This document shows, piece by piece, positions 1 to 64,000 of a DNA stretch of 64,000 nucleotides. The stretch is taken from the NCBI GenBank assembly GCA_963745035.1, contig CAVUVW010000021.1, forward strand, positions 352,001-416,000. Reading direction: 5' to 3'. Below the pieces are notes generated by a model. It worked only from the letters and a program-made list of their open reading frames with translations. It had not been told where the DNA came from and ran no database searches. The stretch's first letter is position 1. Each line of letters begins with the position of its first letter. The position numbers and the translations under genes were made by a program. Source of the DNA: an uncultured delta proteobacterium (GTDB lineage Bacteria > Desulfobacterota > Binatia > UBA9968).

Positions 1-647
1 AGTTTTGCGTTGACGCTGTTATGCTCCTGGGTGAGGCCGGTTGCGGTATCGCCGAGCCCGAACGAACGGCTACGGCTATAACCGTGGCCGCTCAAGATGT
101 GCAGGTTGACCGGCATGTCGAGATCCTGGGACGCCGCCCAGAACTTGTCATAATGCGGTGACGAAAACGGCAGCTCTGCCGGCGGCACCTGCCAGATGAC
201 CGAACCGCGCATGCCCGCTTTGCGGCAGCGCTCCAGTTCCTTCACGGCGCCGTCGATGTCGTACATCGACAACATGGCAATGCCGATCATCCGATCCGGC
301 GCGGCGCTGCAATAGTCGATCAGCCAGTCGTTATAAACCCGGCAGCAGGCCGCCTCCATCTCGCGGTCGTCGAGGCTCAAACATTTCAAGCCGTGGGTCG
401 GGTAAAGAACTTCCCCGCTGACGCCGTCGGCCGCCATCTCGGAAACGCGCTTGTTCTTTTCCTGCGCGCCGCCGGGAACGTCATTGGGCCTTTGCCCGCC
501 AAAATCGGGAGCGCGGTCTTTAAAGGCTTGCGGCATGTTTTTCTTCCAGAGCCCCGCCGGTTCGATGACGTGGGAGTCGGAGGAAATAAGAACTTCGTCA
601 ATGACAGCGTCGGTTTTTTTACCGTAGGTTCGTTCAATTATGCCCAT
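1..647 (-). CDS. amidohydrolase family protein (N-terminal part, runs off window edge)
   Basis: Not in ORF track. Hand translation from ATG 647 (AGGAG SD): MGIIERTYGKKTDAVIDEVLISSDSHVIEPAGLWK, with the DSH metal motif, then YPT, YNDW and PDR motifs of amidohydro_2 proteins. Confidence 0.85.
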   Translation of the reverse strand, partial: MGIIERTYGKKTDAVIDEVLISSDSHVIEPAGLWKKNMPQAFKDRAPDFGGQRPNDVPGGAQEKNKRVSEMAADGVSGEVLYPTHGLKCLSLDDREMEAACCRVYNDWLIDYCSAAPDRMIGIAMLSMYDIDGAVKELERCRKAGMRGSVIWQVPPAELPFSSPHYDKFWAASQDLDMPVNLHILSGHGYSRSRSFGLGDTATGLTQEHNSVNAK

Positions 648-714
648 TGCTTTGGCTCCTTTTCTTCTCGATGTAATAACGCAGATACCGTGAGCGGGGC
701 AAGAGGAGGGGAGG

Positions 715-746
715 AATGGATAATGGATAATTGAGAATCGACAATT
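715..746 (+). repeat. left arm of 32-bp inverted repeat; heptamer tandem repeat
   Basis: AATGGAT AATGGAT AATTGAG AATCGAC AATT; 30/32 identical to the reverse complement of 1210-1241. Confidence 0.95.
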
Positions 747-853
747 GGCCGGATTGACGGGCCGTGTTCGAACATCACGGCGGTGACGATGCTGCTGTTC
801 GGACGATTCTCTGCGTGATAAGAAGTTGGTTAAAAATTGATAGTGGATTAAGA

Positions 854-1211
854 ATGAAAAGAGAATATTGTCAAAGATAAGTCGTTTGCTTTTGCGCTCC
901 GGGTGGTGAAGTTGGCGAAGTATCTAGAGAGTGAGAAGAGGGAATTTGTCCTATCGCGACAGGTTCTTCGAAGTGGGACGGCGGTTGGCGCGTTGGTGAG
1001 AGAAGCAGAACACGCGGAAAGCAGAGCCGACTTTATTCACAAGATGAGCATTGCGTTGAAGGAAGCTAATGAAACGCTATATTGGTTGGATCTGCTGCAC
1101 CAGGGCGAATACATCGACGCTCAAACCTTCAAATCAATCGGATCCGACAGCGAAGAGCGAATCAAATTACTCACTGCCATAGTAAAGAGTTCGAAAGTCA
1201 CACGGCAGTAA
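854..1211 (+). CDS. four helix bundle protein (23S rRNA IVP / Avd-like family)
   Basis: (M)KENIVKDKSFAFALRVVKL...QVLRSGTAVGALVREAEHAESRADFIHKMSIALKEANETLYWL matches the family pattern. One extra A after ATG 854 (ATGAAAAGAG) shifts the frame, so the ORF track starts at 903. Confidence 0.9.
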
Positions 1212-1241
1212 TTATCCATTCTCAATTATCCATTATCCATT
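1210..1241 (-). repeat. right arm of 32-bp inverted repeat; heptamer tandem repeat
   Basis: Reverse complement reads AATGGAT AATGGAT AATTGAG AATGGAT AATT; overlaps the TAA stop (1209-1211) of the four-helix gene. Confidence 0.95.
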
Positions 1242-1242
1242 T

Positions 1243-1521
1243 TCATGAGGGCTGCAGCGGATTTTTGGAGTAGTCAGCACCGACCAAAGCGACTCCGCCG
1301 TTGCGCTCCGCGAGCTGCATGGCAAAAGCGACGGCCGCTTGGATATCTTCGACTTCAAGACAAGGATAATGCTCGATGATCCTTGCCGTTGACAGGCCCT
1401 GAGCCAAGGCATCGAGAATGATGGCAATATAAATGCGCGTGCCGCGAATGAAGGGTTTCCCTTGGCAAACCTGCGGGTCGACTATCACTCTTGCCAGCAA
1501 TTCCTGATCATTCATCGGCAT
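1243..1521 (-). CDS. DUF433 domain protein (putative antitoxin)
   Basis: DPQVCQGKPFIRGTRI...YPCLEVEDIQAAVAFA is the DUF433 pattern. Confidence 0.88.
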   Translation of the reverse strand: MPMNDQELLARVIVDPQVCQGKPFIRGTRIYIAIILDALAQGLSTARIIEHYPCLEVEDIQAAVAFAMQLAERNGGVALVGADYSKNPLQPS

Positions 1522-1600
1522 GCGGTTCGGCCGCCGGAGAAAATGACATCGTCATTACGGTCAATGATACAACGCCGCCGAAGGATTGGGCAACCCATTT

Positions 1601-2662
1601 TCACCGACGACGCTCCAGCAACGGCGCGGTGAGAGTGAAGATATATTGCGTGCCGACGTTGACGATTACGACCCGAAACAGGTGAAAAGCAACGACCAGC
1701 GGTACGCTGATTTTCAGCGCCTGGGCGGTGATCGTCATTTCGGCCAAGCCGCCCGGCGCCGTTGCAAGGACCATGGTGGCGACGGGCAGGCCGAAGGCCC
1801 ACGCCAGCGCAGCCCCGGCGAGAGCGGAAGCGACCAGGATGAAGCAAGAATTGAGGAGCGCGAACGGTATGAATAATTTGTAGCGAACGAAGAAGGCGCG
1901 CTCGTAGCGGGCGCCAAGCACCAGGCCGAACATGAGCTGCGCAAAATCGATGAGCGGGGACGGCACCGCAGAAAGCTGGATGCCGCTGACCGTCAGCCCC
2001 GCCCCCAGGAAAATCGGCACCAGCAGGCAGCCGTTGTGAAAATGCAATCGTTCGGAGATCTCGCCGAGCAGCCAGCCGACCGCCAGCCATGGAATCAGTA
2101 TGGAAAAATCAAGCGGCAGATTGGGCCGGTAGGCGGCAGCGACCAGGGGAAAGCCGCCGTAGGTGAGCGCGAAGGGAACGATGATGACGACGAGGGACAC
2201 CCGCAGGCTGTGGGCAACCGCGACGGGCGCGATCTGCGCGCCGTAGCGATCGGCGAGCACGGCCATGGCCATGGCGCCGCCCGGGATCGAGGCGAAGAAA
2301 GTCGATTTCCCGTCCACGCCCGACGCGCGGCTCAATGTCAACGCGCCGATGCCGCCGACCAGAAACACGGCGATCGTCGCGGCGATGATCGCCGGCAAGT
2401 TCGCGGCCAAGGCGGCCACGACCGGCGGGGTAAAATAGAGCGATACCGCCGAGCCCAAGATGACCTGTCCCATCTGCCGCGCCAAAGGCGGCGAGTGCAT
2501 GCTCACGCCGAGCAAATTGAGCGCGGCAACGGCGACCATCGGGCCGATCATCCACGGAATCGGCGTGGCGAGCAGGTCGAACAGATAGCCCGCCGGTACG
2601 CCGACGGCGAGCGCGCGCAGGATACCGGGCGCGCGGTGGCGCAGATGGGCGAGCTCACTCAT
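1601..2662 (-). CDS. AbrB-family membrane protein (putative ammonia-monooxygenase-like family)
   Basis: Hydrophobic 353 aa with internal duplication: PWMIGP, SIPGGAMAM and TAPGGLAEM motifs. Confidence 0.85.
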   Translation of the reverse strand: MSELAHLRHRAPGILRALAVGVPAGYLFDLLATPIPWMIGPMVAVAALNLLGVSMHSPPLARQMGQVILGSAVSLYFTPPVVAALAANLPAIIAATIAVFLVGGIGALTLSRASGVDGKSTFFASIPGGAMAMAVLADRYGAQIAPVAVAHSLRVSLVVIIVPFALTYGGFPLVAAAYRPNLPLDFSILIPWLAVGWLLGEISERLHFHNGCLLVPIFLGAGLTVSGIQLSAVPSPLIDFAQLMFGLVLGARYERAFFVRYKLFIPFALLNSCFILVASALAGAALAWAFGLPVATMVLATAPGGLAEMTITAQALKISVPLVVAFHLFRVVIVNVGTQYIFTLTAPLLERRR

Positions 2663-2987
2663 GAGATGGATCTGTCAGGCCGCGCGTGGCGGGAAATGGC
2701 GTGTTCTTTGGAGCTTTCTAAAAAATTTTTGCGCGAACGGATGAAACAGCCGCGGGCACAAGCTCATTTAGTTCCTACGTGCGCACTCTTGTCAACAAGG
2801 CGCTGTCGAGAGCGAGGAAATCGACCCGGATGAATCGAGAGAGCGCTGCCGGCGGCACCGACCGCGTGCGAGTATTCCAACGCGCTTTCGCCTGCGAAGA
2901 AGTGGAAAAATCGTCGGCGGATTCTTTCAGGCTGACGTGGCGGCACGGTAAACCTGGCTGCAGCGCGCAGCGAGCGCGCCTTCGCTT

Positions 2988-3983
2988 TCAAAACCTGCCT
3001 TCCTTCTCCATTCTGCGGACGGCGGCGTCGTCGATCAGCTCCTCGGCTTTCAGCCGGCGAATCTTCTCGTTGCTGGCGCCCAGCAGGCGGATGACGTTAC
3101 GGACGCCGTCCGCTGTCGGGTAAATTTTTCTCTCATAGAGATTGACCATGCTGCGATAGCCGTCCTCTGCCTCCTCAATGCGGCGAAAGCGCAACGCCTT
3201 GGCCAGGCTCTTCATGACCTGTGCCTTGTTTTCCGGATTGCGGATATACGCCGAGGCGTCCAGCAGCGCGCGCAGCACGTTATCAACGGTCGCGGCGGAG
3301 CCGGTGACGAAGTTGCGCCTGCCGATGAGGCCGGAGCCCTGGTAGGGTATCGGCAGCTTCTCGCTGTCGGCGAGCACGGTGAAGCCCTTGGACTCGAGCA
3401 TCTTACCAAAGGTGTATCCCAGAAATGCGGCGTCCACGGTGCCGCTCATGATCCCTTGCGCCATCACCGCTTGCTCGCCGAGGGTCCTGAACTGGATCTT
3501 GTCGCGCTCGGGCACGAGCCCCCAATAATCGAGCATCAACATCGCGAAGATCCAGCCGCCGCCGCTCAGACTGTTGACTCCGAGGCTTTTGCCTTTCAGA
3601 TCCATCGGCGTTTTCACGCGCGGGTTGGCGACGAACATGCCGGAGAGCCGGTTGATGAAGCCGGCGACGAAAACCAGATCGGCGCCCTCGGCGATGGCGC
3701 CGAGATTGGCGCCCGAAACCGAGCCCCAATGAAACTGAGTTTCTCCGGAGCTCAGCGCCGACATGGCGACCGGACCGTTGCGCACCTGCACGAAAGTGAG
3801 ATCGAGGCCGTGCTTGCGAAAGAATCCTTGATCTTGGGCGACGTAAAGCACTCCATCGCGCTCGCTCGCCGAGCCGGAGGTGATCGTCAGCTTGGCGAGC
3901 GGCGCCGCGGCGCGCGCCGGAGGCGCGGCGAGGCATACGAGGAGAAAAATGGCCGCCATGTGATTGGCCAGGCGAATGTTCAT
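2988..3983 (-). CDS. ABC transporter substrate-binding protein, NMT1/SsuA-like
   Basis: Signal peptide; YVAQDQGFFRKHGLD and DLKGK motifs. Confidence 0.85.
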   Translation of the reverse strand: MNIRLANHMAAIFLLVCLAAPPARAAAPLAKLTITSGSASERDGVLYVAQDQGFFRKHGLDLTFVQVRNGPVAMSALSSGETQFHWGSVSGANLGAIAEGADLVFVAGFINRLSGMFVANPRVKTPMDLKGKSLGVNSLSGGGWIFAMLMLDYWGLVPERDKIQFRTLGEQAVMAQGIMSGTVDAAFLGYTFGKMLESKGFTVLADSEKLPIPYQGSGLIGRRNFVTGSAATVDNVLRALLDASAYIRNPENKAQVMKSLAKALRFRRIEEAEDGYRSMVNLYERKIYPTADGVRNVIRLLGASNEKIRRLKAEELIDDAAVRRMEKEGRF

Positions 3984-4261
3984 GGAAAGCTCCTTGGACG
4001 GTCGAGGTCATTCATCCTGTATACGAGGTCGCGCGATTTTGCCAATGGGCAAGGAGCAGCAATGAATCCGAGATCCGCGGTCCAATGATTTGGCCCGTGA
4101 GGCGTTCCGCGTGTAAAGGGCAACGCATTCCGCCTCCGAGTTGCGAAGCGCGGCCTCTACGTTGAATTCGCTTGCAAAGAGCTTGGCTGTCCGAAGTAAG
4201 AGAGATACACTCCAAACAGTTTGCAACGGTCAACGTCAGACGTATAAGGCATACCCGACAG

Positions 4262-4921
4262 ATGTGTAGCACGATCCGGCTCGCGCCTTTCTTGCTGATT
4301 TTTCTCCTCAGCTCCTGTTCTTCGGTTTTTCTGAACGTGCCCACCGTGGCTGACGAGCAGGTGGAGCGTTACGTCAACGTCATCGCCCGCGAGATCGTCG
4401 CGGTTTCCGAGCACCGCGAGCTGTGGGCGAATTATCAAATTCGCCTGGCGGATTTCGCCCGCCGGGATATTCTCGGGTTGAGCATCGGCAATCAGCGGAT
4501 TTTTATCAGCTACGAGCTCGCCCGGCTGGCTTACCGCAACCGTGACTATCGCTGGTTGCTGCGCCATACCTTGGCGCACGAGATCGCGCACGACGTGCTC
4601 GGCGGCGACGCGGCGGCGCCGGAGCATGGGGGCAATCATGGCGCCGGACTCGCCAATCGTATCACCGGGCGTGACTTGGGCCTGTCGTCGTGGGTTACGT
4701 TTCGCCTGTACAGCCGCTCGACCGAACTCGCCGCGGACCGCAGGGCCATGGAGTATTGGCAAAAGCTCGGTTGGGATTGCAGCCATTGGGTGCGGCTCTT
4801 CGCGGATTTCGTCGAGCAAGGCTATGCCGGCGACGTCGATCACCCGACCCAAGAAAGACTGGAACAGGCCATACAGATTTGCTCCCAACAGAGTCTCGCC
4901 GGCGCCTTACCGCAGGAGTGA
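4262..4921 (+). CDS. M48-family metallopeptidase, probable lipoprotein
   Basis: HExxH (LAHEIAH), YSRSTELAAD, terminal HPT..ERL; LLSSC lipobox-like. Start chosen at ATG 4262. Confidence 0.8.
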   Translation: MCSTIRLAPFLLIFLLSSCSSVFLNVPTVADEQVERYVNVIAREIVAVSEHRELWANYQIRLADFARRDILGLSIGNQRIFISYELARLAYRNRDYRWLLRHTLAHEIAHDVLGGDAAAPEHGGNHGAGLANRITGRDLGLSSWVTFRLYSRSTELAADRRAMEYWQKLGWDCSHWVRLFADFVEQGYAGDVDHPTQERLEQAIQICSQQSLAGALPQE

Positions 4922-5028
4922 CACGCTGTCAGGACCGCGCCAATCCTCGCAGTCCAAGACGCGATCGTGACACGGCTTCATCCGGTCTGAATCAGCCAAC
5001 TGCCTGTTCTTTTTCAAATTAGGTCAAA

Positions 5029-5044
5029 TGGCATCGCCATTGCG
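5029..5044 (+). promoter_or_regulatory. sigma54-type -24/-12 promoter
   Basis: TGGCATCGCCATTGCG fits TGGCA(C)-N5-TTGC with exact GG-N10-GC spacing, 26 nt upstream of a small ORF. Confidence 0.6.
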
Positions 5045-5070
5045 TTGGTCTCGTTCGAGGGGACCCCGTT

Positions 5071-5199
5071 ATGCTTCAGGATGCCATCGCCATGCTGCTG
5101 ATCATAGTGATCGTGCCTTTGTGCGCGATTGTTATTCTGCGCGGTTTTGCCAAGACCAAAAGGCAGCGACGGCCCGTGCAGAATTTTCGTTTTAAATAA
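5071..5199 (+). CDS. small single-TM protein (42 aa), hypothetical
   Basis: MLQDAIAMLLIIVIVPLCAIVILRGFAKTKRQRRPVQNFRFK; GAGGGG SD; hydrophobic helix plus basic tail; below ORF-track cutoff. Confidence 0.6.
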   Translation: MLQDAIAMLLIIVIVPLCAIVILRGFAKTKRQRRPVQNFRFK

Positions 5200-5236
5200 A
5201 CCCTGCTTCAATTCCCTTGCGATCCCCCGTGAGCCG

Positions 5237-6340
5237 TCAGTTCTCGGCGACTCCGCGCATTCTTTTTTCCGGCACCCCGCGGCGCTCTAAAATCCGGCTG
5301 TAGCGCGACATCGGATAGCAAAACAAAAAATAACCTGCGGCGGCGAACAAGTAAGCCTCGACGCCGAAGCCGGTCCACGCCGGTTCCGAAAGCGATACTT
5401 TGATGGCCGTCAAAAAGTCGAACAGGCCGATGATGACGACCAGCGACGTATCCTTGAAAAATCCGATGAAGGTATTGACCAGCGGCGGAATCGCGATGCG
5501 CAGCGCCTGAGGCAGGATCACAAACCAGGTGCGCTGCCAATAACCGAGCCCGAGCGCCTGAGCGGCTTCGTCCTGATGGCGCGGGATCGCCTGCAAGCCG
5601 CCGCGCACCACTTCGGCAAGGTAGGCAGCGGCAAAAAAAATCATGGCGAGTTGCGCGCGCAGGAGCTTATCGATCGACACGCCGGCGGGTAAAAACAGTG
5701 GCAGCAGCACCGAGGCCATGAACAGCACGGACACCAGCGGTACGCCGCGGATGATCTCGATGTAGGCGATGGCGCACCAGCGGAGCACGGGCATATCGGA
5801 GCGGCGCGCGAGCGCGAGCAAGATTGCGAGGGGAAAAGCCAACGCGAGCCCGAAGGTGCTGAGCAGAAGAGTCAACGTGAGCCCGCCCCACCGCTCATTC
5901 TCGACGTAACTCATACCAAATACGCCGCCCCACATGAGCGCGCCGATGGCTGCCAGGCCTATGAACCAGCAGGCGGCAAGGCGCGGCCAGACAGCGAAGC
6001 GCAGTGCGGTCAACGTCCACAGGCCGATGAGGAGGACGATGACAGCCGCGGGGCGCCACTGCTCGGCGACGGGATAGGTGCCGAACAAGATGAAGCGATG
6101 CTTGTCGGCGATAAACGCCCAGCACGCCCCGTGAGCCGCCGCGTCGCGGCAGAGCCGTGGATTCTCCGGCGACCAAACCGCGTGAAACAGCGCCCACTGG
6201 ACAAGGTCTGGAACGAACTGCCAAGCGAGATAGAGGATCGCCAGCGTGGTCAGCGCGCTCAACCAACCGGAAAAGAAACGGGCGCGCAGCCATGAAAACA
6301 CCGATTGGCGCGCAGCCGGAGGCGCTAAGCTCTCGCTCAT
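5237..6340 (-). CDS. aapM: general L-amino acid ABC transporter permease (AapM/BztC-like)
   Basis: GACWAFI, WGGLTLTL, RGVPLVSVLFM, EAA loop, FKDTSL; ATG 6340 overlaps the upstream stop. Confidence 0.85.
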   Translation of the reverse strand: MSESLAPPAARQSVFSWLRARFFSGWLSALTTLAILYLAWQFVPDLVQWALFHAVWSPENPRLCRDAAAHGACWAFIADKHRFILFGTYPVAEQWRPAAVIVLLIGLWTLTALRFAVWPRLAACWFIGLAAIGALMWGGVFGMSYVENERWGGLTLTLLLSTFGLALAFPLAILLALARRSDMPVLRWCAIAYIEIIRGVPLVSVLFMASVLLPLFLPAGVSIDKLLRAQLAMIFFAAAYLAEVVRGGLQAIPRHQDEAAQALGLGYWQRTWFVILPQALRIAIPPLVNTFIGFFKDTSLVVIIGLFDFLTAIKVSLSEPAWTGFGVEAYLFAAAGYFLFCYPMSRYSRILERRGVPEKRMRGVAEN

Positions 6341-7486
6341 AAAGTGGCCCCGCGCAGCGCCACGCGCCGATTGTACCAATTCATCAAAGCGGCGATTGCC
6401 AGGCTGACAGTCAAATAAACCAGCATGATGATCACGAAACCCTCGATCGCCTGGCCGGTTTGATTGATCGTGGTGTTGGCGATGGAAACCAGATCGGGAT
6501 AGCCGATCGCCACAGCGAGGGAGCTGTTCTTGATGCAGTTCAAATACTGGCTGGTCACCGGCGGGACGATGATCCGCAGCGCCTGCGGCGCGACAATAAA
6601 GCGGAGAACCTGATGGCGGCCAAGTCCCAGCGCATAACCCGCTTCGATCTGCCCGCGCTCTACGGCGAGAAAGCCGGCGCGGAGGATCTCGCCGATGAAT
6701 GCCGCCGTGTAGAGCGACAGGCCGAGCAGGAGGGCGGCAAACTCAGGCGACAGCGAGGCGCCGCCGGCGAAGTCAAAGCCGGTCAGCCGCGGATATTCCA
6801 TTTCGAAGGGCGCCGATGAAATCACCGCGGCGAGAGCGCCGATCATGCCGACCGCCGTAAAGATGCGCGTGCCGGCGGCGCGGGTCGCCGCGCGTCGTTT
6901 GGCTCGCACCATGAAGAGCGCCAGCGCCGCGGCAACGAGCGTGCCCGCGAGCGCCAGCCACACCGGCCCGGAGCCGCGCAGTAGAAGTAAAGGAAAAGCC
7001 ACGCCGCGGTTGCTGACGAATATGCCCGGCGCGGGATTCCAGGCTTCGGCCGGTCCGGGAAAATTCTCGGTCAGCGCGGCGTACCAAAAAAACAGCTGCA
7101 CGATCAACGGCGTATTGCGGAAGACTTCGACGTAGCCGGCGGCGAGCTTTGCGAGCCAGCCAGTTGGGCGACAAGCGCGCCAAGCCGACCACGACGCCGA
7201 CGACGCTCGAAAAAACAATCGCCAATGCCGCGACGCGGAAGGTGTTGAGCACGCCGATCGCGAGCGCGCGCAGGTAAGTGTCGGCGGCGCTGTGGGAAAG
7301 AAACGTGGTCTCGCCGATGGCGAAACCGGACTCGCGCTCAAGAAAGCCGAAGCCGCTGGCGACGCCGAGGTCCCGGAGATTTTGCGCCGCCGTCGAAGCC
7401 AAATACCATACTGCGACAGAGATCGCGCCGAGCAGCGCGGCTTGGTAGAGAAGCGCGCTCGCGCGCCTGCCGGATCGAGCGAACAT
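6337..7486 (-). CDS. aapQ: general L-amino acid ABC transporter permease (AapQ/BztB-like), one frameshift near 7156
   Basis: GFGFL...GLARLSPNW joins LAKLAAGYVEVFRNTPL...KNSSLAVAIGYPDL after removing one extra G. Confidence 0.85.
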
Positions 7487-7511
7487 CGATCAGCGCGGAG
7501 AAGACGGCGGT

Positions 7512-8525
7512 TCAGCGCAGCGGCGGCGCGTACATGAGGCCGCCCTGGTTCCAGAGCTTGTTCAGGCCGCGGTCGACGCCCAGCGGCGTCAGATGGCGCT
7601 CAAAGCTCTCGCCGTAGTTGCCGACCTGTTTGATGATGTTGTGCGCCCAGCGCTTGTCGACGCCGAGGGCCTTGCCGAGCGCGCCGGTGGCTCCGGTGAA
7701 GCGCTGCACCACCGGGTTGGCGGCTTTTGCCTGCTGATCGATGTTCTTGGAGCTCAGTCCGAGCTCTTCGGCGTCGATCATCGCGAACAGCGACCACTTG
7801 ACCAGATCGAACCAGAGATCATCGCCGTGGCGCACCGCGGGGCCGAGGGGCTCCTTGGAGATCACCTCGGGCAGAATCACGTGCTCGGAGGCGTCGGCCG
7901 CGCGCGCCGCGCGCGCGGCGATCAACCCGGAAACGTCGGTGGTGTAGACGTCGCAGCGCCCGGCGAAGTAGGCCTTCAGCACCTCTTCCATTTTTTCGAT
8001 GACCACCGGTTTGAATTTCATGTTTTGGGCGCGAAAGTAGTCGGCCAGATTGAGCTCGGTGGTGGTGCCCGGCTGCACGCACACGGTCGCGCCGTTGAGC
8101 TGGGCGGCGCTTTTCACGTTGCGCTTTTTGCCGACCATGAAGCCCTGGCCGTCGTAGTAGTTCACGCCGGCGAAATTGATGCCCAGGCCGGCGTCGCGGG
8201 CGATCGTCCAGCTCGTATTGCGCGACAGGATGTCGACTTCGCCGGATTGCAGCGCGGTGAAGCGCTGCTGCGGATTGAGCGGGGTGTAGCGCACCTTGCG
8301 CGCATCGCCAAACAGCGCGGCGGCCACGGCGCGGCAAAGGTCAACGTCGAGGCCGCGCCACTCGCCGCTGCTGTCCGGCTGGGAAAATCCCGCCAGCCCC
8401 GTGCTTACGCCGCATTGGATGAAACCTTTCTTGGCAGTGGCTGCCGCCGTCCCTTGGGCGCGGAGATGAGTGGCGCTCAAAAACATCAACGCGAGCGCGC
8501 CTCCCCACAGAATTGTCTGGCTCAT
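7512..8525 (-). CDS. aapJ: general L-amino acid ABC transporter substrate-binding protein
   Basis: CGVSTGLAGFS, RFTALQSGEVDILSRNT, ISKEPLGPAVR, LMYAPPLR. Confidence 0.92.
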   Translation of the reverse strand: MSQTILWGGALALMFLSATHLRAQGTAAATAKKGFIQCGVSTGLAGFSQPDSSGEWRGLDVDLCRAVAAALFGDARKVRYTPLNPQQRFTALQSGEVDILSRNTSWTIARDAGLGINFAGVNYYDGQGFMVGKKRNVKSAAQLNGATVCVQPGTTTELNLADYFRAQNMKFKPVVIEKMEEVLKAYFAGRCDVYTTDVSGLIAARAARAADASEHVILPEVISKEPLGPAVRHGDDLWFDLVKWSLFAMIDAEELGLSSKNIDQQAKAANPVVQRFTGATGALGKALGVDKRWAHNIIKQVGNYGESFERHLTPLGVDRGLNKLWNQGGLMYAPPLR

Positions 8526-8595
8526 GATTGCCGTTGGTCCTCCTCTCGTTGAGAGGCAGTATATGCAGGTCGACGCGCAGCGGCAACGTGGCCCG

Positions 8596-8629
8596 CACGC
8601 AACACAACGTACGGAGGTTGTGATGCGTG
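8596..8629. repeat. intergenic hairpin (13-bp stem, 1 mismatch)
   Basis: CACGCAACACAAC-N8-GTTGTGATGCGTG; no U-tract, function unknown. Confidence 0.5.
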
Positions 8630-8704
8630 ATCCAAGGACGACGACGGCTGCAACGTGTGGACGATCAGGCGATGGTCAACGAGCAGGCAAGACGGTGTCG
8701 AGTC

Positions 8705-9430
8705 TCAACGGGTTCTCGGCGCCGGACGGTCCGCCACCACGTTGGTGGTCGCCGGTGAGTTCTGCAAAACCAGGAGGGCATCCAGCCCGACGCGCAGCGC
8801 GATACCCGGTATGCTGCGATACAGCCGGAGTACCTTGAACTGAGTGCCGCCGAGCTCGGCCAGAAGATAGCTTTGCGCGCTCAGGATCGCTTTTCTTTGC
8901 AGCGTGACCAGCTCCTCGCTCAATTGATCTTCGCGCTGCCACGGCGTGCGCAAGCCAACCAGCACCAGCACGGTACCATTGGTCGCGGCGCTCTTGAACA
9001 GCATTGATGGCACTTTGTCCGACGAGGGTGTCTCCTCGACCACCGCGGGCCGGTCGAGCAGGACGTTGACGACGTTGCCCGAGTGGGCGAGCTCGGCCAG
9101 CGCCTCCGGGCCGACCTCTAAGGCGATTCCGGGAATGCGATCGTAACGACGCGTAACCCGATAGGGCTTGCCAAAGAGCTCGGACAATAAATCGGACTGG
9201 ATCGCAGCGATCGCTTCGCGTTGCTCGTGGATCTGGCTCTCGCTCAAACCCGATTCCATTTGCCAGGGAACCTTGAGACCGACGAGGACCGCCACCATGC
9301 CGTGAGCGGCCGCCTGATCGATCACCTCGACGGGCACTTTTGCACCCGTTTGCGCCGCGTGCGCCGCGCCGCAGACGAGCGCGAGGGCCGAGCCGACGGC
9401 GCACAACAAGAGTGTTTTGGGAAGTTTCAT
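8705..9430 (-). CDS. secreted protein with two tandem subtilisin-propeptide (inhibitor I9)-like domains
   Basis: Signal peptide ending AHA; two ~100-aa repeats KVP..VLVGL..PWQ..LSE..QR.AI..QS.LL.EL..IPGIAL..NV..DRPA. The I9 assignment is by resemblance only. Confidence 0.7.
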   Translation of the reverse strand: MKLPKTLLLCAVGSALALVCGAAHAAQTGAKVPVEVIDQAAAHGMVAVLVGLKVPWQMESGLSESQIHEQREAIAAIQSDLLSELFGKPYRVTRRYDRIPGIALEVGPEALAELAHSGNVVNVLLDRPAVVEETPSSDKVPSMLFKSAATNGTVLVLVGLRTPWQREDQLSEELVTLQRKAILSAQSYLLAELGGTQFKVLRLYRSIPGIALRVGLDALLVLQNSPATTNVVADRPAPRTR

Positions 9431-9655
9431 GTTCGTGACCTTCGCTCGATTGACAGGAAACAAACCGTTCGAGTCACGGGGTGAGAAGCGGCGCTGTGCT
9501 TGCCCAACTGCATCCTAAACCGTTTGAGGCAATGATGTCCAGAGAATATGCCGGCGATCGACAATCCCCGGAGAACTCGCCGCGCGAGCGGAAAACTTGG
9601 CGCCGAGTATGGTTGTTTAGGCGGCGGTATGATATTGACCGGCTAGGAGAAGTTC

Positions 9656-9946
9656 ATGGAAGAGTCGTCGGTTAAACGTTTGTTCGTCGGCATCAAGATC
9701 ACCAAGTCGCTGCAGGATGATTTGGATAGTCCAGCCCCCGGCACCAAGCACTATTTCGAAGGCAACAACAACGAGTATCTGCAGATCGTCAATTTCGGCG
9801 ATGAGAGGTTTATCGGTCGCTACCTCAAAGACGGATTTCCCGCCGCCAACATCAGTGACGTGAGCCGCAATGTCTGCAGCATCGTCAAGCTGATCGCCCG
9901 CGGGCGGCGCATCGAAGACAACGACGTCCATATCTATTCGTGCTGA
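9656..9946 (+). CDS. hypothetical protein (96 aa)
   Basis: AGGAG SD, host-like codon usage, globular-looking sequence. Confidence 0.75.
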   Translation: MEESSVKRLFVGIKITKSLQDDLDSPAPGTKHYFEGNNNEYLQIVNFGDERFIGRYLKDGFPAANISDVSRNVCSIVKLIARGRRIEDNDVHIYSC

Positions 9947-10079
9947 GCGCATCGAGCTCCGCTCCGATTCCGCGCCATCGAGCCATCGGATTGCCTTTTG
10001 TCTTTCTCGCCGGCATCTGGCCGCGTCATTGCGCCGCCGCGCTGCTGGACCGCAGCCCAACGTCTGTTATAACTAGGCG

Positions 10080-10802
10080 ATGCAAACTCTCCAGGTAACC
10101 CTGTGGATGTACGCAAACGCGTTCTGGCGCTCCTGGGAATGCGCCGCCAGAAATTGGGTGGTGAGCTTCGCTCCGGTTGCTTACGGCATTATCCTGGCGG
10201 TGATCGCGTCGCTGGTGGCGCCGTTGGGGATCGTCGGCGCGCTGCTGTTTTCGCTGGCGAGCCAGGCGTGCGTGAGCTCGGGGCTCTTCCTGATCAAGAA
10301 CATGGTCGAGAACAACAAAGCCGACTTCAACGATTTTCTGAAGGGCTTCACGGTGTTTCTCTGGGAGCTGCTGGGCATCGCTTTCATCCTTTGGATTCCG
10401 CTCCGGGTTCTGTCCATGGGGCTGGCGACGGCGCCGAACGGCGCGTTGATTTATTTCCTGGTCAAGCTGGCGCTCTACATTCTTCTCAACCCGGTCCCAG
10501 AGTTCATTTACCAGACGCGCGCCTCGGGGCTGGAGCTGATCAGCTCCAGCTACAACTTTATCGTCGAGAACTGGATCGAGTGGCTGATTCCGAATATCGT
10601 TCTGTTCGCGCTCGGATATTTCCTGCTGGAACTCCTCGAGCCGCTGCTCTTTGGCTTGCCGGGATTCGTCGCGCTTTTCTTGTACGCCTTCATTGCCGGG
10701 CTGGCATTGACCTATTTTATGATCTTTCGCGGCTTTCTCTTCGCCCAACTGCACGGCACCACCCGCCGCAGCCGGCTGTACCGCTACAAGTCGCAAAGCT
10801 GA
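10080..10802 (+). CDS. hypothetical integral membrane protein
   Basis: About six hydrophobic segments; host-like codon usage; directly upstream of hisS. Confidence 0.8.
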   Translation: MQTLQVTLWMYANAFWRSWECAARNWVVSFAPVAYGIILAVIASLVAPLGIVGALLFSLASQACVSSGLFLIKNMVENNKADFNDFLKGFTVFLWELLGIAFILWIPLRVLSMGLATAPNGALIYFLVKLALYILLNPVPEFIYQTRASGLELISSSYNFIVENWIEWLIPNIVLFALGYFLLELLEPLLFGLPGFVALFLYAFIAGLALTYFMIFRGFLFAQLHGTTRRSRLYRYKSQS

Positions 10803-10876
10803 ACGCCGCTTGCCGCCAATCAACTTGACCTGCCCGGTTTCTTATGGTGTTTTGATGGGACGCCCGCCGCACGTTT

Positions 10877-12160
10877 ATGAAGATCCATAGCATCAAGGGA
10901 TTCTCGGACATCCTGCCCGGCGAAGTCGAGCTGTGGCAATCGGTGGAAGCCGCCGCGCGCCGCGTGTTTGACGCCTACGCGTTCGCCGAGATCCGCATTC
11001 CGATCGTGGAAAAGACCGAGCTCTTTAGCCGATCGATCGGCGAGAGCACTGACATCGTCGAAAAGGAAATGTACACCTTCGAGGACCGCGACAGCCGCGC
11101 GCCCGAAGGGACCGAGTCGACCCGGCTAACCCTGCGTCCCGAAGGCACGGCCGGCGTGGTGCGCGCCTACATCGAAGGGGAGATGTTCAAGGTCGAGCCG
11201 GTGCGCAAGCTCTATTACATGGGTCCGATGTTCCGGCGCGAGCGGCCGCAGAAGGGCAGGATGCGCCAGTTTCACCAGATCGGGGCCGAAGCGCTCGGAC
11301 GCGCTGATCCGCTGATCGACGCCGAGATTTTGCTGCTGCTGCATGATTTTTTCATCGCGGTGGGTCTAAGCGAACCGGCGCTACAGCTAAATTCCCTCGG
11401 CGATGCGGCGTGCCGGCCTGAATATCGGGAAAAGCTCCTCGCCTTTCTAAAAGCTCGGCAAGATTCCTTGTGCGCTGATTGTCGGCGGCGCATCGATCGC
11501 AATCCACTGCGCGTTTTGGATTGCAAAGAGCCGGGCTGCATTGCCGCGACCCGCCACGCGCCGTCGATTCTCGATTCGCTGTGTACACCCTGTCACGAGC
11601 ATTTCGCCGCGGTGCAGCGGCTGCTCAACGATACAAAAATAAATTTTACGCTCAATCCGCGCATGGTTCGCGGTCTGGATTATTATTGCCGGACGACTTT
11701 CGAATGGACGACCGCGCTGCTCGGCTCCCAGAGCGCGGTGGCGGCCGGGGGGCGCTACGACGGCTTGGTGCAGGAGCTCGGCGGTCCGGCGATTCCCGGC
11801 GTCGGTTTTGCCCTCGGCGTAGAGCGGCTGACGATGTTGCTCAACATGCAGGAGCGGGCGGCGCTCGGCGGCCCGGCCATTTACGTCGTCTGGGTGGGTG
11901 AGCAAGCGCGCGACTGGGTCTTCCCACACGTTCATCGCTTGCGCCAAAGCGGCATGCGAGTCGAGATGGAAGGGGAATCGCGCAGCCTCAAGAGCCAAAT
12001 GCGCCGCGCCGACAAGCTCAGGGCCGGCGCGGTATTGATCGTCGGCGACGACGAGCTCAACAAAGGCGCGGCGATTTTCCGCCACATGGCGAGCAAGCAA
12101 CAGGAAGAAATCAAACTCGACGAGCTGGAGGCGGTGTTGACGGCGAGGAAGGAAAGTTAG
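10877..12160 (+). CDS. hisS: histidine--tRNA ligase
   Basis: LRPEGTA, FRRERPQKGR, RGLDYY, GGRYDGL. Confidence 0.97.
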   Translation: MKIHSIKGFSDILPGEVELWQSVEAAARRVFDAYAFAEIRIPIVEKTELFSRSIGESTDIVEKEMYTFEDRDSRAPEGTESTRLTLRPEGTAGVVRAYIEGEMFKVEPVRKLYYMGPMFRRERPQKGRMRQFHQIGAEALGRADPLIDAEILLLLHDFFIAVGLSEPALQLNSLGDAACRPEYREKLLAFLKARQDSLCADCRRRIDRNPLRVLDCKEPGCIAATRHAPSILDSLCTPCHEHFAAVQRLLNDTKINFTLNPRMVRGLDYYCRTTFEWTTALLGSQSAVAAGGRYDGLVQELGGPAIPGVGFALGVERLTMLLNMQERAALGGPAIYVVWVGEQARDWVFPHVHRLRQSGMRVEMEGESRSLKSQMRRADKLRAGAVLIVGDDELNKGAAIFRHMASKQQEEIKLDELEAVLTARKES

Positions 12161-12163
12161 TCG

Positions 12164-13972
12164 ATGGCGGAGCGGGTTTTTAGCGATGCAGTTGGGCGAC
12201 TGGAAGCGGAGCTGCGTACTGCGGTGAGCCGCGCGCGGCTTCGGTCGGCGCAGAGCTGACTCTTGCCGGCTGGGTGCACAGCCGACGCGATCACGGCGGC
12301 GTGATTTTCGTCGATCTGCGCGATCGCAGCGGCATCTGCCAGGTGGTTTTCAACCCGGAGTTCGATCCGCTCTCGCACGAGAAGGCCAAACAGATCCGCT
12401 CCGAAGACGTGATCGCGGTGCGCGGCACTTTGTCGAAGCGCTCGCCGGAAACCATCAATCCCGACCTCGCCACCGGGGAAGTCGAGTTGATATGCAAAGA
12501 GCTGCGCTTGCTGAACGCCTCGGCGGTGCCGCCGTTCGCTCATCGAAGACGAGACCGAGGCCAACGAAAACACCCGGCTCAAGTACCGCTATCTCGATCT
12601 GCGCCGGCCGCAAAGCTTGGGGCATCTGCTGCTGCGCTACCGCATGACCAAGCTGATCCGCGATTATCTCGACGGCGCGGGGTTTATCGACGTCGAGACG
12701 CCGGTGCTGACCAAGAGCACGCCGGAAGGGGCGCGCGACTATCTCGTGCCGAGCCGGATCTATCCCGGCAAGTTCTACGCGCTGCCGCAGTCGCCGCAGC
12801 TCTTCAAGCAGATCTTGATGGTCGGCGGGCTCGACCGCTATTTTCAGATCGTCAAGTGTTTTCGCGACGAGGATCTGCGCGCCGACCGCCAGCCCGAGTT
12901 CACCCAGCTCGACATGGAAATGTCGTTCGTCGAGCGCGAAGACGTGATGGCAGGTGGTCGAAGGGATGATCGCGCTGCTGTTCAAAGAGTTGAAGGGCAT
13001 CGAGCTCGACAGCGACCGTTCCGGCGCCTGACCTACGAAGAGGCGATGAACCGCTTCGGCTCCGACAAGCCCGACATGCGCTTCGGCCTTGAGATCCGCG
13101 ATTTCAGCGCCGCACTGAGCGCCTGCCAGTTCAAGGTGTTCGCCGGCGCGATCAGAAAGGCGGCGTGGTCAAGGGCATCCGCATTCCCAAGGGCGGGGAC
13201 ATGTCGCGCAAGGATTTGGACGACATGACGCCGTTTGTGGCGACCTTCGGCGCCAAGGGAATCGCCTGGACGAAGATCACCGCCGAAGGCTGGCAGTCGC
13301 CCATCGCGAAGTTCTTGTCCGCAGCCGAGCAAAAAGCGATCGAACGGATCGCCGAGGCAGAAACCGGCGACGTGATCGTGTTTTCCGCCGACAGCGCGAA
13401 AATCGTCCATGACGCCCTCGGCAACCTGCGGCTGCATCTCGGCGAAAAGCTCGGGCTGATTCCCGAGCGCGAATATGCGCTGGTCTGGGTGGTCGATTTT
13501 CCGCTTGATGGAATTCGATCCCGAGGAAAAGCGCTACGTGGCGCTGCATCATCCTTTTACCGCGCCGCTCGATGAAGACTTGGCTTTGCTCGAGAGCGAT
13601 GCCGCCAAGACGCGCTCGAAGGCGTACGATCTTGCGCTCAACGGAATGGAAATCGGCGGCGGCAGCATCCGTATTCATCAGGTCGAGCTGCAAAAGAAAA
13701 TTCTCGGCCTGATGGGCATCGGCGCCGAGGAGGCGCAAGCCAAGTTCGGTTTCTTGCTCGATGCCTTGAGCTTCGGCGCGCCGCCCCACGGCGGCATCGC
13801 CTTCGGCATCGATCGCTTGGCGATGCTTTTGAGCGGCGCCAAGTCGCTGCGCGACGTGATCGCTTTTCCCAAGAGCCAGCGCGCCGTTTGCATGTTGACC
13901 GACGCGCCGTCCGAGGTGGAGCCGCGCCAGCTTCGCGAGCTCGGCATGCGCCTGGCGGAGGCGGAAAAATAG
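12164..13972 (+). CDS. aspS: aspartate--tRNA ligase, broken by at least six frameshifts (probable sequencing errors)
   Basis: Fragments [54 protein letters not shown] in successive frames. Confidence 0.93.
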
Positions 13973-14028
13973 CGCTGGACGGGCTATTGCCAGCTCGGCG
14001 TGAATTCTGCTACCTTGGGACCATCGCG

Positions 14029-14695
14029 ATGATGAAACGTTTCGTATCGATCTTTCTGCTGTTTTTACGGCGTGCAGCTTCGCGTCCAGCAATCTGCAAA
14101 GCCGCCATTCCACGGATCTGGAGGCGCGCCGCATCCGCAGAATCGCGGTGGTGCCGCCGAGCGCGCTGAGCGATGAAGCGCGCGGCAAGGCGCCGCTGGG
14201 CGGCGCATTCGGACGCAAAGGCGGGCGGGCGCGACGCCGAGTGAAACTTTGGCGCGCATCACCTATTCCGTGCTCGCGGCTTTGCCCAATTGGCAAATCG
14301 TTTCCGATAGCGAGGTTCGTGAAGTGGCCCAGACCGTGCGCGCCGGCAGTCGAGGCGACGCGCTTCCGGCAGATCGGCGAAAGGGTTTACGCCGACGCCG
14401 TGCTGACCGGCCGCATGCAGCGTTATCGTGAGCGGGTGGGCGATGAGTGGGGCGCCAAGAGCCCGGCATCGGTGGCTTTCGTGTTGGATCTGGTCGACGT
14501 GCGGCGCGGCGACGTGATCTGGTCGGCGACGCTTCGACGAGACGCAGAAATCGCTCAGCGAAAATATTTTCGCGTTGGGCGATATCAGCCAGCGCGGGGT
14601 GCGCTGGTTGAGCGCCGAACAGCTCGCTCAAGAAGGCGTCAAGAAAAGCCATCGCCCAACTCCACCAAATCATCGCCGAGGCGCCGACATCCTGA
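14029..14695 (+). CDS. putative lipoprotein, several frameshifts
   Basis: MMKRFVSIFLLF..TAC lipobox; stitched frames give RIAVVPP, ADAVLTGRMQRYRERVG, PASVAFVLDLVDVRRGDVIW, FDETQKSLSEN. Confidence 0.65.
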
Positions 14696-14716
14696 TCAGT
14701 TGCGTGTTCGCGCCAT

Positions 14717-15331
14717 TCAAATTCTAACCTTGTAGATTGCGCTTGCAATTGCGGCTCGATCTCGAGCGGTTTCGACAATCCGCTCGCTCGACAGCTTGCC
14801 GATATCGGCAAGCTTCCGAAAACTGCCGCGGTCAAGCAGCACGTTGTCGCCGTTTGCCAGCCTGATGCGCAGCGCCGGCACGGGAAAACTTTCGGCCGCG
14901 GTGGAACCGCCGAGGGCAAAACCGCTGTAGACCTGATCGACGCCGAGCGAGATCTCCGCGATCTCGTCGTAGCCGGCGGCGAGCACGATTGTGCGATACA
15001 GACTCTGGCGGCGCAGAGTCAACTGGCGCGCTTCGCTGTCGATTTCGATGGTGCGTCGCTGGGTGATCAGAAAAAACGATATCCCGAACAGGATCAGATT
15101 CATCACCGGGAAATACCAAAGCGAGCCCGCCGGGCCGACAAAGCCGCGCACACGCAGCGCCTCGAGGATCGGCACCGAGACGAAAAGCAGCAGCAGCGCG
15201 ATGCCCAGGCAGAGAAAAGCCGGAAAACGAGCGCCTTGCCAGCGCAGCAAAACTCTGCGCGGCGTTTGCTCGACGGCGCGAAAACCGAGCCGGTTGCCGA
15301 TGGCTTCGAACTGGGCGGGATTGCCGATCAT
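14717..15331 (-). CDS. hypothetical membrane protein (2 TM + soluble domain)
   Basis: Two hydrophobic helices; ATG overlaps the reconstructed cofH stop. Confidence 0.7.
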   Translation of the reverse strand: MIGNPAQFEAIGNRLGFRAVEQTPRRVLLRWQGARFPAFLCLGIALLLLFVSVPILEALRVRGFVGPAGSLWYFPVMNLILFGISFFLITQRRTIEIDSEARQLTLRRQSLYRTIVLAAGYDEIAEISLGVDQVYSGFALGGSTAAESFPVPALRIRLANGDNVLLDRGSFRKLADIGKLSSERIVETARDRAAIASAIYKVRI

Positions 15332-16665
15332 TCCTTAGGGAGGCTTGTAAAAGTCGCGCGTTGGGGGATCAATGCTTGTGGTTTTCTGCTCGCGGTAAAA
15401 ATCCTTGAAGCGATACTCTTTCAGTTGAATGAGGTTGTGATAGGAGCCGAAGCGCTCGCGCCGGATCGTTCACTTCGTCGAGCAGGTCACGGTGCGCGTT
15501 TTCGGTCTCGAAGACCCGCACTTTGCTGGTACGTCGTCGAGCGTTCCGCCGGGATCCGTCCCATGTCGCGAATCAGGTCGCGAAACTGCGACGGCTTCAT
15601 GAGCTGGCCGTAGGACGCGCCGGCGGCGGTGGAGATGCTCTCGTTGATCAACGTGCCGCCGAAATCGTTGGCGCCGGCCAGCAGCGCGATTTGCGAAAGC
15701 TTCGGACCTTCCTTCACCCAGGAAACCTGCAGGTTGGGAATGTCGTGGTTCAGCATCAGGCGCGACACCGCGTACATCTTCATCACTTCGGCGCCGCTGG
15801 CGCCGCGCCGCAGCCCGGCGGGTGGTTTGCGATGAAACATCGGCGCTTCTTCATAGACAAAGCTGAGCGGCACGAACTCGGTGATGCCGCCGGTGCGCCG
15901 CTGGATTTGCCGGAGAATGTCCAAATGAACCGCCTTGTCGCGCGAGCCTTCGATATGGCCATACATGATCGTGGAGGTGGTTGGGATGCCCAATTCATGA
16001 GCGGTTTGGATGAGCTCGATCCACTGCGCCGTGGCGATCCGTCCGGGCGAGATTTGTTGCCGAATTTCATCGATCAGCACTTCGGCGGAAGTGCCGGGCA
16101 GGCTGCCGACGCCGGCGTCTTTTAAAGCCGCGAGATAGTCGCGGACGGTGACGCCGGCGAGCGTCGAGCCGTACAGCACTTCTTCGGGGGAAAAACCGTG
16201 GATGTGGAGATCGGGCAGCGCCGCTTTCAAGGCGCGGCAGAGGTTCACATACTGCCAGCCGTCGATGCCCGGCGCCAAGCCGGCCTGCACGCATACTTCG
16301 GTGGCGCCGAGCTCGTAGGCTTCGCGCGCGCGGCCGATGATCTCCTCGTTGGGTAAAAAGTAGCCTTGCTCGGCCAGATGGCCGCGGCTGAAGGCGCAAA
16401 AGCCGCAGGCTTTGACGCACACGTTGGTGAAATTGATATTGCGATTGATGACGTAGGTGACGACGTCGCCGACGGTGCGGGCGCGCAGGTGATCGGCGGC
16501 GGCGATCATCGCGAAAAGATCCGAGCCGTCGGCGTCGAAAAGCGCTGTGGCCTCGTCGATGGTAATATCCCGATCCGATAACGCGCGCTCCAAGATCGCC
16601 GCCGTGCGCGGCGCAGTGAGCGCAAGCTGTCGTTCCAAGCTGCTTTGCAAGTGCGGGAAATTCAT
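15328..16665 (-). CDS. cofH: FO synthase subunit CofH (radical SAM); C-terminus frameshifted
   Basis: NRNINFTNVC-xxx-CGFC, QVSWVKEG, ANDFGGTLINESISTAAGA. ORF track stops at 15487; two frame corrections extend it to TGA 15328-15330. Confidence 0.8.
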
Positions 16666-16711
16666 GGCGCGACTCTAACGGTTCACACGCCCAAACTCAA
16701 CGAGGCCGCAC

Positions 16712-17257
16712 TTACGGCTCGCGCGGGGGGCGCAGGCAATAGCGGGCGAATTCCTGGAGAAACGCCAGCGTCTTCATGTCGCGCATGCGGTCGAGGTAGA
16801 CGTGGCCGTTCAAATGGTCGAATTCGTGTTGGATGACGCGGGCGTGAAAATCGTCGGCGGTGAAATCGAGCTTCTCGCCGTTGCGGTCCCAGGCCTCCAC
16901 GCGGATGTGCTTGTAGCGCGGTACCTGGCCGCGCAGATCGGGAATGCTCAAACAGCCCTCCCAATCTTCTTCCAGCTCTTCGGAAAGCGGCGTGATCCGG
17001 GGATTGACGAGCACGGTCAACGGCACCTGCGGCTTGCTCGGATAGCGCGGGTTGTCGGCGACCTCCAAGACGGCGACTTGCTTCGATACATGGACCTGGT
17101 CGGCCGCCAAGCCGACGCCGTCATACTCCTTCATGGTTTCAATCATGTCGTCGATAAATTTCTGCATCGCGGACGACTGCAACTCGCGCCGGGAGAAGTC
17201 TGCGGTCACTTTGCGCAGCACCGGATGGCCGAGACGAGCGACTTTGAGTATCGACAT
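16712..17257 (-). CDS. def: peptide deformylase
   Basis: GVGLAADQ, EGCLS, QHEFDHLNG; start MSILKVARLGHPVLR at 17257. Confidence 0.95.
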   Translation of the reverse strand: MSILKVARLGHPVLRKVTADFSRRELQSSAMQKFIDDMIETMKEYDGVGLAADQVHVSKQVAVLEVADNPRYPSKPQVPLTVLVNPRITPLSEELEEDWEGCLSIPDLRGQVPRYKHIRVEAWDRNGEKLDFTADDFHARVIQHEFDHLNGHVYLDRMRDMKTLAFLQEFARYCLRPPREP

Positions 17258-17463
17258 GGGAAATTTTCTAGCACATGGAATTTTGAGGAAAAAGACTTCC
17301 GGCTCGCTACCTTGGCAATAGGCGTCAAGCGCAATCGGACGAACGTGCGCGGTAGACCCCGCCGTGCGAGCTTGATCTTTATCGGCGCGGCTGGCGAAGT
17401 TAGCGCCTAACTGCTTCTCCGCCGCGCCCAAGACGCTTCGAACGTTAGGCTGCAAACCGACTA

Positions 17464-17940
17464 TTATTGCTGAAGCAAAGGAAATGGATTAATCGCGCCC
17501 TCGCCCGGCGTATAGATGCCGTAGTGCAAGTGCGGCGGCGTGCCGCGGGCATTGCCGGTGTTGCCCACATAGCCGACGATATCGCCGGGCATGACGAGAT
17601 CTCCTGGTTCAAAATGACCGAATCGGTCCAGGTGCGCATAGTAATGCATCTGGCGCCCCGGACCGAAGATAAAGAGCACGTTGCCCCCGAGCCGGTTTTC
17701 GCTAACTCTAAACACCAGACCACGAGTGGTGGATCTTATCGGTGTTCCCTTCGGCGCGAAAATATCGATCCCTTGGTGGGTTCGCCCGTTGCCGCGAGGG
17801 GCTCCCCACGTATCGCGAAGAGTGGCCGAAGAAACGCCTGCAACGGGCAGCGGCAAGTCTTTGGGCGGCTCTTCTAAAGCTAAACGCAGCTCGGCAATAG
17901 GTCGCTTGAGCGGACCGGACCAGACCAGCAGGGCAGACAC
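17464..17940 (-). CDS. M23-family metallopeptidase
   Basis: HQGIDIF, YYAHL, GYVGNTGNA, PHLHY; start uncertain. Confidence 0.9.
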   Translation of the reverse strand: MSALLVWSGPLKRPIAELRLALEEPPKDLPLPVAGVSSATLRDTWGAPRGNGRTHQGIDIFAPKGTPIRSTTRGLVFRVSENRLGGNVLFIFGPGRQMHYYAHLDRFGHFEPGDLVMPGDIVGYVGNTGNARGTPPHLHYGIYTPGEGAINPFPLLQQ

Positions 17941-18060
17941 ACCGATAAAAATAGCAGCGTCCAGAAGATCCTCGGCATGATTAAGATTTAACGGGATCTC
18001 CTAAATCTTCAACGGGCCTTTATACTTCATAATGGTTGGCAACCGATAAGTGCGCCTACC

Positions 18061-18090
18061 TTGACATTAGAGACCTAAGGAGTCTATATT
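18061..18090 (+). promoter_or_regulatory. sigma70 promoter of the suf operon with overlapping palindromic operator
   Basis: TTGACA-N18-TATATT; TAGAGAC-N7-GTCTATA palindrome at 18068-18088. Confidence 0.7.
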
Positions 18091-18102
18091 CAAATTCTGG
18101 CC

Positions 18103-18597
18103 ATGGCGAAGAAAGTCAAAGCCAAAATCGAGCGCAGCTCGCTGATGAACGTCGGCCGGCGCGTCGACTACGCGGTGCGGGCGCTCTCCTATTTGGCGGG
18201 TCAGCCGGAAGGCAAGATCGTCAGCCGCTCGGATATCGAAAAAAGCCAGGACATCCCGTCTTTTTATCTTTCGAAAATCATGAAGGATCTGGTGTCCGGC
18301 GGCTTGGTGCAGTCGCACATCGGCTCCAAAGGCGGGTTTGCTCTGGCCAAGGAAGCTAGTGCGATCTCGATCAAAGACGTGTACGAAACGGTCGAGCGGC
18401 CGCTGGTGTTGATGGATTGTCTGGAAAAAGGCGCGAGCTATTGTTCGTTCTGCGCGGTCTGTTTGCAAAAATCGGTATGGGAGAAAGCGCAGCAGGTGCT
18501 CGCGCAGTTTCTCGCCGGCGTGACCATCGCTCAGATCGCCGACGGCCAGGGGCTCAGAGAGCGTCTCATCAAAGCGCCGCTGCAAAAGGCCGTCTAA
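18103..18597 (+). CDS. Rrf2-family transcriptional regulator (IscR-like, Cys-containing)
   Basis: [17 protein letters not shown]-terminal C-x7-C-x2-C-x2-C; alternative start at 18145. Confidence 0.9.
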
Positions 18598-18625
18598 AGC
18601 GGGCAAGTCATTCGAAAGGTACGGT

Positions 18626-19386
<761 letters not shown>

Positions 19387-19404
19387 GCGGCGCGATTTGA
19401 AATC

Positions 19405-20736
19405 ATGGCAGAGACGGAACATACGGCGCGCTACATCGCCGCCTTCAAGGATCGCCAGAGATCGGCGGGCTTGACGAGCCCGGTCTGGATGAACGATTTG
19501 CGCCAGGCCGGAATAGAGAGCTTCGCCGAGTTGGGCTTCCCGACAGTGAAGCAGGAGGCCTGGAAGTACACCAACGTCCAACCTCTGGTTACGCAGCCGT
19601 TCGGCCTCGCCAACGGCGAGGCGCAAAAAGTCGGCGCGGTGGAGATTTTGTCGAGAGCCTTTGTCGAAGACGACGCGCTGCGCCTGGTTTTCATAAACGG
19701 CGTATATGCTCCGGGACTTTCCTCGACGCAGGGTTTGCCGGCGGGGGTGCGCGCGGCGAATCTATCGGCTTTGGCCTCGAGTGACGGCGCCGACTGGGCC
19801 TCCCAGATCGGGCGCTCCGCAGATCATCGGCGCAACGGTTTTGTGGCGCTCAACACGGCGTTTATCGACGACGGCGCGGTTGTGATTGTTCCGCCGGGGT
19901 GCCGGCTGCCCCGCCCAATTTATCTCGTCTACGCTTCAACGGCGAAGGACCGCCCGATCGTCGCGCATCCGCGCACGTTGATTACTCTCGGCGCCGGCAG
20001 CGAGGCGAGCATTGTCGAGAGCTATGCGGGCGTGAACGGTGGAGCATATTTCTGCAACGCGGTGACCGAATTGATCGGCGGCGCCGATGCGGTGGCGCAC
20101 CATTATCGATTGCAAAACGAAGGCGCCGCGGCGTTTCACGTAGGGACGTTGGCGGCAACGCTCGGGCGCGGCGCAAATCTCACCGCCCACGCGGTGACGT
20201 TGAACGGCGCGCTGGTGCGCAACGACGTGCACATCGCGCTCGACGGCGAAGGCGCGGAGTGCACGCTCAACGGCCTGTATCTCGGCGCGGGCAGGCAACA
20301 CGTGGATAACTTCACCGAGATCGAGCATCTCCGGCCGCGCGCCACCAGCCTGGAGCTTTATAAAGGCATTCTCGACGGCGCCGCGCACGGCGTGTTCAAC
20401 GGCAAGATCGTCGTGCATAAAGACGCGCAAAAAACCGACGCGCGCCAGACCAACAAGAACCTGCTGCTGTCCGGGGAGGCTGTGGTGAACACCAAGCCGC
20501 AGCTCGAGATCTATGCCGACGACGTGAAGTGCAGCCACGGCTCGAGCATCGGCCAGCTCGACCCCGACGCGCTGTTTTATCTGCGCGCGCGGGGGCTCGG
20601 GCCGGAGGAGGCTCGGAGTCTTTTGAGCTTTGCGTTTGCCGGCGACATCGTCGGGCGTATTAAGATCGACGCCCTGCGGCGGCGGCTGGACGAGTATCTG
20701 GCGGCGAAATTTCACAATCCCCGAGCAAGACCATGA
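19405..20736 (+). CDS. sufD: Fe-S cluster assembly protein SufD
   Basis: EAWKYT, GVFNGKI, AQKTDARQ, PQLEIYADDVKCSHG. Confidence 0.93.
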   Translation: MAETEHTARYIAAFKDRQRSAGLTSPVWMNDLRQAGIESFAELGFPTVKQEAWKYTNVQPLVTQPFGLANGEAQKVGAVEILSRAFVEDDALRLVFINGVYAPGLSSTQGLPAGVRAANLSALASSDGADWASQIGRSADHRRNGFVALNTAFIDDGAVVIVPPGCRLPRPIYLVYASTAKDRPIVAHPRTLITLGAGSEASIVESYAGVNGGAYFCNAVTELIGGADAVAHHYRLQNEGAAAFHVGTLAATLGRGANLTAHAVTLNGALVRNDVHIALDGEGAECTLNGLYLGAGRQHVDNFTEIEHLRPRATSLELYKGILDGAAHGVFNGKIVVHKDAQKTDARQTNKNLLLSGEAVVNTKPQLEIYADDVKCSHGSSIGQLDPDALFYLRARGLGPEEARSLLSFAFAGDIVGRIKIDALRRRLDEYLAAKFHNPRARP

Positions 20737-21995
20737 AGGCGATTTCCAAGACGGCCGATGCGCCGCTGGCGAGCGGCAAATTCGACGTGGCGCGCGTGCG
20801 CGAGGATTTTCCGATCCTCAAGCAGAAAATCCACGGCAAGCCGCTGGTGTATTTCGACAACGGCGCCACCAGCCAGAAGCCCCAGGCGGTGATCGACGCG
20901 CTGGCGCGCTATTACAGCGCGGAGAATTCCAACATTCATCGCGGCGTGCACGCGCTCAGCGAGCAGGCGACGGCGGAGTACGAAGCGGCGCGCGGCAAGC
21001 TGCGCACGTTTATCAATGCGCCATCGGACAAGGAGATCGTTTTAGTGCGCGGCACCACCGAAGCGATCAATCTGGTGGCACAGAGTTACGGCCGCACGTT
21101 CCTCAAGGCCGGCGACGAGATCGTCGTCTCGGCGATGGAGCATCACTCGAACATCGTGCCGTGGCAGATGGTGTGCGCGCAGGTGGGCGCCCGGCTGCGC
21201 GTCGTCCCGATCAACCATGACGGCGAGATCGTCATGGAAGAATACCGGCGCCTGCTAAGCGAGCGGACCAAGTTCGTCGCCGTCACCCACGTGTCCAACG
21301 CGTTGGGTACGGTGGTGCCGGTCAAAGAGATGATTGCGCTGGCCCACGAGCGCGATGTGCCGGTGCTGCTCGACGGCGCTCAGGCCGTGCCGCATCTGCC
21401 GGTAGACGTGCGCGATTTGGATTGCGATTTCTACGCGTTCTCGGGACACAAGATGTTCGGGCCGACGGGTGTCGGCGTGCTTTACGGCCGGGCGGAGCTG
21501 CTCGAGAAAATGCCGCCCTACCAGGGCGGCGGCGATATGATCAGCCTGGTGACCTTCGAGAAGACGCACTACAACGTATTGCCCTACAAGTTCGAGGCGG
21601 GAACGCCCAACATCGCCGGTGTGATCGGGCTCGGCGCCGCGGTGGATTATTTGCAGGGACTGAATTGGAGCCAGGTCGTGACCCATGAGCATGAGCTGCT
21701 GCGCTACGCGACCGAAGCGCTGGCTGAAATTCAGCCGGTGAAGATCATCGGCACCGCCAAGGAAAAGGCGGGTGTGCTGTCGTTTGTTATTGACCACGTG
21801 CACGCGCATGACGTCGGAACGATTCTCGATCAGGAAGGCGTCGCAGTCCGCGCCGGCCATCATTGTGCGATGCCGGTGATGCAGCGCTTCGGCGTGCCAG
21901 CGACCACTCGTGCGTCTTTCGCATTTTACAATACAGTGGAAGAAATCGACGTGATGGTAAAGGCCGTGCGGCGGGTTTTGAAGGTGTTCGGCTAA
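20733..21995 (+). CDS. sufS: cysteine desulfurase SufS
   Basis: YFDNGATSQKP, SGHK, RAGHHCA. Confidence 0.96.
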   Translation: MKAISKTADAPLASGKFDVARVREDFPILKQKIHGKPLVYFDNGATSQKPQAVIDALARYYSAENSNIHRGVHALSEQATAEYEAARGKLRTFINAPSDKEIVLVRGTTEAINLVAQSYGRTFLKAGDEIVVSAMEHHSNIVPWQMVCAQVGARLRVVPINHDGEIVMEEYRRLLSERTKFVAVTHVSNALGTVVPVKEMIALAHERDVPVLLDGAQAVPHLPVDVRDLDCDFYAFSGHKMFGPTGVGVLYGRAELLEKMPPYQGGGDMISLVTFEKTHYNVLPYKFEAGTPNIAGVIGLGAAVDYLQGLNWSQVVTHEHELLRYATEALAEIQPVKIIGTAKEKAGVLSFVIDHVHAHDVGTILDQEGVAVRAGHHCAMPVMQRFGVPATTRASFAFYNTVEEIDVMVKAVRRVLKVFG

Positions 21996-22435
21996 TGGCG
22001 GATCTCGACGATCTCTATCAAGAAGTCATTCTCGACCACAATAAAAGCCCGCGCAACTTTCGCGTGATGGCTGAAGCAAATCGCAAGTCCGAGGGATATA
22101 ATCCGCTCTGCGGCGATCATGTGACCGTCTACGTCCGGCTCGAGGACGGTTTGATCCGCGACATCAGCTTCCAGGGCTCGGGTTGCGCAATCTCAAAGGC
22201 ATCCGCCTCGATAATGACGGCGGAACTCAAAGGCAAGAGCGAGGGGGAGGCGCAGAGTTTATTCGACAACGTGCATAAAATGCTGACCGGGGAAGCCGGA
22301 TCCGAAGGAGCCGGAAAACTCGCGATTCTTTCCGGCGTATGCAAATTCCCGGCGCGGGTAAAATGCGCCAGCCTTGCCTGGCACACGCTGCACGCGGCGT
22401 TGACCGGCGACACACAGCCCGCCACTACCGAGTGA
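21995..22435 (+). CDS. sufU: SUF system NifU-family protein SufU
   Basis: LYQEVILDH, NPLCGD, GCAISKASAS, RVKCA; ATG overlaps the sufS stop (TAATG). Confidence 0.93.
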   Translation: MADLDDLYQEVILDHNKSPRNFRVMAEANRKSEGYNPLCGDHVTVYVRLEDGLIRDISFQGSGCAISKASASIMTAELKGKSEGEAQSLFDNVHKMLTGEAGSEGAGKLAILSGVCKFPARVKCASLAWHTLHAALTGDTQPATTE

Positions 22436-22468
22436 AGTGATCGATCTCCGGGAAAGGAGCGTTGGGGC

Positions 22469-23014
22469 ATGCAGGATGAGAAACCGATCGCGCTGGCGCG
22501 CGAGTGTCAGGCCGTGATGATCCCGAGCGGCGAGAAGGTGACTTTGTCGGCCGGCTGTAAAGTTTGGCTTACCCAGGCGCTGGGCGGTGGGTTTACTGTG
22601 ATGACCGACCATGGATATATGGTGCGCATCGATGGCGCCGACGCCGCAGCGCTCGGCATCGCCGAGATCCGTGATCCGGAATCCGCCGGCTCGACGCAGA
22701 CGCCGCTTGAGGAGAGAGTTTGGAGCCAATTGCGTTCCTGCTTCGATCCCGAGATTCCGGTCAATATCGTCGAGCTAGGGTTGATCTACGACTGCGCTCT
22801 CGAAGCGCTTCCAGGCGGCGGTCACAAAGTAAGGGTTCGGTTCACCTTGACGGCTCAAGGCTGCGGCATGGGACAGTTTTTGAAAGAGGACATTAAAAAG
22901 AAGCTGCTCGCAGTTCCCGGCGTGCGCGAGACCGACGTCGATCTCGTGTGGGATCCGCCGTGGAACCAGAGCATGATTTCACCCCAGGCCAAGCAGCGCT
23001 TGGGCATCGAGTAG
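22469..23014 (+). CDS. sufT: Fe-S cluster assembly protein SufT (long form, DUF59)
   Basis: TQALGGGFTV, RIDGADAAALG, DPEIPVNIVELGL, TLTAQGCGMG. Confidence 0.88.
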   Translation: MQDEKPIALARECQAVMIPSGEKVTLSAGCKVWLTQALGGGFTVMTDHGYMVRIDGADAAALGIAEIRDPESAGSTQTPLEERVWSQLRSCFDPEIPVNIVELGLIYDCALEALPGGGHKVRVRFTLTAQGCGMGQFLKEDIKKKLLAVPGVRETDVDLVWDPPWNQSMISPQAKQRLGIE

Positions 23015-23024
23015 ACGGTGTTTT

Positions 23025-23345
23025 ATGGAAAGCATCAACGAAACCATTATTGAAGCGCAGATCGTCGAGGCGTTGCGCACCTGCTTCGACCCGGAGATTC
23101 CGGTCAACATCTACGAGATGGGTTTGATCTACGACTTGAAGGTCGATGCCGAGGGCGTGGCGGCCATTCGAATGACTCTCACGTCGCCGCACTGTCCGGC
23201 CGTCCAGTCGCTGCCCGCGGAGATCGAAGCAAAGGTGCGGGCCGTCGACGGAGTCACCGACGTCAAGATCGATCTGGTTTGGGAACCGCCGTGGGATCCG
23301 AGTAAAATGTCGGAAGCGGCACGGCTGCAGCTTGGCATGACGTAA
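23025..23345 (+). CDS. DUF59 Fe-S assembly protein (short form)
   Basis: DPEIPVNIYEMGLIY, MTLTSPHCP, WEPPW. Confidence 0.9.
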   Translation: MESINETIIEAQIVEALRTCFDPEIPVNIYEMGLIYDLKVDAEGVAAIRMTLTSPHCPAVQSLPAEIEAKVRAVDGVTDVKIDLVWEPPWDPSKMSEAARLQLGMT

Positions 23346-23384
23346 CTCGACCGAGGACGCAGAACTTTTTCAGGATCGCAAAGC

Positions 23385-23813
23385 GTGATCGCAGAAAATT
23401 CCACGGCTCAGACTCTGTTCGACAAGCTCGGCGGCGAGACCCGGCTGCGCGCAATTATTGATACTTTCATCGATCGGGTTTTCGCAGACCGGATGATCGG
23501 CTTTTTCTTTCGAAACGCCGACCGCCGGCGCATCAAAGAATTGGAGTATCAGCTCGCCGCCAATTTCCTCGGTGCCAAGGTGGAATACCGCGGCCGGCCG
23601 CTCGGCAAGGCGCATGCGAATCACCCGATCATGGGCGGCCATTTCGCCCGGCGCCGGCAGATTCTCAGCGAGACTTTGGATTTTCACGGTGTGCATCCGG
23701 AAATCAAGGCGGCGCTGCTCCGTCACACCGACGCGCTGCGCGAGCAGATTACGCCGGAGAGCGGCTCAGGGTGCGATCCCAACGCCGTGCGCGACCGGGT
23801 CGGCAGGGGATAA
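23385..23813 (+). CDS. group 1 truncated hemoglobin
   Basis: TLFDKLGG, D..IGFFF, LGA..EYRGRPLGKAH, HF pattern of 2/2 globins. Confidence 0.82.
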   Translation: MIAENSTAQTLFDKLGGETRLRAIIDTFIDRVFADRMIGFFFRNADRRRIKELEYQLAANFLGAKVEYRGRPLGKAHANHPIMGGHFARRRQILSETLDFHGVHPEIKAALLRHTDALREQITPESGSGCDPNAVRDRVGRG

Positions 23814-23912
23814 CTATGGAGAAATTCTGCTCTTTCACTTTCCCGCCAATTGTCCCCTGAAAGACATTGTGTTAAGAGTGGGCTACGCCCAAGGTTGTCA
23901 TCAAGGATTTGT

Positions 23913-24776
23913 GTGAAGTTGGCCGACCTCTATGCCCGACCTGGGTTGACCCTCTCGGTCGAATTCTTTCCTCCAAAGACAGAAAAGGGCGAGGAAAACC
24001 TCTTTAGCGAGATCGAAACCATAAAGAGGCTCAATCCCGGCTTTTGTTCTGTCACGTACGGGGCTGGCGGAAGCACGCGCGAAAAAACCGTCGGGTTGGT
24101 CGAAGCCATTCATAACGGCTGCGGTCTCGAAGTCATGTGTCATTTGACCGTGGTCGGACAGTCCAAGGCGGAGGCGCGGGCAATCCTTCAGCGGCTCAAA
24201 GAAAAAGGCATTGAGAATTTGTTGGCGCTCGGCGGCGATCCGCCCCAGGGTACGGCCGACTGGAGTCCACATCCGGACGGCTTTCATCATGCCATCGAGC
24301 TCGTTCGCGAAGCGGCGGCGCTCGGTTGCTTTTCAATCGCCGTTGCGGGCTTCCCGGAATGTCATCCGCGCGCCGCGAGCCGCGAGGCCGATTTACGATT
24401 TCTCAAAGAAAAGATCGACGCCGGCGCGGTAGCGGTCATTACGCAGTTATTTTTCGACAACGACGACTATTTTCGCTTCGTCGAGGATCTGCGCAAGCTC
24501 GGCGTGACGGTGCCGATCATTCCCGGCGTGTTGCCGATCCTTTCGGTGCCGCAGCTACGCCGCTTTACCGCCCTTTGCGGCTCGAGGATCCCCGACAAAT
24601 TGGAGAAAGAGCTGGTCAAGGTGGAGAACGACGACGACGGCGCGGTTCAGCTGGGCATCGAGTACGCGTCGAAGCTCTGCGAGGAGCTGATCAGCTCTGG
24701 GGTGGCGGGGCTGCACTTTTATTCTTTGAACAAATCCTACTCCGTGCAGGCGATCTGCAAGAATCTTGGTCTGTAG
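23913..24776 (+). CDS. metF: 5,10-methylenetetrahydrofolate reductase
   Basis: SVEFFPPK, SVTYGAGGST, AGFPECHP, ITQLFFDN, LHFYSLN; GTG start at 23913. Confidence 0.95.
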   Translation: MKLADLYARPGLTLSVEFFPPKTEKGEENLFSEIETIKRLNPGFCSVTYGAGGSTREKTVGLVEAIHNGCGLEVMCHLTVVGQSKAEARAILQRLKEKGIENLLALGGDPPQGTADWSPHPDGFHHAIELVREAAALGCFSIAVAGFPECHPRAASREADLRFLKEKIDAGAVAVITQLFFDNDDYFRFVEDLRKLGVTVPIIPGVLPILSVPQLRRFTALCGSRIPDKLEKELVKVENDDDGAVQLGIEYASKLCEELISSGVAGLHFYSLNKSYSVQAICKNLGL

Positions 24777-24839
24777 TTCTTTTTTGGTCCCCCTTAAAAA
24801 GTTCGTGCCCGCCGCGGGCGAGAATGCGAGTATGCGACG

Positions 24840-26349
24840 ATGACCGAGCATGCGCCGAATCCCGGTGAAGACAGCCCCGAACAGGTAGAAGTCCGCAAGC
24901 AGAAGCTCGAAAAGCTCAGGTCGTCCGGCGTTGCGGTTTACGCCAACGACTTCCGGCCGACTCATTCCGCCGCGGCGCTGATCGCGCAATTCAGCGCCGC
25001 GGGCGACGACGCGCTCGCCGCCGCGCCGAAGGATACTCAAAGTCGCGGGGCGGATCATGGCCGTGCGCCGCATGGGCAAGGCGTCGTTCTTTCATTTGCA
25101 GGATCGCCGTGCGCGGTTGCAAGTGTATATTCAGCAGAACAGCGTCGGCGCAGAGGGTTACAATTTGTTTCGTCAACTTGATGTAGGCGACATTGTCGGC
25201 GTCGAAGGCCATCTGTTTCGCACCCGCACCGGAGAGTTGACTCTCGAGGCGCGGCAGATTCGTTTGCTCGCCAAATGCTTGCGACCACTGCCGGAGAAAT
25301 GGCACGGCCTCGCCGACGTCGAGGCGCGCTACCGCCAGCGCTACCTCGACCTGATGGTCAATGCCGAATCGCGCGCGCTATTCGAGAAGCGCTCGCAGAT
25401 CGTGCGTTTGCTCCGGCGGTTTTTCGAAGAGCGCGATTTTATCGAGGTCGAGACGCCGATGATGCAGGCGATTCCCGGTGGCGCGGCGGCGCGGCCGTTC
25501 AGCACCCATCACAACGCCCTCGACATGGAGCTTTATTTGCGCGTGGCGCCCGAGCTCTTCCTGAAGCGGCTCCTGGTCGGCGGCTTCGAGCGTGTCTTTG
25601 AGCTCAATCGTAACTTTCGCAACGAAGGGGTGTCGGTGCGCCATAACCCCGAATTCACCATGATCGAGTTTTACCAGGCCTATGCGACCTTTGAAGATCT
25701 CATGCAGCTGACCGAAGAGCTGTTTGTCGACTTGGCGCGGGAAGTGTGCGGCGCTTTGCAGATTCCCTACGGTGATCATCAGATCGATCTCACTCCGCCG
25801 TGGCGCCGGCTGACGCTCGGCGCGGCGATCATGGCGCACGGCGGCGCGAGCAAGGAAGACATCGCCGATCTGGATCGGCTGCGCCGATTTGCCGAGCGCC
25901 GCGCGCTCCCCGTCGACTTGGCCGCTTCGTATGGTAATCTGCTGGTGGAAGTTTTTGAGGAAGTGGCCGAGGCAAAGCTGATCCAGCCAACGTTCATCAC
26001 CGGTTATCCGATCGAGGTTTCCCCGCTAGCGCGGAAGAACGAAGGCGATCCCGCCTGGGTGGATCGCTTCGAGCTTTATATCGGCGGCCGCGAGCTCGCC
26101 AACGCCTTCTCCGAGCTCAACGATCCGGCGGATCAGCGCGGGCGTTTCATGGAGCAAATGGCGGCGCGCGCCGCCGGCGACGAAACCGCCAGCCCCATCG
26201 ACGAGGAGTACGTGCGCGCCTTGGAATACGGCATGCCCCCCGCAGCCGGGGAGGGCATCGGCATCGACCGTCTGGTGATGCTGCTGACCAACGCGCCGTC
26301 CATTCGCGACGTCATTCTCTTTCCGTTGCTTCGCGCGCAGCGGCTCTAG
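24840..26349 (+). CDS. lysS: lysine--tRNA ligase (class II), one frameshift ~25037
   Basis: MGKASF, YRQRYLDL, PELFLKRL, FRNEG, HNPEFTM, GIGIDRL. Confidence 0.95.
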
Positions 26350-26361
26350 GAGCTTCTCTCC

Positions 26362-27609
26362 ATGAAATACGAGCTCTTTATCGGCCTCCGCTATCTCCAG
26401 GCGCGGCGACGCGAGACTTTCATCTCATTGATCACGGTGATCTCGATCCTCGGTGTGATGATCGGCGTGATGACTCTAAACGTCGTCATGGCGGTGATGA
26501 CCGGTTTCGAAGAGACGCTGCGCGACCGCCTGCTCGGCATCAATGCCCACGCCGCGATCGTTCGCTCGGGCGAGCCAATGGGCGACTACGAAAAAGTGAT
26601 CGAGCAAGTGAAAAGCGTAGAAGGCGTGGTGGCGGCGTCGCCGACGATCTACGGCCAAGTCATGCTGACTTCCGGCTCGCGGGTCTCGGGCGTGGTCGTG
26701 CGCGGCGTCGATCCGGATCGGGTAAACGGAGTAGTCAACATCCAACGCTATCTTCGTGAAGGAAGCCTCGCGGGATTAAAAACCCAGCATCCGATCCAGG
26801 TGGAAGACCGCACGGTGCTCCTTCCCGGCATCATTCTCGGCGAGCGCCTGGCCAATCAGCTCGGCGTGTTTTACGGCAGTCCGGTGCAGGTGGTCTCGCC
26901 GCTAGGGAGCCCGACCGCCATCGGCGTCATCCCCAAAGTGCGGCGGTTCGCCGTCGCCGGGGTGCTCCGCACCGGCATGAGCGAGGTCGATTCCACGCTG
27001 GTCTTCATGGGGCTCGCGGAGGCGCAAAAGTTTTTCGATCTCGAAGGCGCGGCGACCAATATCGAGCTGCGCATCAGCAACGTGAATCAGTCGCGGGAAG
27101 TGGCCGATGAGATCCAGCGCCGTCTGGGATTTCCCTATTTCGCCGAGGACTGGACCCGGCTCTGGCCCAACTTGTTTTCGGCGCTCGAGTTGGAAAAAAC
27201 CGTGTATTTTTTGGTGCTCCTGCTCATGGTGCTGGTCGGCGCTTTCAATATCGTTTCGACTCTGGTCATGGTCGTGATGGAAAAAAAGAAGGACATCGCG
27301 ATCCTGCGCTCGATGGGTGCAACACGGCAGAGCATTCGGAAGATTTTTCTACTTAAGGGCTGCCTCATCGGCATCGTCGGGACGATCCTCGGAGTAATCC
27401 TGGGTTTGCTCGTCTGCGCGCTGATCTCGCAATACGAATTCAATCTTCCCAAGGATGTTTTTCTGATCTCCACGGTGCCGGTCCGGGTCTACTTGAGCAA
27501 CTTCGTCGTGGTCGCCTGCGCCTCTTTCCTCGTTTGCCTGTTGGCGAGCATCTACCCGGCGCGCCAGGCCGCCAAGCTCGATCCGGTCGAAATCATCCGC
27601 TATGAATAA
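26362..27609 (+). CDS. lolE: lipoprotein-releasing ABC transporter permease LolC/E
   Basis: FISLITVIS, AFNIVSTLVMVV.EK, YPARQAAKLDPVEIIRYE. Confidence 0.92.
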   Translation: MKYELFIGLRYLQARRRETFISLITVISILGVMIGVMTLNVVMAVMTGFEETLRDRLLGINAHAAIVRSGEPMGDYEKVIEQVKSVEGVVAASPTIYGQVMLTSGSRVSGVVVRGVDPDRVNGVVNIQRYLREGSLAGLKTQHPIQVEDRTVLLPGIILGERLANQLGVFYGSPVQVVSPLGSPTAIGVIPKVRRFAVAGVLRTGMSEVDSTLVFMGLAEAQKFFDLEGAATNIELRISNVNQSREVADEIQRRLGFPYFAEDWTRLWPNLFSALELEKTVYFLVLLLMVLVGAFNIVSTLVMVVMEKKKDIAILRSMGATRQSIRKIFLLKGCLIGIVGTILGVILGLLVCALISQYEFNLPKDVFLISTVPVRVYLSNFVVVACASFLVCLLASIYPARQAAKLDPVEIIRYE

Positions 27610-28279
27610 TCTTCTCTCGGTTAGAGAGTTGCACAAGTCCTTTTTTGAAGGCGGCGTTGAGATTCACGTCCTGCGCGGATTGAATCTCGATCTGGCCGAG
27701 GGCGAGCGGTTGGCGATCGTCGGCGAGTCCGGCGTCGGCAAGAGCACCTTGCTGCACGTGCTCGGCACGCTTGACCGGCCGAGCAGCGGCCAGATTTTTT
27801 ACGCGGGCAAAGAGCTGCCTTTGAACGACGAGAGCGCGCTCTGCAAGTTCCGCAACCGTGAAATCGGCTTCGTCTTCCAGTTTCATTACCTCTTGCCGGA
27901 TTTTTCGGCGCTGGAAAACGTCATGTTTCCGGCGCTGATTCAGGGCGCCGAACCGGCGCGCGCAAAAGCCGACGCGGAGCGCTTGCTCGATCTGGTTGGA
28001 TTGAAAGACCGGATCAGGCACCGCCCCGGCAAACTTTCCGGCGGGGAGCAGCAGCGCGTGGCGGTGGCTCGGGCGGTGATTTTAAAGCCGCGTCTTTTGC
28101 TCGCCGATGAGCCTACGGGCTCGCTCGATCTACGCATCGGGGACGAGGTCCACGAGCTGCTGTTCCGCCTTAACGAGGAGCATAACATCGCGCTGATCGT
28201 CGCCACCCACAATAGGGAATTCGCCGACAAGATCGGCAGGCGCGCCGTGCTCCAAGACGGGAAGCTGATACTGGGCTGA
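27602..28279 (+). CDS. lolD: lipoprotein-releasing ABC transporter ATP-binding protein
   Basis: GESGVGKST, FQFHYLL, LSGGEQQR, ADEPTG. Confidence 0.93.
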   Translation: MNNLLSVRELHKSFFEGGVEIHVLRGLNLDLAEGERLAIVGESGVGKSTLLHVLGTLDRPSSGQIFYAGKELPLNDESALCKFRNREIGFVFQFHYLLPDFSALENVMFPALIQGAEPARAKADAERLLDLVGLKDRIRHRPGKLSGGEQQRVAVARAVILKPRLLLADEPTGSLDLRIGDEVHELLFRLNEEHNIALIVATHNREFADKIGRRAVLQDGKLILG

Positions 28280-28293
28280 ACGGATAAATTCGC

Positions 28294-28322
28294 TTTACAA
28301 AAGTATCCGAATTTGCTACAAA
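28294..28322 (+). promoter_or_regulatory. possible sigma70 promoter for bamA
   Basis: TTTACA-N17-TACAAA with TG extended -10. Confidence 0.4.
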
Positions 28323-28345
28323 ATCACAAAATTGCCCGGTCAATC

Positions 28346-30796
28346 ATGCCATCTTCCAAAGCGCCGATGAAAGTTAGCTCAGCCGCGAAATTTTCTGACC
28401 GGTGCGGTCTTGCGCTTGTGGTTCTCGTTGTTTCGCTGCTCACCCTCCCGGTAAAGGCGACGAGCCAGGGAAATGTCACGCTGCGCGATGTTAAAATCTC
28501 CGGTAACATCCGAGTCGAAGACGACGGCATCCGTCTCCATCTAAAGAGCAAGACCGGCGAATCGTTCAACTCCGCCACCGTGGAGCAGGATGTCAAGGCG
28601 ATCTATCGGATGGGTTTTTTCGACGACGTGCAGGCGGAGCTTTCGCCTGACGGCGTCTTGACTTACGCGGTCAAAGAAAAGCCTTACGTGCGCGAGCTGA
28701 GAATTCAGGGGGCCTCCCAGGTATCGCGGGAAAAAATCGAGGCGGCTCTCGGGTTGAGCCAGCGCACAATTCTCGACCGCGGTAAGGTCGCCGAAGGCGT
28801 CGACAAAGTCCGCAAGCTCTACACCGACCAAGGTTACGTGAACGCCGCCGTGGACTTCGCAGTCACGGTGGAATCGAACAACCAGGCGGTGGTTGAGCTC
28901 GACATCGTCGAGGGCGGGCGGCTCCTCATCAAACAGATTTCCTTCGAAGGCAACAAGGCGTTTTCCGAAGGCGAGCTCCGAGACCAGATCGCTACGAAGG
29001 AGGAGTGGATTTTTTCCTTCATCACCAATCGCGGCGTCCTGGATCGCGACATGCTGACCAATGACGTGGCGATACTCTCCCAATTCTACAACGATCACGG
29101 CTATGTCGAGAACAAGGTCGATGATCCGGTGATTCTGCGGGCGCGCGACGGTTTGGATGTCGTTTTCCGAGTTCATGAAGGCCCGCAGTACCGCGTCGGC
29201 AAGGTGGAGATCGGCGGCGATCTGATTCAGGACGGCAAGCAGATGCTCAAGTCGGTCAAACTGACTACCGGCCAGATTTTCAGAGGGAGCCGGCTGCGCG
29301 AGGACATCACGACTTTGTCGGAACTGTATTCGAACAAGGGATTTGCCTTCGTTCAAGTCGATCCGGTGACGAACATCGACCAGAGGCAAAAGATCGTCAA
29401 CGTCGCCCTGGTCATCACCAAGGGACCGCCGGTGTACTTCAATCGAGTCCTGGTCGCGGGCAACACCAAGACGCGCGACAAGGTGGTGCGGCGCGAGCTG
29501 CTGGCGAACGAGCAGGAGCTGTTCGCCGGCACGAAAGTGACCCAAAGCCGAAACGCGCTGCAACGAACCGGTTACTTCGAGGACGTGCAGATTACCAGCA
29601 AGAAAACCGGCCAGCCGGATACAGTGGATCTCCAGGTCGACGTAAAAGAAGGTCCCACCGGAACGTTCCAGGTCGGAGCGGGGTACAGCAGCGGCGACGG
29701 CTTCTTGTTCAACGCAAACATCGCCGAGAAAAATCTCATGGGCAGAGGTCAGGGCATCAGCGGGGTTTTCAGCATAGGTTCTGAGCGGCAGGATTTTATC
29801 CTCAGCGCGACCGATCCCTATTTCAACGACTCCCGGATGGCCCTTGGCATCGAGGCGTTCAGTACCGAGCGGGAGTTTACCGATTTCGACGAGAGGAAGC
29901 TTGGTTTTGCCGTGAACACCAGTTATCCGTTGACAGATTTTCGCATGCCGTTTTTTGGCCGCCCGCGGCCAATCCGGGAGGCCGGCTCGGATGAGCTTGC
30001 AAGCAGCGCGACGCCGACCATGTGGGATTACATGCGCGGCGGCGTCTCCTACAATCTTACCCGAGAGACGGTCGACAATATTGATAACAGCGCGCCCGAA
30101 TCGATTCAGTCGGAAAAGGGAACCTCGCTCACCAGCAGCGTCGCCCCGGGCCTCACCTACGACAGCCGGGATCATTTCTTTGCCCCCACGGAGGGAACCA
30201 AGTCGGCGTTCTCGGTCAAAGTGGCCGGGCTGGGCGGCGATTCGCGGTTTATCAAGTCGGACTTGAGCGGGCGGTGGCACTATCCTTTGCTCAAGGATCC
30301 CAAGTGGGGCGGCTCGTATGTTCTGGCTTTGGGCGGATCGGCGGGTTACGGCATCGGCTTAGCCGAGCGCAACAACGGCAAAAAGGACTTGCCTATTTTC
30401 GAGCGCTACTTTCTGGGCGGGATCAATTCTATCCGCGGATTTGCCGAACGCAGCATTGGGCCGCGCGAGCCGTCGGAGTGTTCTACCGAAAATGGCCAAA
30501 CCGTCTGCTCGAGCACAGACGTGGTCGGCGGCGAAAGGTCGCTCGTTATAAACGCGGAAATCCTTTTTCCGATCATGGAAGAGTACGGCATCCGCGGCGT
30601 TGCCTTCTTCGACATGGGAAATGCCTTTGGCAATGGTGAAAGCTTCAGCTTCAGCAGCATGCGGCGATCGATCGGCGCAGGCGTGCGCTGGATGTCGCCG
30701 TTCGGGCCGCTGCGGGTCGAGCTCGGGTTTCCGCTGAATAAGGAGTCCGACGACGAGACCTCGGTGCTCGGTTTCTCCATCGGCAGCCAACCCTAG
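28346..30796 (+). CDS. bamA: outer membrane protein assembly factor BamA
   Basis: Five POTRA repeats, IRGF loop-6 motif, SPFGPLR; start 28346 or 28367. Confidence 0.95.
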   Translation: MPSSKAPMKVSSAAKFSDRCGLALVVLVVSLLTLPVKATSQGNVTLRDVKISGNIRVEDDGIRLHLKSKTGESFNSATVEQDVKAIYRMGFFDDVQAELSPDGVLTYAVKEKPYVRELRIQGASQVSREKIEAALGLSQRTILDRGKVAEGVDKVRKLYTDQGYVNAAVDFAVTVESNNQAVVELDIVEGGRLLIKQISFEGNKAFSEGELRDQIATKEEWIFSFITNRGVLDRDMLTNDVAILSQFYNDHGYVENKVDDPVILRARDGLDVVFRVHEGPQYRVGKVEIGGDLIQDGKQMLKSVKLTTGQIFRGSRLREDITTLSELYSNKGFAFVQVDPVTNIDQRQKIVNVALVITKGPPVYFNRVLVAGNTKTRDKVVRRELLANEQELFAGTKVTQSRNALQRTGYFEDVQITSKKTGQPDTVDLQVDVKEGPTGTFQVGAGYSSGDGFLFNANIAEKNLMGRGQGISGVFSIGSERQDFILSATDPYFNDSRMALGIEAFSTEREFTDFDERKLGFAVNTSYPLTDFRMPFFGRPRPIREAGSDELASSATPTMWDYMRGGVSYNLTRETVDNIDNSAPESIQSEKGTSLTSSVAPGLTYDSRDHFFAPTEGTKSAFSVKVAGLGGDSRFIKSDLSGRWHYPLLKDPKWGGSYVLALGGSAGYGIGLAERNNGKKDLPIFERYFLGGINSIRGFAERSIGPREPSECSTENGQTVCSSTDVVGGERSLVINAEILFPIMEEYGIRGVAFFDMGNAFGNGESFSFSSMRRSIGAGVRWMSPFGPLRVELGFPLNKESDDETSVLGFSIGSQP

Positions 30797-30844
30797 GCGA
30801 CTGCCATTCCCGCAATCTTTAACATCGATTCATCGGAGGTTTGA

Positions 30845-31354
30845 GTGAAGTACTGGCTTGTCGTCGGGATGCTCGTGTTCGGTTATTCGCTGAGCCATGC
30901 GCAAGAAAGGATCAAGATCGGCTATATCGATATTCAAAAGGTGATTTCCGAGTCGCAGGCCGGGAAGCGGGCGCGAGATCGTTTTCAGGCGCAGGTCAAA
31001 AAGGCCGAGAGCGATATCATGAAGGAGCGGCAAGACATCGAGCGCTTGAAGGCCGAGCTCGACAAGAAGGGACCGCTTCTCAAAGACGACGAACGGCGCA
31101 ATATCGAGGCCGACTTGCAAAAACGCTCGGTCAACCTGCAGCGCAGCATGTCGGACCACCAGCAGGAATTGCAGGTAAGAAACAACGAGATGATGTCCGA
31201 GATCCTCAAGGAGTTGGAGAAGATCGTCAACGAAGTGGGAAAAGCGGAAAAGTTCACGTTGATCCTCGAGCGTTCGCAGATTCTCTACAGCGATCAGGGC
31301 ATCGATATTACCGCCAAGGTCATCGAAAGCTACAACAGCCGGGCAAAAAAATAA
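30845..31354 (+). CDS. skp: OmpH/Skp periplasmic chaperone
   Basis: Signal peptide, KIGYIDIQKV, coiled coil, DITAKVI. Confidence 0.93.
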   Translation: MKYWLVVGMLVFGYSLSHAQERIKIGYIDIQKVISESQAGKRARDRFQAQVKKAESDIMKERQDIERLKAELDKKGPLLKDDERRNIEADLQKRSVNLQRSMSDHQQELQVRNNEMMSEILKELEKIVNEVGKAEKFTLILERSQILYSDQGIDITAKVIESYNSRAKK

Positions 31355-32434
31355 GTGGCGACCAGCAAAACTCTCGATGAACTGGCCGATCACGTCGGCG
31401 GACGAGTCATAGGAGACGGCAGCGTCGTCATTCACGAAGTGGCTCCCATCGACGAGGCTGCTCCCGGAGAGATCACTTTCCTTTCCAACCCGCGCTATCA
31501 AAAATACCTGGGGGAGTGCAAAGCCAGCGCCGTGATCGTCGGCCGCGGCGCCGTGGCGCGCGGCGCGCCGAGCGCGGTGCGTAATTTTCTCGAGGCCGCC
31601 GACCCCTACGTGGCGTTTGCCAAGATTCTGCAAGTTTTTCGCCCGCAAGCGCCGTTCAGCGGCGCGGTGAGCCCGCTCGCCTATATTGACGGGACGGCCG
31701 CGATCGCCGAGGGGACGACGATCTTCCCGCACGTGTTTGTCGGCCCCGGGGTCAAAGTCGGCCGGGGCTCGGTCCTCTTTCCCGGAGTCTATCTCGGGGA
31801 AAACGTCGCGATCGGCGAAGGCTCCGTGCTCCATGCCAACGTCGTGGTGCGCGAAGGATGCCGGATCGGCGATCGGGTGATCCTGCACGCCGGCGTAGTC
31901 GTCGGCAGCGACGGGTTCGGTTACGCGGGCGCCGGCGCGGCGCGCATCAAGATTCCCCAGACCGGCGTGGTCGTGATCGAGGACGACGTCGAGATCGGTG
32001 CGAACACGACCATGGATCGCGCGACCCTCGGCAAGACGGTAATCAGCCGCGGCGCGAAAATCGACAATCTCGTGCAGATCGCCCACAATGTCGTCGTCGG
32101 CGAACACGCGGTGGTGGCGGCGCAGGCGGGCATCGCCGGCAGCAGCCGTTTGGGGCGAAATGTCACCCTTGCCGGCCAAGTCGGCGTGGTCAATCACGTC
32201 GAGATCGGCGACGGCGCCATCATTGGTCCGCAGTCGGGAATTCCCAAGTCGGTGCCGCCGGGCGCGGTTCTTTCGGGCGGCGTCGCGGCGGCACCCCATC
32301 ACGAATGGCTCAAGGTGATGACCCTGCTGCCCCAGCTGCCGGCCCTGTGGAGCGCGGTGCGCCGGCTGGAAAAGGAAATGGCGCGGCTGCTCAAAAGAGG
32401 CGAAAAGGAGAGGGACGGCGATGCTGGACGTTAA
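31355..32434 (+). CDS. lpxD: UDP-3-O-acylglucosamine N-acyltransferase
   Basis: Hexapeptide repeats, [19 protein letters not shown]. Confidence 0.96.
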
Positions 32435-32858
32435 AGCGATTTTCAAAGCGATTCCGCACCGCTATCCGTTCTTGCTGGTGGACCGCATCGTCGAGATCAA
32501 TGGCGCCGAGAGAATCGTCGGCATCAAGAACGTTTCGATCAACGAGAGTTTCTTTCAGGGTCATTTTCCGAACCAGCCGGTCATGCCGGGCGTGTTGATT
32601 TGCGAAGCGATGGCCCAGGTGGGCGCCATCTTCGCCTACAACTCCCGCGGCGCCGCCGCCGACGACAAGGTTTTTGTCTTGACCGGGCTCGACAACGTGA
32701 AGTTCAAGCGTCCGGTGGAGCCCGGCGATCAACTGCGCATGGAGCTCACCTGTTTGAAGCGCCGGGGCTCGTTTTGGAAAATGCAGGGCGTGGCGACGGT
32801 GGACGGCAAACTGGTCGCCCAAGCGGAGATTTCCGCCATGGAAGTCGATCTCGCGTAA
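32421..32858 (+). CDS. fabZ: 3-hydroxyacyl-ACP dehydratase
   Basis: [30 protein letters not shown]. Confidence 0.97.
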
Positions 32859-32874
32859 AGGGCGGCGGCGCAAC

Positions 32875-33651
32875 GTGAAAGGCGTGCACCCTACGGCGGT
32901 CATCGATCCCCGCGCTGAGTTGGACAGCGAGGTGGAGGTCGGTCCGTACAGCGTGATCGGCGCGGGCGTGAGAATCGGCAAGGGCAGCAAAATCCATTCT
33001 CACGCGTCGATCCAGGGCCGCACCACGTTCGGCGAAGGCAACGTGGTGTTTCCCTTCGCCACCGTCGGCTCGGCGCCCCAAGATCTCAAGTATCGCGGCG
33101 AGCCGAGCGAACTGATCATCGGCCAGCGCAATACCATTCGCGAATATGTTTCCCTCAACCCGGGCACGACCGGCGGCGGCATGGTGACCCGGGTGGGCGA
33201 TCACAATCTCTTGATGATGTACTGCCATATCGCGCACGATTGCAGCGTCGGCAACCGCAACGTGATCGCCAACGGCGCGACCCTCGGCGGCCACGTGACG
33301 ATCGAAGACTTCGTCATTGTCGGCGGCCTGGTCGGCATCCATCAATTCGTCAGGATCGGCACCGGCGCGATTCTCGGCGCCGGCTCCATGGTCTCCAAGG
33401 ACGTGCCGCCCTACTGCAATGCCACCGGCGACCGCGCGCGACTGAGGGGCCTCAATCTCGAAGGCCTCAAGCGGCGCGGCGTCGAAAAGTCGGTGATCGA
33501 CACCATTCGTAGGGCATACCGCCTTGCCTTTCATTCCAAGCTGCGCATCGACGAAGCCGTGCAGGCGATTCGCCGGGAGCTGCCGCCGATCCCGGAAGTG
33601 GAAAAATTTGCGTCGTTCATCGCCCAGTCGCCGCGCGGCGTCTGCCGCTGA
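32875..33651 (+). CDS. lpxA: acyl-ACP--UDP-GlcNAc acyltransferase
   Basis: PQDLKY, HIAHDC, HQFVRIG, GLNLEGLKRRG. Confidence 0.96.
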   Translation: MKGVHPTAVIDPRAELDSEVEVGPYSVIGAGVRIGKGSKIHSHASIQGRTTFGEGNVVFPFATVGSAPQDLKYRGEPSELIIGQRNTIREYVSLNPGTTGGGMVTRVGDHNLLMMYCHIAHDCSVGNRNVIANGATLGGHVTIEDFVIVGGLVGIHQFVRIGTGAILGAGSMVSKDVPPYCNATGDRARLRGLNLEGLKRRGVEKSVIDTIRRAYRLAFHSKLRIDEAVQAIRRELPPIPEVEKFASFIAQSPRGVCR

Positions 33652-33675
33652 TCGCCGCCGCGCCGAGAGCCTGCC

Positions 33676-34488
33676 GTGAAGAAATTGGGATTGATCGCCG
33701 GTAACGGAAAATTTCCGTTGATCTTCGCCGCGGAAGCCCGGCGCGCCGGCTATCACGTCGCCGCCGTCGCCCATCGCGGCGAGACCGATGAAGCCGTCGC
33801 GCAGGCGGTGGACGAGCTGACTTGGGTTTATGTCGGGCAGCTCGGCAAAATCATCCGCAGCTTGCGGCGCGCGGGAGTCACCGAAGCGGTGATGGCGGGG
33901 GGCATTCGCAAGGTCAAGTTGCTCGGCAACTTCCGTCCGGACCTGCGCGGCGCGCGCTTCTTGGCCAAACTCAAGAGCAGGGAAGACGATGCACTCCTCC
34001 GCGGCATCGCCGAGGAGCTGGCCGCCGATGGCATCCAAATCTTGTCATCGACCCTTTGCCTGCCGCAAATCATTGCTCCCGAGGGGGTGTTGACCAAGCG
34101 CGCGCCTCGTTCCGAGGAATGGGACGATATCAAGCTCGGCTTTCGAACCGCCAAGGAGGTCGGCCGGCTCGGCATCGGCCAAACCGTGGCCGTGAAGCGC
34201 CAGGTGGTCTTGGCGGTGGAAGCTGTGGAAGGCACGGATGCGACGATTCTGCGCGCCGGCGCCCTCGGAAAATCAGGGTGCGTCGTGGTGAAGGTGAGCA
34301 AGCCGCAGCAGGATCTTCGTTTCGACGTTCCCGCCGTCGGCGTCGAGACCATCGAGCGGCTGCACGCAATCGCCGCCGCCGCGCTGGCCGTCGAAGCCGG
34401 CAAGACGATCTTGTTGGAAAAAGAGACCTTGCTGCGCCTGGCCGACGCCCACGGCATCGCCGTGGTCGGCGTGGGTGGGCGGGAGTAA
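33676..34488 (+). CDS. lpxI: UDP-2,3-diacylglucosamine pyrophosphatase LpxI
   Basis: GLIAGNGKFP, IGQTV, AVEAVEGTD, KPQQDLRFDVP. Confidence 0.92.
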   Translation: MKKLGLIAGNGKFPLIFAAEARRAGYHVAAVAHRGETDEAVAQAVDELTWVYVGQLGKIIRSLRRAGVTEAVMAGGIRKVKLLGNFRPDLRGARFLAKLKSREDDALLRGIAEELAADGIQILSSTLCLPQIIAPEGVLTKRAPRSEEWDDIKLGFRTAKEVGRLGIGQTVAVKRQVVLAVEAVEGTDATILRAGALGKSGCVVVKVSKPQQDLRFDVPAVGVETIERLHAIAAAALAVEAGKTILLEKETLLRLADAHGIAVVGVGGRE

Positions 34489-34495
34489 GCGGACC

Positions 34496-35422
34496 ATGTC
34501 GCAAAAGATAAGTACGGCCGTGGTCGGCGTCGGCTATCTTGGCAAGTTTCACGCCGAGAAGTATGCCGCTTCGCCCAAGGCGGAGCTCGTCGCCGTGGTC
34601 GACATCGATGAAAAGCGCGCGCACGAGATCGGCGCGCCCCTCGGCGCCGAGGTGCTCACCGATTGCACAGGGCTCGCCGGCCGGGTGCAGTGCGCCAGCG
34701 TGGCAGTGCCGACGCGCTTTCATTACCAGGTGGCGCGCGCGCTCATCGACGCCGGCATCGACGTGCTGGTAGAAAAGCCGCTGACCGCGGACATCGCGCA
34801 AGCGCGCGAGCTGGTCGAGGCGGCGCAGAGCAAGGGTGTAATTTTGCAGGTCGGACACCTGGAGCGATTCAACCCGGCGATCCGCCGGCTCGAGGGGGTG
34901 ATCCGCGAGCCCAAGTTCGTCGAATGCCACCGGCTGGCGCCGTTCGTCGAGCGCGGCACCGACGTCGACGTGGTGCTCGATCTGATGATTCACGACATCG
35001 ACGTGATCGCGAGCCTGGTACGCGCGCCGGTGGAACGGGTCGAAGCGGTGGGCGTGCCGGTGTTGACCGACAAGCCCGATATCGCCAACGCCAGGATCAA
35101 ATTCGCCAACGGCTGCATCGCCAACGTGACCTCGAGCCGGGTGTCGATCAAGCGCGAGCGCAAGATCCGCTTCTTCCAGCCCGACGCGTATATTTCCATC
35201 GACTATGATCAGCGGCGTGCGCAAATTTACCACAAGCCGGCTCCCGGCGCCGGTTGGCTCGACATCCGCGCCGAGAACATCGAGATCAAAGACGGCGACG
35301 CGCTGGCGGACGAGATCGAATCGTTTCTCGATTGCGTAGGGTCGCGCGCGCTGCCGCTGGTCGGCGGCGCCGAGGGGCTGCGCGCTTTAGAGATCGCTTC
35401 GCGGATCAGCGCGCAGCTTTGA
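34496..35422 (+). CDS. Gfo/Idh/MocA oxidoreductase (GnnA-like UDP-GlcNAc 3-dehydrogenase)
   Basis: GVGYLGKFH, VLVEKP, GHLERFNP, DLMIHDID; located between lpxA/lpxI and lpxB. Confidence 0.8.
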   Translation: MSQKISTAVVGVGYLGKFHAEKYAASPKAELVAVVDIDEKRAHEIGAPLGAEVLTDCTGLAGRVQCASVAVPTRFHYQVARALIDAGIDVLVEKPLTADIAQARELVEAAQSKGVILQVGHLERFNPAIRRLEGVIREPKFVECHRLAPFVERGTDVDVVLDLMIHDIDVIASLVRAPVERVEAVGVPVLTDKPDIANARIKFANGCIANVTSSRVSIKRERKIRFFQPDAYISIDYDQRRAQIYHKPAPGAGWLDIRAENIEIKDGDALADEIESFLDCVGSRALPLVGGAEGLRALEIASRISAQL

Positions 35423-35441
35423 CGGCGCGAGTCTCTCTATC

Positions 35442-36581
35442 GTGGCGCGCGCGCAAAAAGAAATTCTGCTGGTGGTCGGCGAGGCATCGGGCGACGCCCA
35501 CGGCGCACAACTGGTCGAAACGCTGCACCAACGCGATCCGGCATTGAAGATCTATGGAGTCGCCGGTGAGCAGTTGCAGCGCACCCGCTTCGAGGCGCTC
35601 TTCAGCGTCGCCAAGCTGACTGGTATGGGGCTGGTGGAATTGTTCGGCAATGTCGGCAATCTCTGGCGCGCCTACACGCTGCTTAAGCGCGCCCTCAAAG
35701 AGCGCCGGCCAAATCTTTTGGTGTTGATTGATTTTCCAGATTTCAATCTTCGTCTCGCCAAGCTGGCCAAATCTCTGCGCATCCCCGTGCTTTACTACGT
35801 CAGCCCGCAGATCTGGGCGTGGCGCAAAGGACGCATACGGCAGATCGCCCGTTGGGTCGATCACATGGCGGTGATATTTCCTTTTGAAGCGCCGTTCTAT
35901 GCGCGCCACGGAGTGCGGGCCACTTTTGTTGGACACCCGCTGCTCGAGTCGGTGCATGCCAATACCGACCGGACCGCGACCCTGACCAAAATGGGTCTCG
36001 ACCCCGCGAAATTGGCCATTGCGCTACTGCCGGGCAGCCGCCATGGTGAAGTGAGCCGGCATGCGCCAATTATGCGCGACGCCGCCGCGCTGCTCGCACG
36101 CGACAGGGATGTCCAGTTTTTTTGCGTGTGCGCAAACACTATCGATGCCGCGGCGGTGTCGGCGAGCCTCAGTCAAGCTTCGTTGCGCATTCCGGTGATT
36201 GAAGAAAACCGTTACGACGCCATTCACGCCGCTGATTTGGTTTGGGCTGCTTCCGGCACCGTGACTTTGGAAACCGCGCTGCTGGGCCGGCCGATGATTA
36301 TTGTTTACCGGGTGTCTTGGTTGACGTTTCTTGTTGCCCGCATGCTCGTGCGCGTCGAGCACGTTGGCATGGTGAATCTAATTGCCGGCGAGCGGCTGGT
36401 GCCCGAATTACTTCAAAACGACGCTAGTCCCGAGCGCATCGCGGCGGAGAGCCGCGCACTGCTCGATGATGCGCCGGCGCGCGCTGCCCTCGCCGCCAAG
36501 TTGGCAGGGTTGCGCGAGCGCCTCGGCGGCCCGGGAGCGGCCGAGCGCGTGGCCGATCTGGCGCTGGCGATGATCGCTTAA
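35442..36581 (+). CDS. lpxB: lipid-A-disaccharide synthase
   Basis: GEASGD, IDFPDFN, YVSPQIWAWR, LPGSR, SGTVTLE. Confidence 0.96.
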   Translation: MARAQKEILLVVGEASGDAHGAQLVETLHQRDPALKIYGVAGEQLQRTRFEALFSVAKLTGMGLVELFGNVGNLWRAYTLLKRALKERRPNLLVLIDFPDFNLRLAKLAKSLRIPVLYYVSPQIWAWRKGRIRQIARWVDHMAVIFPFEAPFYARHGVRATFVGHPLLESVHANTDRTATLTKMGLDPAKLAIALLPGSRHGEVSRHAPIMRDAAALLARDRDVQFFCVCANTIDAAAVSASLSQASLRIPVIEENRYDAIHAADLVWAASGTVTLETALLGRPMIIVYRVSWLTFLVARMLVRVEHVGMVNLIAGERLVPELLQNDASPERIAAESRALLDDAPARAALAAKLAGLRERLGGPGAAERVADLALAMIA

Positions 36582-36594
36582 GAAATAAGTCCGC

Positions 36595-38349
36595 ATGAAA
36601 ACCTACGCCCGGCTGCTCACGTTTCTCAAGCCCTATCTGTGGCCCTACTTCAGCGTCGCCATGGCCTGCATGATCGGTTTCGGCGCCACCGACGGCGTCA
36701 TGCCGTTTTTGGTGCAGCGCATCATCGACGACGTGTTTACGAGGAAGGACGAGATCGCGCTCACCTATCTGCCCGTCATCATTGTGGGAATCTTCGCGTT
36801 CCGCGGCTTGATGAATTTCGGGCAGAGTTATTTGAACGACTACGTCGGCCTGCGCATCATCAACGACGTGCGCAACACGCTCAACCGCCATTTTCAATCG
36901 CTTTCGGTGTCCTTTTTTTACAGGCACCCCACGGGCACCTTGATCGCCCGGGTCAACAGCGACGTGCAGCTTCTGCGCTTCGCGATCACCGACGCGCTCG
37001 CTTCCTTCATGAAGGACTCGGTCTCGTTGATCGCGCTGGTCGTGGTGGCGTTCATGAAGGATTGGGTGCTGGCATCGCTGTCTTTCGTCGTCTTTCCCGC
37101 TGCGGTGCTGCCGATTATCCGGCTCAGCCGCAAGATCAAGCGTTTTACCCGGCGCGGCCAGGTCAGCACGGGGGCCTTGACCGCGCGCTTGCAGGAGAGC
37201 ATTCAAGGCAACCGCATCGTGAAAGCCTTCGGCATGGAAAAATACGAAGATGAAAAATTCCAGCGCGAGAACTGGCGGTTGTTCAAGCAATCGCTGCGCG
37301 CCAGTCGGGTCAAGGCCATCATCGCTCCCGCGATGGAATTGCTCGCCTCGTTCGGCATCGGCTCGGTGGTTTGGTGGGGCGGCTGGAGCGTGATCGGCGG
37401 CGGACGCACCCAGGGGGAATTTTTTGCGTTCATGACAGCGATGTTCTTGATGTACGGTCCCTTCAAGGGCCTGGCTCGCACCTACGCCGCGGTCCATCAA
37501 GGACTGGCCGGAGCGGAGCGAGTATTCGAGATGCTCGATGAAACGCCGGAGATTGCCGACAAGCCGGGTGCCCGGACCGCCCGCCCGTTTACCAAAAGCA
37601 TTGAGTTTCATAACGTCACCTTTGCCTACAAGGACGCGCCGGTGCTGAGAAACATCGAGCTGACCATCGACGCCGGGCAAATGGTTGCCCTGGTCGGGAT
37701 GAGCGGGGTCGGCAAGAGCACGTTGGCGGATCTCATCCCGCGTTTTTACGACGTGCGCGGTGGCCGGGTCACTATCGACGGCACCGACGTGCGCGATCTG
37801 ACGGTGGAGTCGCTGCGCGCCCAGATCGGCATCGTGAGCCAGCATACGTTTCTGTTCAACGATTCGATCCGCAACAACATCGCCTACGGCGAGCCCGGGC
37901 GCAGCATGGAGGACGTGGTGGCCGCCGCCGAAGCCGCAAACGCCCACGAATTCATCGCAGCTCTGCCGGACGGATACGATGCGGTGATCGGCGAGATGGG
38001 CATGCAGCTCTCGGGCGGCCAGCGCCAGCGTCTGGCGATCGCGCGCGCGCTGCTCAAAAACGCGCCGATTTTAATCCTCGACGAAGCGACCTCGTCGCTC
38101 GACGCGGAGTCCGAACGCCTGGTTCAAGGCGCGCTGGAAAATCTCATTACCGCGCGCACCACCATCGTCATCGCGCACCGGCTATCGACGATCCGCAAAG
38201 CGGACCGGATCGTGGTGATCGTCGACGGCGCCATCGCCGAACAGGGCACCCATGAGGAACTGCTGCGCAAGAACGGCGAGTACAGCCGTCTTTACGCGAT
38301 GCAGGCGCTGGAGGAGAGCGGCGTCGAAGAGCGTGAGGCGGTGCATTGA
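36595..38349 (+). CDS. msbA: lipid A export ABC transporter
   Basis: TMD plus NBD (GMSGVGKST, LSGGQRQR, LDEATS); lipid A operon context. Confidence 0.9.
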   Translation: MKTYARLLTFLKPYLWPYFSVAMACMIGFGATDGVMPFLVQRIIDDVFTRKDEIALTYLPVIIVGIFAFRGLMNFGQSYLNDYVGLRIINDVRNTLNRHFQSLSVSFFYRHPTGTLIARVNSDVQLLRFAITDALASFMKDSVSLIALVVVAFMKDWVLASLSFVVFPAAVLPIIRLSRKIKRFTRRGQVSTGALTARLQESIQGNRIVKAFGMEKYEDEKFQRENWRLFKQSLRASRVKAIIAPAMELLASFGIGSVVWWGGWSVIGGGRTQGEFFAFMTAMFLMYGPFKGLARTYAAVHQGLAGAERVFEMLDETPEIADKPGARTARPFTKSIEFHNVTFAYKDAPVLRNIELTIDAGQMVALVGMSGVGKSTLADLIPRFYDVRGGRVTIDGTDVRDLTVESLRAQIGIVSQHTFLFNDSIRNNIAYGEPGRSMEDVVAAAEAANAHEFIAALPDGYDAVIGEMGMQLSGGQRQRLAIARALLKNAPILILDEATSSLDAESERLVQGALENLITARTTIVIAHRLSTIRKADRIVVIVDGAIAEQGTHEELLRKNGEYSRLYAMQALEESGVEEREAVH

Positions 38350-38364
38350 GCTTCGACTGCGTCC

Positions 38365-39660
38365 GTGTGGTACTTGCTCTATAACGTCGCGTTGACGGCG
38401 GCCTTGGTGGCGGCGCTGCCCTTACTGCCGTTGGCGGTTCTGTTCGGCGCGCGCTACCGCGAAGGGCTCGCCCAGCGTCTCGGCTTTTATCCCAAAGCGG
38501 TTGGCCAAAGTCTGGCCGCGGCGCGGCCGCTGTGGATCCACGCCGCTTCGGTCGGCGAGGTGCGCTCGGCGGAGCCGTTGGTGCGTGAGCTCAAGAGGCG
38601 CGCCCCCGAGCAAAAACTGCTGCTTTCTACGTTCACCGCCACGGGCAATCGCATCGCCCGGCAAATGCCGGGCGTCGACGCCGCCGTCTACTTGCCCCTG
38701 GATCTCCCCTGGGTTGTGCGGCGGGCGCTGCGCGCGTTCGATCCCGCTATGCTGGTGATCATCGAAACGGAAATTTGGCCGAACCTCCTGCGTGGCGCGT
38801 CTCGGCGCGGCATCCCGATCGTGCTTTTGAGCGGCCGATTGTCGGAGCGGGCGCTGGCGCGCTATGCGATGTTCCGCGCCTTTTTTCGCCGCGTGATGGA
38901 TTTTTTTACCGCTCTTGGCATGCAGTCCGCCGGTGACGCGGCGCGCATCGCCAAGCTCGGCGCCGCCGAGCGGAAAATCTCGGTGACCGGCAGCCTCAAG
39001 TTTGCCGAGCCTTCCGATAACGGCCGGCGCGGCTTCGCCGCGGCCAAAGATCCGGCACGCCGTGTGCTCGTGGCCGGCAGCTCCCATCGCGGTGAAGAGG
39101 AAATCGTGCTGCGGGCGTTCGGCTTGACGCGCGCCCGCTTTCCCGAGCTCGCGCTGGTTTTGGCGCCGCGCCATCCGGAGCGTTTCGCCGAGGTCGAAAA
39201 GCTGCTTTCTCGCAGTCCGTTCGCATTCCAGCGCAAGAGCCGGCTCGGGGCCGAGCAATATTTCAGCCGGGATGTCTTGCTGCTCGACACCGTCGGCGAC
39301 TTGCCGGAGTTTTTCGCGGCCGGAGATATCGCCTTTGTCGGCGGCAGCCTGGTGGCCGGCGGCGGGCACAATATCTTGGAGCCGGCGCGCTTAGAAAAAC
39401 CGATTTTGTTCGGCCCGCACATGGCCAATTTCCAAAGCATCGCCGAGAATATGAAGCGCAGCGGCGCGGCCATCGAAGTGCGCGATGCCGAAGAGCTCGC
39501 GCGCGCACTCATGGGCTTACTAAGCGATGCGGCAGAGCGCCGGCGCATGGGCGAGCGCGCCGCTCAGGTGGCGCGCGCCAACGGCGACGCCCTCGCGCTC
39601 AACGTCGCTTTGGCCCAACGATATTTGCAAGACGGCGCCGGTTCGCAGTTCGATCGATAA
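38365..39660 (+). CDS. waaA: Kdo transferase
   Basis: WIHAASVGE, ETEIWPN, APRHPERF, GGHNILEP. Confidence 0.95.
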   Translation: MWYLLYNVALTAALVAALPLLPLAVLFGARYREGLAQRLGFYPKAVGQSLAAARPLWIHAASVGEVRSAEPLVRELKRRAPEQKLLLSTFTATGNRIARQMPGVDAAVYLPLDLPWVVRRALRAFDPAMLVIIETEIWPNLLRGASRRGIPIVLLSGRLSERALARYAMFRAFFRRVMDFFTALGMQSAGDAARIAKLGAAERKISVTGSLKFAEPSDNGRRGFAAAKDPARRVLVAGSSHRGEEEIVLRAFGLTRARFPELALVLAPRHPERFAEVEKLLSRSPFAFQRKSRLGAEQYFSRDVLLLDTVGDLPEFFAAGDIAFVGGSLVAGGGHNILEPARLEKPILFGPHMANFQSIAENMKRSGAAIEVRDAEELARALMGLLSDAAERRRMGERAAQVARANGDALALNVALAQRYLQDGAGSQFDR

Positions 39661-39662
39661 CC

Positions 39663-40745
39663 ATGAGGGATGTTTGGGCGCGGAGGGTGTGGGAGCGACG
39701 CGGCATCTACGGCAAATTCCTATGGTCGTTTTCGCTGCCGCTCGCGCTCCTTTACCGTTGCGGCGCGCAGCTCCGCAACACGCTCTTTCGTCTGGGTTGG
39801 CTCAATGTGGCGCAATTGCCGCGGCCGGTCATCAGCATCGGCAACCTCACCGTCGGCGGCACGGGCAAGACGCCGACGTGCCTGTGGCTCGCACGCGAGT
39901 TGCAGGAGCGCGGCTTCAAGGTCGGCATCCTGAGCCGCGGCTATCGCCGGCGCGGGCGGCGCGCGCTGGCGCTGGCGCCGAAAAGCGATGGCTCGGACGG
40001 ACTGAAAAACCACGACGTATTTCAGTCGGGTGATGAACCGCTCATGATGGCACGTCTTTACGGCCAAAACGTCGGGATCGGCAAAAACCGCGGCGAGGCG
40101 GCGGCACGATTGCTGGGCACGACGGCGGTGGACGTATTCATCCTCGACGACGGTTTTCAACACCGCTGGATCAAGCGCGACGTCGATCTCTTGCTCCTGG
40201 GCGCGGAAACGTCGGGCTGGATGCTGCCGGCGGGTCCGTTTCGCGAGCCGCGAAAAAATCTTCGGCGCGCCGACTTCCTGCTCGTGACCGCGGCGCGCGA
40301 CGCATGGACCAAGATCGTGCCGCAGAAGCGCAGCGCGGCGCTGTACGCTGGCTCCCTCTGCCCGCTTGCGCTGATCGGTTTGAGCTCGGGCGGCTTGAAA
40401 GAATTTCCTTTGACATTGCTTTGCCGAAGCAAGATTCTGACGGTGACGGGAGTCGCCGATCCCCGCGGTCTATACCGGTTGATCCACGAATGGGAAGGCG
40501 AGATCGTCAATACGCTGGAGTTCGCGGATCATCATTTTTACAGCACGGCTGACTGGCAGGAAATCAACCGGCTGGCACGGAGTGTAGATTTGATCATCAC
40601 GACCGAGAAGGATATTCTGAAGCTGCAGCGCTTTCCCTTCGCCAAAGACAAGTTGCTGGCGCTGCGGGTGGCGATGACGGTGGAGGAGGGCGCGGCGCTG
40701 GTCGCGGCCATCGTCCAAAGGATTCAGCCCGGCGGTCGCGCTTGA
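39663..40745 (+). CDS. lpxK: tetraacyldisaccharide 4'-kinase
   Basis: GNLTVGGTGKTP, SRGY, GDEP, LDDGFQH, TTEKD. Confidence 0.95.
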   Translation: MRDVWARRVWERRGIYGKFLWSFSLPLALLYRCGAQLRNTLFRLGWLNVAQLPRPVISIGNLTVGGTGKTPTCLWLARELQERGFKVGILSRGYRRRGRRALALAPKSDGSDGLKNHDVFQSGDEPLMMARLYGQNVGIGKNRGEAAARLLGTTAVDVFILDDGFQHRWIKRDVDLLLLGAETSGWMLPAGPFREPRKNLRRADFLLVTAARDAWTKIVPQKRSAALYAGSLCPLALIGLSSGGLKEFPLTLLCRSKILTVTGVADPRGLYRLIHEWEGEIVNTLEFADHHFYSTADWQEINRLARSVDLIITTEKDILKLQRFPFAKDKLLALRVAMTVEEGAALVAAIVQRIQPGGRA

Positions 40746-41338
40746 TCAGTGATTTAAGACCAGGGGCGGCGGTGTTTCTTGATCGCGACGGCACGCTGAT
40801 ACGCGACGTGGGTTATTTGCGGCGCATCGATGATCTCGAAATTCTTCCCAAGGTTCCCGAAGCGCTGCGCCTCTTGCGCGCGCAAGGATTCAAGCTCGTG
40901 CTGGTGACTAACCAATCGGCGGTCGCCCGCGGCTGGCTCTCGGAAGAAGAGCTCGCCGCGATCCACGCTGCTCTCGCCGCGGCGCTGGCGCGCGGCGGCG
41001 CGCGGCTCGATGCGATCTACTACTGCCCGCATCATCCCGTGGAGGGGCAGGGCGCATACCGGTTGCACTGCGCCTGCCGCAAGCCCGATATCGGCATGAT
41101 CGAGCGCGCTGCGGTGGAATTGGGAGTGGATCCGGCGGCTTCCTACGTCGTCGGCGATCAGCAAACCGACGTCGAGCTTGCCCGCCGCGTCGGCGCCACC
41201 GCGCTCTTGATCGGCCGCAAGCCGCCGTCGATGGTCGAGGCGCGCGCGGGAGTGTTCGTTGGAGATCTTTGGCAGGCGGCGCGCTGGATCGTCGAGCATG
41301 CCCAACAGACCGGACAGGGCGAGGAGTCGCAGTCATGA
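40742..41338 (+). CDS. gmhB: D-glycero-D-manno-heptose-1,7-bisphosphate phosphatase
   Basis: FLDRDGTL, TNQS, CPHHP..CACRKP, VGD. Confidence 0.9.
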   Translation: MISDLRPGAAVFLDRDGTLIRDVGYLRRIDDLEILPKVPEALRLLRAQGFKLVLVTNQSAVARGWLSEEELAAIHAALAAALARGGARLDAIYYCPHHPVEGQGAYRLHCACRKPDIGMIERAAVELGVDPAASYVVGDQQTDVELARRVGATALLIGRKPPSMVEARAGVFVGDLWQAARWIVEHAQQTGQGEESQS

Positions 41339-42276
41339 AAACGTTGGTCACGGGAGCTGCCGGATTCATTGGCTCTCATCTCGCGGAAAAGCTGCTGGCC
41401 GAAGGGCGCGAAGTCGTCGGCGTCGATAGTTTTCTCGACAATTATCCGCGCAGCTTCAAGGACAAAAATCTCGCCGCCTTCTCTGGCCACGCGAATTTCC
41501 AATTCGTCGGCGCGGATTTGCTGCGCCTGGATCTCAAGAATTTGCTGCGCGACGTTTCCCATGTGTTTCACCTTGCCGGCCAGCCGGGGGTGCGATCGAG
41601 CTGGGGCGGCGAGTTTAACCGATACACCGACAACAACATCATGGCGACGCAACTGTTGCTGGAGGCCGCGAAAGAGCGTCCGCTCGTCAAGTTTGTCTAC
41701 GCCTCGACGTCCTCGGTTTACGGCGACACCGACGATCTGCCGATGCGCGAGGACGGCGGCACGCGGCCGGTCTCGCCCTACGGCGCCAGTAAGCTTGCCG
41801 CCGAGCACCTGTGCCATCTCTACTGGCGCGCCTTTGCCGTACCCACGGTGGCGCTGCGCTTCTTCACGGTTTACGGGCCGCGGCAGCGGCCCGACATGTT
41901 CTTTCATATTTTTATGCGCGCGCTGCGGCGCGGCGAGGAAGTGCCGCTCTACGACGACGGCGAGCAGACCCGGGATTTTACCTTTTGCGCCGATATCGTC
42001 GACGGCGTGCTCGCAGCGGGGCGCTATCCCGGGCAGGGCGAAGTTTTCAATTTGGGCGGCGGTTCGGAGGTGAGTCTGCTGCGCGCCATCGCCCTCGCCG
42101 AGGCCATCGCCGGGCGCAAGGGGCGGCTGCGCCGCTTCGACCGGCAAAAAGGCGACGTGCGCCACACCAGCGCGCGCCTCGACTGGGCCCGAGAAAAGCT
42201 CGGCTACGCGCCCAAGGTCGGCTTGGAGCAAGGCTTGGCCGAACAATGGAAATGGCTCCGCGAGAGCGCGGACTGA
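41335..42276 (+). CDS. NAD-dependent nucleotide-sugar epimerase (UDP-glucuronate 4-epimerase-like)
   Basis: GAAGFIG, YGASK, RFFTVYGPRQRPDM. Confidence 0.9.
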   Translation: MKTLVTGAAGFIGSHLAEKLLAEGREVVGVDSFLDNYPRSFKDKNLAAFSGHANFQFVGADLLRLDLKNLLRDVSHVFHLAGQPGVRSSWGGEFNRYTDNNIMATQLLLEAAKERPLVKFVYASTSSVYGDTDDLPMREDGGTRPVSPYGASKLAAEHLCHLYWRAFAVPTVALRFFTVYGPRQRPDMFFHIFMRALRRGEEVPLYDDGEQTRDFTFCADIVDGVLAAGRYPGQGEVFNLGGGSEVSLLRAIALAEAIAGRKGRLRRFDRQKGDVRHTSARLDWAREKLGYAPKVGLEQGLAEQWKWLRESAD

Positions 42277-42514
42277 ACCCGGAATTTGCAGTTGAGTCCC
42301 GCGGCGCGCTATCTTCCGTCGTGAAGACAATGCTTACTGCCTCGGAGCGGATCGTGATCGGCGGTGATACGCGCAGCGGCATTGCGGAGAGATCGCCAAG
42401 GCACGATAAACTTTGCGGCCGCACACTTGAGTGTCTGCACGACTCCAGGATCGCGCCCTGCAACCTGAGTCAAGTACGACTGCGCAAGCTGGACTGAAGC
42501 GACGGAGGCAAGCC

Positions 42515-43375
42515 ATGCGGGAATACGTCGAAGAAGATGTCGGCAATATCGTCTCTCTGGAACATATCAACGTGCAGGTGCCCGATCAGCCGGCGGCGAT
42601 CTTGTTTTACGTGGTCGGCATGGGGTTTACGCGCGATCCGTATCTCACGGTGGGGTTGAGCAACATGTGGATCAACGTGGGCGAGCAACAATTCCACTTG
42701 CCCACCCGCGAGGCGCAGGTGATCGACGGCCATATCGGCGTGGTGGTGCCGGATCTTGACGCGCTGGAACGCCGCCTCGAAGCGCTCGCGGACGGACTTA
42801 AGGGCACGCAGTTTTCTTTTGCGCGAAACTCGGACCACCTCGCGGTCACCTGCCCGTGGGGCAATCATTACCGCTGCCACGAGCCCCGGCCCGCGTTCGG
42901 CGATATGATGCTCGGCATCCCATACGTCGAGTTTTCGGTTAGACCCGGCGCGGCGGCGGCGATCGTGGGCTTTTATCGGACGGCCTTCGGCGCGCCCGCG
43001 GACGTGGAGAGCGATGCCGACGGCTCGTTTGGACGAATCAAGATCGGTCGCGCGCAAGCGCTCATCTTCCGCGAGACGGGAAAACCCATCGCGCCCTACG
43101 ACGGCCACCATGTGGCGGTCTACGTGGCGAATTTTTCCGGTCCCTACGAGTATCTCAAGAGCCGCGGGCTAATCTCCGAAGACGTGCGCAATCATCAGTT
43201 CCGCTTCAAGGACATCGTCGATCCGGAAAGCGGCGAGAAGGCCTTCGCTCTCGAGCATGAAGTGCGCAGTTTGCGCCATCCCATGTACCATCGACCGTTT
43301 GTCAACCGCGATCCGGCGCAGTCCCAGCGCTCCTATCACCGCGGCTGGGATGCCTTTGTCCCGTTTCAGCGGTGA
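42515..43375 (+). CDS. VOC/glyoxalase-like hypothetical protein
   Basis: GGAGG SD; LEHINVQVPD..FYV..MGF, QFHLP, DGHHVAVY repeated VOC-like modules. Confidence 0.7.
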   Translation: MREYVEEDVGNIVSLEHINVQVPDQPAAILFYVVGMGFTRDPYLTVGLSNMWINVGEQQFHLPTREAQVIDGHIGVVVPDLDALERRLEALADGLKGTQFSFARNSDHLAVTCPWGNHYRCHEPRPAFGDMMLGIPYVEFSVRPGAAAAIVGFYRTAFGAPADVESDADGSFGRIKIGRAQALIFRETGKPIAPYDGHHVAVYVANFSGPYEYLKSRGLISEDVRNHQFRFKDIVDPESGEKAFALEHEVRSLRHPMYHRPFVNRDPAQSQRSYHRGWDAFVPFQR

Positions 43376-43438
43376 CGCGCTCTTTCCAGTGGCGCGCAAC
43401 CATCGACGTTTGATCGAAGCTCTCAGGAGGAAATCGCC

Positions 43439-43606
43439 ATGGCGCTCAGCAAGGAACTTTTGGACATTCTCGCCTGTCCCAAATGCAAGGGCGATATCCA
43501 TCTCAACCAGACGGAGGACGGACTCGTCTGCGACGCCTGCCGTCTGATGTATCCGATCAAAGACGATATCCCGGTGATGCTGATCGACGAGGCGGTCCGG
43601 CTTTAG
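43439..43606 (+). CDS. Trm112-family protein (YcaR-like)
   Basis: Not in ORF track. AGGAGG SD; MALSKELLDILACPKCKG...YPIKDDIPVMLIDEAVRL. Confidence 0.92.
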   Translation: MALSKELLDILACPKCKGDIHLNQTEDGLVCDACRLMYPIKDDIPVMLIDEAVRL

Positions 43607-43615
43607 AAAAGCGCC

Positions 43616-44707
43616 ATGGCGCCGGTCGAGTGGCAAAACGTTCTCATCGTCCAGACAAGCTTCCTAGGCGACACGGTGCTTACCTTGCCGCTCGTCTGCG
43701 AGGTGCGCCGGCGCTTTCCGGTTAAAAGACTGACGCTCGTGTGTCTACCCGCGGGCCGGGAGCTCTTGCGCGACCACCCGGCCATCGATGAAATCATCAC
43801 GTATGACAAGAAGGGCGGCGATCGCGGCTGGCGCGGCTTGCGCCGGCTTGCCGCTCGATTAAAGAACGAGGGTTTTTCCGTCGCCTTGACGCCGCACAAG
43901 TCTTTGCGCACGGCGCTCCTGCTGTATCTGGCGCAGATTCCACACCGGATCGGCTTTCGCGAAAGCCGCGGCTGGTTTTTTTTCCACCAGCGCGCCGCGC
44001 GCGATCCGCGCCGCCACGACGTGGAGCGCAATCTTTCCGTGCTCCAGTCTTTCGGCGTGGCTCCCGAGGACTGCGCGCGCGCCCTCGACCTGCCGGTGAG
44101 CGCTGCGGCGCAAACGGCGGTCGATGAGCAGCTTCGCGCGCTCGGCGTCGGCGATAGCGAGGCGATCATCGGCATCAATCCCGGCTCGGTCTGGCCGACC
44201 AAGCGCTGGTCGCCGTCCGGGTTCGCCGCGCTGATCTCCCTGCTGCGCGAGCGCCACGGCTGCCGGGTGCTGCTGTTCGGCGGTGCCGAGGATGCGCCGG
44301 TGGTCGAGGAGATCGAGCGGCGCTGCGGCGGCCAAGCTGTCAATCTGGTCGGCCGCATCGGGCTTGGCGAGTTGGCGGCGGCGATCAGCCGGTGCCGCGT
44401 CTTTGTCACCAACGACAGCGGCCCGATGCACGTGGCGGTGGCGCGCCGCGTCCCGACCGTGGCGGTGTTTTGCGCCACCACTCCGGATCTGGGTTTTTAT
44501 CCGTACACCGGCAATGCCATCGTCGTGCAGCGTGCACTTTCCTGCCGGCCGTGCGCTTCGCACGGCGGACGGCGCTGCCCCGTCGGCACGGCGGCCTGCA
44601 TCCGCCAGATTTCCCCGGAGGTCGTGCTGCAGGCGGTGGAGAAACTGCTGCGCGGCGCTGGCCGAGCGGGCGCGCCGGGTTTTCTGCCGGAGTTTGTGAC
44701 GGTCTAA
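43616..44707 (+). CDS. waaF: LPS heptosyltransferase II (GT9)
   Basis: QTSFLGD, NPGSVWPTKRW, TNDSGPMHVA. Confidence 0.85.
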   Translation: MAPVEWQNVLIVQTSFLGDTVLTLPLVCEVRRRFPVKRLTLVCLPAGRELLRDHPAIDEIITYDKKGGDRGWRGLRRLAARLKNEGFSVALTPHKSLRTALLLYLAQIPHRIGFRESRGWFFFHQRAARDPRRHDVERNLSVLQSFGVAPEDCARALDLPVSAAAQTAVDEQLRALGVGDSEAIIGINPGSVWPTKRWSPSGFAALISLLRERHGCRVLLFGGAEDAPVVEEIERRCGGQAVNLVGRIGLGELAAAISRCRVFVTNDSGPMHVAVARRVPTVAVFCATTPDLGFYPYTGNAIVVQRALSCRPCASHGGRRCPVGTAACIRQISPEVVLQAVEKLLRGAGRAGAPGFLPEFVTV

Positions 44708-44757
44708 TCTCCGCGCTCATTTATTCTATTCAGATCAGAAGTTCGATCACGGCGAGC

Positions 44758-45531
44758 ATGCTGACGGAAGCGAAGGTTTGGGGAGCGATTCCCGAGGGTT
44801 TCAGAAAAGTCACCGCCGGCCGCGGCATTCGGCTCGTGGTCCGCGAGGACCGGGCAAACGAGATCGATCCGTCGATTTGCCATGAGGCAAACGGCGGCGC
44901 GCAGGACTCTCGGCACCACGGACGAGGGCCGCTCAGGGCGCTGCGGATGAGCGACGGTGAGACCGCGCTCATTCGCGGCTATCGGCACGGGGGTCTTTTG
45001 CGTGCGCTGACGCGCGCCTGGTTCGCGAGCTGGCCGCCGCGGCCGTTTCGCGAACTCGCGATCACCGAAGAGCTACGCCGGCGCGGTTTGCGCACGGTGG
45101 AGGTATATGCCGCGGCCGTCGAGCGCGTGTACGGCCCGCTCTACCGCGGTTGCCTGGTGACGCGGGAATTGTCCGGCGCCAAGGACCTCTGGGCGGCATT
45201 GCAAGACCCATCCACGGACGCGGAGCGCCTCGGCGCCGTCCTCAAAGCCAGCGCGGAAACCATCCGCGCCATGCACCGCGAAGGGGTCTATCACGCGGAC
45301 TTGAATCTCAAGAATATTCTGGTCCGCTTTCATGCCGGCGGCGCCGAGGGCTACGTCATCGATTTCGATCGGGCAAAATTATTTTTAGGCAATCTGCCGG
45401 CGCCGCTGAGGCGGAAAAATCTCGACCGCTTGCGGCGCTCCGCGCGCAAGCTCGATCCGCAGCGGCGCTATTTGAGCGTCGGGGCGTGGAATCAGTTTTT
45501 GGATTTTTATTATGGCGCCGACGACGCCTGA
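44758..45531 (+). CDS. Kdo kinase-like LPS kinase (KdkA/InaA family)
   Basis: HGRG, YRHGGLL, HADLNLKNIL, IDFDR, NLDRLRRS. Confidence 0.85.
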   Translation: MLTEAKVWGAIPEGFRKVTAGRGIRLVVREDRANEIDPSICHEANGGAQDSRHHGRGPLRALRMSDGETALIRGYRHGGLLRALTRAWFASWPPRPFRELAITEELRRRGLRTVEVYAAAVERVYGPLYRGCLVTRELSGAKDLWAALQDPSTDAERLGAVLKASAETIRAMHREGVYHADLNLKNILVRFHAGGAEGYVIDFDRAKLFLGNLPAPLRRKNLDRLRRSARKLDPQRRYLSVGAWNQFLDFYYGADDA

Positions 45532-46579
45532 ATCGGATCCCCAAAGGATTCTGATCGTGCTCCACGGCTCCATCGGCGACGTGACGCGCGCGCTGCCGCT
45601 CGCCGGCATGCTGCGGCGCGCGTTTCCGCACGCGTTTTTGGCATGGTCCGTCGAGCCCGCCTGTTTTCCGCTGCTCCAGAATAACCCCGCCATCAACGAA
45701 ATCATTGTCTTTGACCGGGCCCATTGGCGGCGCAGCGCCGGACCGTTTTTGGCCAAAGTGCGCGCCGGCGGATTCGACCTCGTGCTCGATCTCCAGCGGC
45801 TGTTGCGCAGCGGGGTGATCAGTTGGTGGTCGGGAGCGCGCCGGCGCATCGGTTTTCACCGCCGCGACAGCAAAGAAGGTAATTGGCTCTTCAACAACCG
45901 CCATATTCCGGCTTACGGCGAGAATATCTCCAAGCTCGAGCATTACTTGAAATTTGCCGAATACCTCGGCATCGAGCGAACCGCGCCGGAATGGGATTTC
46001 AATCTGAGCGCCGCGGAGCGGGCGGCCGTCGATCGGCACTTGAGCCAACTCCATCGGCCGTTCGCGGTATTGTTCGTCGGCACCCGCTGGCAGAGCAAAC
46101 AGTGGTTTCCGGCGCAGATCGGTCAGTGCGCCGAGCGGCTGGCACGCGAGTTTGCCCTCGACGTCGCGCTTCTCGGTGGAAAGGACGATGAGGATCTCGC
46201 CCGCGAAGCTGCAGAGCTATCGGCGGCGGCGCCCGTGCTGAATCTCACCGGGCAAACGAGCTTGCGCGAAGCGATCGGCATTATTGAACGGGCATCGATC
46301 GCCGTCGGGCCCGATACCGGATTGATGCACATCGCCGCCGCGGTGGGAACGGCGGTGATTTCGCTGTGGGGCGCGACCGATCCCACACGCACGGGACCGC
46401 ACGGATTCGCCGATCTCGTGCTGCGCGGCAGGGCGCCGTGCGTTCCTTGCCGGCGCCGAACCTGTGCAATTGACCGGATCTGCCTGCGCTCGATCACCAT
46501 CGAAGAAATCGACGCCAAGATTCGCGACGCGCTCAAACGGCGCGGCGAAACACCCGCCACGCATGCCGGCCAGCATTGA
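45512..46579 (+). CDS. glycosyltransferase family 9 (heptosyltransferase, WaaC-like)
   Basis: GSIGDV, DLQ, SKQW, GPDTGLMHIAAA. Confidence 0.85.
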   Translation: MAPTTPESDPQRILIVLHGSIGDVTRALPLAGMLRRAFPHAFLAWSVEPACFPLLQNNPAINEIIVFDRAHWRRSAGPFLAKVRAGGFDLVLDLQRLLRSGVISWWSGARRRIGFHRRDSKEGNWLFNNRHIPAYGENISKLEHYLKFAEYLGIERTAPEWDFNLSAAERAAVDRHLSQLHRPFAVLFVGTRWQSKQWFPAQIGQCAERLAREFALDVALLGGKDDEDLAREAAELSAAAPVLNLTGQTSLREAIGIIERASIAVGPDTGLMHIAAAVGTAVISLWGATDPTRTGPHGFADLVLRGRAPCVPCRRRTCAIDRICLRSITIEEIDAKIRDALKRRGETPATHAGQH

Positions 46580-47450
46580 CTACCACGAGGCGGCGCACGG
46601 ACAATGGCGCCTGGTATATCTTGGCGAGCTGTGGAACCGGGGCGCGCAGCAGACGGTGTTGGAAATGGTCGAGGCCCAGCCGTGGGCGAAGCACCCGCAA
46701 ACCTTGCCGCTTCGCCTCACTCTCGGCGCCAAGGAACGCGAGCTCTATCTCAAAGTCTTCCATCCGGGGCGCGGCGCCGCCGCTTGGAAAGATGCGCTGC
46801 GGCGTTCCAAGGCCTGGCGCGCATGGCGTGTGGGACTGGAGCTCGAGAACGCCGGTTTTGAGGTTCCCTTGGCGATCGCCGCCGGCGAGCAGCGCCGCGC
46901 GCGGTTTTTGCGCCGTGCGTTTCTTCTGACGGAAAAGATCTACGCCGAGCCGGTCCCCATGTTTCTGCGCACAGGGCTTCATTGCGGCGACGACAAGGCA
47001 CGCTTGGCGGCCAAGCGCGCCGGGCTGCGCCATGCGGCGCGCCTGGTCCGGCGCTTTCACCGCGCCGGCTTTGTGCACGGCGATCTGGTGGCGTCCAATC
47101 TGTTGGTGGCTTTCGATGGGCGCGCCATGAATTTTTATTTTATGGACAACGACCGCACGAGCCGCTATCCCGGCTGGCTGGCGCAGCCGTTCTGGAAGCG
47201 CAATTTGATTCAACTCAATCGCCTGCCGCTGCCGGGAGTAACCTTGCAGGACCGCATGAGGTTTCTTAAAGCTTACCTCGACATTGGGGAAGTTGCCGCC
47301 GCCGAGCGCAGTTTGGCGCAGTGGCTGGAGCGGCGCACGCGGCGGCGGCGCGAGGAATGCGACGGCGTGGACGGCTCCGGTGACTTTAGAAGGCTCATGC
47401 GCTGGTCCGGTGAAATTTCCCCGCCGGCCGATGCCAAGGAACTTGCATAG
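46563..47450 (+). CDS. LPS kinase (Kdo/WaaP/InaA family)
   Basis: YLKVF, HGDLVASNLL, FMDND, RNLIQLN. Confidence 0.8.
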   Translation: MPASIDYHEAAHGQWRLVYLGELWNRGAQQTVLEMVEAQPWAKHPQTLPLRLTLGAKERELYLKVFHPGRGAAAWKDALRRSKAWRAWRVGLELENAGFEVPLAIAAGEQRRARFLRRAFLLTEKIYAEPVPMFLRTGLHCGDDKARLAAKRAGLRHAARLVRRFHRAGFVHGDLVASNLLVAFDGRAMNFYFMDNDRTSRYPGWLAQPFWKRNLIQLNRLPLPGVTLQDRMRFLKAYLDIGEVAAAERSLAQWLERRTRRRREECDGVDGSGDFRRLMRWSGEISPPADAKELA

Positions 47451-47531
47451 CGTCGCTGTTGCAGTGCTGCGCCGGGGCGCTTCGCGGGAACGGCGGTGCA
47501 CTTCAGGCCACCAGGTCCGCTTCGCCATTGT

Positions 47532-48662
47532 GTGAAAATCGCTCTCGTCCATAAACGTCTCGATCTGCAGGGCGGAACCGAAAGGGACCTGTTTCAAACC
47601 GCCGAAGGTTTGCGCGATTTAGGACATGAGATCCATCTGTTCTGCGGCGAATACGGCGTCAATCCGCCCGCCGAGGTTATTTCACACCGAGTTCCGGTGA
47701 TTCCACTCGGGAGAACTCTGCGCTTGTGGAGCGCCGCATGGTTCGCGCAACAAGCTGTGCGCCGCGCCAATTGCGACGTTACGGTTGGCTTCGGCAGGCT
47801 GCCGCGCCAGGATGTTCTCCGTTGCGGCGGGGGCACGCACCGTGGTTTTCTCGCCCGCCTGGGCACGGCGGGCGGAGCGCGACGGCGGCTTTGGCAGAGC
47901 CTCAGCATCTACCATCGGAGCATCCTGGCGATCGAGAAGCGGCAATATGCTCCATCCGGAGCGCGGAGGATCATCGCCGTTTCCGAGCAGGTCAAGGGCG
48001 ATATTATCGCTCACTATGCCGTGCCGCCGGAGAAGATCGCGGTCCTTTACAACGGCGTCGACACGCGGCGTTTTCATCCCGCCCGGCGCGGCGAGGCGCG
48101 CGACCAGATTCGCAACTGCTGGAAAATTCCTTGCGAGGCGCCCTTGGTCTTGTTCGTCGGCAGCGGCTTTCGGCGCAAAGGCTTGGATCGACTTCTTTCC
48201 GCATGGAAGTCGCCGCGCCTGGATCGGGTATTTCTGTTGGTTGTCGGCGCGGACGCGCGGCTTGCCGGCTATCGCGCCCAGGCGGAGGCCGCTGCACCGG
48301 GGCGGGTCATTTTCGCCGGCCGTCAGGAACACGTCGAGGACTACTATGCGGCCGCGGACGTGGTCGCGCTGCCCGCGCTGCAAGAGGCTTTTGGCAACGT
48401 GGTTCTCGAAGCGCTGGCGTGCGGATTGTCGGTAGCGGTGAGCCGCGCCGCCGGCGCGGCCGAAGTCCTACGCGGTCTGTTGTCGGCGGGAATTATCGAG
48501 GAATCTCTCGATGCGGCGGCGCTGGTCGAGACGCTGCTGCTGCTTCTCACAAGATCCGCGGACCCGGTCTGGAGAAGCGAAGCCCGCAGTATCGCCGAAG
48601 CGCATTCTTGGAAAAATCACTTCCAGAAACTGGAAGCGCTATTGCGGGAAAGCGTTGGCTGA
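47532..48662 (+). CDS. glycosyltransferase family 4 (WaaG-like)
   Basis: GGTER, FVGSGFRRKGL, EAFGNVVLEALACG. Confidence 0.88.
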   Translation: MKIALVHKRLDLQGGTERDLFQTAEGLRDLGHEIHLFCGEYGVNPPAEVISHRVPVIPLGRTLRLWSAAWFAQQAVRRANCDVTVGFGRLPRQDVLRCGGGTHRGFLARLGTAGGARRRLWQSLSIYHRSILAIEKRQYAPSGARRIIAVSEQVKGDIIAHYAVPPEKIAVLYNGVDTRRFHPARRGEARDQIRNCWKIPCEAPLVLFVGSGFRRKGLDRLLSAWKSPRLDRVFLLVVGADARLAGYRAQAEAAAPGRVIFAGRQEHVEDYYAAADVVALPALQEAFGNVVLEALACGLSVAVSRAAGAAEVLRGLLSAGIIEESLDAAALVETLLLLLTRSADPVWRSEARSIAEAHSWKNHFQKLEALLRESVG

Positions 48663-49512
48663 ATACATCGTCGAAAGACGCGGCAAGGCGACCGTGTGGC
48701 TTTGCGGATCGTATGCTGATCCGGCGTTTGTCGACCGGCTCGCTGAGCCGGATGCTTGGTTCGCCGATCCGCGGCTGGTTCTCGTCAAAGACACGAAAAA
48801 GACCAAAGTCGGACGCGTGACCGTAACCATCGCCGGCACATCCCGCTCGGTCTACGTGAAACGATACAATGCGTTCTCGCTGCGCTATCGAATCGGGTCG
48901 CTTTTCTCTCGATCAGCCGCGCGGCGCTCGCTCTGGGGTGCCAAGCTTCTCGCCGCCGGCGGAATCGCCAGCGCGCAGCCCATCGCGAGCGTCGAAGCGC
49001 GGCGCTACGGCATGCTGCGCCAAAGCTTTTTTATCTCCGAGGAAATCGCCGGCGCGCGCACCACCGACGCATTCTGGCGCCAGCACCTGCGGGCGCGCGG
49101 GGGACGAGAGGGGTTCCGGCTTCGGCGCGCGTATCTGGAGCGCTTGGCGGCGCTGTTTGCCGCGTTGCACGCCCGGCGGATCTACCACGACGATCTGAAG
49201 GACGCGAACATCATGGCCTTCGCTGGAGAAGACGGGGCCGTGAGATTCGCCTTGCTCGATCTCGAGGGCGTGCGCCGCTGCGCTCAGCTCAGCGAGCGGC
49301 GGCGGGTCAAGAACCTCATGCAGCTATACCGCACTCTGGGACGGCACCTCACTCGCTCTCAAAAGTTGTTTCTGCTCAAGAGCTATCTCGGCGCGGAGTT
49401 TCGCGACCGCGCCCGCCGGCGCAAGCTTGCGGCTGCTGTGATCGAGCTTGCCCGGCGCGTGGACCGCCGCAAGGCTCGCGAAGCCGGGGCGGGCGGTCAG
49501 CGTTGGTCGTGA
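48655..49512 (+). CDS. LPS kinase (Kdo/WaaP/InaA family)
   Basis: VYVKRY, HDDLKDANIM, LLDLE, KNLMQL; TTG start inferred. Confidence 0.8.
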   Translation: MAEYIVERRGKATVWLCGSYADPAFVDRLAEPDAWFADPRLVLVKDTKKTKVGRVTVTIAGTSRSVYVKRYNAFSLRYRIGSLFSRSAARRSLWGAKLLAAGGIASAQPIASVEARRYGMLRQSFFISEEIAGARTTDAFWRQHLRARGGREGFRLRRAYLERLAALFAALHARRIYHDDLKDANIMAFAGEDGAVRFALLDLEGVRRCAQLSERRRVKNLMQLYRTLGRHLTRSQKLFLLKSYLGAEFRDRARRRKLAAAVIELARRVDRRKAREAGAGGQRWS

Positions 49513-49669
49513 CTTCGGGCCACTTTGGATGAGCGGACGAAGTGGCAGACGGCGCAGGCAAACGCCGAGCGATGCCGCGAGGTTTTTGCGGTTGCGCGGG
49601 CGATGTGGAGGAAAAAAGGATTTGGCCGACTACGACGGGATCGGCTATGATAGCGAACGCCGAGGGCCA

Positions 49670-50446
49670 ATGGGAGAAGCCAGCTACGAGCCGAAAGTCG
49701 TCGTCGTCATGCCCGCGTACAACGCGGCCAAGACCCTGCGACTTACCTACGATGCGATCCCCAAACAGGATGTCGATCATGTCATCTTGGTCGACGATGG
49801 CAGCCGCGACGAGACCTTGCAGATCGCCAAAGATCTCAACCTCGAAGTATTCGTCCATGGGCGGAATTACGGCTACGGCGGCAATCAGAAGACCTGCTAC
49901 ACCGAAGCCCTCAAGGCGGGCGCGGATATCGTGGTGATGCTGCATCCGGACTATCAGTACGACCCGACCTTGCTGCCCACCGTCGTTGCGCCGATCAAAG
50001 GCGGCGCCGCTGACGTGGTTTTGGGATCGCGTTTAATGCACGGAAACGCGATTCGGCAGGGCATGCCGTGGTGGAAGTTCTTCGGCAACAGGTTTTTGAC
50101 CACGATCCAAAACCGGCTGCTGCGCCAGAATCTTACCGAATACCATACCGGCTATCGGGCGTTCAGCCGGCGCGTATTGGAGGAAGTTCCGTTTCTTCTC
50201 AATTCCGATAATTTTGTTTTCGATCAAGAGATGCTTGTGCAGGCCATTCATTTGGGCTTTCGGATCAAGGAAGTTCCCGTGCCGACGAGATACTTCGCGG
50301 AAGCCTCGAGCGCGAGCTTTTATGCCAGCGTGATCTACGGCTTCAGCATACTGGCTTTGTTGATACGATATCGTCTGCATCGCGGCGCCCTGGTGACGCA
50401 GAAGCAGTTCGAATGCTTCACCGCGCGCTACCGGAGAGCCGAATGA
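49670..50446 (+). CDS. glycosyltransferase family 2 (DPM1-like)
   Basis: VMPAYNAA, VDDGSRD, NYGYGGNQK, HPDYQYDP. Confidence 0.9.
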   Translation: MGEASYEPKVVVVMPAYNAAKTLRLTYDAIPKQDVDHVILVDDGSRDETLQIAKDLNLEVFVHGRNYGYGGNQKTCYTEALKAGADIVVMLHPDYQYDPTLLPTVVAPIKGGAADVVLGSRLMHGNAIRQGMPWWKFFGNRFLTTIQNRLLRQNLTEYHTGYRAFSRRVLEEVPFLLNSDNFVFDQEMLVQAIHLGFRIKEVPVPTRYFAEASSASFYASVIYGFSILALLIRYRLHRGALVTQKQFECFTARYRRAE

Positions 50447-51153
50447 CCGACGCCGGGCAGCGCCAGCCCGTCTATCGCCTGAAGCAGTTCAAATACAATA
50501 GCCACTATTGGATCCTGAAATTCCTTTCCAACGCCGCGAAGCCGTCGCGCATTCTCGATATCGGCGCTGCGGAGGGTTACCTAGGGGAGATTCTCAATCG
50601 AGAAGGGCATTATCTGGTCGGTGTGGAGAGCGATGCCCGTCTCGCGGAAAAGGCGCAAGCCCACTACCACGTCCTCCATCGTGCCGACGTCGAGAGCTTT
50701 GATTTTTTTTATCGAGACGAATTCGATTACATCTTGCTCGCCGATGTGCTCGAGCACCTGCGCGATCCCGCGGCGGTGCTCCGGCGGGTTTTGCCTTGTT
50801 TGAACAAAAACGGCGAAGTCATCATTTCGCTTCCCAATATCGCCCATCTGTTTGTTCGTTTAAGTCTGCTGTTCGGACGCTTCGACTACCGTGATCGCGG
50901 CATACTGGATCGGGGCCACCTGCGATTTTTTACCTTGGCCGGCATCAAGCAAATGATGCGCGAAACGTCCTGCCGCATCCTGGAGCTTAGGCCGACCTCG
51001 GCGCCCGTCCAATTGGTGTTTCCCTGGTCTGACCGGCCGGCCTTCGCGCCGCTCCACGAATCACATTTCCTCTCGGTGCAGCTCTGCCCCACGCTGCTCG
51101 CATATCAGTTCGTGATGCGGACGGCGCCTGAGCGACACAATGATCCGTCGTAA
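50443..51153 (+). CDS. class I SAM-dependent methyltransferase
   Basis: ILDIGAAEG, DVLEHL, SLPNIAH, GILDRGHLRFFT. Confidence 0.9.
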   Translation: MTDAGQRQPVYRLKQFKYNSHYWILKFLSNAAKPSRILDIGAAEGYLGEILNREGHYLVGVESDARLAEKAQAHYHVLHRADVESFDFFYRDEFDYILLADVLEHLRDPAAVLRRVLPCLNKNGEVIISLPNIAHLFVRLSLLFGRFDYRDRGILDRGHLRFFTLAGIKQMMRETSCRILELRPTSAPVQLVFPWSDRPAFAPLHESHFLSVQLCPTLLAYQFVMRTAPERHNDPS

Positions 51154-51291
51154 GGATGTTTCGAGCATAACGGCTCTAGCTCCGGCGCGCGAGCCGGTGG
51201 ATTTTATTCAGGAGCAGTGCTATCTCAAGTTTTGGTTTAGGCGGAGCCGGTCGCGCCGTCGCGGCGCGTTGGTTGTAAAAAGGCGGATCGG

Positions 51292-52017
51292 GTGAAACGT
51301 CACCATCTACTCATCCTTGGAGCACCCCGCACGGGCACCACCTTGCTGGCAACGATGATCAGCCGCCATACCGATATCGGTATTTTGAACGAAGATGACG
51401 GCTGGTCGATGCGCAGGCTCCTGGGAAAGCTTGTGGTCGGAAACAAGCGATGCATTCCGAACCAGATCGAGATGGAGCGGCGCGGCAAACTGAGGCTTCG
51501 TTTATGGAAAAAAATCGGATTGATGAAAGAGTATCAAAGCTCGCTTTTTTCCATCGAAGACTACTTGACGCTGCCGCGCATCCAAATCATCGGCATCATT
51601 CGCAATGGCAACGACGCGATCTCCTCGGGCATGAGCCGCGGCAAGAAGAGTTTTTGCGGCGCCGCTTACCGGTGGTGCCGGGCGATTGAGATCATGCACG
51701 AGCTCACGACTCGATTTCCCGAAAGAGTCCTCATCGTTTCTTTCGAGGATTTGGTCATGCGGCCAAGAGTAAACATGCAGCGGGTCGCGGAATTTCTCGG
51801 CGTCGAGTACCAAGATCGAATGCTGGAGGGGCCGGTCTTCAATCCCTGGTATCCCGAAGAGGGCATGAACAAAGAAAAGGTCAACCGTTCTCGGAAGGAA
51901 AAAATTGATTTCAAGCTCGAGACGCAATTCCCTTCGGTCTACAACGAATATCTTAAATTGTTGGCGCTCTCGCAAATTACCGCCACAATGCCGGTGCGGC
52001 GCATACAAAGCGGCTGA
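51292..52017 (+). CDS. sulfotransferase-family protein
   Basis: ILGAPRTGTTLL (5'-PSB loop), IIRNGNDAISS (3'-PB), FEDLV..P...MQRVAEFLG. Confidence 0.82.
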   Translation: MKRHHLLILGAPRTGTTLLATMISRHTDIGILNEDDGWSMRRLLGKLVVGNKRCIPNQIEMERRGKLRLRLWKKIGLMKEYQSSLFSIEDYLTLPRIQIIGIIRNGNDAISSGMSRGKKSFCGAAYRWCRAIEIMHELTTRFPERVLIVSFEDLVMRPRVNMQRVAEFLGVEYQDRMLEGPVFNPWYPEEGMNKEKVNRSRKEKIDFKLETQFPSVYNEYLKLLALSQITATMPVRRIQSG

Positions 52018-52104
52018 GATCTCGCCCACGAGATGGGTGAAGCAGAAGTCTGTGCCCCGAGGATTCGGTTTTCGGCCGGGTCATGTCCAAATCCGACCGT
52101 TCAT

Positions 52105-52124
52105 CCGCCGCGCTTTCGCGGCGG
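52105..52124. terminator. GC-rich hairpin downstream of sulfotransferase (possible terminator/REP-like)
   Basis: CCGCCGCG-CTTT-CGCGGCGG perfect 8-bp stem; no immediate U-tract. Confidence 0.3.
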
Positions 52125-52337
52125 CACGCGGTATCACGCGAAAAAACGGCTCATGCCGCAACGGCCGGCGGCAGCATTTCGAAAAAGATCAGTCGAGCTT
52201 GATTCCCATCGCGAGGCCGTGGCGGGGCTAATTTTGCGTTGATGCGTCATCCCGAAGTCGGCAGTTAGAGCCCGCAAATCCTGCCGCCGCGAAGATATGT
52301 TTACTGTGTCGCGGAGCGGATTGCGTTGAGCGGTGGT

Positions 52338-53243
52338 ATGAGCGACGCGCCACTGGTATCCGTCATCATCGCGACCTACAACCGCGCGCGTTTGCTGGCG
52401 CAAACTCTCGATAGCATCTTTGCGCAATCTTTTTTGGATTTCGAGGTGATCGTCGTCGACGATGGCTCGAGCGACGACACGCGCGCAATTTTGGCTCCGT
52501 ATCAAGACCGCATTCAATACATTTTTCAAGAGAACCGCGGCCCTTCGGCTGCGCGCAATCTGGGCGCGCGGCGCGCCAGGGGCGCCTGGCTTTCGTTCCA
52601 GGATTCCGATGACCTCGCTCGCCCGAATCATCTTCGGGCGTTGCACGGATACACGCAGGCCCATCCCGATTGTGCGATGGTGTTCGCGAACGGCGATTAT
52701 CTCGGCGGCCCCGAGCACAACCGGAGCACGATTATTTCCGGCGCCAAATCACGCTCCCTGGCGACTCGCGGCGTCAAGCTCGGCGACATCTTCAACAAAA
52801 GCATCGTCCGCCTGCAGGCGGCGCTCATCGACAAAGCCGCCTATGAAGCCCTCGGCGGCCACGACGAGTCGCTGCGCATCTGCATGGATCTCGATCTGTC
52901 GTTTCGCTTGCTGATGAATTTTCCCGTCGGCTATATCGACGAGGCGGTTTTTTCCTATCGCAAGCACGAGGGCAACATCGGCCGTAATGAAGAGCTGCGC
53001 CTGACCGAGAATATTCGAGTCGTGGAGAAACTCTTGCGAGATTACCCGCGGGCGGGCGAGATCATCGGCGGCCGAAACATCGCGCGGCGACTGGGCTACC
53101 GGTATTATCGCCTGGCCAAAGGACGATGGAAGCGGCAGCGCCGCGCTGATGCGCGCGCGGCTTTGGCGCAGGCCGTCGAACTGTGTCCGGCGAACCTGAA
53201 GTATCGTTTCTACCGAATGCGCTGGGCGCTTGCGGCGGCCTAG
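52338..53243 (+). CDS. glycosyltransferase family 2
   Basis: VSVIIATYN, VVDDGSSD, GPSAARN, FQDSDD. Confidence 0.9.
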   Translation: MSDAPLVSVIIATYNRARLLAQTLDSIFAQSFLDFEVIVVDDGSSDDTRAILAPYQDRIQYIFQENRGPSAARNLGARRARGAWLSFQDSDDLARPNHLRALHGYTQAHPDCAMVFANGDYLGGPEHNRSTIISGAKSRSLATRGVKLGDIFNKSIVRLQAALIDKAAYEALGGHDESLRICMDLDLSFRLLMNFPVGYIDEAVFSYRKHEGNIGRNEELRLTENIRVVEKLLRDYPRAGEIIGGRNIARRLGYRYYRLAKGRWKRQRRADARAALAQAVELCPANLKYRFYRMRWALAAA

Positions 53244-53990
53244 AAGGGCGCTGTTTCCCGCGCGCGGCGGGCGGAAAGGGAAATCACCAGACCGGTAGCC
53301 GCTTTGCGCGGTGAGGCGGCGCAGCAGCTTTCGTCCCACTTTCCTGGAATGAGGGATGCTGCTTTTGCGCGTGGCGATGTAGAGGGCGCGCAAGCCGAGG
53401 GTGCGGTAGATGCGCAGTGTTGTGGTGGGCGAGGCGCGGCGAACCTTGCGCGCGGCGGTGATGTTATCGACGATCGCGATTTCCTGGAAGCGTCCGGAAC
53501 GAAAAACCGATTCCCACAAGACCCGCTTGGGGCTCTTTTTTCGAATCGTGTCATGCATGGCGACGATGGCGCCCTCGACCAGATGGGTTCCCACAAAGTG
53601 AAGTCGAGCTTGGCCGCTTCGTAGCGGTGGTCGCCGTCGATCCAAAGCACGCGTGCGGGGTGGTTCCATCCGCGCGAGGCTTCCTCCGAGGTCATGGAAC
53701 CGCGTGATCGTGGACACCGACGTATTTAAGATTGGCGAGAAACTCGGCTTCGGTATCTTCGAAATAGCCCTCTTCGGGGCAAATTCGATGGGGAACGATG
53801 GCGTAGACACTTTGTCGGCGTGGGCGCTCGCGGCGCCCCGTCCAAGGGCTGCCGTCGATTTACCCTTCCAACTGCCGATTTCGACGATCACGCCGTCGCG
53901 CTCGTTGAACTGCCCCAATCGAAACAGGCATTCCACTTCCGCGCGGGTGAGCATGCCGGGCAGCTCGCAAATGTCTTCAAGAGTATGCAA
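53240..53990 (-). pseudogene. degraded class I SAM-dependent methyltransferase (Methyltransf_24-like)
   Basis: VEIGSWKGKS, LWIDGDHRYE and GAIVAMHD lie in different frames with at least three indels; ends are approximate. Confidence 0.7.
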
Positions 53991-54082
53991 AGCCGGCTCT
54001 CGTGTTTGGCGGATATCATTAGACCGGCATCACTTAAAGCGATGGATTGATTTTATCCGGATCGGCTCCTATGGTGATGGCC

Positions 54083-54889
54083 ATGCCCGGTGACTCGAGC
54101 AGTGAAAAGGGCGTGCCGACGGTGTCCGCGATCGTGGTCTGCTTCAACGAGGAAGAACGCATCGGGGACTGCCTGGAAAGCCTGCGCTGGTGCGACGAGA
54201 TCGTCATCGTCGATTCTTTCAGCACCGATCGAACGCCGGAGATCTGCCGGCGCTACACCGACCGCTTTATTCAGAGAGCGTGGGCCGGCTACCGCGATCA
54301 GAAGGCGTTCGCCCATTCGCAGGCGACCCAGGAATGGGTGTTGCTGGCGGATGCCGATGAGCGCGTCACCCCGGAGTTGCGCGAGGAAATCCGCGCTTGC
54401 CTTGCCCGCGACGGCGGTGCCTACGCCGGCTACGCGGTGCCGCGTCTGGTGCACTATCTGGACCGGTGGTGGCGCCGCGGCGGCTGGTATCCCGACTATG
54501 ACGTGCGGCTGTTTCGCCGCGAGCGCGCCACCTGGGGCGGAGCCGATCCGCATGAAAAGATTCTCGTGGACGGAAAAGTTTGCCGTCTCAAGAATCCGCT
54601 GAACCATTTTTCCTATCGCAATATCGAAGACCATCTGCGGCGCATCAACCGGTTTACCTCGATCTCGTCGCGGGAGGCGCGCCGCAATGGGGCGCGCTGG
54701 CGCTTGAGCGACGCCCTGTTGCGTCCCGCCGCCCGTTTTCTCCGCTCCTACGTTCTCAAGCGCGGCTTTTTGGAGGGCTTTGCCGGTTTCTACGTGGCGG
54801 TCACCGCCGCAGTTTACGTTTTTCTCAAGTATGCTAAGCTCTGGGAGCTGGAACTGGAGGAGAAGAAAAAACTTGGGCGGAAGCGGTGA
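54083..54889 (+). CDS. glycosyltransferase family 2 (KdtX/WaaE-like LPS glucosyltransferase)
   Basis: NEEERI, VDSFSTD, DADE, WYPD, GFLEG; start 54071-54083. Confidence 0.88.
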   Translation: MPGDSSSEKGVPTVSAIVVCFNEEERIGDCLESLRWCDEIVIVDSFSTDRTPEICRRYTDRFIQRAWAGYRDQKAFAHSQATQEWVLLADADERVTPELREEIRACLARDGGAYAGYAVPRLVHYLDRWWRRGGWYPDYDVRLFRRERATWGGADPHEKILVDGKVCRLKNPLNHFSYRNIEDHLRRINRFTSISSREARRNGARWRLSDALLRPAARFLRSYVLKRGFLEGFAGFYVAVTAAVYVFLKYAKLWELELEEKKKLGRKR

Positions 54890-55979
54890 TAACCGCCTTC
54901 TCAAGATTCTCCACATCGATCCCGAGAGGAATTGGGGCGGCGGGGAGGCGCAGGTTTTCGGTCTGCTACAGCATCTCGCGGCCAGGGGACATGACAACGA
55001 CCTTTTAGCCCACCCAAGCGGGCTTTTGTTCGCCCGCTGCCAAACTCTCGACGTGCACGCACGGCCCATCCTCATGCGCAACGATCTCGACGTGCGCTGC
55101 GTTTGGCCGCTGCGCCGACTCATTGGCCGGATGGCTTACGACATCGTCCACTTTCATACCAAGCGGGCCCATGCGCTCGCGTTCTGGCTGCCGCGCGGCA
55201 GACGGCGCCCCAAGTACGTGGTGACGCGACGGATGGACTACCCGGAGCCGCGCTCGTGGTACACGAATTGTCTGTATAACCGGCGAGTGGACGGCGTGGT
55301 GGCGATTTCGCAAACCATCGCCGGAGTGCTGCTCGGCGCCGGCGTGGAGCGAGACAAGATACGCTGCATATCGAGCGGCATCGATCCGGAAAGGTTCGCC
55401 GCCGTCGGCGCGCGCGCGGGCGCAGACGACGGTGTCACCGTGGTCGGCTGCTTGGCGGGGCTGGAAAAGCGCAAAGGTCATCTCTACCTGCTCGAGGCGG
55501 CCGCTTTGCTCAAAGCGGAAGGCTTGCGGGTCCGTTACCAGATCGCGGGCGACGGCCCGCTGCGCGCTCAACTGGAGACCGAAGCGCAACGCCTGGGCGT
55601 CGCAGAGGAGATGTGCTTTTTGGGGTTCGTCGCGGATACGGCGCGGTTTCTTGCCGGAGTGGATCTTCTGGCAATGCCGTCGCTGTACGAGGGGCTGGGG
55701 GTGGCGGTGCTGGAAGGGATGGCGGCGGGGAAGCCGGTCGTCGCCACCAAAGTCGGCGGCCTCAGCGAGTCGGTGCTCGACGGCGTCAGCGGATTTCTCG
55801 TGCCGCCGCAGGATCCGGCGGCGTTGGCAGCGGCGATCGCCAAGCTCGCCCGCTCGCGCGCCCTCGGTCAAGCGATGGGCGCTCGAGGGCGGGAGCGCGC
55901 GCGCGAGTATTTCTCCTTGCAGCGGATGGCGCTGCAAAATGAATCTTACTACCGGGAGCTGCTGAGCATGCCTTCCTAG
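54873..55979 (+). CDS. glycosyltransferase family 4
   Basis: LHIDPERNWGGGE, EGLGVAVLEGMAAG; TTG start after GGAGGAG inferred. Confidence 0.88.
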   Translation: MGGSGDNRLLKILHIDPERNWGGGEAQVFGLLQHLAARGHDNDLLAHPSGLLFARCQTLDVHARPILMRNDLDVRCVWPLRRLIGRMAYDIVHFHTKRAHALAFWLPRGRRRPKYVVTRRMDYPEPRSWYTNCLYNRRVDGVVAISQTIAGVLLGAGVERDKIRCISSGIDPERFAAVGARAGADDGVTVVGCLAGLEKRKGHLYLLEAAALLKAEGLRVRYQIAGDGPLRAQLETEAQRLGVAEEMCFLGFVADTARFLAGVDLLAMPSLYEGLGVAVLEGMAAGKPVVATKVGGLSESVLDGVSGFLVPPQDPAALAAAIAKLARSRALGQAMGARGRERAREYFSLQRMALQNESYYRELLSMPS

Positions 55980-55994
55980 CCGGCAGTTTTTTAT

Positions 55995-56978
55995 ATGTCC
56001 CGCTTGTCCGCGATCCTCGAAAAATTTTCCCGGACTCGCCTCCTGGTGGTCGGCGATCTGATGCTCGATCGATTCATCTGGGGCGAGGTCGAGCGCCTCT
56101 CGCCGGAGGCTCCGGTACCGATTCTGCGGGTCGTGTCGGAGAAATCGAGCTTGGGCGGCGCCGCCAATGTCATTCACAACGTGCGCAGTCTGGGCGGACA
56201 GGTGACCGCCTGCGGCATTGTCGGCAAGGACGAGGCGGGCAAGCGCATTCTTGCGGCGCTGGAAAAAATCGGCGCCTCGACTGCGGGCCTGATCACCGAC
56301 GCGCGCTTTCAAACCATCGAGAAGAGCCGGATCATTGCCAGCCCGCATCACCAGCAGATCGTCCGGTTGGACCGGGAAAACCATCAATCGATCGCCGGGA
56401 CTGTTTTAAAAAGGCTGCGCGATTTTATCGCCGCCAACGCGGCAAGCTTCGACGCGGTCGTGGTTTCCGACTACGGCAAGGGTGCGGTTCACGCTGAGCT
56501 GCTGCACTGGCTGGCGTCGGGCGCGGGTCGGCAAAAGATCGTCTGCGTCGTCGATCCAAAGAAGGAGAACTACGACCGCTATCGGTTTGCGACATTGGTC
56601 ACACCGAACAAAAACGAGGCGAGCGAAGCTTCCGGCATCGCCATCGCGGACGAAAACTCGCTGGTTGCGGCGGGGAAAAAGCTCGTGCGCAAGTGGCGCG
56701 CCGAAGCGGTGCTGATTACCAGAGGCGCCGACGGCATGAGTCTCTTTCGCCCGCGCTTTTCCGTCCAACATTTCCCCACCGAGCCGCGCGACGTATTCGA
56801 AGTCACCGGCGCCGGCGACACCGTCGTCGCGGTATGCGCGCTCGCTCTTGCCGCGGGCGCGAGCTTCGCGGAGGCGGCGATGCTCGCCAACATCGCTGCC
56901 GGGTTTGTCGGCGACGAAGTCGGAACGGTGGCTGTTCCGCTCCAAAAGCTGCGGCGCAGCGTCGAGGATCAGCTATGA
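55995..56978 (+). CDS. hldA: D-glycero-beta-D-manno-heptose-7-phosphate kinase (RfaE domain I)
   Basis: GDLMLD, SPEAPVP, GGAANV, SDYGKG, VTGAGDTV. Confidence 0.93.
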   Translation: MSRLSAILEKFSRTRLLVVGDLMLDRFIWGEVERLSPEAPVPILRVVSEKSSLGGAANVIHNVRSLGGQVTACGIVGKDEAGKRILAALEKIGASTAGLITDARFQTIEKSRIIASPHHQQIVRLDRENHQSIAGTVLKRLRDFIAANAASFDAVVVSDYGKGAVHAELLHWLASGAGRQKIVCVVDPKKENYDRYRFATLVTPNKNEASEASGIAIADENSLVAAGKKLVRKWRAEAVLITRGADGMSLFRPRFSVQHFPTEPRDVFEVTGAGDTVVAVCALALAAGASFAEAAMLANIAAGFVGDEVGTVAVPLQKLRRSVEDQL

Positions 56979-57835
56979 AAAGCATGACCGGATACGGCGA
57001 AGGGTCACAAAGCGTTCGCGGCGCCAAAGTGACCGTGCAGATTCGCAGTTTGAATCACCGCCATCTCGATCTCCAGCTTCGGGTGCCTCGGGAGTATCTG
57101 TCTCTCGAAGAAGAAATTCGCAAAACACTGCGCGGCAAGATCTCCCGCGGGCGGGTCGATCTTTTCGTCAACCGCTACGCCGCCAAAGCATCGGCGCGCA
57201 AGCTGGAAATGGACGAGAGCTTGGTCGGGCAATACATCGCCGGTGTGAAGCAGCTCAAAAAACGCTATGGTCTGGCCGGCGAGGTGGACGTCTCGCTGTT
57301 GGCCAATATTCCAGACTTGGTGCATGTGCGCGACGCGGAAGCCGACGCCGCCGGCGAAAAACAAGCCCTGCTGAAGGCGCTCGCCGCCGCGCTCGGCAAG
57401 CTCGAGCGCTCGCGCGAGCGCGAGGGCGCGCATCTGCGCGCCGACATGGAATCTCAAATCCGCCATTTGAGCAACATCGCCGGCGACTTGGAAGCGCGCG
57501 TTGCAGAGTATCCGCTCCGCTTGCAGCGAGGCGGAGCGTCGGAGACCGACGATAACGGAATCCAGGATAAAGAAGCCGCGGAGGTTGCAAGCGCGACCTT
57601 GAAGGGCGACGTCAATGAAGAAATCGTCCGCTTGAAGACCCATATCGCGTCATTGGCAAAGGTGATTCGCGAGCGCGAACCGGTGGGTAAGAAGATTGAT
57701 TTCATGCTTCAGGAAGTCAACCGCGAGCTCAACACTATCAGCTCGAAAGTGCCCCACTTGCCGGTCGTGCAGCTCGTCTTGCAAGGCAAGGAGCGGGTCG
57801 AAAGGATCCGCGAGCAAGCGCAGAACATCGAATGA
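56975..57835 (+). CDS. yicC: YicC/YloC-family endoribonuclease
   Basis: MKSMTGYG, SLNHR, RGRVD, GKKIDF..QE.NRE.NT..SK, REQAQNIE. Confidence 0.93.
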   Translation: MKSMTGYGEGSQSVRGAKVTVQIRSLNHRHLDLQLRVPREYLSLEEEIRKTLRGKISRGRVDLFVNRYAAKASARKLEMDESLVGQYIAGVKQLKKRYGLAGEVDVSLLANIPDLVHVRDAEADAAGEKQALLKALAAALGKLERSREREGAHLRADMESQIRHLSNIAGDLEARVAEYPLRLQRGGASETDDNGIQDKEAAEVASATLKGDVNEEIVRLKTHIASLAKVIREREPVGKKIDFMLQEVNRELNTISSKVPHLPVVQLVLQGKERVERIREQAQNIE

Positions 57836-58518
57836 TGCGCCGTCCCATTGCGCCCGCCAAGCGGCTGGGCATTATTTTCATTCTTTCCGCGCCCTCCGGC
57901 GCCGGGAAGACGACCCTCTACAACGGCTTGCGCGAAATTTATCCGGAAATCGAGCTGTCGGTTTCGTGCACCACGCGCGCCAAGCGGGCCGGCGAAGTCA
58001 ACGGACGGGATTACATCTTTCTCACGGAAGCGGAGTTCGAGCGTTTGAAGCAGCGCGGCGAGTTTGCCGAATCGGCCAGGGTGCACGATTATTTTTACGG
58101 CACTCCTAAAACTCCGCTCCAGCGCTGCATCGCTTCAGGGCGCGATATCCTGCTCGACATCGATGTCCAGGGCGCGCGCCAAATCAAGAAAAGCTTTCCG
58201 CAGGCCGTATCCATATTTCTCTTGCCACCCTCGCTGAGCGAACTCAAGCGCCGCTTGGCGGCGCGCGGCACCGATGGCAAAGAAATTATCCGTCGCAGGC
58301 TGGCCAATGCCCAAGGTGAAATCGGCGAGATAATCCATTATGATTACTTTGTCGTCAACCGCGAAGTGGATCGAGCGGTAAAGGATCTGGCCGCCGTTGT
58401 GGTGGCGGAGCGGGCGCGGATCTCGCGCGTTACAGAGTGGCAACTCGAGCCGCTTCGTGGCAAAGCGGCTTCGACGGACGATGGCAAAAGAAGCAAAAAT
58501 CAACGAATTGGTCGATAA
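57832..58518 (+). CDS. gmk: guanylate kinase
   Basis: SAPSGAGKTT, SCTTR, YGTP, DIDVQGA. Confidence 0.96.
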   Translation: MMRRPIAPAKRLGIIFILSAPSGAGKTTLYNGLREIYPEIELSVSCTTRAKRAGEVNGRDYIFLTEAEFERLKQRGEFAESARVHDYFYGTPKTPLQRCIASGRDILLDIDVQGARQIKKSFPQAVSIFLLPPSLSELKRRLAARGTDGKEIIRRRLANAQGEIGEIIHYDYFVVNREVDRAVKDLAAVVVAERARISRVTEWQLEPLRGKAASTDDGKRSKNQRIGR

Positions 58519-60695
58519 AGTCCGGCTCGTACTATCCCGCCGCGGACGTGGGCTTGATCCGTACGGCCTACGATTTTTCGGCCAAGGTTCATCAAGGACA
58601 AAAGCGGCTGTCCGGCGAGCCCTATCTGATCCATCCGCTGGCGGTGGCCGACATCATCGCCGACCTCAAGCTCGACGTGCCGAGCATCGTCGGCGGCCTG
58701 TTGCACGATACGGTGGAGGACACCCTCACGACCCTCGACGAGGTGAAGGGCCTGTTCGGGCGCGAGATCGCCGCGCTGGTCGACGGCGTCACCAAATTGG
58801 GCCGCGCCAATTTTAGCAGCCGCGAAGAAAAGCAGGCGGAGAATTTTCGCAAGATGCTGCTGGCGATGGGCAAGGACGTGCGGGTGATTTTGATCAAGCT
58901 CGCCGATCGCGTCCACAATATGCGCACGTTGGATCACATGCCGGCGGAGAAGCGGATTCTCACCGCCCAAGAAACGCTCGATATCTATGCGCCACTGTCG
59001 CACCGTCTGGGGATCGCCTGGATCAAGAGCGAACTCGAGGATCTGGCGCTCAAGTATCTGCATCCGGAAGTCTACTACCAGCTCAAACGCAACGTCGCCA
59101 AAAAGAAAAGTGATCGTGAAAAATATATCGACGAAGTGATTTCCATCATCACCAAAAAGCTCGATGCCGAAGGCATCGATGCCGAAGTGACCGGCCGGCC
59201 CAAGCATTTCTACAGCATCTACCAGAAGATGGAGAGCCAGAATCTAGTTTACGATCAGATCTACGATTTGGTTGCGTTTCGCGTTCTAGTCGATACCCAG
59301 CGCGAGTGCTATGAGGCGCTCGGGTTGGTTCATTCGCAGTGGCGCCCGGTGCCGGGCCGTTTCAAAGACTACATCGCGCTGCCCAAGCTCAACATGTATC
59401 AATCGCTGCATACCAGCGTCATCGGTCCCTACGGCGAGCGGATCGAAATTCAAATTCGCACCCACGAAATGCATCGGGTGGCGGAAGAGGGGATCGCGGC
59501 GCACTGGCGCTACAAAGAGGGCGAAGAATTTCAGGTAAGCGATATCCAGCGCTTCGCCTGGCTGCGGCAATTGCTCGAGTGGCAGGAAAACCTGCAAGAC
59601 CCGCAGGAATTTCTGCACAGCCTGAAGGAAGACTTGTTCTCGACCTCCATGTACGTGTTCACTCCCAAGGGAGATCTTTTGAACTTTCCCAAGGGCTCCA
59701 CGGTGATCGACTTTGCCTACCGGATCCATACTGAAGTCGGCCACCGCTGCTCCGGCGCGCGGGTCAACGGTCAGCTGGTATCGCTCAAATACATTTTGCG
59801 CAGCGGCGACACCGTGGAGATCATCACCACCCAGCAGCAGGCGCCGACGCGAGACTGGCTCAAGTGGGTGAAGACGCCGCGTGCCAAATCGAAGATCCGC
59901 AACTGGCTGAAGGCGCAGCAGCGCGAACGTAGCGTACTGCTCGGAAAGGAAATCCTCGAAGGCGACTTGCATCGCTACCAGCTCGACTACGCGGGGCTGC
60001 GTAGCAATGGCAAGATCGGCTGGCTGACCAAGGAATTGGGCATGAAAGACGAAGAGGCGTTGCTCGCCGCCATCGGTTACGGCCGGATCACCACGCGCCA
60101 TGTGCTCGCCAAGCTGATTCCGCCGGAAAAACTCGAAGCCGGATCGAAGAAGGCCGGCGGCGCCTTGGAGTCGCTGTTTCGCCTGGTGTCCAAGCAGAAG
60201 CGCGGCTTGGGGATTCGCGTCAAGGGGGTAGACGATGTCTTGGTGCGCTTCGCGCTATGCTGCCACCCGCTGCCGGGCGAGCACATCGTCGGCTTCATCA
60301 CCCGCGGGCGCGGGGTGACCATCCATACCGTCGGCTGCCCGACCGTGCTGGAGAGCGATCCGCATCGAAAAATCGACGTGAGCTGGGAGGAATCAGAGCA
60401 GTTGCCGCGGCCGGTCAAGATCGAAGTGAGCTGCATCGATCAACCGGGCTTGCTGGCGGCGATCAGCGCGGCTATCACCAGCGCGGAGGCGAATATTGCG
60501 CGCGCGCAGATTCGCACCTTTTCGAGCCAGCGGGCAATCAATACGTTCGAAGTCATGATCAAGGACTCCGCCCACCTCGGTCGAGTGCTGCAGAATATCT
60601 CCAAGGTCAAAGGCGTCTATAAAGCGGTGCGCGCCCGCGGCCGCGCGGGCGGCAAAGTGGAATCGGATCCCGTTCACAAAGAGGAGTTGCACTGA
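58481..60695 (+). CDS. spoT: bifunctional (p)ppGpp synthetase/hydrolase RelA/SpoT; frameshift ~58527
   Basis: MAKEAKINELVDKVR joins SYYP after one extra base; LLHDTVED (HD), YQSLHT, TGS, CCHP, ACT domains. Confidence 0.93.
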
Positions 60696-60709
60696 TCCTT
60701 GCGGTGCTG

Positions 60710-60901
60710 CTAGGCGACTTTCTGGACGCGGCCAGAATGAATGCAGTCGGTGCAGACCAGGGCGCGCTTGACTTGCCCATCGAAGTTCGCTCTCACCCGC
60801 TGCAGATTGGGCCGCCAGGAACGTTTGGATTTATTGTTGGCGTGACTCACGTTGTTGCCGACGGATCGGCCTTTCCCGCAAATCGAGCAGACTCTCGCCA
60901 T
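60710..60901 (-). CDS. rpmB: 50S ribosomal protein L28 (Zn-binding CxxC form)
   Basis: [29 protein letters not shown]. Confidence 0.96.
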
Positions 60902-61372
60902 CGTCGTTTCGTATCCTTTCAATAATTTCCGTGGTCGAAAAACCTTTCAGATAGGGAATGACGGCGACCTGGCCGCCAGCTTGTTCGACTAGGTCCGCGC
61001 CGACGATCTGATCGGCGCTCCAGTCCCCGCCCTTTGCCAGCACGCGGGCTTGATCGCGGCGATCAAATTGTAAGGATCGGGCTCGTCGAAAACAACGACG
61101 TAGTCTACCATCTCCATAGCGGCGATCAACTCGACTCGGTCGGTTTCGGGCAAAATTGGCCGCGCCGCACCTTTGATCGATTTTACCGATCGGTCGCTGT
61201 TGATCCCGACGATCAACAGATCGCCCGCCGCCTTGGCCTGCCGCAAAACATGCACGTGGCCGCGGTGCAACAGATCGAAGCAGCCGTTGGTGAAGACCAC
61301 AGTCTTGCCGTTTTTGCGCGCGTCGGCGGCGATGGCGGCGACCTCGTCAAGGCTCTTGAGCTTGCCCGGCAC
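60831..61372 (-). CDS. hldC: D-glycero-beta-D-manno-heptose 1-phosphate adenylyltransferase (RfaE domain II); frameshift ~61045
   Basis: [19 protein letters not shown] then [15 protein letters not shown] in the next frame; GTG start 61372 inferred. Confidence 0.88.
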
Positions 61373-61530
61373 ATTGTCTGGGGTAGCATGATAAATGATT
61401 GTTTTCAATTAAATATCGCGCGTCTGATGCCCGAGATTAGCTTGATTCCAGAAGAAAATTTCGCTAAGGTCTGGAACACAGGCGAGCGCGTCCGTCGCAT
61501 TCAATCCTGCATCAATTTAGGAGGCCACGA

Positions 61531-62971
61531 ATGGAATATCAGGATCTCAGGGACTGGATCCAAATCGCCGAAGAGATGGGCGAACTCAAGACTTTGAAAG
61601 GGTGCGACTGGAATTTGGAAATCGGCGCGATCACGGAGATCGTGGCGCACAAGGAAGACGGCCCGGCGGTGCTGTTTGAAGACATTAAAGGCTATCCCAA
61701 GGGCTACCGGGTGTTGTCCAACTCCCTTTCCTCGCGCAAGCGGCTGGCCCTTACCTTGGGGCTTCCTTCCGGCGAAACCAAAATGGATTTCGTCAAGATC
61801 TGGAAGGACAATTACAAAAGCATCAAGCCGGTGCCGGCTAAGTTCGTCAAAAAGAGCGCGCTCTTCGACAACGTCTACAAAGACGGCGATATCGATATGT
61901 TCAAGTTCCCGACGCCGCTCTGGCATGACAAGGACGGCGGCCGCTATATCGGCACGGGCAGCGTCGATATCACGCGCGATCCGGATGAGGGCTGGGTCAA
62001 CTACGGCACCTACCGGGTCATGATCCATGACAAGAACAAGTTGGGCTTTTATATTTCGCCCGGCAAGCACGGCCGCATCCAGCGGGAAAAGTATGCCGCC
62101 AGCGGCAAGCCGTTCAAAATCGCCATGTCCTTTGGCCACGATCCATTGACCTTCCTCGCCGGCAGCATCGAAGTGCCGTACGGCGTGCCGGAATATGAGT
62201 TCATCGGCGGCCTGCGCGGCGCAGCCTTTCGAGATGATCGAAGGAGAGTACTCCGGCTTGCCGATTCCGGCCAATGCCGAAATCGTCATCGAGGGCGATG
62301 TCCATTTCGATAATCCGAAAGTCGAAGGACCGTTCGGCGAGTGGACCGGTTATTACGCCAGCGCGGAACGCGCCGAGCCCTGGGTCGAGGTGAAGCGGCT
62401 TTATCATCGCAACGATCCGATCATTCTCGGCTCGCCTCCGGGGAGACCGCCGGCGGAACTGGGTTGGTATCGTTCTTATCTGCGCTCGGCGCTGATCTGG
62501 GACGAGATGGAAAAGGCCGGCGTGCCGGACGTCAAAGGGGTGTGGCTCACAGTTTCCGGCGGCAGCCGTCTGATGATGTGTGTATCGATCAAGCAGCGCT
62601 ATCCGGGACATGCCAAGCAAGCGGCCGTGGTTGCGTCGCAGTGCCACGCCGGCGCGTATCTGGGACGCTTCGTGGTCGTGGTCGATGACGATATCGATCC
62701 GTCGAACACCGATGATGTCATTTGGGCGATGTCGACTCGCTGCGAGCCCGAGCAGGATATCGATATCCTGCGCCGCTGCTGGAGCGGGCCGCTCGATCCC
62801 GTGATTCACCCGACCAAGAAGGGTTTCAATTCGCGCGCGATCATCGACGCGACCCGGCCGTACGAGTGGATGAAAGATTTTCCGCCGGTGGCCGAGTCGA
62901 GCAAGGAAGTCCTCGACGCCACGGCCAAGAAATGGGGCGCGGAGCTGTTCGGAACCAACGGCAAGAAGTAG
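61531..62971 (+). CDS. UbiD-family (prFMN-dependent) decarboxylase; frameshift ~62221
   Basis: DLRDWI, DGGRYIGT, NYGTYR, EGPFGEWTGYY, VVVDDDIDP. Confidence 0.9.
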
Positions 62972-62989
62972 GCCGCGCTTAAGCCTGGA

Positions 62990-63775
62990 CTACGAAGGCA
63001 AGTCGATCACGATGGTGGTCGGCTTGCCTTTTTTTATGACTTCGAGCTTGATTTGCGACCGCGCGGCGTGAACTGCGGCCTCGAGATCGCTCGTGGAAGC
63101 GATCGGTTGCTCATTGGCCTTGACAATAATGTCGCCGCGCTGGAGCCCGGCGTTCAGCGCCGCGCCGCCGGACAGGTCGGTCACCAGGACGCCTTTTTGC
63201 TGTGGACTGTCGAACAGTCTGGCCAGCTCCGGGGTCAGATCCTGCGCCTGCAGGCCCAATTTTTTCTGAGTTTGCTCGGCGCGTCCGCCTTGCGCCGGGA
63301 CTGGTTTGGATTTGCCCAGCACCTGCGCCGAGACGAAGATCGGCGCCTTCGCGCGCAGCGCCACCGCGATGGCGTCGCTCGGTCGGCTGTCCACCTGCAC
63401 GACCTTGTCTCTGACGGCGAGAGAAAGTTGGGCGAAGTACGTATTGTTGCGCAGCTCGGTAATGGTGACCCGCTGGAGGGTTGCGCCGACGCTCTGCAAA
63501 ATATTGCGAATCAAGTCATGGGTGAGCGGGCGCGGCAGCGAGACGTGCTCGAGCTCGAGCGCGATAGCGCGCGCCTCGGGCACGTCGATCCAGATCGGCA
63601 GCGGTCTCTTGTCGGCGACGGTCTCGAGCACGACCACCGGCGTTTGGGTCGCGGGATCGACAAGCAGGGTTTTGATCCGCGCTTCGAAGACGGTGGCATC
63701 CTGGGCGCCGTGGACTGGGAGCGCAGGCAACAAAAAAAATAGCAGCAGAAGCGGCAGATGGTGACACAATTTCAT
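62990..63775 (-). CDS. bifunctional nuclease (DUF151) domain protein with signal peptide and C-terminal PDZ domain
   Basis: GGAGGAG SD; hydrophobic leader; LPIWI..PEA.AI, PRPLTHDL, DSRPSDAIA; LGLQAQDLT..GVLV..AGLQRGDII PDZ. Confidence 0.85.
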   Translation of the reverse strand: MKLCHHLPLLLLFFLLPALPVHGAQDATVFEARIKTLLVDPATQTPVVVLETVADKRPLPIWIDVPEARAIALELEHVSLPRPLTHDLIRNILQSVGATLQRVTITELRNNTYFAQLSLAVRDKVVQVDSRPSDAIAVALRAKAPIFVSAQVLGKSKPVPAQGGRAEQTQKKLGLQAQDLTPELARLFDSPQQKGVLVTDLSGGAALNAGLQRGDIIVKANEQPIASTSDLEAAVHAARSQIKLEVIKKGKPTTIVIDLPS

Positions 63776-63818
63776 GGCTCCTCCGGATCCAAGCGGCGTG
63801 CGGCGCAAGTGATGTGCA

Positions 63819-63887
63819 ATTATGAAGCGCCGCGCGGCCGTGTCAATGCCGCTTTTCTTGACCCGAGGATTTGAGCTGCGTTATGGT
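63819..63887. promoter_or_regulatory. back-to-back sigma70-type promoters
   Basis: Minus strand TTGACA-N16-CATAAT (63846-63819); plus strand TTGACC-N18-TATGGT (63858-63887). Confidence 0.5.
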
Positions 63888-63907
63888 TTCTCGAGGAGCG
63901 TGCGTCG

Positions 63908-64000
63908 TTGCAGATCCAAATCCTGTCCGATGAGATGGCGAGCCGTATCGCCGCCGGCGAAGTCGTCGAGCGGCCGGCCTCGGTGGTGAAAGAGCTGGTC
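63908..64000 (+). CDS. mutL: DNA mismatch repair protein MutL (N-terminal fragment)
   Basis: Not in ORF track. TTG after GAGGAG: [31 protein letters not shown]. Confidence 0.93.

What the first reader, a model, noticed from the sequence alone, without database searches (positions are those of the whole stretch)
715..1241. Four-helix-bundle (IVP/Avd-like) gene boxed by a heptamer-built 32-bp inverted repeat: candidate mobile or RNA-excised cassette
Seen: 715-746 (AATGGAT AATGGAT AATTGAG AATCGAC AATT) is 30/32 identical to the reverse complement of 1210-1241, and the outer 24 bp are perfect, including the variant unit AATTGAG in the same register. The right arm overlaps the gene's stop codon. 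The enclosed DNA is visibly AT-richer than its neighbours and lies opposite to both flanking genes. There is no transposase, reverse transcriptase or obvious target-site duplication. Known: this family includes proteins encoded in 23S rRNA intervening sequences (which are excised from stem-bounded RNA by RNase III) and is structurally related to the nucleic-acid-binding DGR accessory protein Avd. Inference: the arms are maintained as a pair and could fold a long stem looping out the ORF, or serve as binding/recombination ends. This would make the unit an IVS-like or mobile cassette outside rRNA. I know of no described mechanism for it, but cannot exclude prior reports.
Basis: partly seen in the sequence, partly recalled or inferred. 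Interest (0 to 1): 0.82.

Follow-up and report, generated by a model that had tools for sequence, protein, structure and literature searches.

The report
Heptamer-armed four-helix-bundle gene cassette
A small gene of the "23S rRNA intervening-sequence protein" family sits between mirror-image runs of a 7-base repeat; this packaging is the rule for the gene family, and the repeat word follows the protein lineage across phyla, which ties a protein of unknown function to the unexplained heptamer repeats of bacteria.

Summary
Arms 715-746 and 1210-1241 are 30/32 complementary. They enclose a PF05635/TIGR02436 gene that is AT-richer than its flanks and antisense to both neighbours.

It is not a one-off. 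In this genome, 11 of 12 analysed paralogues (12-34% identical to the window's copy) have locus-specific inverted arms built from a different short unit. In three protein clades sampled from other genomes, the unit follows the clade, not the host. It is as conserved as codon positions 1+2 (0.74 against 0.43 at position 3).

The cassette gene runs with its upstream neighbour in 98 of 107 classed loci. The window's copy is atypical: antisense, frameshifted at its ATG (an independent DNA contig lacks the extra A), and at a synteny breakpoint.

Gene-less arrays of the same unit families are common in the genome and persist in relatives that lack the cognate gene.

Best reading: an IVS-type cassette outside rRNA whose arms are probably both an RNA stem and the protein's recognition sites. 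Neither role is shown, and a G·U test found no RNA-strand signature.

This scan has noted the same design in other genomes. I found no paper describing it outside rRNA.

The parts
715..746 (.). Left arm: heptamer array AATGGAT AATGGAT AATTGAG AATCGAC AATT
   Evidence: Inverted repeat I1. Lag-7 array at 714-738. An array of the same family lies at the same position next to the amidohydrolase gene in 7 same-genus relatives.
747..853 (+). Spacer between the left arm and the start codon. Its first ~85 nt are conserved in 5 relatives (G015, G019, G003, G021, G014) whatever the cargo. Typical cassettes elsewhere lack it.
   Evidence: Alignment A2. In other clade-1 loci the left arm starts 25-60 nt before the domain start. 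No Rfam family matches (best E = 0.13).
854..860 (+). ATG (854-856) followed by the A-run 857-860. The ATG is one base out of frame with the domain in this assembly.
   Evidence: The X6 DNA contig covering 636-910 leaves out 1 base at 857 (table 4).
858..1211 (+). Four-helix-bundle (23S_rRNA_IVP / TIGR02436) reading frame, with stop TAA at 1209-1211
   Evidence: PF05635 E 1.2e-25, profile positions 1-105 of 106. TIGR02436 E 7.2e-28. PDB 2RLD E 1.4e-39.
1210..1241 (.). Right arm, the reverse complement of the left arm (30/32). It overlaps the stop codon. The lag-7 periodicity runs on to 1245.
   Evidence: On the minus strand it matches a sigma-70-like pattern, TGGATA-17-GATAAT at 1239..1211.
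3..647 (-). Left neighbour: Amidohydro_2 gene, 5' part (host flank). A tandem paralogue lies 1.1 kb further left.
   Evidence: One search shows G000:C21:350900-351539 at 92% identity.
1243..1521 (-). Right neighbour: DUF433 gene (host flank). Its stop codon lies 1 nt from the right arm.
   Evidence: In G005 (an unpublished genome) the same DUF433 + AbrB-like pair abuts an ORF that I judged by eye to be an ABC-transporter ATPase, with no cassette.

Best explanation
This is one copy, probably decaying, of a widespread small cassette. The cassette is a four-helix-bundle (IVP/S23p) gene enclosed by two complementary arrays of about four copies of a heptamer, and the heptamer's sequence is specific to the protein lineage. 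It has the same design as the ORF-bearing intervening sequences of 23S rRNA, but it lies between ordinary genes.

Shown here:
- Gene and arms go together in 11 of 12 paralogues of this genome and in three clades from other genomes.
- The unit follows the protein clade across phyla and is conserved well above the neutral level.
- The gene usually runs with its upstream neighbour, so it lies inside host transcription units.
- Copies decay: frameshifted, then truncated, then hairpin, then solo array.

Inferred working: the cassette is transcribed with its host operon. The arms pair into a stem of about 30 bp, which RNase III can cut. That would release the cassette RNA and uncouple it from the host message, as has been shown for rRNA IVSs. 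The heptamer arrays would also be the sites read by the encoded homo-oligomeric protein, one unit per subunit, which would explain both the periodicity and the lineage-specific word.

How the cassette enters new sites is unknown. The window's copy is antisense to its neighbours, has its ATG out of frame and sits at a rearrangement junction, so it is probably no longer working.
For: Family membership.

Arms here.

Paralogues: 20 family matches in the genome. I analysed 12 loci, after dropping 7 fragmentary matches in the C13 island and joining two matches at C13:1152161. The own-pair inverted-repeat score exceeds the 99th percentile of 300 random segments in 11 of 12. Mismatched up/down pairs stay at background (median 8) unless the two loci share a unit. 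Identity to the window's copy is 12-34%.

Other genomes: clear arms in 47 of 75, 25 of 61 and 16 of 25 loci of three clades. Unit distance is 2.07 within clades, 3.35 between clades and 3.64 for random heptamers; 0 of 2000 label shuffles reached that difference.

Constraint: in 22 clade-1 loci, unit positions 1, 2, 3 and 5 are A, A, T, G in 22, 21, 22 and 20 loci. Unit identity is 0.74, against 0.43 at codon position 3 of the same genes and 0.47 in a register-fitting control.

Own arms pair better than clade-mates' arms: top-5 partner in 30 of 75 loci, where about 5 are expected.

Orientation: the upstream neighbour is co-directional in 44 of 46, 34 of 38 and 20 of 23 classed loci.

Decay series in this genus and unit family: the window's copy (frameshifted), G021 (5'-truncated gene with both arms), C9:51778 (hairpin with a loop of about 40 nt), and solo arrays in G009 and G023.

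The host encodes RNase III.

Precedent: in the Coxiella IVS, RNase III cuts in the middle of a 28-bp terminal stem. The 5' cut lies at the start of tandem GACAGAT repeats upstream of the S23p ORF. That paper also says the Xanthomonas S23p structure is a homopentamer (PMC4990558, passages).

RNA-library contigs cover 597-854 and 866-1100. This is a weak hint only.
Against: - There is no direct RNA evidence. The laid RNA runs are contigs, with no ends or strand. Their single joint (738->1211) has only 25 letters on one side and foreign flanks, so it probably comes from a gene-less hairpin elsewhere.
- Arm mismatches show no excess of G·U over A·C on the sense strand (88 against 77, p = 0.44), and transversions (190) outnumber transitions (165). 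Stem selection in RNA is therefore not visible.
- Own arms beat the 99th percentile of mismatched clade-mates in only 7 of 75 loci, because clade-mates share the unit.
- 69 of 73 strict arrays are far from any family gene.
- G007 and G008 (98-99% complete) hold 112 and 93 AGGCANN array matches with no cognate gene at E <= 1e-10, so arrays do not need the protein to persist.
- Co-descent of gene and arms could also produce the unit-clade link. Only the conservation above third-codon level argues for recognition.
- Protein binding was not tested.
- This copy is antisense to its neighbours, an arrangement seen in only 6 of 107 classed loci.
Confidence: 0.5

Rival explanations
1. DNA-level mobile or recombining element. 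The arms are terminal inverted repeats, or single-strand hairpins or cruciforms, used by a trans-acting enzyme. Cassettes and cargo are moved or exchanged at the arrays, gene-less hairpins are MITE-like derivatives, and RNA structure is irrelevant.
For: - Proteins 59-78% identical, carrying the same unit family, occur in many phyla by record title (Nitrospira, Desulfobacteraceae, cyanobacteria, Bacteroidota, Chlorobi, Chloroflexi, Planctomycetes, Leptospiraceae).
- Cargo differs behind the conserved left arm: a family gene, a truncated family gene, a RAYT-like gene or nothing.
- The window's cassette lies at a synteny breakpoint (the DUF433 side rests on unpublished G005).
- Eleven family matches lie in an island of toxin-antitoxin and other accessory genes.
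- There is no G·U signature.
Against: - No transposase, integrase or target-site duplication at this or the other loci inspected.
- Only 1 of 5 Y1_Tnp matches lies within 1.2 kb of an array.
- The left arm is inherited in place in 7 same-genus relatives.
- No inversion or empty-site joints in the DNA contigs laid.
- The strong co-orientation with the upstream gene (98 of 107) is not expected from symmetrical ends.
Confidence: 0.25
2. The heptamer arrays are host repeat elements with their own role, such as regulator or UP-like sites, mRNA stabilisers or terminator-like hairpins. Four-helix-bundle genes merely land in or survive next to them, and the gene and arms have no functional coupling.
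For: - 73 strict lag-7 arrays, against at most 36 at any other lag, and only 4 of the 73 are near a family gene.
- 147 of 261 relaxed arrays lie outside crude ORFs although only about 15% of the genome does.
- Arrays are abundant in G007 and G008 without the cognate gene.
- A solo array is kept upstream of the amidohydrolase gene in G009 and G023.
- The literature treats such arrays as regulatory candidates (PMC2700814 and PMC4679880, passages).
Against: - The unit follows the protein clade across phyla rather than the host genome: 12 loci with different units in one genome, and the same unit family in many phyla.
- 11 of 12 family genes here have paired arms, although arrays occupy only a small share of intergenic spacers.
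- Of the 14 arrays with an inverted partner 150-900 nt away, 9 flank family genes.
- Sister genus g3 has neither the arrays (0-1 per genome in 11 genomes) nor the clade-2 gene.
Confidence: 0.15
3. Chance similarity or an assembly artefact.
For: The genome is a metagenome-type assembly (92.6% complete, 5.8% contaminated), and the ATG frameshift may be an assembly error.
Against: The pattern is expected 0.02 times and is found 5 times. Independent DNA contigs from another study cover both arms (X6). The same architecture recurs in more than 100 independent loci.
Confidence: 0.01

Closest known systems
ORF-bearing intervening sequences (IVS) of 23S rRNA (Coxiella burnetii helix 45; Leptospira and others as cited there)
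   Same: A gene of the same family (S23p / PF05635) lies in the loop. The terminal complementary sequences form a stem of about 28-32 bp. Tandem heptamer repeats lie upstream of the ORF in the 5' part of the element, with the RNase III 5' cut at the first repeat. The ORF is prone to decay. Size is about 430-530 nt. (PMC4990558, passages.)
   Different: The window's cassette is not in rRNA. The single 23S gene (C14:326867-329870) has no large insert and none of the 20 family matches lies in it. It sits between protein-coding genes. RNase III processing has not been shown. The unit is lineage-specific, and gene-less arrays of the same units are dispersed in the genome.
REP/REPIN elements and their RAYT genes
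   Same: A gene is flanked by inverted copies of a short repeat that also occurs, without the gene, as many hairpin doublets in the same genome. Each gene lineage has its own repeat family. (My knowledge of REP-RAYT is recalled; of PMC3116915 I saw only the search listing..)
   Different: The protein is a small four-helix bundle with no HUH/Y1 domain. Y1_Tnp genes here are not associated with the arrays. The repeats are tandem heptamers, not single palindromes. Arrays persist in relatives without the cognate gene.
Intergenic heptanucleotide repeats (cyanobacterial STRR, TAACTGA repeats of Beggiatoaceae, GGGAATC of Xanthomonas, Geobacter heptanucleotide elements)
   Same: Tandem 7-nt units, mostly intergenic, often as convergent pairs able to form hairpins, with 2-6 units per array (PMC4679880, PMC4692102 and PMC2700814, passages). 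This matches the gene-less arrays found here.
   Different: My term searches of those three papers ("four helix", "intervening sequence" or "intervening", and "S23" in two of them) found no mention of the four-helix-bundle gene family. Here the arrays enclose that gene and the unit follows its lineage.
Avd, the accessory protein of diversity-generating retroelements
   Same: A related small helical-bundle protein. A paralogue on C13 gives a weak bAvd match (E 0.00096, below the cut-off). The nucleic-acid-binding role of Avd is recalled, not tested here.
   Different: There is no reverse transcriptase and no template/variable repeat near the gene. The genome's only RT matches are a broken one on another contig. 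The window's protein matches PF05635 only.

Membership tests
PF05635 / TIGR02436 four-helix-bundle (23S rRNA IVS protein) family | Match to the family profiles above their curated cut-offs, over the whole domain | tested here: met
   PF05635 scores 90.3 bits (cut-off 33.8) over profile positions 1-105 of 106. TIGR02436 scores 97 bits (cut-off 24).
PF05635 / TIGR02436 four-helix-bundle (23S rRNA IVS protein) family | Four-helix-bundle fold and homo-oligomer | tested here: inconclusive
   Sequence match to solved chain 2RLD_A at E 1.4e-39; the entry holds 5 chains of that sequence. I made no structure prediction or fold comparison. The homopentamer statement comes from a passage of PMC4990558.
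PF05635 / TIGR02436 four-helix-bundle (23S rRNA IVS protein) family | Intact reading frame | tested here: not met
   In this assembly the ATG at 854 is one base out of frame, and the first in-frame start (GTG 903) removes about 15 domain residues. An independent contig lacks the extra A. This is either a strain-specific frameshift or an assembly error.
23S rRNA intervening sequence (IVS) | Inserted in a helix of the 23S (or 16S) rRNA gene | tested here: not met
   The one 23S gene is at C14:326867-329870 and spans 3004 nt for a 2925-position model. None of the 20 family matches lies there.
23S rRNA intervening sequence (IVS) | Bounded by complementary ends that form a long stem | tested here: met
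   Arms are 30/32 complementary. They close the minimum-energy and centroid folds on both strands.
23S rRNA intervening sequence (IVS) | Excised from the precursor RNA by RNase III | not testable with these tools
   Only contigs of RNA libraries were available, so there are no ends or strand. The host has an RNase III gene. The G·U test found no signal.
DGR accessory protein (Avd) | Adjacent reverse transcriptase with template and variable repeats | tested here: not met
   No RT on contig C21. The only RVT_1 matches are a broken copy at C13:1787977-1788592. The four ORFs scanned around the locus (the IVP ORF itself, DUF433, the amidohydrolase gene and the AbrB-like gene) include no RT. I did not search for template/variable repeats.
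Transposon / MITE | Terminal inverted repeats plus a target-site duplication and a transposase, own or in trans | tested here: not met
   Inverted ends are present. I saw no direct repeat at the ends by eye, no transposase in the cassette, and no Y1_Tnp association.
REP/REPIN-RAYT system | The flanked gene is a Y1/HUH tyrosine transposase | tested here: not met
   The flanked gene is PF05635. RAYT-like genes at the orthologous site in relatives have their own palindromic repeats and no right heptamer arm.
Integron gene cassette | A single attC site at the 3' end, in an array next to an integron integrase | tested here: not met
   There are arms on both sides of the gene. None of the 70 ORFs scanned in the C13 island matches an integrase family.

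The most novel reading that the evidence does not exclude
Each lineage of four-helix-bundle (IVP/S23p) proteins is a sequence-specific reader of its own heptamer. A homo-oligomeric ring would bind an array of about four or five tandem units, one unit per subunit. The long-unexplained excess of heptamer repeats in bacterial genomes would then be the binding sites, and the gene-less progeny, of these cassettes. That would be a protein-repeat partnership comparable to RAYT-REPIN but built on a non-catalytic nucleic-acid-binding protein, with the rRNA intervening sequences as one special case.
Probability: 0.3. Interest if true: 0.85.

Novelty: new variant of a known kind. Interest (0 to 1): 0.72.

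Why it matters
The IVP/S23p family has had no known function since it was found in rRNA intervening sequences. Heptamer repeats are over-represented in many bacterial genomes without explanation (PMC4692102, passage).

This genome shows that the two belong together. The gene is packaged between inverted heptamer arrays. The heptamer word is lineage-specific and is conserved like coding sequence across phyla. The same words fill many intergenic hairpins.

That turns two open questions into one experiment: does the protein bind its own repeat, as RNA or as DNA? It also suggests that rRNA intervening sequences are just the rRNA-resident members of a much larger class of cassettes living inside ordinary operons.

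Tried and rejected
1. RAYT as the mobilising enzyme. RAYT-like genes occupy the orthologous site in four relatives. But only 1 of 5 Y1_Tnp matches in this genome is within 1.2 kb of an array, and the relatives' RAYT genes carry their own palindromes. Rejected as a general link.

2. Strict dependence of gene-less arrays on the cognate gene. G007 and G008 hold many AGGCANN array matches and no clade-2 gene. Rejected in its strict form.

3. G·U against A·C bias as an RNA signature. No bias was found.

4. Read laying for excision, inversion or an empty site. The only joint (738->1211, one X17 contig, 25 letters on one side, foreign flanks) is best read as another hairpin locus. X2 and X18 leave the cassette uncovered, which shows nothing. 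Loose ends at 1207 and 1241 in X2 and X6 show that the arm or the DUF433 side occurs in other contexts; I did not follow them up because I did not type their letters.

5. Empty site. No relative among the 40 searched has amidohydrolase next to DUF433.

6. Mismatched-pair control in clade 1. It is uninformative because clade-mates share the unit; only 7 of 75 loci exceed its 99th percentile.

7. Single-linkage clustering of units chained everything into one family. I replaced it with greedy clustering.

8. The crude ORF-based neighbour calls for the 12 paralogues of this GC-rich genome disagree with what I read by eye, so I do not use them.

9. Rfam, PADLOC and PHROGs gave nothing.

I used a single protein instead.

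11. Programmed +1 frameshifting at the start. It was considered because 3 of 12 copies have the ATG one base out of frame at an A-run. The X6 contig with one A fewer makes mutation or assembly error more likely. This remains unresolved.
Full report
**Observation.** Arms 715-746 and 1210-1241 are 32 nt long, 94% complementary and 463 nt apart. The outer 24 nt match exactly. Two and a half units of the left arm, searched with up to 3 mismatches, occur five times in the window, all inside the two arms; 0.02 were expected. The enclosed ORF belongs to PF05635 (E 1.2e-25) and TIGR02436 (E 7.2e-28), and its closest solved relative is 2RLD (E 1.4e-39). The right arm begins inside the TAA stop codon and ends 1 nt before the stop codon of the DUF433 gene on the other strand. 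The left arm lies 67 nt from the start of the amidohydrolase gene. GC falls to 0.44-0.51 in the cassette, against 0.59-0.63 in the amidohydrolase gene and 0.61-0.70 from 1601; the DUF433 region next to the right arm is itself intermediate at 0.52-0.54.

The family domain starts at nt 858, but the ATG at 854 is one base out of frame at the A-run 857-860, and the first in-frame start (GTG 903) would remove about 15 residues. A DNA contig from an independent study (X6) lacks one A at 857, which restores the frame. The window's copy therefore carries either a strain-specific frameshift or an assembly error.

**The design is the rule for the family in this genome.** The window's genome (7.4 Mb, 28 contigs) has 20 PF05635 matches. 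Eleven of them lie in one island at C13:1773837-1797097, among ParE, DUF4258, MqsA-like, PIN-like and Zeta genes, ORF6N, RadC, a methylase and a broken group II intron RT. I analysed 12 loci, after dropping 7 fragmentary island matches and joining two matches at C13:1152161.

Read by eye, each is flanked by inverted arrays of a short unit, and the unit differs from locus to locus: TAGGCAA, CGTGNTC, a 9-mer GTTCAAATC, TAGTGAG, AATGGAT, AGTCACC, AAAGGAT, ATTTTCG, GGGTCGA and TCGAAATCCGAA. The best ungapped inverted-repeat score between a locus's own flanks exceeds the 99th percentile of 300 random segments in 11 of 12 loci. Upstream and downstream flanks taken from different loci stay at background (median 8), except where two loci share a unit or are neighbours in the island. 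The other paralogues are only 12-34% identical to the window's copy, so these are old lineages, each keeping its own arms.

**The unit follows the protein lineage, not the host.**
- *Clade 1.* Eighty loci encoding proteins 59-78% identical to the window's protein come, by record title, from Nitrospira, Desulfobacteraceae, cyanobacteria, Bacteroidota, Chlorobi, Chloroflexi, Planctomycetes, Leptospiraceae and others. In the 75 with enough flank, the best inverted repeat is nearly always an array of AATKGWN-type heptamers (AATTGAG, AATGGAT, AATTGAT, AATGGTT, AGTTGAA).
- *Clade 2.* Relatives of the C2 paralogue in metagenome contigs carry AGGCAAT, AGGCAAC or AGGCACT at 60-82% identity, drifting to AGGGACT and AGGGATT near 50%.
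- *Clade 3.* Relatives of the C17 paralogue in the same phylum carry CGGATTT, CGGATTG or GCGGAAT.

Under strict criteria (ungapped score of at least 14, arm of at least 18 nt, lag-7 self-match of at least 0.6), 47 of 75, 25 of 61 and 16 of 25 loci have clear arms. The rest have weaker or gapped arms, or none. The strand-aware, rotation-minimised unit distance is 2.07 within clades, 3.35 between clades and 3.64 for random heptamers, and 0 of 2000 label shuffles reach that difference. Related loci are not independent, so that count overstates significance.

A neutral yardstick helps here. In 35 clade-1 genes (of 39 examined; 4 have stops), mean pairwise identity is 0.63 for amino acids, 0.73 at codon positions 1+2 and 0.43 at position 3. 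The consensus units of the 22 loci with clear arms are 0.74 identical, against 0.47 for a control that mimics my register fitting. Positions 1, 2, 3 and 5 are A, A, T, G in 22, 21, 22 and 20 of the 22 loci. The non-coding unit is thus conserved like coding sequence, which pairing alone does not require.

**Pairing.** The arms close the predicted fold on both strands (z -2.3 and -4.1). In clade 1 a locus's own right arm is the best partner of its left arm in 8 of 75 loci and among the best five in 30 of 75, where about 1 and 5 are expected. Own arms therefore resemble each other more than the clade-level unit explains.

Three results do not favour an RNA stem:
- Own pairs exceed the 99th percentile of mismatched clade-mates in only 7 of 75 loci.
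- In 108 loci (3324 aligned arm positions), mismatches that would be G·U on the sense RNA number 88, against 77 that would be A·C (p = 0.44).
- In the same loci, transversions (190) outnumber transitions (165).

**Context.** In the loci where neighbours could be called with a crude ORF map, the upstream neighbour runs in the same direction as the cassette gene in 44 of 46 (clade 1), 34 of 38 (clade 2) and 20 of 23 (clade 3). Both neighbours do so in 35, 29 and 18. Dropped before these counts were 9 loci with distant neighbours, 22 with short flanks, and 3 with no called or a distant neighbour. The cassette therefore normally lies inside host transcription units in the sense orientation, and typical members leave no room for a promoter (left arm 25-60 nt before the domain start).

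The window's copy is atypical. It is antisense to both neighbours (6 of 107 classed loci are like this) and has an extra ~85-nt spacer after the left arm.

**History of this locus.** The left array of the AATGGAT/AATTGAG family lies in place next to the amidohydrolase gene in 7 same-genus relatives, and the spacer is conserved in 5 of them. What follows differs:
- G021 has a 5'-truncated family gene with both arms, then a UbiD-family gene.
- G015, G019, G003 and G014 have a RAYT-like gene with its own palindromes and no right arm, then the same UbiD-like gene. I confirmed Y1_Tnp by Pfam in two of the four, and the UbiD family in G021 only.
- G009 and G023 have a solo array.

On the other side, the DUF433 + AbrB-like pair is kept in G005, where DUF433 abuts an ORF I judged by eye to be an ABC ATPase gene, with no cassette or array. 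G005 is unpublished, and this claim rests on it alone. The window's cassette thus sits at a synteny breakpoint, and I found no empty amidohydrolase/DUF433 site among the 40 relatives searched. Together with a gene-less hairpin of the same unit family at C9:51778, the genus shows a decay series: full cassette, truncated gene, hairpin, solo array.

**Gene-less arrays.** Strict lag-7 arrays (four units, at least 86% self-match) number 73, against 22, 36, 10, 11, 0, 1, 0 and 0 at lags 5, 6, 8, 9, 10, 11, 12 and 13. Only 4 of the 73 lie within 400 nt of a family match. Many have an inverted partner 30-90 nt away.

Among 261 relaxed arrays:
- 147 lie mostly outside crude ORFs, although only about 15% of the genome does.
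- 55 have an inverted partner within 150 nt.
- 14 have a partner 150-900 nt away, and 9 of those flank family genes.
- 258 have at most five units.

The largest unit families (AGGATCG-type 53, AACAGGC-type 50, AAAATCG-type 39, AAAGGAT 16) resemble the arm units of resident paralogues.

Across 40 relatives, AGGCANN array matches are abundant in the window's genus (22 of 24 genomes) and nearly absent from sister genus g3 (0-1 per genome in 11 genomes), which also lacks the clade-2 gene. However, G007 and G008 (98-99% complete) have 112 and 93 matches and no clade-2 gene at E <= 1e-10. The arrays therefore outlive the gene.

**What it is not.**
- It is not in rRNA. The single 23S gene has no large insert and no family match.
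- It is not a DGR Avd. There is no RT on this contig.
- It is not RAYT-associated.
- It is not a known RNA family.
- It is not in PADLOC or PHROGs.

**Reads.** RNA-library contigs of X17 cover 597-854 and 866-1100. They are contigs, so they show neither strand nor ends, and DNA carry-over is possible. The single joint (738->1211) has 25 letters on one side and foreign flanks, so I read it as a gene-less hairpin from elsewhere.

**Literature.** Four full-text searches and passages of four papers were seen.
- PMC4990558 shows, for the Coxiella 23S IVS, a 28-bp terminal stem cut in its middle by RNase III, and tandem GACAGAT heptamers upstream of the S23p ORF with the 5' cut at the first repeat. 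It also reports a decaying ORF and quotes a homopentameric S23p structure.
- PMC4692102 says that heptameric repeats are over-represented and little studied, and reports 70-75 convergent GGGAATC pairs in Xanthomonas.
- PMC2700814 lists heptanucleotide elements, some drawn as hairpins, as putative regulator sites.
- PMC4679880 describes TAACTGA repeats.

My term searches found no mention of this gene family in the last three papers. I could not see supplements. I found no paper that describes the cassette outside rRNA. Earlier notes of this scan report the same design in at least 46 other genomes. I treated them as leads. None that I saw states the unit-clade conservation or gives RNA-end evidence.

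**Verdict.** The best reading (about 0.5) is an IVS-type cassette outside rRNA. It is normally transcribed with its host operon, its arms can form an RNase III-type stem, and their lineage-specific, constrained heptamers are most simply explained as the recognition sites of the encoded oligomeric protein. RNA processing, protein binding and the way of spreading are all inferred. A DNA-level mobile element (0.25) and host repeats with no coupling to the gene (0.15) remain open.

Noticed in passing
L043:3792-15100 and L044:454-11196 (G000:C13:1773837-1797097): A ~25-kb island holds 11 of the genome's 20 PF05635 matches, many of them fragments or split. They are interleaved with ParE, DUF4258, MqsA-like, PIN-like (DUF5615), Zeta, ORF6N, RadC, DNA methylase and DUF4143 ATPase genes and a broken group II intron RT/maturase. 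Nearly all are on one strand, and none of the 70 ORFs scanned matches an integrase family.
   Followed up: partly
window 854-860; also G000:C2:83397-83420 and G000:C6:36563-36590: In 3 of 12 paralogues the ATG is one base out of frame with the domain, at a short A-run just after the start. Two more copies (C13:1783495, C13:1152161) are frameshifted internally. For the window's copy, an independent DNA contig has one A fewer. It remains open whether this is decay, homopolymer assembly error or programmed +1 slippage.
   Followed up: partly
L033, L034, L037, L039 (G015, G019, G003, G014), about 100-900 nt beyond the left array: At the orthologous site, four relatives carry a RAYT-like ORF (PF01797 confirmed for two, in L037 and L039) flanked by copies of a GC-rich palindrome (GGGGCGATTCACGAATCGCCC type). 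This is a classical REP-RAYT unit sitting right behind the heptamer array and spacer.
   Followed up: partly
window 1211-1239 (minus strand): The right arm reads as a sigma-70-like site (TGGATA-17-GATAAT) pointing into the cassette and on towards the amidohydrolase gene. By its 7-nt period, an AATTGAT-type array automatically yields TTGATA-N17-GATAAT, so arrays of this unit family could act as promoters. This is a consensus match only.
   Followed up: no
G000:C21:350900-351539 (L045, just left of the window): A tandem paralogue of the amidohydrolase gene's 5' part, 92% identical over 640 nt, lies 1.1 kb to the left of the window's copy.
   Followed up: no
whole genome (G000): Array length is sharply bounded. 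Of 261 relaxed lag-7 arrays, 150 have 3 units, 77 have 4, 31 have 5, and only 3 have 6 or 7. Paired arms in three clades have a median of 27 nt. Longer arrays do occur in other genomes (for example L054, L161, L169).
   Followed up: partly
G000:C9:51778-51885; G000:C10:14783-14811; G000:C13:319741-319769: These are gene-less members of the window's unit family. One is a hairpin with a loop of about 40 nt between two genes (C9). The other two are solo arrays. The C10 array is followed about 110 nt later by an ORF that looked to me like a remnant of a Y1-type transposase, but it is not detected by PF01797.
   Followed up: partly
window 24365-24388 and 31555-31575: Two GC-rich stretches pass the relaxed lag-7 filter (CCGCGAG and GGCGCGC types). 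They are solo arrays, and I take them for chance or coding periodicity unrelated to the cassette; I did not check their position relative to ORFs.
   Followed up: no
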